A DNA stretch of 24,507 nucleotides, from the IMG/VR virus record IMGVR_UViG_3300037458_001170, positions 1-24,507 of that record, one strand, 5' to 3'. The stretch comes from a virus. Lineage: Duplodnaviria > Caudoviricetes. Numbering within the stretch: the stretch's first letter is position 1; each line of letters starts with the position of its first letter. Positions 1-24,507 of this stretch are shown piece after piece. The notes below the pieces were generated by a model. That model made no database searches. It was not told where the DNA came from and saw only the letters and a list, made by a program, of their open reading frames with translations. The translations under genes were made by a program, and so were the position numbers.

Positions 1-1653
1 GGCGCGCTTGCCAGTGATCGCACCCGGCAGGCGGCCGAGCGCGCTTGCCCACCGCCCCCCGCGCCACGGGCTGCCGGCGAATACCTCGCCTAGCGCCGGG
101 TGCTTCTGCGCCACGGCCAGGCCTCCGGGGTAGCCTGCGGCCTGCACTTCGGCCACCCAGCGCAGCCCATGCGCCCGCAACGTCATGTCTGACGATCCGC
201 CGAGCTCTTCGCGCCGCGCGCGGTCTATCAGATCACCCAGCGGGGTGCGGGGCCCGCTCTGCCGGGCAGGTGAGCCGAGCAGGTGGGCGAGGCAGGCCTC
301 GCCATCGCTGGCAGCCACGTCTGCCGGCTGGTCATCCCACAGCCACGAGAACCGGCCGAGCAGTTCCTCAGCTTCCATGTCGTTCGGCGCCGCGTCGCGC
401 TGCATGCACCACGCGCCGGCGAGCAGGCTCCCGGCTTGGTCTGCCATGCGGGCGGCGAGGCCGCGCTCGGGGTCGCGCATCTTCCGCGCGAGGATGCCCA
501 GCGTGTCGAGATACCGGGGAAGGCCGGCGATGATGCGCGACCACAACCCGGCCGCGCTGTCATCCGCCCAGGCCTCGAGCTTTGCCAGGTCGAGGAACCC
601 GGCCGCGCGTTCGAGCGGCAGAAAGGTGATGCGTGAGCCGTCCTGCGCATGAAGCGGCGGCGGGTGGATCGATGCCCAGCACACGCACCCCACAGCCTCG
701 AACGTGGTCACATCCGTTCCGCCATCGCCAGCCTGCACCGCGCGCAAGCCCGTCCCGCCCGAGAGCAGGCGCGCGAGCTCCACGAGCTGCTGAAGCCGGT
801 TCGGTGCGCTCTCGCTGTCGTCGCCCTCGTCATAGAGCACCGGCGCCGCGCGGCCTGAGATCAGGCGGCGCAAGCCGGGCTCCGTCGAGCGGTTCACGTA
901 GCTGACGGTTGGCAGCATCCGCGCCACGGCACCCAGGAGCGTCGTCTTGCCCGTGCCACCAGGCGCGAGCAGCCACAGATGCGGGCGCCACGGCACGGCA
1001 TGGCCGAGGGCGGCGACGAACAGCCACCCGGCGAAGATTTCCGCCGCGTCGGGGTCTTGCCAGTTCCACGCACGCAGCCAGGCCACGAGCTGCCGGCCGA
1101 GCTCCTCGCCGCCCGGATCATCTGCCGGCGGGGTGACGGCGCCGGCGCGTGCATAGAATGCATCTTCGAGCACAAGGCCGGGCCTTCGCCACTTCGCGGC
1201 GCCGATCCTCAATTGATCGCCAGCGTGCACGAGCAGCCCGTCGCGCGTCGTCCACACGCCCACCCCGCGCTCGGCGAGGTGCGGAGGCAACACGCCCGCA
1301 TCAGCCGCGCGCGCCATCAGCGCCGCGCCCAGCCTCTTCGCGTTGAACGGCACCGAATGCATGCCGGACCGCTCCGGCGGGCACTCGCGAAGAACCCAGG
1401 GCACTAGGCCTCCGAACAAGGACAGGATTTCAGCCCAGCTCGAGAAGGCGGAGGGGGCGAGCTCGCGCCGCTGCCCGTGAACGTCAATGAACACCGCCAC
1501 ATCGCCCCGCATGCCGAGGGCTGACACGGGGCAATCGAACCACGAGACGGGCCGCTCTTGGGGCGCGGTGCCATCGCCCAGCGTGACCCGCCGCCGCTTC
1601 CGCTTCCGCGCTTCGTCAAGGTCGATCGGCCCGCCTTCTGCGTCATCCGTCAT
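1..1653 (-). CDS. Phage replication P-loop ATPase / helicase-like protein (primase-helicase C-terminal type), 3' end outside window
   Basis: Manual translation from ATG at 1653 (GGGAG RBS 9 nt upstream): MTDDAEGGPIDLDEARKRK...WRPHLWLLAPGGTGKTTLL...APVLYDEGD...QDGSRITFL...LAVAQKHPALGEVFAGSPWRGGRWASALGRLPGA. Open for 551 codons to the window edge, which is why the ORF track lacks it. Walker A (APGGTGKT) and Walker B (VLYDE) present. Confidence 0.8.
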   Translation of the reverse strand, partial: MTDDAEGGPIDLDEARKRKRRRVTLGDGTAPQERPVSWFDCPVSALGMRGDVAVFIDVHGQRRELAPSAFSSWAEILSLFGGLVPWVLRECPPERSGMHSVPFNAKRLGAALMARAADAGVLPPHLAERGVGVWTTRDGLLVHAGDQLRIGAAKWRRPGLVLEDAFYARAGAVTPPADDPGGEELGRQLVAWLRAWNWQDPDAAEIFAGWLFVAALGHAVPWRPHLWLLAPGGTGKTTLLGAVARMLPTVSYVNRSTEPGLRRLISGRAAPVLYDEGDDSESAPNRLQQLVELARLLSGGTGLRAVQAGDGGTDVTTFEAVGCVCWASIHPPPLHAQDGSRITFLPLERAAGFLDLAKLEAWADDSAAGLWSRIIAGLPRYLDTLGILARKMRDPERGLAARMADQAGSLLAGAWCMQRDAAPNDMEAEELLGRFSWLWDDQPADVAASDGEACLAHLLGSPARQSGPRTPLGDLIDRARREELGGSSDMTLRAHGLRWVAEVQAAGYPGGLAVAQKHPALGEVFAGSPWRGGRWASALGRLPGAITGKRA

Positions 1654-1677
1654 GCCCGGCAACTCCCTGTCACGCAT

Positions 1678-1694
1678 TGCCCATTTTGGGCATA
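1678..1694. promoter_or_regulatory. Palindromic operator-like site 1 (TGCCCA-TTT-TGGGCATA)
   Basis: 6-bp inverted repeat with 3-nt spacer; motif recurs at 1711-1729 and 2940-2956. Confidence 0.7.
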
Positions 1695-1702
1695 TCTTCC
1701 TG

Positions 1703-1731
1703 TTGCATCATATGCCCATGTTGGGCATAAA
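1703..1731 (+). promoter_or_regulatory. Putative sigma70 promoter (TTGCAT-N17-CATAAA) overlapped by operator-like site 2 (TATGCCCA-TGT-TGGGCATA, 1711-1729)
   Basis: -35-like TTGCAT at 1703-1708, 17-nt spacer, -10-like CATAAA at 1726-1731; 8-bp inverted repeat covers the spacer and -10; locally AT-rich. Confidence 0.6.
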
Positions 1732-1756
1732 GAGGGGGCGCGGCGCTGATGTCGGG

Positions 1757-1785
1757 CACGAAACGAAAGGGCACCACGATGACGA
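1757..1785 (+). repeat. 29-bp direct repeat copy 1 (CACGAAACGAAAGGGCACCACGATGACGA) containing RBS and ATG
   Basis: Identical to 1970-1998. Confidence 0.95.
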
Positions 1786-1955
1786 TCACGACGATGACGA
1801 TCACCCTTCAGAAAACCCGCCGCGGCTGGTTCTGGCAGGTCGATGGCGAGGACGGGATGACGATCCGCGATGCCGACGCACCGCACGCCACCGCCGCCGC
1901 CGCCGCGCGCGAGGCCGAAGCCTTCATCACCACACGCGAGAAGGCCGGGCGCTAA
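1779..1955 (+). CDS. Small hypothetical protein (58 aa), candidate anti-defence protein
   Basis: MTITTMTITLQKTRRGWFWQVDGEDG...; ATG at 1779 sits at the same position in the 29-bp repeat as the ardC ATG; ORF track begins at 1749. Confidence 0.65.
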   Translation: MTITTMTITLQKTRRGWFWQVDGEDGMTIRDADAPHATAAAAAREAEAFITTREKAGR

Positions 1956-1963
1956 GCCCGGCC
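1943..1963 (+). other. GC-rich hairpin GGCCGGGC-GCTAA-GCCCGGCC with the stop codon of the 58-aa ORF in the loop
   Basis: Perfect 8-bp inverted repeat; no U-tract follows. Confidence 0.7.
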
Positions 1964-1969
1964 ACCACA

Positions 1970-1998
1970 CACGAAACGAAAGGGCACCACGATGACGA
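1970..1998 (+). repeat. 29-bp direct repeat copy 2 containing RBS and ATG of ardC
   Basis: Identical to 1757-1785. Confidence 0.95.
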
Positions 1999-2879
1999 AA
2001 CAGTATCAGGCCGTGACGGATCGGATCGTTGCGATGATCGAGGCCGGCACGCGGCCATGGGCGCAGCCCTGGGGCGCGCCGGGATCGGGCGGTATCCGCC
2101 CCCTGCGCCATGACGGCACGCCCTACCGCGGCGCCAACGTCATCAACCTCTGGGCGGCTGCCCAGGTGCGCGGGTTCGATCAGCCGCGGTGGATGACGTT
2201 CAACCAGGCGAAGGACTATGGCGGCCACGTCATGAAGGGCGCCAAGGCCGAGCTCGCGTTCTATGTCGGCCAGGTGAAGCGCACGGAAGAGAACGCGAGC
2301 GGCGAGGAAGTCGAGCGCAACGTTTCCTTCCTCAAGTCCTACTGCGTGTTCAATGTGGCGGAGATCGCGGGCTTGCCGGCGGAGTTCTACGGCTTCAAGC
2401 GCGGCGAGCTGCTGGACCCCTCCGCCCGCATTCCGGCGGCTGATGCGTTCATCGCCAACACGGGCGCGGCCATCACCTGGGGCGGATCGCGGGCCTATTA
2501 CCAGCCCGCAACAGATCGTATCGCGATGCCTCCCTTTGAGCAGTTCTCGGAAGCTGCCGGCTACTACGGCACCGCGCTGCACGAGCTCGCGCACTGGACC
2601 AAGGCGCCGCACCCGCTTGACCGTGACCTCGGCCGCAAGCGGTTTGGTGATGCCGGCTATGCCATGGAAGAGCTGGTTGCCGAGCTCGCGGCGGCCTTCC
2701 TCTGCTGTGATCTGGGCGTGACGCCCGAGCCGCGCGAGGATCACGCGGCCTATGTCGAGGGCTGGCTTTCGGTGCTGAAGAGCGACAACCGCGCGATCTT
2801 CTCCGCCGCATCCTATGCCGAGAAGGCCGCGGCCTACCTGCACGAGTGCCAGGCCGCGCCGGCCGCTGTCGCAGCGTGA
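1992..2879 (+). CDS. ardC: ArdC-family antirestriction protein (N-terminal ssDNA-binding domain + zincin-like metallopeptidase)
   Basis: YQAVTDRIVAMIEAGTRPWAQPW, YRGANVINLW, WMTFNQAK, VFNVAEI, AYYQPATDRIAMP, HELAHWT (HExxH), YAMEELVAEL, HAAYVEGWLSVLKSDNRAIFSAASYAEKA are the ArdC signature motifs. Confidence 0.92.
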   Translation: MTKQYQAVTDRIVAMIEAGTRPWAQPWGAPGSGGIRPLRHDGTPYRGANVINLWAAAQVRGFDQPRWMTFNQAKDYGGHVMKGAKAELAFYVGQVKRTEENASGEEVERNVSFLKSYCVFNVAEIAGLPAEFYGFKRGELLDPSARIPAADAFIANTGAAITWGGSRAYYQPATDRIAMPPFEQFSEAAGYYGTALHELAHWTKAPHPLDRDLGRKRFGDAGYAMEELVAELAAAFLCCDLGVTPEPREDHAAYVEGWLSVLKSDNRAIFSAASYAEKAAAYLHECQAAPAAVAA

Positions 2880-2880
2880 C

Positions 2881-2922
2881 GCATGCCCTAGGCGGAGGCC
2901 GCGGCCTCCGCCCTCGGCATGC
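2881..2922. terminator. Long hairpin after ardC (perfect 22-bp palindrome GGCGGAGGCCGCGGCCTCCGCC at 2891-2912 plus outer GCATGCC/GGCATGC stem)
   Basis: Inverted repeats read directly; no clear U-tract, so the terminator role is uncertain. Confidence 0.5.
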
Positions 2923-2939
2923 GCCACGGTGGCGCAGGC

Positions 2940-2956
2940 TGCCCAGATCGGGCATA
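2940..2956. promoter_or_regulatory. Operator-like site 3 (TGCCCA-GAT-CGGGCATA)
   Basis: One-mismatch copy of the 1678/1711 palindromes, upstream of the 85-aa ORF and HTH gene; overlaps a -10-like TAGTGT at 2955-2960. Confidence 0.65.
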
Positions 2957-2984
2957 GTGTAAACCGCAACAGGGAGTGAGAGAG

Positions 2985-3242
2985 ATGGCCAGCGAAGCTT
3001 ACAGCGCGATTGTTGCCCACATGACCGCCAACGGGCTGAACGACGCGAACATGGTGGAGGAGTTCTTCCGCACCGAGACAGACGCACAACTTGTAGACGA
3101 GATGATCAAGGGCCACGGGCTTGACCGCGTGCTTGTTGACGATCGGCGGTCGTGGATGGCAGAGCACGGCGTCAGCCGCGCCGATCTCATCGACCTGATG
3201 GCGCTTTATCGCGATGCGTTCGCGGCAGAGCGGGCGGCATGA
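2985..3242 (+). CDS. Small acidic hypothetical protein (85 aa), candidate anti-defence protein
   Basis: MASEAYSAIVAHMTANGLND...; GGGAG RBS about 8 nt upstream; 16 D/E vs 8 K/R; stop overlaps the next ATG (ATGA). Confidence 0.7.
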   Translation: MASEAYSAIVAHMTANGLNDANMVEEFFRTETDAQLVDEMIKGHGLDRVLVDDRRSWMAEHGVSRADLIDLMALYRDAFAAERAA

Positions 3243-3439
3243 CGCCCGACCGGCTTCTGGAATGCCTCGACATCCTGGGATGGTCCCAGCGCGCGCTGGC
3301 GGCGCGTCTGGGCTATCCGTCGCACACGAGCGTGAAGCAATGGGCGCAAGGCCGAGGCCGCGTCCCTGATGACGTGGCGCGCTGGCTCGAGACGCTGGCA
3401 CGCCACCACGAACGGCACCCGGCGCCGCCACGGGGGTAA
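3239..3439 (+). CDS. Small XRE-type HTH regulator (66 aa), Aca-like position at end of island
   Basis: MTPDRLLECLDILGWSQRALAARLGYPSHTSVKQWAQGRGRVPDDVARWL: GWSQ..LA..LG.....V..W..G...VP HTH pattern; ATGA coupling with upstream gene. Confidence 0.8.
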   Translation: MTPDRLLECLDILGWSQRALAARLGYPSHTSVKQWAQGRGRVPDDVARWLETLARHHERHPAPPRG

Positions 3440-4075
3440 TCACGCGGCCACCATCACGCGGGGGAGGTCGGGCACCTGCCGGCGCATGAACCGCTGCACC
3501 GCCTCGCCATGCGCCAGGTCATCGCAGATGATCGGCGCACGCTGCGCGCGGAGAAGGGCTTGTTTCTGGCTGGCGGTGCCGAGCGGCAGCACCCCGGCGG
3601 CCAGGCCGCGCAGCCAGGCCATGGGGCTCTGCACCAGGCGCAGCGGCGCATCTGGGTCAACCGTGCCGAGCGCGTCGGCGTCGGCCGTGAGCACCGCCCG
3701 CACGCGCGAAAGCGTGGCATCGCATGCCGCGATGTCGCGCACATCAGATCCCATGAGAGGCTCCGCCGCCGCGCCCAGGGCATCGCGCAGCGCCGCGGCC
3801 TCCGTCTCGCCCGGCTCGCCTTCCACCTGCCAGGCCGCCCAGCCGCGCACCGCCACGAGCCAGCGATGCGCCCGCACGGGCGCGGGCTTGTCGAGGTCGG
3901 GCGCAAGCTGGAAGAGCTCGCCTTGGTCGACCACGGGCGCGAGCGTCAGCACGCCATCGAGCAGCGCGAGCACCGAGGGGCTTGTCACGGTAGGGAACAC
4001 GCGCGCGATGAGGTCGGCCGAATAGACGCGCCGCTGGTAGGCCTTCGCCGCCTGCCACACCGCCCCCGCGTCCAT
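3440..4075 (-). CDS. Phage hypothetical protein (211 aa), possibly a replication-associated degenerate TOPRIM-like protein
   Basis: TGATG coupling to the upstream gene; C-terminal LRLVQSPMAWLR...GVLPL...IICDDLAHGEAV; position in the early operon; function is inference. Confidence 0.6.
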   Translation of the reverse strand: MDAGAVWQAAKAYQRRVYSADLIARVFPTVTSPSVLALLDGVLTLAPVVDQGELFQLAPDLDKPAPVRAHRWLVAVRGWAAWQVEGEPGETEAAALRDALGAAAEPLMGSDVRDIAACDATLSRVRAVLTADADALGTVDPDAPLRLVQSPMAWLRGLAAGVLPLGTASQKQALLRAQRAPIICDDLAHGEAVQRFMRRQVPDLPRVMVAA

Positions 4076-4326
4076 CAGCCACCCACCAGGCGCTTGCGAT
4101 AGCGCTTCATCGCCGCGGGCACGTTCGGGTGTCGGAGGAACGTCAGCACGGCCTCATTCAGCGCCACGTCACATGGCGTGCAGATCGCTCGAAAGGCGCG
4201 ATCATCAGCGCACACCTGCCACTGATGATCGGCCGGGCGCCCGCACCGCACGCACGGCACGCGGCTGATGCCGGCGGCCGTGTAGGGCTCGCGCCGCGGC
4301 CGCCGGTGCCACCCCGGCTTGCCCAT
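4075..4326 (-). CDS. Small Zn-finger-like protein (83 aa)
   Basis: MGKPGWHRR...PCVRCG...WQVC...ICTPCD; CxxC...CxxC; TGATG overlaps at both ends. Confidence 0.7.
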   Translation of the reverse strand: MGKPGWHRRPRREPYTAAGISRVPCVRCGRPADHQWQVCADDRAFRAICTPCDVALNEAVLTFLRHPNVPAAMKRYRKRLVGG

Positions 4327-4661
4327 CAGCCCTCGGCCTCGACCATTGCCGCCGCCCGCGGCCCATGCGCGCGCTCTAGGTCGGCGAGCGCGTTGGCGAG
4401 CTGCAAGGCGCACACGAGCTCGGTCTGAACCGCGGCGACCGAGCCATATGCACGGAGCGACGCGGCCAGGCGGCCCAGCCGCTTTGCCACCGTGGCCTGT
4501 TCCTCGCTGATGACCTTCGAGAGACTGTCGGGCGTGATGTCCACGAGGGCGCCGCTGGCATCGAACAGGCAGCGCACCACCACCGCGGTCGCGCCGCCGC
4601 GAACGGTTGCGTCCATCTCCGCCCGCTGCCCGGCGATCGGCACCAGCGCCGGCGCGGTCAT
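4326..4661 (-). CDS. Hypothetical protein (111 aa)
   Basis: Start and stop overlap the neighbouring genes; protein-like composition. Confidence 0.65.
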   Translation of the reverse strand: MTAPALVPIAGQRAEMDATVRGGATAVVVRCLFDASGALVDITPDSLSKVISEEQATVAKRLGRLAASLRAYGSVAAVQTELVCALQLANALADLERAHGPRAAAMVEAEG

Positions 4662-5038
4662 GCCCGCCGCCGCGTCGGCTGCGCGGGCAGGCCGAGCGCG
4701 ACGGCCTTGGCCTCGATGGCGCGGCGCGTGCGGCCAGGGAGGGCCGCATAGGCGGCATTCATCCCGCCGCGCTGCCAGGCCTGCACCAACGCTTCAATTT
4801 CGGCCTTGCGCCAGTGGGGCTTGGCATCGCGCGGCGGCTCGCCCGTCACCGCGGCATGCGCCGAGAACCAGACGAGAAGCTCCATCAGCCCCGTCTCGCG
4901 GTTCCGCCGCTGCGCCGTGCGCCAGCCGCCCCGCGGGATGGACGACAGCGGCACCGGCGTGCCGTCACGCTCCACCCACCGCATTTGCCCGCCGATCTCG
5001 CGCGCCTCGGCCACCACATGCCAGGTCGGGCCGCTCAC
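4658..5038 (-). CDS. Hypothetical protein (126 aa) with C-terminal Myb/SANT-like helical motif
   Basis: WRKAEIEALVQAW...AYAALPGRTRRAIEAKAVALGL; coupled to neighbours. Confidence 0.6.
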   Translation of the reverse strand: MSGPTWHVVAEAREIGGQMRWVERDGTPVPLSSIPRGGWRTAQRRNRETGLMELLVWFSAHAAVTGEPPRDAKPHWRKAEIEALVQAWQRGGMNAAYAALPGRTRRAIEAKAVALGLPAQPTRRRA

Positions 5039-5397
5039 AGCCGCCCCTCCGAAAAGGCGCCCCCGGCCGTTCGTTCGGCGGCCGAGGGCGAGTTCAGGGA
5101 GGAAACGTCCAAGACCACACGGGCGAGGAATGCCCGTGGCGCCAGCCGAGAGCTGGCCTGTGTGCGCCGCCTGCGGGCCAGCAGGGCGGCGGCATCGGGG
5201 GAAGCGTGCTCCGGCGCCCGCGCCAGCGCGTCGCGATACCGCGCCAGCACCGTCTCGGCCGCGGCCTCGATAAGGTCGCGGAACACAGGCGAGGAGGAAA
5301 AAGGGCCGGCGGCGCTGGCGGGCGAGTGGCCAGTAGGTGCCGCCGGGGCGCGATCGACGGCGTGGGCGCGCCGGATCGCTGCACGGGGTTTCGTCAT
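5035..5397 (-). CDS. Hypothetical protein (120 aa) directly downstream of the cro-like gene
   Basis: ATGA overlap with the cro-like stop and GTGA overlap with the next gene. Confidence 0.5.
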   Translation of the reverse strand: MTKPRAAIRRAHAVDRAPAAPTGHSPASAAGPFSSSPVFRDLIEAAAETVLARYRDALARAPEHASPDAAALLARRRRTQASSRLAPRAFLARVVLDVSSLNSPSAAERTAGGAFSEGRL

Positions 5398-5618
5398 GCC
5401 GCCACCTCGGCCGAGGCTTCGGCCGGCGGGGATGGCGGGCGGTAACTGTCCATGAAGGTTTCGGCCCTAGTGATCAGGGCGAGGGTCGCCTTGCCCTGCC
5501 GCAGCCGGCCGATGAACTTGTGATCGCCCACCGCGGCCAGGCCGAAGCGGCGCTCGGTCATGTCATGCGCGGCGCAGAAGCGCTCGATGCGGGTGAGCAG
5601 GATGTCGCGAACCGTCAT
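5394..5618 (-). CDS. Cro-like small DNA-binding protein (74 aa)
   Basis: MTVRDILLTRIERFCAAHDMTERRFGLAAVGDHKFIGRLRQGKATLALITRAETFM; divergent from the cI-like gene; AGAGGG RBS; resembles alphaproteobacterial phage Cro-like proteins. Confidence 0.75.
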   Translation of the reverse strand: MTVRDILLTRIERFCAAHDMTERRFGLAAVGDHKFIGRLRQGKATLALITRAETFMDSYRPPSPPAEASAEVAA

Positions 5619-5630
5619 GCCCTCTGTTGT

Positions 5631-5704
5631 GGGGTATCTTTCTCCCATCGCGCAAGAGGAAACTTCACCCGTGCATCCACCGGGGGCCGGGAGCATTTTC
5701 TCCC
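5631..5704. promoter_or_regulatory. OR-like region: three 16-bp imperfect palindromic operators (5631-5646, 5655-5670, 5689-5704)
   Basis: GGGGTATCTTTCTCCC, AGAGGAAACTTCACCC, GGGAGCATTTTCTCCC; idealised palindrome GGGAGAAATTTCTCCC; lies between divergent cro and cI. Confidence 0.75.
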
Positions 5705-5706
5705 TG

Positions 5707-6126
5707 ATGAACGCCGTGGCCGCCCTGTTCGAGGCCGCACGTCAGCGGCTTGAACTATCCGAGCATGAAGCGTGCGCGCGCGCCGGGGTGAACTCGTCGG
5801 CGCTCAAGAACCTGCGCAGCGGCAAGGCTCAATATCCGCGCCTCGATACTGCCGCGCGACTGTGCGCGGTTCTGCACATCCCACCGGCGCTTGCCTTTGC
5901 GGCGGCTTTTGACCGCGCGGTGAGCCCTGATGAACTGACCATCAGCGAGCTTTACGCGCGCTTGTCACCCGAGCATCGGTCGCAACTTTTGCAGATGGCC
6001 GAGACGATGGTGAGGGCCGAGCAGGCCCCGCCCCTGCCACCGCCCGATCTGCGACCGGCCGCCGCGCGCCACCAGGCCGCACCGCCACCCTTGCGCCGGC
6101 CCCGGTTCACGCTGCATGAGGAGTGA
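5707..6126 (+). CDS. CI-like XRE HTH repressor (139 aa) without an S24 peptidase domain
   Basis: LSEHEACARAGVNSSALKNLRSGKAQYPRLDTAARLCAVLHI HTH; C-terminal ELYARLSPEHRSQLLQMAE helix; divergent from cro. Confidence 0.75.
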   Translation: MNAVAALFEAARQRLELSEHEACARAGVNSSALKNLRSGKAQYPRLDTAARLCAVLHIPPALAFAAAFDRAVSPDELTISELYARLSPEHRSQLLQMAETMVRAEQAPPLPPPDLRPAAARHQAAPPPLRRPRFTLHEE

Positions 6127-6148
6127 GGCGGCGGATAGGGGGCGAGCG

Positions 6149-6502
6149 ATGAACCTGCGATGGAGCATTCCGGCCGGCATCTGGGGCACCATCCTTGCGG
6201 TGGCGCTGCTGGCGACGGTGGCGGATCAGTATCGCCCCATCTCGCTGCTCGTGCGCGCCGCCGCCGTTGCGTTGACCGACCCCGTGCTGCTCGTGCTGGC
6301 CCTCGTGGCCGGGTTCGTCGCGCGAGACGCGCGCGCCTTCATCGCCCTGAGCCTGCTCGCCGTGCTGGCCGCCGCCACGGCCGAAGCGCTGCTGCACCCA
6401 GTCGATCCGTGGGGCTATTCCCTGGCCCCGCAATTCGTCGCCGGCCTGGGCTTGGCGTCGATCACCTGGGCCATGCGGCCGAGGCCCCTATCGGCCGGGT
6501 GA
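6149..6502 (+). CDS. Multi-pass membrane protein (117 aa), possible superinfection exclusion / lysogenic conversion
   Basis: About four hydrophobic segments; directly downstream of cI; AGGGGG RBS. Confidence 0.6.
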   Translation: MNLRWSIPAGIWGTILAVALLATVADQYRPISLLVRAAAVALTDPVLLVLALVAGFVARDARAFIALSLLAVLAAATAEALLHPVDPWGYSLAPQFVAGLGLASITWAMRPRPLSAG

Positions 6503-6545
6503 AATTTACCTTGTGACACCCTATCGCATGGGGTAACTTTCTCCC
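6497..6545. promoter_or_regulatory. OL-like region: two 16-bp operators (6497-6512 GGGTGAAATTTACCTT; 6530-6545 GGGGTAACTTTCTCCC)
   Basis: 6530-6545 differs from 5631-5646 at one position; upstream of the rightward operon. Confidence 0.75.
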
Positions 6546-6568
6546 GTCATCAACGGCGGGAGGTTCCC

Positions 6569-6709
6569 ATGCATTCGCGAGACGACGACATCGCCAGCCC
6601 CTGGCTGGTCGGCGCCACCGTGCTGGTTCTCAGCACGCTCGGCGCGATCGGCACCTTCGCCATGATCTGGGCCGTCTGGATCATCGCCGTGGCCCTGGGG
6701 GTGGCGTGA
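6569..6709 (+). CDS. Small hydrophobic protein (46 aa)
   Basis: MHSRDDDIASPWLVGATVLVLSTLGAIGTFAMIWAVWIIAVALGVA; GGGAGG RBS; TGATG overlap with next gene; not in the ORF track. Confidence 0.65.
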   Translation: MHSRDDDIASPWLVGATVLVLSTLGAIGTFAMIWAVWIIAVALGVA

Positions 6710-6999
6710 TGCGAGAGGCTGCTGACAGCGTGCCGCTGCCCCGCTCGCTTCGCGAGCGTCCAGCGTCCGACGCTGCCGCGCTTGAAGCGCAACGCGCCCG
6801 TGAAGCGGCGCGCCTGTCCGTGGCCGCTGAAGCGTGGGTGAAGGCCTATCAGCCGGGGCCCGCCGCGACGCCTTCCGTCACGCGTGCGACGAAAGCGGCG
6901 GTGATCGCGTGGCTGCGCACGTTCCACCCGCACGATCTGCTGGCGCCGCACGGATGCGCCGACATGCTCGAGCGCGAACAGGGCGAGGGCGGCTCGTGA
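6709..6999 (+). CDS. Hypothetical protein (96 aa)
   Basis: Coupled at both ends (TGATG, GTGA). Confidence 0.6.
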   Translation: MREAADSVPLPRSLRERPASDAAALEAQRAREAARLSVAAEAWVKAYQPGPAATPSVTRATKAAVIAWLRTFHPHDLLAPHGCADMLEREQGEGGS

Positions 7000-7253
7000 G
7001 CACCCATCCCTTCCCCGGCGGGGACGAGCGCGGGGCGCCGCTGCCCGTCATCAACCATGGCCAGATTGCCGCCGCGATCGTGGCGACGCAGGCCGAGATC
7101 GAGCGGCTCGAAACCGTCGAGTGCACGGCCTGCCAGGCGCGCGCCGCCACCTTGGCGCGCCGGCGCGAGGAGCTCGCCGACCTCGCGCGCCAGGCTGACG
7201 AGCTCGCCGCGCGCCGCGCCCGCGCCGCTGCGCTGTTCGCGGGTGCGCCATGA
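6996..7253 (+). CDS. Hypothetical coiled-coil protein (85 aa)
   Basis: GTG start overlapping the upstream stop; ...ECTACQARAATLARRREELADLARQADEL...; ATGA overlap with next gene. Confidence 0.55.
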   Translation: MSTHPFPGGDERGAPLPVINHGQIAAAIVATQAEIERLETVECTACQARAATLARRREELADLARQADELAARRARAAALFAGAP

Positions 7254-7882
7254 CAGCGCGACCGATCATCTTCAGCGCGCCGATGGTCCGCGCGATCCTC
7301 GACGGCCGGAAGACGCAGACGCGGCGGATCGTCCGACTGCCGAAGTGGGCAACCGAGATCGACGAGATCGGCGATGACGGCTACACGATGTGGTGCGTCG
7401 CCCGCGACAGCGGGTGCCTTTCGCCCGCACTCCCGCAATACCTCCCGACCGACACGCTCTGGGTGCGCGAGGCGTTCGTCGGCGCGCGAGGGTATGACGA
7501 TTATCCACCGCGCGACTTTGGCAACAAGCCGATCTGGTACTGCGCCGACGGCGAGCCGGATCGCGAAAAGTGGTGGCACCTTTCAGACCGCAAGCGCCCC
7601 TCCATCCACATGCCGAGGTGGGCCAGCCGCATCACCCTCCGCGTGACCGGCGTGCGCGTCGAGCGGTTGCAGGCCATCAGCGAGCAGGATGCCATCGCCG
7701 AGGGCGTGCTGGTCGGGCAACTGCCCGGGTGTTTCCACTCAGGCATCGGCCGGCTCGATGTCGAGTGGCGCAGCACCGCGACGCACGCATTCGAGCATCT
7801 ATGGGAAAGCATCAACGGCCCCGGCGCATGGGACGCGAACCCCTGGGTGGTCGCGATCAGCTTCGAGCGCCCCCATGCCTGA
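7250..7882 (+). CDS. Widespread phage protein of the ASCH/PUA-like family
   Basis: RPIIFSAPMVRAILDGRKTQTRR, LWVRE, PSIHMPRWASRITL.V..VRVERLQ.IS..DAIAEG, WDANPWV motifs. Confidence 0.85.
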   Translation: MTARPIIFSAPMVRAILDGRKTQTRRIVRLPKWATEIDEIGDDGYTMWCVARDSGCLSPALPQYLPTDTLWVREAFVGARGYDDYPPRDFGNKPIWYCADGEPDREKWWHLSDRKRPSIHMPRWASRITLRVTGVRVERLQAISEQDAIAEGVLVGQLPGCFHSGIGRLDVEWRSTATHAFEHLWESINGPGAWDANPWVVAISFERPHA

Positions 7883-8255
7883 GCGGCCCCTCACGCTTGC
7901 CCAGGCCTGCGCCGAGCTTCAGGTGAGCGAGCGGTGGCTTCGCCAGCACCTGCGGGATCATCCCGCATACGCGGGCGGGCCTACCCACCGCCGGGCAGGC
8001 CGGCGCATCATCTTCACCGAGGGTGACTTCACCCGGCTGTTGGAGAGCTTCACATGCCCCTTTACCTCTGGCGCCGCAAAGGGCCTGACGGTCGCGCCGC
8101 CGGCGCCTACTACATCCGCGGCACGGCCTATCGGGGCGGCCCAGGCATCAACGAAAGCACGGGCCTTGCTGACCGTGCGCTCGCCCGCCTCCGCCTCAAG
8201 GAACGCGAGCGTGAGCTCGTCCAGCGTGGTTCCCTTCCGGCGGCACAGTGGGTGA
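7875..8255 (+). CDS. Excisionase-like HTH protein; C-terminal part overlaps the integrase
   Basis: LTLAQACAELQVSERWLR...RRAGRRIIFTEGD, a Xis/MerR-type winged HTH; directly upstream of int. Confidence 0.7.
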   Translation: MPERPLTLAQACAELQVSERWLRQHLRDHPAYAGGPTHRRAGRRIIFTEGDFTRLLESFTCPFTSGAAKGLTVAPPAPTTSAARPIGAAQASTKARALLTVRSPASASRNASVSSSSVVPFRRHSG

Positions 8256-9127
8256 CGTTTCAGGAAGCGCTCGCCGCCTTCCTCGAGATGAACCCGCCCG
8301 AGAAGCCGGGCGAGCGGCGGCGGCTGGCCCGGCTGCTCGATGCGTTCGAGAACACGCTCGTGAGCGCGATCGGCCAGGCGAGCATCGATGATGCCTGCCG
8401 CCGGCTGCTCCGCCCGGGCGCGGCGCCGGCCACCAGGCTGCGCGAGGTCATCACCCCGATGACGAGCGTTCTCCGTTTCGCATCCCGCCGCGGCTGGTGC
8501 CCCGCGCCGGATTTCGAGCGGCCGCGGCAGGGGCCGGGCCGCACGCGATGGCTCACCCCGGCCGAGTTCGCGGCGCTGCACCAGGCCGCCGCGCCGCATC
8601 TTCAGCCGCTGCTCACGTTCCTCGCCTGCACCGGCGCCCGGCTGTCCGAGGCGCTCGAGCTCGAATGGTCGGCCGTCGATCTTGGCCGGGCGCGCGCGGT
8701 GTTCCACGTCACCAAGGGAGGCAGGCCGCGGCTGGCCGAGATGCCGCCCGCCGCCGTGGCCGCGCTTGCCGCCCTGCCGCATCGCGAGGGCCGGGTTTTC
8801 CTGCACCCGCACAAGTGGCGCGAGGGCGTCATGGAGCCCTACAGGGACACGGGGCGGGATGGTGGCGGGCAGATACGGACGGGCTTCATGGCCGCGGTGC
8901 GCCGCGCCGGCATTGCCCGCTGCACGCCGCACGATCTGCGCCACACCTGGGCGAGCTGGCATTACCACCTGCACCGCGACCCCATGAAGCTTCAGGCCGA
9001 TGGCGGATGGCAGAGCTTGGCGATGGTGAGCCGCTACGCGCACCTCGCTATGGGGGACTTCACTGACGGCATCCGCCAGGCATGGGGCCTGCCGGAGCGC
9101 GAGGAACAGAGGAGGGGGGTGGCGTGA
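8054..9127 (+). CDS. int: Tyrosine recombinase / phage integrase (357 aa)
   Basis: TGARLSEAL (R), TKGG (K), HDLRHTWASW (HxxR), GGW...MVSRYAH (W, catalytic Y); GGAGAG RBS; next to the tRNA-derived att core. Confidence 0.95.
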   Translation: MPLYLWRRKGPDGRAAGAYYIRGTAYRGGPGINESTGLADRALARLRLKERERELVQRGSLPAAQWVTFQEALAAFLEMNPPEKPGERRRLARLLDAFENTLVSAIGQASIDDACRRLLRPGAAPATRLREVITPMTSVLRFASRRGWCPAPDFERPRQGPGRTRWLTPAEFAALHQAAAPHLQPLLTFLACTGARLSEALELEWSAVDLGRARAVFHVTKGGRPRLAEMPPAAVAALAALPHREGRVFLHPHKWREGVMEPYRDTGRDGGGQIRTGFMAAVRRAGIARCTPHDLRHTWASWHYHLHRDPMKLQADGGWQSLAMVSRYAHLAMGDFTDGIRQAWGLPEREEQRRGVA

Positions 9128-9336
9128 TGAACACGCATTGTTCGCACGGCGTCAGCTTCCGCGATGCCTGCCCGGATTGCGATCGCGTGTGGCACGACGC
9201 AATGGTTCGCATCCTGCATCGAGACGCCGCTCGCCTTGGGTTCCGCGTTGTTCCCTTGGCTGATGACGAGCGAGTGGCGAAGCGCGGTGCAGCAGCGGTG
9301 GAGCCCGGCGGCGAAGCGCCGAAAACCCAGGACTAA
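9127..9336 (+). CDS. Small hypothetical protein (69 aa) with a CxH...CxxC motif
   Basis: MNTHCSHGVSFRDACPDCDRVW...; GAGGAGG/GGGGG purine run upstream; TGATG coupling to int. Confidence 0.5.
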   Translation: MNTHCSHGVSFRDACPDCDRVWHDAMVRILHRDAARLGFRVVPLADDERVAKRGAAAVEPGGEAPKTQD

Positions 9337-9519
9337 GGCCGGCTTCCTGCCGCTGCCGTCGCCCTTGGTAAGGGAGAGGTCCGGAGTTCAATCCTCCGCG
9401 GCAGCACCATCAACCCCTTGATTTCATTGCAGCCGCTTCGTGAGGTCAGATCCTCACGCGGCACACGGCGGCACCCCGGGGCCGGAACGCGGCACGAACA
9501 GCGGTGGAATGGCGGTGGA
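9284..9519. mobile_element. attP region with putative arm-type sites (GCGGTG[C/G]A pairs at 9284/9295 and 9501/9512) and an IHF-consensus site (9411-9423)
   Basis: Octamer direct repeats with 11-bp period on each side of the core; minus-strand AATCAAGGGGTTG matches WATCAANNNNTTR; GCGGCAC three times at 9458, 9468, 9489. Confidence 0.6.
9362..9409 (+). other. attP core: 3' half of tRNA-Thr(GGT)
   Basis: CCCTTGGTAAGGG anticodon arm, AGAGGTC variable region, CGGAG-TTCAATC-CTCCG T arm, CGGCAGC-A-CCA acceptor 3' strand; no D arm or 5' half upstream. Confidence 0.9.
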
Positions 9520-9537
9520 GCGCGTTCCGCTGATGTT

Positions 9538-9906
9538 CTAGGGCGCGTCGGGGTCGGGCGCGAGGATCACGCCCACCGTGGCGCCGGCGGCGGTCAGGAT
9601 TGCGATGGCGTCGGGATCGTTCGACCACACCCACCACCGGCTTTCCCAGCGCCGCCGCACCTGCGGCCCGGCGGCGGCCAGCACGGCTTCGGCCGCATTG
9701 TCGAGGCCGGCGGCGATGAGCCTGTCCACGATCGTGCCCCGCAACACGCGATGCGGCGGCGGTTCGGGCTCGGTCCAGCCGGCCCCGTTCCACGCTGCCC
9801 GTGCATCCGCCGGCGGGCTGGGCACCTCGACCGCGCCAGGCGGCACCGTGGTGCCCGCGCCGAACGCGCCGAGATAGGCCACGCCAAGGCGATAGTGGCG
9901 GATCAC
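9538..9906 (-). CDS. Putative tail fibre assembly/chaperone protein (122 aa)
   Basis: GTG start overlapping the fibre stop (GTGA); YLGAF...PPGAVEVPSPPADARAAWNGAGW motif; position after the fibre gene. Confidence 0.6.
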   Translation of the reverse strand: MIRHYRLGVAYLGAFGAGTTVPPGAVEVPSPPADARAAWNGAGWTEPEPPPHRVLRGTIVDRLIAAGLDNAAEAVLAAAGPQVRRRWESRWWVWSNDPDAIAILTAAGATVGVILAPDPDAP

Positions 9907-11504
9907 GCGAACCTCACGGCGGTGATCCTGAATGCCCACCGGGCAGGGGTGAGGATCGTATCGGCCCCGGTGGCAGCGTCGAGGATTTGCAGGAACCCAC
10001 CGGCGTTGCCCCAGCGGCCAATGATTTCGGTGGTTGACTTGCGAACCGCCACCCCGACGCCGCCGGCTTGATTGTCGGCATCGGAGAACGCGTTGTATTC
10101 CACGACTTGGCCCGGGGTGTAGCCGGCATCTGCGGTGATGCATTCGATCTCGCCGAACAGGGCCGAGGGGACGCCGCCGAGGCCATGCGTGAAGGTGAAG
10201 GGGCCACCCAGAACCGGCGTGATGTTGGGCGACTGCCAGCGCAGCACCTGCGCCGCCGCCGTGCCGTTGATGAAGTAGCCCGTGGCGTTGATCGTGCCGG
10301 TGCCCTGGAAGCCCCCCGTCGCGCCGCCAAGCACGAGCCCGTTGCGGATCGCCAGCGCCTGGGTGAGCGCGCCGGCCAGCCGCACGAGGGCCACGAGCTC
10401 GCCTTCCGCCACCGCCGCCGCCGGGTTGCGCAGAAGCCCCCGCAGAACCGCGAAGCTGCGGAACGTGCTGGCGTCATCCCGCCCGGCAATGGTGATGTCC
10501 ATGAGCTCGTCATTCGCCGCCGGTGTGGGCGACTGGCGATGCAGCAGCAGGCCAGCCGCGGCGGCCCCGTCATCGGTCGAGCGGAGCTCGAGCAGCGTGC
10601 CCGCCGCCGTGGCGGCGATCGTCTGGTTGGCCGTGAAGGTCTGCGCCGTGTCGCGCCGCGCGAAGGCCGTGAGGTCTGGCGCCGAGGTCGGCACATTCAG
10701 AAGCCGGAACCGCCCGCCGCCGCCGGTTTCGTAGACGACGCTGATCACCGCCCCGGCGGCCGGAATGTCGCCCGCCGCCAGCGCAACCGTGCCGTTGCCC
10801 TTGGTGATGGGTCGCGCGCCCAGCGCGTTGACGGCAAGCGTCGCCGCGCCGGTGTTGGCGCCTTGCGCAAGGAAGATGAACCGCTGCCCGTTGGCATAGG
10901 CGGCCGGCGCGCCGGCAACGGTGATGGCCTGCGCGTTGGCGGTGCCCGTGGCCGTGCCGCCCCACCAGTAGGCCTCGGCCACGCCAGGCCCTGCCGGCTG
11001 GCTCGCGGTCATGCTGATGGCGCCAGCACCGTCGAAGGTGAGGAACTTGCCCGCGCGCACCGACGCTTCCGGGAGCAGGCCGGAGAATGCCTCCGTGACC
11101 GGCACGGTGATGCTGCGCCCCTGGTCGCGCGCGGCCTGCTGCAGCAGCGCGAACAACCGGTCGAGCTCGGTGTTCAAGGCGGCGATATTGAGGACCGGGC
11201 CCGAGGGAAAGTCGGTCACCCGTTCGGCCTTGGTGCGCCGCTCGATCAGCACCACGGCGCTGCTGACGGCCGCGCCCAGCGTGATCGTGCCGCTCTGGAA
11301 CCCGCCTTCGGCTGCCAGGCCGGAGACGGAGAATTGCAGCGATCCCACCGGCGTGCTGCTCAACGCAGCGGCGGCGCCGTTGACCCACACGGCCAAGTCA
11401 GCCGCGGCGAAGAACGGGAACGGCACGGCAAATCCCGTCTGCGGCGTGCCGCCCACGGCATACTCGATGCGCGGGGTGATATCGGGGATGATGACATGCG
11501 CCAT
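9903..11504 (-). CDS. Tail fibre protein with T7 gp17-type N-terminal anchor
   Basis: TPRIEY...FAVPFPFFAAADLAV...IERRT...RVTDF..G...AALNTELDRL...LQQ; Gly/Ala/Thr-rich shaft. Confidence 0.85.
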   Translation of the reverse strand: MAHVIIPDITPRIEYAVGGTPQTGFAVPFPFFAAADLAVWVNGAAAALSSTPVGSLQFSVSGLAAEGGFQSGTITLGAAVSSAVVLIERRTKAERVTDFPSGPVLNIAALNTELDRLFALLQQAARDQGRSITVPVTEAFSGLLPEASVRAGKFLTFDGAGAISMTASQPAGPGVAEAYWWGGTATGTANAQAITVAGAPAAYANGQRFIFLAQGANTGAATLAVNALGARPITKGNGTVALAAGDIPAAGAVISVVYETGGGGRFRLLNVPTSAPDLTAFARRDTAQTFTANQTIAATAAGTLLELRSTDDGAAAAGLLLHRQSPTPAANDELMDITIAGRDDASTFRSFAVLRGLLRNPAAAVAEGELVALVRLAGALTQALAIRNGLVLGGATGGFQGTGTINATGYFINGTAAAQVLRWQSPNITPVLGGPFTFTHGLGGVPSALFGEIECITADAGYTPGQVVEYNAFSDADNQAGGVGVAVRKSTTEIIGRWGNAGGFLQILDAATGADTILTPARWAFRITAVRFA

Positions 11505-11516
11505 GGCGCCGCTCCT

Positions 11517-13979
11517 CTACTGCTCGGGGCCGAGCGCGGCGGCGGCGGCCGGCGCGCGGGAAGGGGATGCCTCGCCAGGCCGCCACCAAAACTCCTGGCC
11601 GTAATCGCGGCGGGCGTTGTTCTCGATGCGGCGGAACTTGCGGGCATAGTCTGGGTCGAGCATCTCTTGCAGCCGATCCCACATCAGCCGGTCGAGCGCG
11701 AGCCGGGCATACCAGAGAGAGGTGCCCGGCGTGTTCATTCGCGCGAAACGGGCGAGCTCGCCGCCGAAGTTGGTGTCTTTGCTCTCGGCCAGCCCCTGGA
11801 TGTTGCCGCCGGTGACGCGCGCCAGGTCGTCGACCAAGCCCGCCATCGGCCCGCCGATCGCCGTCATGTAGAACCCGCGATCGGCCCGCGTGAGGCCCGA
11901 ATAGAGGAAGTCGCCGAAGATGCCCGCGCCGCCGCCCTGGGCGAACGCGGCGCCCCAGAACGCGGGCTGCGTCATGTCGCGCGGGTCGCGTCCGTTGGCG
12001 AGCTGCTTCAGTTGCATCGCCAGCGCGCCCATGACCGTCAGGCTCACGGCCAGGCCCACGAGATACTTGCCCTTGTCGCCGCCCCGGTAGCCTTCGATCC
12101 CGCGCATGAGATGCGTCGTCATCATCGTGACCGGGAAGGTCTTGAGCTGCGCGGTCGATCGCCAGAACTCGCCTACCAGCGTGCCGGCCTGCGTCTTGCC
12201 CATGATGAGTGCCCGCTCGCGCGCCCCGGGCTTGGGGATGGCGAAGTCGCTCTCGATGTTCACCCACTGCATCAGCCGTGCCGCGGCGTCAGCCTCGCGT
12301 CGGCCGAGCTTGGCGATGCTCTCGGGGTGGATCACGCGGCCGATGCCGCCGCCCGGGTCGAAGGCCGGCGCGGCGCGGATGATGTTCCAATCGTCGGCGC
12401 TGATGCCGTTGCGCGCCATGCCGCGGCGGAATTCGGGGCGGAGCTGGTCGAACGTCTTGCCGGCATCGTCGGCCAGGCCGCCGAGAAGCTCCACCTGAAA
12501 CGCCCAGGTGCCGGCATCCGTGTGCACGTTGAGGCCCGAGGCCCGCAGCACTGTGTCGGCGGTGCGGCTGCCCAGGCCGGCGCCCACGATGTCGGCCTGA
12601 TGCCGCTGCGAGGCCGCCGCCACGCGCGCCCAACCCTCGGCGATCAGCCCGGTGCGAACCGCCGCCGCGCGCGCCTCGCCGCTGGTCAACATCTGCATGT
12701 AGCGGCGCATGACATCGCTGGCGGGAATGCCGTTCCACGCTGCTGTCATGCGCAGCGTGCCGAAGTCGGTCACGGCCGAAAGCGTGGCCGAGCCGAGCTT
12801 CGCCGCCGTGATGAAGGCGCGCGTCTCGCGCATGAACCCGGCCGCTGCGCGGTTGACCGCGCCGGTGCTGGCCCCGCTCACCGTGTCCCACAGCGCCTCG
12901 AGGCGATAGGCCTTGCTGTCGCCGATGCCGGCCTTCCGCGCGGTGTCGATCACCACCTGCGCTTGATGATGCGCCGAAGGGCCGAGCACCTCGAGCATGC
13001 CGATGTCGCGGGCGATGCCGTCGAGGTGCTGGGTGAGCAGCCCATAAATGCCGATGCCGTCGCCCGCGCCGAAGCGCTCGTTCGCCTCGAGCCAGGCCTC
13101 GGCCGAGGTCCACTCGAACGCGCGGCGCTCCTCCCGGCTGTTGGCCAGCCGCCCGGCCTGCACGCGGCCGGGGATCAGATCCGATAGACCATCGGTGGTA
13201 ATGCGGTCATAGGCGTTGCTGATGATCTCGGCCGTGCGCAGCGGGTCCAGCGCCTCGCCGGTTTTCCAGTCCACCACGCGCAGCTTGCCCGCGGCCACGA
13301 GGTCATGCAGCGCATCGGAGAACTGCGCGCGGGTGAGCGTGCTCACGCGGTCCTTGTCCCAGACCTGGGGCAGCCGCCAGTCATCGCGCTTCCATGTCCG
13401 CCCCCCGCCATCGACCCAGCGCTTGCGCGCATACTCGGCCGCATCGGTGAACCCGCGCGCCGCGGCTGCCGCCACCCCGTCGCCGGACGGCTCGCCGTAG
13501 AGCTCGCGCACCATGTTGCGCAGCCCCATCGTGTCGCGGGTGAGGCCGAGGGTCTTGCTGCGGTAGGCGTCGAGGAAATCCACCACCTTGCCATGCAGGA
13601 TCGCCAGCACCGCGCGGTGCCGGCCCTCGACGGAGGAGCCCGCCGCGGCGGCATCCGTCACGGCGTCGGCGTTCATGTCGCGGGCGAAGATCGCCGCTGC
13701 ACCGGCATAGGCACCACGCGGATGGTTCTCGATGCGGTCCATGAGCTCGGCGTGGCGCAACACCTGAAGCGCGTTCTGCCGCTTGCGCAGCCGCGCCTCC
13801 TCCTTCATCTCGGCCGCGACACGCGCCAGCGCCTCGGCCTCGTCCTTCGGCACCTTCGCGCCGTTCTCCGCCTCGAGGTCGCGCACCCGGCGGAGGATGT
13901 CCTCCGCCTGCTCACGCTTCAGCGTGCCGCCTTCCACGCGATCATTCAGGCACTTCTCAAGCCGCCGATCGGCGCTCAT
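11517..13979 (-). CDS. Large internal virion / DNA-ejection protein (820 aa)
   Basis: GEFWRSTAQLKTFP...HLMRG, hydrophobic segment, GRDPRDM...FWGAAFAQGGGAGIFGD, NTPGTSLWY, typical of the last ejection protein of BPP-1/epsilon15-like podoviruses; directly before the fibre gene. Confidence 0.75.
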   Translation of the reverse strand: MSADRRLEKCLNDRVEGGTLKREQAEDILRRVRDLEAENGAKVPKDEAEALARVAAEMKEEARLRKRQNALQVLRHAELMDRIENHPRGAYAGAAAIFARDMNADAVTDAAAAGSSVEGRHRAVLAILHGKVVDFLDAYRSKTLGLTRDTMGLRNMVRELYGEPSGDGVAAAAARGFTDAAEYARKRWVDGGGRTWKRDDWRLPQVWDKDRVSTLTRAQFSDALHDLVAAGKLRVVDWKTGEALDPLRTAEIISNAYDRITTDGLSDLIPGRVQAGRLANSREERRAFEWTSAEAWLEANERFGAGDGIGIYGLLTQHLDGIARDIGMLEVLGPSAHHQAQVVIDTARKAGIGDSKAYRLEALWDTVSGASTGAVNRAAAGFMRETRAFITAAKLGSATLSAVTDFGTLRMTAAWNGIPASDVMRRYMQMLTSGEARAAAVRTGLIAEGWARVAAASQRHQADIVGAGLGSRTADTVLRASGLNVHTDAGTWAFQVELLGGLADDAGKTFDQLRPEFRRGMARNGISADDWNIIRAAPAFDPGGGIGRVIHPESIAKLGRREADAAARLMQWVNIESDFAIPKPGARERALIMGKTQAGTLVGEFWRSTAQLKTFPVTMMTTHLMRGIEGYRGGDKGKYLVGLAVSLTVMGALAMQLKQLANGRDPRDMTQPAFWGAAFAQGGGAGIFGDFLYSGLTRADRGFYMTAIGGPMAGLVDDLARVTGGNIQGLAESKDTNFGGELARFARMNTPGTSLWYARLALDRLMWDRLQEMLDPDYARKFRRIENNARRDYGQEFWWRPGEASPSRAPAAAAALGPEQ

Positions 13980-16381
13980 GTCGCGGCCCCCGCTGTCATG
14001 CCGAGCAGGCAGGCCGCCGCCTCGGCCGCCACCGTCTCGGCCTCGTCCGCTTCGTCAAGCAGTTGCCGGGCCGGAACCATGCGCGTGGTTCCGTCCGCGT
14101 TCTGCACCGGCACCAGGCGGTCATCCGCCGCCGCCGCGCGCTGCGCATCGAGGAACAGGCTGCGGTCAACGTCCGCTTCCGGCGCGCGCACGGCATCGGC
14201 CTCGGCCGCCGCGCGCGCGGCCCTGACGTTCGGCGCCACCTCCGGCGCCGGCGGCGCCTCTGCCCGCGGCGCCGGAACCGGCGCGCCGAACATGTCGCGT
14301 TGCTGGGTGGCGATGGCGGCCTCGGCATACTGGCCAAGCCGCTCGGCCACGGTCGCGCGGCCTGCCGCGCCGCGGAACTGCGGCTCGCGAAAGAACGTCG
14401 CGAGGAAGCCGAGCGCCACGTCCGACAGGCCATCATCGAACATGCCGCCATTGGCCACATAGTCGGCCACGGCCACGCCGCGCGCGCGGGCCGTCTCCAC
14501 CGTCCGCACCGCCTGCACCAGCTCGGCCGTGCGGTCGCTGCCAGGCGCGAGCACGCCCTCGGCGTCGAGCGCACGCATCTGCGCCCACAACGGCGCCACG
14601 TCCTCGAGTGCGCCGCCGATCGCCTTGATGTCGGTGTCGGGGTTCTCGAGCAGCTTCTCGGTGATTCGCGGATCGTCGCCATAGGCGCGGGCGAGGATCG
14701 CCGCGCGCATGCGCCGCGCCCCTTCGATCGAGAGCGTGCCGTCCGTGGTCGCCAGCGCCCGGCGCTCGGAGCTCGGCACCTGGGCGACGAAGGCGCGCAC
14801 GAAGTCGAGGTTTTCCACCTTGCCGATGTCGCCGCCCTTGTGCAGCCCGATGATGGCATCCAGCCGCCGCGCGTCGATCGTGGCCTGCTCGGCCACGCCC
14901 ATGCGCGCCACCGCCGGCGCGTTGGCCTCTTCCGCCATGGCCGCACGCTCGGCCGGGGTGAGCGCCGTCTCGCGCCGGGCCACGAGCACCGGCTCGCGAT
15001 AGCGCGACAGGTCGAAACCCTGGCTTTCCAGCCAGGCGCGGTAAGCCTGCCAGCGGTCGGGCACCTCGGCGCGGGCGAGAAGCATGGCCATCACCCGGCC
15101 ATTGCCGCTTTCCACCACGTTGTCGGGCCCGACGATCGGCGCGCCCGTGCCGGCCTCGGCCGAGCGGCCAAGCAGCTCGGGGTTGAGGCCTCGCGCACGC
15201 TCGCGCGTCTCCGCGACATAGGCGGGCGAGGAACGGTCACGCGGCTGCAACCCCTCGCCATGCGGATAGGACGCATTCAGCCGCCCATCGGGCGCGTGCG
15301 AGGGGATCAGGTCATCAAGCTCGGCGAGCTCATAGCGCACTTCGATTGCCCGCCCCGCCGGGGTGAACACGCGCGCGCCTTCGGTCGGCGGCGGCGGGCG
15401 GCCGGCATAGACCACCGGCTCCGGCTCGGGCGCGCGGGGCACGGGCGGCGGTGGGTTCTCCACCTGCGGCAGCCGCCCCGCTGCCACATCGGCCATGGCG
15501 CGGTCCATTGCCGGGCCGTGCGCGGCGGCGGTGGCAAGGCCGCCGGGGTTGCCGGCCTCGTGCATTTCCACCGCCCGCGCCGCGCCGGCGGTGGCAGGGT
15601 CGCGGCCGGTCAGTGCGCGGAAGCCCTCGAGGATGCCGCGAAGCCCGCCGCCGAGGATCGCCGCGCCGCCGGCGGCAAGCGCGATGTCGCTGAAGGGGTC
15701 GGGCGTGATGCCTGCCGCCTGCTGCGCCGGGCGGTTGAGCGTGGTGGTCACGGCCTGCGCCGCGCCGCCGATGGCGCCCTCGATCAGCGCCGTCTTGCCC
15801 AGCCGGGCGAGCAGCCCGCCGGCCAGCACCGAGGGCGCGCCGATCGGCAGGGTGGCGAGCTGCACCGGGTCGGTCACGATCGCGGCGGCCATGCGCGCGG
15901 CGAAGCCCGCCACCTCGGCGCCGACGCCCTCCGAGGCAGCGGCGGCGCGGGCGGCGTCATCCTGCGCCCGCCGGGCACGGGCGCGCGCGCCCTCCTCGAT
16001 GTCGAACGGGTCGGGGAACTCCTCGGCGAACTCGGGCGAGCGCTCGCGCGCCTGCCGGGCCGCCTCGCGCCAGGCTGCCACCGCTTCGTCACGCGACAGG
16101 CGCCGCGCACGCCCCTGCATCAGGACATCAGGAATGCCGGCGTCCTGCGAGACGCTGGGCAGGGAGAACGGATTTTCGGGTGGGGCGATACCGGCGCGGC
16201 GGAAGGCCTCCCCAGCGGCTTCGTAGGCCCGATATGGGGCCAATTCCGTCAGCCCCCACCAGCCGCGCAGCTTCTGCGCCTCCCAGTCGGCCGCCATGCG
16301 CTCCTGCCAGCCGACCGGAACCTCGGCGAGCGGCACATCAGGAACGGGTGAACGGCGGTCGCCGTGCAGGTCGAGCAGCAT
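13976..16381 (-). CDS. Internal virion protein (801 aa) with ddrB-like ParB domain
   Basis: Y.LAELDDLIPSH..DG..N..YP...LQPRDR...LNPELLGRS.EAGTGAPIVGPDNVVESGNGRVMA matches the ddrB-ParB pattern; N-terminal hydrophobic/Gly-rich segments; within the ejection gene cluster. Confidence 0.75.
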   Translation of the reverse strand: MLLDLHGDRRSPVPDVPLAEVPVGWQERMAADWEAQKLRGWWGLTELAPYRAYEAAGEAFRRAGIAPPENPFSLPSVSQDAGIPDVLMQGRARRLSRDEAVAAWREAARQARERSPEFAEEFPDPFDIEEGARARARRAQDDAARAAAASEGVGAEVAGFAARMAAAIVTDPVQLATLPIGAPSVLAGGLLARLGKTALIEGAIGGAAQAVTTTLNRPAQQAAGITPDPFSDIALAAGGAAILGGGLRGILEGFRALTGRDPATAGAARAVEMHEAGNPGGLATAAAHGPAMDRAMADVAAGRLPQVENPPPPVPRAPEPEPVVYAGRPPPPTEGARVFTPAGRAIEVRYELAELDDLIPSHAPDGRLNASYPHGEGLQPRDRSSPAYVAETRERARGLNPELLGRSAEAGTGAPIVGPDNVVESGNGRVMAMLLARAEVPDRWQAYRAWLESQGFDLSRYREPVLVARRETALTPAERAAMAEEANAPAVARMGVAEQATIDARRLDAIIGLHKGGDIGKVENLDFVRAFVAQVPSSERRALATTDGTLSIEGARRMRAAILARAYGDDPRITEKLLENPDTDIKAIGGALEDVAPLWAQMRALDAEGVLAPGSDRTAELVQAVRTVETARARGVAVADYVANGGMFDDGLSDVALGFLATFFREPQFRGAAGRATVAERLGQYAEAAIATQQRDMFGAPVPAPRAEAPPAPEVAPNVRAARAAAEADAVRAPEADVDRSLFLDAQRAAAADDRLVPVQNADGTTRMVPARQLLDEADEAETVAAEAAACLLGMTAGAAT

Positions 16382-19005
16382 CAGGGCTCGCCCTCGTCAA
16401 ACCCCTCGATGCGGCGCGCGCCGGTGGGGAACACGCGGCGGGCGGGCGCCTCTTGGGCGGGCGGCACGGGCGGGGCTGGCCGCTCGGCCACGGGGCGGAG
16501 GTCGAGCACCAGCGCGCGGCCGGCTTCGTCCAGCACCGTGCCGGTGGCGAAGGTGATGGTCACAAGCCCGTCGCCCACGCTGGTGAGCCGGCCATGGCGG
16601 CGCACCATGTCGGCGGTGATGGGCTCGCCTCGCAGCGTGCGCGCGCCGGGCAAGTCGGCATCGGTCAGGCGCTCCATGGTCTGGCCGAACTCGCCCTGGC
16701 TCATGCCGAAGCGCGGCGGCAGAAGGTCTTGCCCGTTCCACCGCACGGGTTCGCCCGTCACCGCGCGCACGGCCTCGCGGAAGCGCCCGGCGTCGAAGGG
16801 CTGGCCGTCCTTGCCGCTGCGGGCGGCACGCTCGGCATAAAGGGCCTCGGCTGCCTCGCGGATCATCGCCACCGTCTCGGGCTGCGCGCCGGCAAGCGCC
16901 GTGCCGAGCAGGCTGTTCATTTCGGCCAGGCGCTGCTGGCTGGTGCCGATCTGCGGCTTCGTCTCGCGGATGCGGGCCGCGCCGGCCAGCACCTCCCGCG
17001 ACAAGCCAGGGTCGCGGGTCGAGAGGGCGGCGGCAGCGGTGAAGGCCCGCGCACCGTCACCCGTCGCGAGCTGGCCGAGAACCGAGCGCAGCGCGGCAGG
17101 ATCGAGGCCGCGCGCCAGCGTGCCGATCATCGCCGCTTGCTGGTCCAGCGTGCCATCGGCGGCCACGGCCTTCAGGCCTTGCAGTTCGCGCGTGGTGAGC
17201 GGCGGCACCGGCACGCCTTCGATCGCTGCCAGGCGCCGCGCCTGCCCAACGCGCGCCCGCAGGCCTTCCGCCGCATTCGGGCTTGCCCAGTCGAGCGGGG
17301 CGAGGGGCCCAACGGTGCGCTCATGCACCCGGGCGGAGAACCCGAGGGGATCTGATGCGAGGCCGCGCGTCTTGGCTTCCACCATCCGGCGATAGCCTTG
17401 CGCCAGCTCGGCCGAGAGGCCATCAGCCCCCTCGCCGCGGGCGGCCTCGTCGGCTGCCACGGCGCGGGCCTGAAGCTCGGGGAGGGAGAGGCCGGCGGCG
17501 GCGGTCAAGGTGCCCTGCACCTGCTCGAGCCGATCGAGCCGGGCGGCAAGCCGCGTCTCGCCCAGCGCGGTGGCGCGCCGGTGCAGCGCCCGCAGCGCAT
17601 CGGGCTGCATCTCATAGCCGGCCGAGAGGCGGCGCGTGGCGTCGTCCACATCGACGCGCAATTCCTCGCGGTCAGCCTGAAGCAGCCCCTGGTCGCGGCG
17701 GATGTCGGCCGCGGCCTGCGCCATGATCCGCCCGCGCCGCTGCTCCGACAGGCCGGGGATGGCCAGAAGGTCGGCCTCGAGGCGGGCAAGCGCGCCCTGG
17801 GGCCCATCGGCCGCGCCGTAGAACTCGCGAAGGTTGGCGGCGTAGCGGCGTGCGGCCGCGCTGACCGTGCCGCGCTCGACATTGCCCTGCCCGCCATTGT
17901 AGGCCATCAGGGCCTTCTCGATGTCGCCGCCATTGGCGTCGATCAGCGCCTTCAGGTAGCGCGCACCGAAGCGAAGGTTCACCTCCGGGTTGTCGAGCCA
18001 TCCGGCCTCGGCCGGTGCCAGGCCGAAGCCGGGGCGCGCGGCCGTTTCGGGCCGGATTTGCATCAGCCCGATCTCGCCCACCGCGCCGCGCGCATCCGCG
18101 CGGAAGCCGCTTTCCTGCCGCACCACGGCGGCCAGCAGCGCGGGCGGCAGGCCCACTTCGCCCGCTACTGTCTCGATGGTGCCGCGCAAGGCCTCCGGCA
18201 CATCGGCCGGCATGGCCACGGCCTCACCGGCGGGGCGGCGCGCATCGCGCACGCGGGCGGAGGCGATGGCGCGCGCCTCGCCCTCGCCGGCGGCCTCGTC
18301 ACGGAACAGCCGCTCGCTGCCCTCGTCAATCAGCCGCGCCTCGCGCCCCCGGCGCAGGTGCTGGTCATACCGCGCCACCGCGGCGGCATAGGTCGGCGTG
18401 CCGATCTGCTCGAGCTCGGCCAGCCGGCCGAGCTCGTCACGCAACACGTTCGCTTCGCGCTGCCAGGTGTCACGCGCTAGGCCTTCCTGGCTGGATCGCC
18501 ACCGCTCGGCCGCGCCGGCTTCGATCTCGGCGCCATACTGGCGAAGCCGGCTTTCGGCTTCGCCGCGGATCGTCTCATGGAACTGCGGCGCAGCCTCGGC
18601 CAGTGCACGGCCCCAGGCCGCGCGGAAGGCCGCCGGGTCGCCGCCGCTGGCGCCCAGCATGTCGGTGGCGCGCACGCGCCAATCGGCGAGAAGCTCGCCG
18701 AAATAGCGCTGTTGCAGCGCGGCGTTGAAGGCGCGGTTCGCGGCGGTGTCGTTGGCGCGCAGCGGCGGCGGCTCGAGCGTGCCGTCCGCTGCCCGCACCG
18801 GCGCGTTCTGGCCTTCCTGCTGCGCCTCGGCCACGGCCTCGCGTTCCTCGGCTGCGAATTGCCGGCGGCTCTCGTCACCCAGCGCCGCGCCAGCGTTGGC
18901 GAAGCCGCGCGAGGCCTGAATGAACCCCTCGCCGCCGGGGATGGAAACCACCCCAGGGATGGTGATCCCGACGCTGCGGCCGGCGGTGCGCGGAAGCTGG
19001 GCCAT
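16381..19005 (-). CDS. Internal virion protein (874 aa) with lytic transglycosylase (SLT) domain
   Basis: LLAAVVRQESGF (catalytic E), GEIGLMQI, NLRFGARYL, ALMAYNGG. Confidence 0.88.
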   Translation of the reverse strand: MAQLPRTAGRSVGITIPGVVSIPGGEGFIQASRGFANAGAALGDESRRQFAAEEREAVAEAQQEGQNAPVRAADGTLEPPPLRANDTAANRAFNAALQQRYFGELLADWRVRATDMLGASGGDPAAFRAAWGRALAEAAPQFHETIRGEAESRLRQYGAEIEAGAAERWRSSQEGLARDTWQREANVLRDELGRLAELEQIGTPTYAAAVARYDQHLRRGREARLIDEGSERLFRDEAAGEGEARAIASARVRDARRPAGEAVAMPADVPEALRGTIETVAGEVGLPPALLAAVVRQESGFRADARGAVGEIGLMQIRPETAARPGFGLAPAEAGWLDNPEVNLRFGARYLKALIDANGGDIEKALMAYNGGQGNVERGTVSAAARRYAANLREFYGAADGPQGALARLEADLLAIPGLSEQRRGRIMAQAAADIRRDQGLLQADREELRVDVDDATRRLSAGYEMQPDALRALHRRATALGETRLAARLDRLEQVQGTLTAAAGLSLPELQARAVAADEAARGEGADGLSAELAQGYRRMVEAKTRGLASDPLGFSARVHERTVGPLAPLDWASPNAAEGLRARVGQARRLAAIEGVPVPPLTTRELQGLKAVAADGTLDQQAAMIGTLARGLDPAALRSVLGQLATGDGARAFTAAAALSTRDPGLSREVLAGAARIRETKPQIGTSQQRLAEMNSLLGTALAGAQPETVAMIREAAEALYAERAARSGKDGQPFDAGRFREAVRAVTGEPVRWNGQDLLPPRFGMSQGEFGQTMERLTDADLPGARTLRGEPITADMVRRHGRLTSVGDGLVTITFATGTVLDEAGRALVLDLRPVAERPAPPVPPAQEAPARRVFPTGARRIEGFDEGEP

Positions 19006-19463
19006 CAGCTTGCCTTGACCAGCGGCTGCAACGCCCGCGCGCCCGAAAGCAGCCCGCCGGCGGCGGCGCCGATGCCACCCACGAGGGCGCCGGTGCCGCG
19101 CGCGCTCGCCGCCTGCCCGGCCAGCCCGTAGCGTGCGGCGGCCGAGCCCTGGTTGATGCGGATGTTCTCGATGTCGGCCTCGGCGTCGGCGAAGGTCTGG
19201 TCACGGATCGTGTTGCCGGTCGGGCTGAACAGGTCCACCCCACGGCCGCCGCGGATCGCGTCTTGCGTCGCCAGCGTGCGGGTGAGCTCCTTGCGGCGCT
19301 CCTCCTCCGCCTGCTTCGCCTGAAGCGACGCGAGGCGCGCGCTTTCTTCGATCTGCTGGCGCTCCACGTTGGCGGCGGCGCGGCCCTGAAGCCCACCGAC
19401 AAGCCCCGCGCCAGCCGAGGCGACGGAGGCGAGGGCCGACATGATGGCGAGCGTCTCACCCAT
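19005..19463 (-). CDS. Small internal virion protein (T7 gp14-like position, 152 aa)
   Basis: Hydrophobic Ala/Gly N- and C-termini, central coiled coil, GVDL..PT motif; follows tail tubular B. Confidence 0.7.
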   Translation of the reverse strand: MGETLAIMSALASVASAGAGLVGGLQGRAAANVERQQIEESARLASLQAKQAEEERRKELTRTLATQDAIRGGRGVDLFSPTGNTIRDQTFADAEADIENIRINQGSAAARYGLAGQAASARGTGALVGGIGAAAGGLLSGARALQPLVKAS

Positions 19464-21387
19464 TGATGTGCACCTCTCGCGTGAGGCCGAGCATCGTCAC
19501 CTTGCCCGGCGCGGTATTGGTGATGTCCACCTGCGCCTCGCGCGAGATGCCCAGCGTTCTGATGTCGAGCAGGCCTGAGGCAGTCGGCGCGGGGCTGGCC
19601 ACGTCATCGCCTTGGAAGGTGAGCAGGATGTCCTTGCCCTGCACGCGGAAGGACGCCGCGCGCGAGACATGCACGATGACGCGGATCAGGCGCTTCCAGA
19701 GGCCACGCGCGGCGCCATCCTGAAGGTCGAAGTCGATGGGCATGGGGCGGATGAGGAACGGCGCGAACAGCCCGGCCTCGAGCTGATCGACCGCCGGCAC
19801 GCTGGGCGGCAGGTTGATCGCGCCGCCTGGCGTGACCGTCACGGTGCCGAGCACATGGCCGCGACTGACGCACCACACGGTTTCGCCGGCCAAATGATGG
19901 AACCCCGCCCATGTCCGCGTGGGCACGGGTGCGGTCGCGATGCGGGCAGCGTCAAGGTCGGCGGCGGCATCATCGAACCGTTCGAGGAACTGCACGCTGG
20001 CGCCGCCGATGGTGCGCGCGACCAGCGCGAAGATGTCGCCGCGCACCGTGGCGATCGAGCGGATCAGCCCGGGCGTGGCCCATTCATACCAGCCCGCAAT
20101 CTTCTCGGCGCGGATTGAGTGGAACACGGCCAGCCGCCCGGCGGCGCCGAGGTAGAGGCCGAGACGCTCCGCCACCGCGCCGGAGCCGTCATAGGCCGAG
20201 GCCGCGAAAGGCTGGTCGATCAGGTGTTCGGCGGCGAGCGACACGGCATCCACGGTGTAGCTGTCGACCGTCTCGCTCCACACCATCTCGCGCACGACGC
20301 GCCCGTTCTGGTCGAGGTAGAGGATGCCTTCGTCCAGCCGGATCGGCGGCGTCCATGCCGCGCCGATGTTGCTCACCTGCCGGAAGGCGATGTTGCCGGG
20401 CGTGATCGGCTGGCTGCCCGAGGTCGGCACGAACCACACGCCGCTGTCGCCGAGCACGATCAGGCGCTCGGCCCCGACAAGGTGGCGTATCTGGGTGATC
20501 TGCCCGCCCGCGATGCTTTCGGCGATCGCCTCGTTGTCGAGTGCGGTGCCAAGGTCGAAGTTGAAGAACGCGCCGACGCGCGAGAGCCAGACGCCGGTAG
20601 GCTTGGCGCGCGAGCCGGCGAGGGCGAGGCGGGCGTCGATGAACGTTCCGGTCGCCGGCCAGCCGCGCACGGGGCTGAACGCGGCCTCGTCCCAATCGGC
20701 CGTGGCGGCGGTTCCGGTCAGTGCCTCGATGACGGTGGCGGTGGCGGTGGTGGCGTTCGTCACGGCCGCGATCTGCACCTGCCGCTTGGCCAGGCGGAAC
20801 CGCACACCGACATGCCCGGCCTCGAACGTCGCGGCCGAGGCGGTGAGCGTGATCGTGCCGGTGGTGGCCGATGGCGCGAGCGTGACGCCCGGCGCGGCGA
20901 AGCGCTCGAACGGGATCAGCAGCCGATTGATGCTGTCCGTCTCGAACGCAAAGGCCGCGCGCGAGAAGGTGGTGGCGGAGGTGCGCCTGACCACCTGCGG
21001 CGGCATGTCCGGGTGGAACAGGAACGTGGTGTCGCCATCGGTGGTGAAGGCGATGCGCTCGAGCATCGCCGCGGTCCACGGTGCGCCGGTGATGGGCGTT
21101 CCTGCCGTGCCATCGGCGAGGAACACCTCGGCCCGCCCATCGGACAGGATGAAAACATATCGCTGCGTCTCGGAGAACACGAACGGGATCAGCCGCGCCG
21201 GGCTATGGGGCACGGTAGCAACGAAGCGCATGCCCGGGCGCGTGTCGTTCGCCCCGGTCGCGCGCGGCCGGCGGTTGCGCAGCCTCGCGGCGCCGTTGCG
21301 ATACAGCGCGATGTCGCTGCGCGCTTCGAGGAGCTCGGAGAACTCGCCGGCCACGAAGCTCGACTGTGCCACCCGCGCGCGCGGCAT
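19456..21387 (-). CDS. Tail tubular protein B / nozzle (643 aa)
   Basis: Start reassigned to ATG 21387 (TGATG overlap): MPRARVAQSSFVAGEFSELLEARSDIALYRNGAARLRN...TRPGMRFV...RLIPFVFS; GWPATGTFIDARL; WLSRVGAFFNF. Confidence 0.85.
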   Translation of the reverse strand: MPRARVAQSSFVAGEFSELLEARSDIALYRNGAARLRNRRPRATGANDTRPGMRFVATVPHSPARLIPFVFSETQRYVFILSDGRAEVFLADGTAGTPITGAPWTAAMLERIAFTTDGDTTFLFHPDMPPQVVRRTSATTFSRAAFAFETDSINRLLIPFERFAAPGVTLAPSATTGTITLTASAATFEAGHVGVRFRLAKRQVQIAAVTNATTATATVIEALTGTAATADWDEAAFSPVRGWPATGTFIDARLALAGSRAKPTGVWLSRVGAFFNFDLGTALDNEAIAESIAGGQITQIRHLVGAERLIVLGDSGVWFVPTSGSQPITPGNIAFRQVSNIGAAWTPPIRLDEGILYLDQNGRVVREMVWSETVDSYTVDAVSLAAEHLIDQPFAASAYDGSGAVAERLGLYLGAAGRLAVFHSIRAEKIAGWYEWATPGLIRSIATVRGDIFALVARTIGGASVQFLERFDDAAADLDAARIATAPVPTRTWAGFHHLAGETVWCVSRGHVLGTVTVTPGGAINLPPSVPAVDQLEAGLFAPFLIRPMPIDFDLQDGAARGLWKRLIRVIVHVSRAASFRVQGKDILLTFQGDDVASPAPTASGLLDIRTLGISREAQVDITNTAPGKVTMLGLTREVHING

Positions 21388-21953
21388 CAGTGCCGCACGC
21401 TGATGAAGCGCGAGGGCGCGAGGCGGCGGGTGCTCTGCTGCTGGCTGTCGGCCAGCCGCGCCATGGCCCAGGTGCGCTCGAGGCGGCGGCCGAGCGTATC
21501 GGCGAGCTGCTGGTCCCGCGCGATCGAGAGAGCGAACAGGTGGGCGAGCTCGGCCGCGACGGCGTTGGCGAAGTAGGGGGGCCATCGGCTTTCGTCAGGC
21601 CGGAAACAGTAATCGGCCACGAGGTCGCCCTCACGATCGGTGAACAGCTTGTCGCCGTAGCGGTCGAACCGGATCAGGGTTCCCTGGTCGGTCACGGCGT
21701 TAATCAGCAGCGCATCGGGCGGCGCCTGCCAGGCGAATTGCCACCGCGCCTCGGGCGTGGCCACCAGCCGGTTCAACGTCACCTGCGCGGTGGCGAAGCG
21801 CCAGCGGTGCTCGGTGAGCTTCGCGGTCACGAGGGCCTCGTATTCCTCGGCCGCGACGGCGGCCTCGGTCGAGCCTTCGGTGAAGCTGGCGATCTTGTTG
21901 GCGCCGACGCGGACCAAGGCACGGTTGGTGATGTCGATCGCGGTCTGCGTCAT
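21387..21953 (-). CDS. Tail tubular protein A / head-tail adaptor (188 aa)
   Basis: IDITNRALVRVGA..I.SF.EGS.EA......Y......L..H.WRFA...L; WPPYF..AVA..LA. Confidence 0.85.
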   Translation of the reverse strand: MTQTAIDITNRALVRVGANKIASFTEGSTEAAVAAEEYEALVTAKLTEHRWRFATAQVTLNRLVATPEARWQFAWQAPPDALLINAVTDQGTLIRFDRYGDKLFTDREGDLVADYCFRPDESRWPPYFANAVAAELAHLFALSIARDQQLADTLGRRLERTWAMARLADSQQQSTRRLAPSRFISVRH

Positions 21954-21972
21954 GGGCTCCCTCGCGGAGCAT

Positions 21973-21999
21973 GCCGGCAGGGCCAGAGGCCCCGCCGGC
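21973..21999 (-). terminator. Hairpin after the decoration gene (GCCGGCGGGGCC-TCT-GGCCCTGCCGGC on - strand)
   Basis: 12-bp stem with one G-U pair; no clear U-tract. Confidence 0.5.
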
Positions 22000-22008
22000 G
22001 CTCAGGCG

Positions 22009-22299
22009 TCAGTCGGTGTCGGTGGTCGCGATCGGCGCGCCATCGGTGAGGTCGATCGCACCGGCCGCGTTCTGGTTGATCATCGCGAAGGAGTGCACCG
22101 GGGTGGTGCCGACGCCCGAGATGATGATCAGCAGGGAGTTGAGCGGCAGCATGTTGATCGCCGGCAGGAAATAGTTGGCCGTGTTCACGTTGGCGATCGT
22201 GTCGGTGGTGACGTAGGTCGCCAGCACCGGGGCGGGCTGCCCGTCGATCGCGGGCGCGAGCTCGCAGATCACGCGGATGTTGCGGGAGGAGTAAGGCAT
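22009..22299 (-). CDS. Putative capsid decoration / minor structural protein (96 aa)
   Basis: Directly after the capsid gene; AAGGAG RBS; YVTTDTIANVNTANYF motif. Confidence 0.65.
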   Translation of the reverse strand: MPYSSRNIRVICELAPAIDGQPAPVLATYVTTDTIANVNTANYFLPAINMLPLNSLLIIISGVGTTPVHSFAMINQNAAGAIDLTDGAPIATTDTD

Positions 22300-22321
22300 G
22301 GCTCAGTCTCCTTCGTTGCGG

Positions 22322-22341
22322 GGAGGGGCCGAAGCCCCTCC
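22322..22341 (-). other. C(UUCG)G tetraloop hairpin after the major capsid gene
   Basis: Minus strand GGAGGGGC-TTCG-GCCCCTCC, perfect 8-bp stem. Confidence 0.75.
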
Positions 22342-22357
22342 GCCGCGGCGGCGCCGA

Positions 22358-23185
22358 TCAGGCGCCTTCGTTGATGGTGCGGGTGACGACGCCCGCCGCG
22401 TCGATCAGCGTGGCGCCCTGGCTCATCATGTTGTTGACGAACCAGGCCGCACGGTCGCCGTGCCAGGTGATGTCGGTCGTGACATCGGCGCCGACGGCAT
22501 GACCCACGGCGGTCTTGTGGTAGACGTGGCACTCGCGCGCGCCGGCACCGCCGGTGAGCCCGGTGTGGGGCATCCAGATGGCGCCGGCCCACTCCTTGGG
22601 TTGGCCAAAGGCCGTCTTGAACGGCATGTCGGCGCCGACGAAATCGGAGCTCGCGAACTGCGGCAGGGACATCAGCCGCGCCCAGACCGGCCACGACACG
22701 AGGCCGAACACCATGCCGAGCTGCATGTTCACGTCACGCGCGCCGAGGGCCGCGACCCAGTTGGTGAGCACGTCGAGGGTCAGCGCCGTGAGGTTCACCG
22801 GCGTGCCGGTTTCGGCCGCGTTGAGCGCGGTGATGATCATGTCATCGGTGCGGCGGCCAAGGGCATAGGCGCCGGCGTTGACGACGGCCGCGCGCTCGTC
22901 ATGCGCGATCTTCAGCTCATCGAGCTTGTCGATCCAGTCGCCCGCATACCAGTCACCGAGGATGCACTCGATGGGCACGTGGTCGATGTTCATGGGGTTG
23001 ACGATGCCGTGCCGCGTTTTCTGCGTCGCGACGCCGGAGCCGATGCGCTGCCAGGTGGTCGATGCGCCGACGATGCCGTTCTTGACGCGGACGGTGTTGC
23101 GCAGCAGCGAGCCCTGCCGCTGGTAGGCCTCATGAACTTCGCGCTCGAACTGTCGAACGAAGCTCGCCTCGATGACGTGTGCCAT
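22358..23185 (-). CDS. Major capsid protein (275 aa)
   Basis: FVRQFEREVHEAYQRQGSLLRNTV, DWYAGDWIDKLDELKI..DER, AYALGRRTDDMII, YHKTAVGHA.G.DV.TDI.W, MSQGA.LID..GV; AGGAG RBS; between scaffold and tail tubular genes. Confidence 0.88.
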   Translation of the reverse strand: MAHVIEASFVRQFEREVHEAYQRQGSLLRNTVRVKNGIVGASTTWQRIGSGVATQKTRHGIVNPMNIDHVPIECILGDWYAGDWIDKLDELKIAHDERAAVVNAGAYALGRRTDDMIITALNAAETGTPVNLTALTLDVLTNWVAALGARDVNMQLGMVFGLVSWPVWARLMSLPQFASSDFVGADMPFKTAFGQPKEWAGAIWMPHTGLTGGAGARECHVYHKTAVGHAVGADVTTDITWHGDRAAWFVNNMMSQGATLIDAAGVVTRTINEGA

Positions 23186-23357
23186 TGTCGGAACTCCTGA
23201 TGGGTTTCTACGCCGTCAGGTCCGGGTGTCCGCGTGCTCCGCCGCTCTCGGGTATCCGCTTTCGCAGGCCGCGCGCGCGTCCGTCAGGCCGAAACCAGCC
23301 GTCCCGCCCTGCATGGCGGAACGGCTGGGGGGGGCGCAATGTCGTGCGGCGAATACC

Positions 23358-23582
23358 TCACGCGCCGGGCACGGCCGCGCCATCATCGGCGGCGTAGCCC
23401 GTGGCCTGCCGCCGGCGGCGCGTTTCCGCCGTGACGCGGCGGAGCTCGTCGGCCAGGGCCTCGGCATGCACCTCGGCAAGCCAGAACGCCTCGCGCCCGT
23501 CGATATAGACACGCACGCAGGCATTGAGCGGCATCGGTTCGAGCCGGATTTCGCCGCGCGAGCAGGTGGGCGGCCCCATCAC
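23358..23582 (-). CDS. Hypothetical protein (74 aa) between scaffold and capsid genes
   Basis: GTGATG overlap with the scaffold stop; VRVYIDGREAFWL...AEALADELRR. Confidence 0.5.
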   Translation of the reverse strand: MMGPPTCSRGEIRLEPMPLNACVRVYIDGREAFWLAEVHAEALADELRRVTAETRRRRQATGYAADDGAAVPGA

Positions 23583-24466
23583 GCCACGTTCACCGTGCCG
23601 GGGTAGAGCCGCTTGAAGCCTTCCGTGACCTTGGCGATGAAATCGCGGTCGTGGTCGCGCCAGTAGCGCGGATCACGCATCATCTGGCGGAGGCCTTCCT
23701 CGGTGGTGGTGTCACCACCCTGCACGCCCTTGCTGAAGCCGGGGCCGGCGGCGGCGCCGAGCAGACGTTCGAGCGCCTGCACCTGTTCTGGCGTCGAGAC
23801 GAAGGCATCGAACAGCGCGGCCTGTTCGCCGAGCGCGGCCTCGAGCTTGCCCCACACATGGGCGACACGCTGGACGCCGTTCTCGCCCAACGCGGTGTAG
23901 AAGGCCCGCTTCTCGGCCTCGAGCTCGGCGGGGGTCTTGACCGCGGCGGCCTGGGCGGCGGCGAACTTCGCCACGCCTTTCAGGAACGCATCCTGCGGAA
24001 GCTCGAGGTCATGCGCGATCTCCCGCCACATGCCCAGCATGGGGTGATCGTCCTGAAGGACGAAGTATCGCTTTCCGGGCTCGGGCGTGAAGTCATCGCC
24101 CGGCGGCTTGTCGAGCACCACGACACCAGGCGGCAGCGCCTCCGGCACGGCCAGGGCGTAGCCCTCCGGCTTCTCGGGCACGGCGCCCTTGCGGGCGGCG
24201 TCGAGCTCGGCCTTCACCTGCTCGGTGATCTCGCCGCGCACCGCCTCGGCATAGGCGGTCTTGCCCTGGGCGAAGCGTTGCCCGATCTCTTCCCGCTCCT
24301 TCCACAGTCGCTCGACATCGACGGCGCCGATGTCGGGCTTCCAGTAATCATCGGGCAGAAAGTCAGGCTTGGCGGCGGCGGGCTTGGCCGCTGCGTCAGG
24401 CGCCGCCGTCTGTGCGGCCGGCGCCGTCGCCGGCGGCGGCGCCGCGGGCTCGGTTGGCTCTGGCAT
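23579..24466 (-). CDS. Capsid assembly scaffolding protein (295 aa)
   Basis: Pro/Ala-rich N-terminus, KPDFLPDDYW, VPEKPEGY, C-terminal LRQMMRDPRYWRDHDRDFIAKVTEGFKRLY; upstream of the capsid gene; start placed at ATG 24466. Confidence 0.8.
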   Translation of the reverse strand: MPEPTEPAAPPPATAPAAQTAAPDAAAKPAAAKPDFLPDDYWKPDIGAVDVERLWKEREEIGQRFAQGKTAYAEAVRGEITEQVKAELDAARKGAVPEKPEGYALAVPEALPPGVVVLDKPPGDDFTPEPGKRYFVLQDDHPMLGMWREIAHDLELPQDAFLKGVAKFAAAQAAAVKTPAELEAEKRAFYTALGENGVQRVAHVWGKLEAALGEQAALFDAFVSTPEQVQALERLLGAAAGPGFSKGVQGGDTTTEEGLRQMMRDPRYWRDHDRDFIAKVTEGFKRLYPGTVNVA

Positions 24467-24506
24467 CGTCCATCCTCTGCATGATGGTGGCGACAAGCTC
24501 GCGCTT
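24396..24506 (-). CDS. C-terminal fragment of the small gene upstream of the scaffold (usually follows portal), partial
   Basis: ...KRELVATIMQRMDDARANRARGAAAGDGAGRTDGGA*; enters from the right edge. Confidence 0.4.
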   Translation of the reverse strand, partial: KRELVATIMQRMDDARANRARGAAAGDGAGRTDGGA

Positions 24507-24507
24507 G

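Follow-up and report, generated by a model that had tools for sequence, protein, structure and literature searches.

An inserted, Aca-like and probably autoregulated early cassette with ArdC aboard, whose cargo may include new blockers of bacterial immunity

Four plus-strand genes lie between two leftward genes of a temperate, podovirus-like phage, of which a 24.5 kb fragment with 71% G+C (the whole stretch analysed, hereafter the window) carries an integrase, an excisionase, a cI-like repressor, and capsid, tail tube and internal virion genes. From left to right the four encode a 58-aa orphan protein (1779–1955; alternative gene calls give 68 or 53 aa), a 295-aa ArdC anti-restriction protein (1992–2879; PF08401, PF18818, phrog_7245), an acidic 85-aa protein, predicted to be all-helical, whose small family has no name (2985–3242), and a 66-aa four-helix HTH protein (3239–3439; HTH_31, E 7.7e-6; model pLDDT 92.5) that is likely an autorepressor, the last two genes overlapping by ATGA. 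An ORF check placed all four exactly where an earlier note on this DNA had them. The left flank is a P-loop NTPase gene (1–1653, minus strand, running past the window edge) with homologues in L015, L018, L173 and L174; an NCBIfam search gave it no match, and its Walker A/B-like motifs lead us to infer a helicase-like role. The right flank, a 211-aa gene (3440–4075, minus strand), overlaps the NTPase gene directly in relatives that lack the cassette. Its product was matched by protein search in two of 401 genomes of the family of G001 (Rhodopila sp., the genome containing L055), and the site is empty in two of two related prophages, where the 211-aa and NTPase genes share four bases (GTGA in L173, ATGA in L174). 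The 1.79 kb between them in the window is therefore an insertion, which agrees with the inverted placement in a leftward operon that had been described earlier. Homologues of the flanking genes occur in the G001 family and the nearest relatives of the cassette HTH are on alphaproteobacterial plasmids, so the phage likely has an Acetobacteraceae-type host. Elsewhere in the window (13976–16381, minus strand), an internal virion-type protein contains a DdrB-like ParB domain (PF18763), which is typical of phage polyvalent proteins (PMC5512222).

The 58-aa gene looks like a removable module. A 29-nt direct repeat, overlooked in the earlier note, occurs in two identical plus-strand copies, at the 58-aa gene (1757–1785) and at ardC (1970–1998), in each case over the RBS and start. 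Contigs of run X4 are ~7–8% different from the window in ardC and the NTPase gene, and one of them (183 nt, depth 2.1) joins 1754 to 1968, skipping 1755–1967; the 213-nt gap equals the spacing of the repeats, and the 58-aa gene is thereby absent. Thus the X4 relative seems to run promoter P1 (see below) directly into ardC and, judging from this one low-depth contig, appears to lack the 58-aa module. Behind ardC is a 60-nt GC-rich hairpin with no U tract (2872–2931, no strand assigned), also missed earlier and without a Rfam match at the gathering score, which we infer to be a terminator or RNA stabiliser.

Three palindromes mark the regulatory DNA of the cassette. The motif TGCCCA-N3-YGGGCA occurs exactly at 1678, 1713 and 2940 and at no other site in the window, so that the threefold palindrome reported earlier stands and is confined to the cassette. 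In a post-hoc-safe test, one of 200 shuffles had any three palindromic 17-mers of near-identical sequence in a 1.3-kb span; a looser test on 5-bp arms alone was not significant (25 of 100 shuffles). Predicted operator copy 2 (1711–1729) has perfect 8-bp arms around a 3-nt spacer and occupies the spacer and –10 of a predicted promoter, P1 (1703–1731, plus strand; –35 TTGCAT, 17 nt, –10 CATAAA). Predicted copy 1 (1678–1694), 35 nt upstream, shares 14 of 16 arm positions with copy 2, and predicted copy 3 (2940–2958, plus strand) overlaps a CATAGT –10-like box in the same register as P1, a possible weak promoter (P2). With a matrix built from relatives, the window excluded, P1 scored 35.7 against 4.2 for the next-best site; a generic sigma-70 scan found no promoter. 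P2 is doubtful because its –35 (TGGCGC) is poor and the copy-3 site falls outside the top five plus-strand sites of that matrix. Two palindromes had been said to overlie promoter hexamers; the family matrix bears this out for copy 2 and P1, whereas the pairing of copy 3 with P2 is far less secure. Judged by eye, the repeats that flank cI/cro and lie upstream of 6569 resemble GGGGTAACTTTCTCCC, another motif, and the earlier distinction between the palindrome and CI-type operators was correct. Two such repeats (6501–6546) precede the rightward genes at 6569 and are likely a second CI-controlled promoter.

Relatives of the HTH were gathered by alignment-based scans (two overlapping IMG/VR sets of 21 and 28 loci, with 9 more loci from genomes and 38 from metagenomes). 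They occur mostly in alphaproteobacterial phages, prophages and plasmids, with a match in 36 of 301 genomes of the G001 family. At phage loci the HTH typically closes a run of one to six genes, and a check of gene neighbourhoods, proposed in the earlier note, found variable small upstream genes and no fixed core-gene context. The shared leader has a constant order: a T-rich tract, a TTG-type –35, 17 nt, a TATA-like –10 under the palindrome, a hairpin and the RBS; in L038, L039 and L063 it is present two or three times. Of 69 HTH loci that are not identical to one another, the matrix finds the family promoter at 36, its own 28 seeds among them. It occurs at just seven of 31 further genome loci and one of eight plasmid loci, and thus many HTH homologues stand in other settings, a point we count against the reading favoured below. 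We found no description of this HTH family in the literature, where supplementary lists of Aca candidates may include members, and it is apparently undescribed. Seven cassettes (L033, L042, L045, L048, L064, L071, L085) adjoin homologues of a single phage gene of ~160 aa, which makes it a second hotspot of insertion, and in L144 and L145, from family members with small genomes, a cassette has inserted next to HigA-like HTH genes in the morphogenesis region of a prophage. Divergent plasmid homologues of the HTH (L027, L028, L031) have TGTGTYCA-N3-YGRACACA just before their own start (~2947–2980), which suggests that they autoregulate solo.

The operator sequence tracks the recognition helix of the HTH in what is, so far, a correlation. 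Over 37 promoter-bearing loci (the window among them; L069 was dropped because its frame was misplaced, and L047 was put in manually), the operator core CGCR-N3-YGCG was found at 20 of 22 loci with an E-G/A/S-T-V/I-R-Q-W helix versus one of 15 whose helix differs. Because the loci are related, and most matrix seeds came from the former group, these counts are not independent and do not make an independent test. The window HTH has the recognition helix SHTSVKQW, with a one-residue insertion, and all three window operators carry a symmetric CCC/GGG change.

The leader also contains a predicted 5' hairpin (1738–1757, plus strand), overlooked in the earlier note, which is a variant of the family motif CCG-A-GGC-loop-GCC-CGG with a shifted bulge and one mismatch. 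Over 27 leaders, 88.3% of the cells of the family hairpin are paired, a level reached in none of 500 shuffles; six cells show two-sided change and just three of seven pairs covary, in leaders that are related in sequence. Rfam gave no match to the leader hairpin, and the leader predicted for P2 lacks one of this kind. The hairpin's layout agrees with that described for the RNA motif bound by Aca1 (PMC13551039). By analogy with Aca1 and Aca2, the P1 leader hairpin may be a second, RNA-level target of the HTH.

How close does this bring the HTH to the Aca proteins? The top Foldseek match of its model is Aca2 (TM 0.78, rmsd 1.7, E 0.022), followed by HigA2, MqsA, Aca7, Aca10 (TM 0.71) and Aca1 (TM 0.70); no fold match reaches E 0.001, which again counts against our reading. 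Among Aca sequences in the PDB the best matches were Aca3 (E 0.099) and Aca2 (E 0.14), and Aca1, Aca7 and Aca10 gave none at E ≤ 10, where AcaFinder asks for E < 1e-10 and coverage > 60% (PMC9765179). One accession of the HTH family was absent from the available part of a published supplement (PMC9410906). As in the acr–aca operons of Aca1, Aca2, Aca7 and Aca10, small genes are followed by a terminal HTH, here a small HTH that ends a short-gene operon in a mobile element; a conserved inverted repeat covers the core promoter, with a second upstream and more before neighbouring genes; and a ~20-nt 5' hairpin has 3-bp lower and upper stems (both as described in parts of PMC13551039 and PMC9410906). 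Unlike Aca2 (115–125 aa), the window HTH has 66 aa, its operator differs from the sites given for Aca1, Aca7 and Aca10 in the available parts of PMC9410881 and PMC12658196, and no operon contains a proven-Acr homologue among the 63–70 cargo proteins compared with Pfam, PHROGs and NCBIfam, the cargo including instead a 295-aa ArdC. The proposal of an Aca-like autorepressor thus survives in its architecture, in the way the operator at the –10 varies with the helix and in Aca2 as top fold match, but sequence comparison with the PDB puts the protein in no Aca family; it is Aca-like by architecture, yet cannot be assigned to Aca.

ArdC is the one cargo gene with a ready functional precedent. The window protein matches the R388 ArdC structure (6i89) at E 7e-67 and is intact, with ArdC-N and zincin metallopeptidase domains and with the HExxH motif and glutamate metal ligands kept, in which it resembles R388 ArdC and plasmid establishment genes; it differs in lying in a podovirus-like temperate phage. 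In R388, ardC is under the control of ArdK. R388 ArdC binds ssDNA and counteracts type I restriction–modification in recipients (PMC7213743), and ArdC-N has been described as rare in phage-type polyvalent proteins (PMC5512222). Relatives of ArdC are encoded at 23 IMG/VR loci, and in L014 a distant HTH (26% identity) directly precedes ardC. On the other side of the same NTPase gene, L015 (3630–5305) and L018 (3715–4933) contain an inverted ardC run with a TTGACA promoter, a TGTC-type palindrome unlike the window's and a leader hairpin; no family HTH was detected in these runs, and ardC cassettes may have a hotspot at the NTPase gene. A further set of IMG/VR contigs (L006–L012, L016, L017, L019, L020, L023) has a 57-aa gene followed by a longer ArdC fusion (470–515 aa in most), and L018 has a small gene similar to the 57-aa gene.

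The two small proteins are harder to place. A homologue search with the 58-aa protein returned only itself, no Pfam or PHROG family or PDB match was found, and the single lead is a weak DUF1508-like one. The 85-aa protein, with a pI of 4.6 as acidic as the earlier note had said, has seven known family members, itself included, and its all-helical model (pLDDT 84) found no Foldseek match (best E 3.7), PDB match or toxin family. One homologue lies directly before a family HTH (L033), another behind a family promoter at a contig end (L176), and P0014 is a sequence without gene context; four of five further homologues have no family HTH within 1.5 kb, which also weighs against our reading. In L177 (1474–1824) and L178 (1504–1743; both oriented) the gene sits between two housekeeping-like genes, which we take to be 5-formyl-THF cyclo-ligase-like and metallophosphoesterase-like, and the L178 copy has an internal stop.

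Cargo across the family is diverse, with 69 genes in 59 clusters, the window's three included. The 66 non-window proteins have a median length of 73.5 aa; 16 are acidic and 33 basic. Searches of Pfam (63 proteins), PHROGs (63) and NCBIfam (70) found no Acr or anti-defence family, and PADLOC gave nothing beyond weak coiled-coil matches in one of 24 proteins. HNH-related cargo is present in L040 and L074. A 66–106-aa coiled coil with a hydrophobic C-terminal helix and a weak phrog_6330 match recurs as sole cargo, the gene before the HTH, in L036, L046, L055, L060, L088, L147, L150, L153, L154, L158 and L161, and is a candidate membrane-anchored exclusion or defence protein. The basic half of the cargo and this hydrophobic-tailed coiled coil are likewise counted against our reading. 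Nor did the earlier suggestion that the 58-aa and 85-aa proteins are anti-CRISPRs fare well: neither shows homology to a known Acr in Pfam, PHROGs, NCBIfam or the PDB, the cargo searches found no Acr family and mostly non-acidic proteins, not one of the 112 other HTH loci, a set that takes in duplicates and short contigs, has ArdC, which also counts against the reading below, and most further 85-aa homologues stand apart from a family HTH, as noted. An anti-CRISPR function specifically is much less probable than a general anti-defence one.

On balance, we lean slightly towards the following reading. The insertion would be a temperate-phage cassette in which the HTH represses its own promoter, and in which ArdC and the two small proteins aid the incoming DNA against host defences. 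Its parts differ in strength: the cassette is very probably autoregulated by the HTH, and an anti-defence role beyond ArdC alone is probable. On phage entry host RNA polymerase would fire P1, since no HTH is present; the burst would yield the 58-aa protein and ArdC, and the 85-aa protein and the HTH would be made by read-through or from the weak P2. HTH dimers would then bind at 1678, 1711 and 2940 and block the –10 boxes, and this shut-off would limit transcription against the leftward early operon. Recombination between duplicated leaders is the likely way in which cargo genes come and go. Binding of the HTH to DNA and to RNA, the timing of events and whatever defence the two small proteins might act on enter this scheme as suppositions, and the benefit of an ssDNA-binding ArdC, known from R388, to a dsDNA phage is conjecture, which is a further point against it. 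A bolder version, possible and put forward tentatively, would have a new Aca-like family of Acetobacteraceae-type phages silencing at both DNA and RNA level, with ~60 unrelated counter-defence proteins swapped at duplicated leaders and the 85-aa protein a defence inhibitor of new fold beside ArdC.

The best-surviving alternative, which we judge rather unlikely, is that of an autoregulated moron whose cargo, the two small proteins included, serves mostly host takeover, lysogenic conversion or superinfection exclusion, with ArdC a one-off passenger. The cargo without anti-defence families in Pfam, PHROGs and NCBIfam, the restriction of ArdC to this one HTH locus, the recurrent coiled coil (L036, L055, L060, L088, L147, L150, L153, L158), the HNH-related genes and the chromosomal 85-aa homologues that stand alone in L177 and L178 all fit it. 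Against this, a homologue has been tested for just one cargo gene, and that gene encodes an anti-restriction protein; negative feedback on a strong promoter is what a burst on entry would call for (PMC13551039); the PADLOC matches were few and weak; and blank cargo searches are to be expected because most known Acrs belong to no family (PMC9765179).

A true acr–aca operon, with the 85-aa and/or 58-aa protein inhibiting CRISPR-Cas and the HTH a new Aca, is distinctly improbable. It shares with the acr–aca1 layout (PMC13551039) an operator over the –10, another operator further up and a leader hairpin of 3+3 bp whose end is ~20 nt from the start, the 85-aa protein is small and acidic, and Aca2, Aca7, Aca10 and Aca1 are among the HTH fold matches, but no operon of the family has an Acr homologue in the three databases and neither small protein has a PDB match. 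It is very improbable that the palindromes serve another regulator (a co-resident phage CI or a host factor) and that the HTH has a different job. Other phages do have the same palindrome, placed alike relative to a promoter, in the interval between their divergent cI- and cro-like genes (L118, L122/L123, L125, L126, L127, L131, L135, L143), where it apparently serves as a CI/Cro immunity operator, and the family HTH was found in none of 29 palindrome-pattern loci; we count this against our reading, too. In the window, however, the three copies keep to the cassette, the cI region has its own motif, and across the family a different HTH helix goes with a different operator. Least credible of all is a toxin–antitoxin pair of an 85-aa toxin and a HigA/MqsA-like antitoxin stabilising the prophage, for which the high rank of the C-terminal domains of HigA2 and MqsA in the fold search and the ATGA overlap speak, since the gene before the HTH varies by locus where HigBA and MqsRA have a conserved RNase toxin gene, Pfam and NCBIfam gave no toxin family for the cargo, 85-aa homologues occur without the HTH, and neither a toxin family nor a toxin fold was found for the 85-aa protein.

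Our preferred reading, an autoregulated cassette that aids incoming DNA, has parallels in other viruses. T4-like PeSL cassettes are repeated promoter and stem-loop modules before variable non-essential genes, shuffled by recombination between copies (PMC2839356); the repeated leaders of L038, L039 and L063 and the X4 module lost between repeats resemble them, but PeSL stem-loops are terminators and no dedicated repressor is named in the abstract of that account, whereas here the hairpin belongs to the 5' leader and every cassette brings an HTH of its own. In archaeal viruses small genes that are otherwise unrelated can be recognised by a strong, conserved early promoter, and some have been shown to block CRISPR or toxin–antitoxin defence (PMC11065993). 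The shared strong promoter before unrelated small genes is common to both; here the phages are bacterial, the promoter is of sigma-70 type and the cargo function is putative.

Counter-defence genes have mostly been found via neighbours such as Aca regulators. This HTH family with its easily searched leader is bait of the same kind, and gives a first list of ~60 unrelated small candidates from alphaproteobacterial mobile elements. With its natural operator and helix variants, specificity can be tested directly, and the conserved hairpin probes whether dual DNA/RNA control reaches beyond the known Aca families. A phage-borne ArdC raises the question of what use a protein known from conjugation is to a dsDNA phage. 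If the cargo is not anti-defence, a tidy family of autoregulated morons remains. We suggest that the cassette is likely anti-defence in this phage, that its cargo may include new blockers of bacterial immunity, and that the HTH family is a new bait for counter-defence genes.
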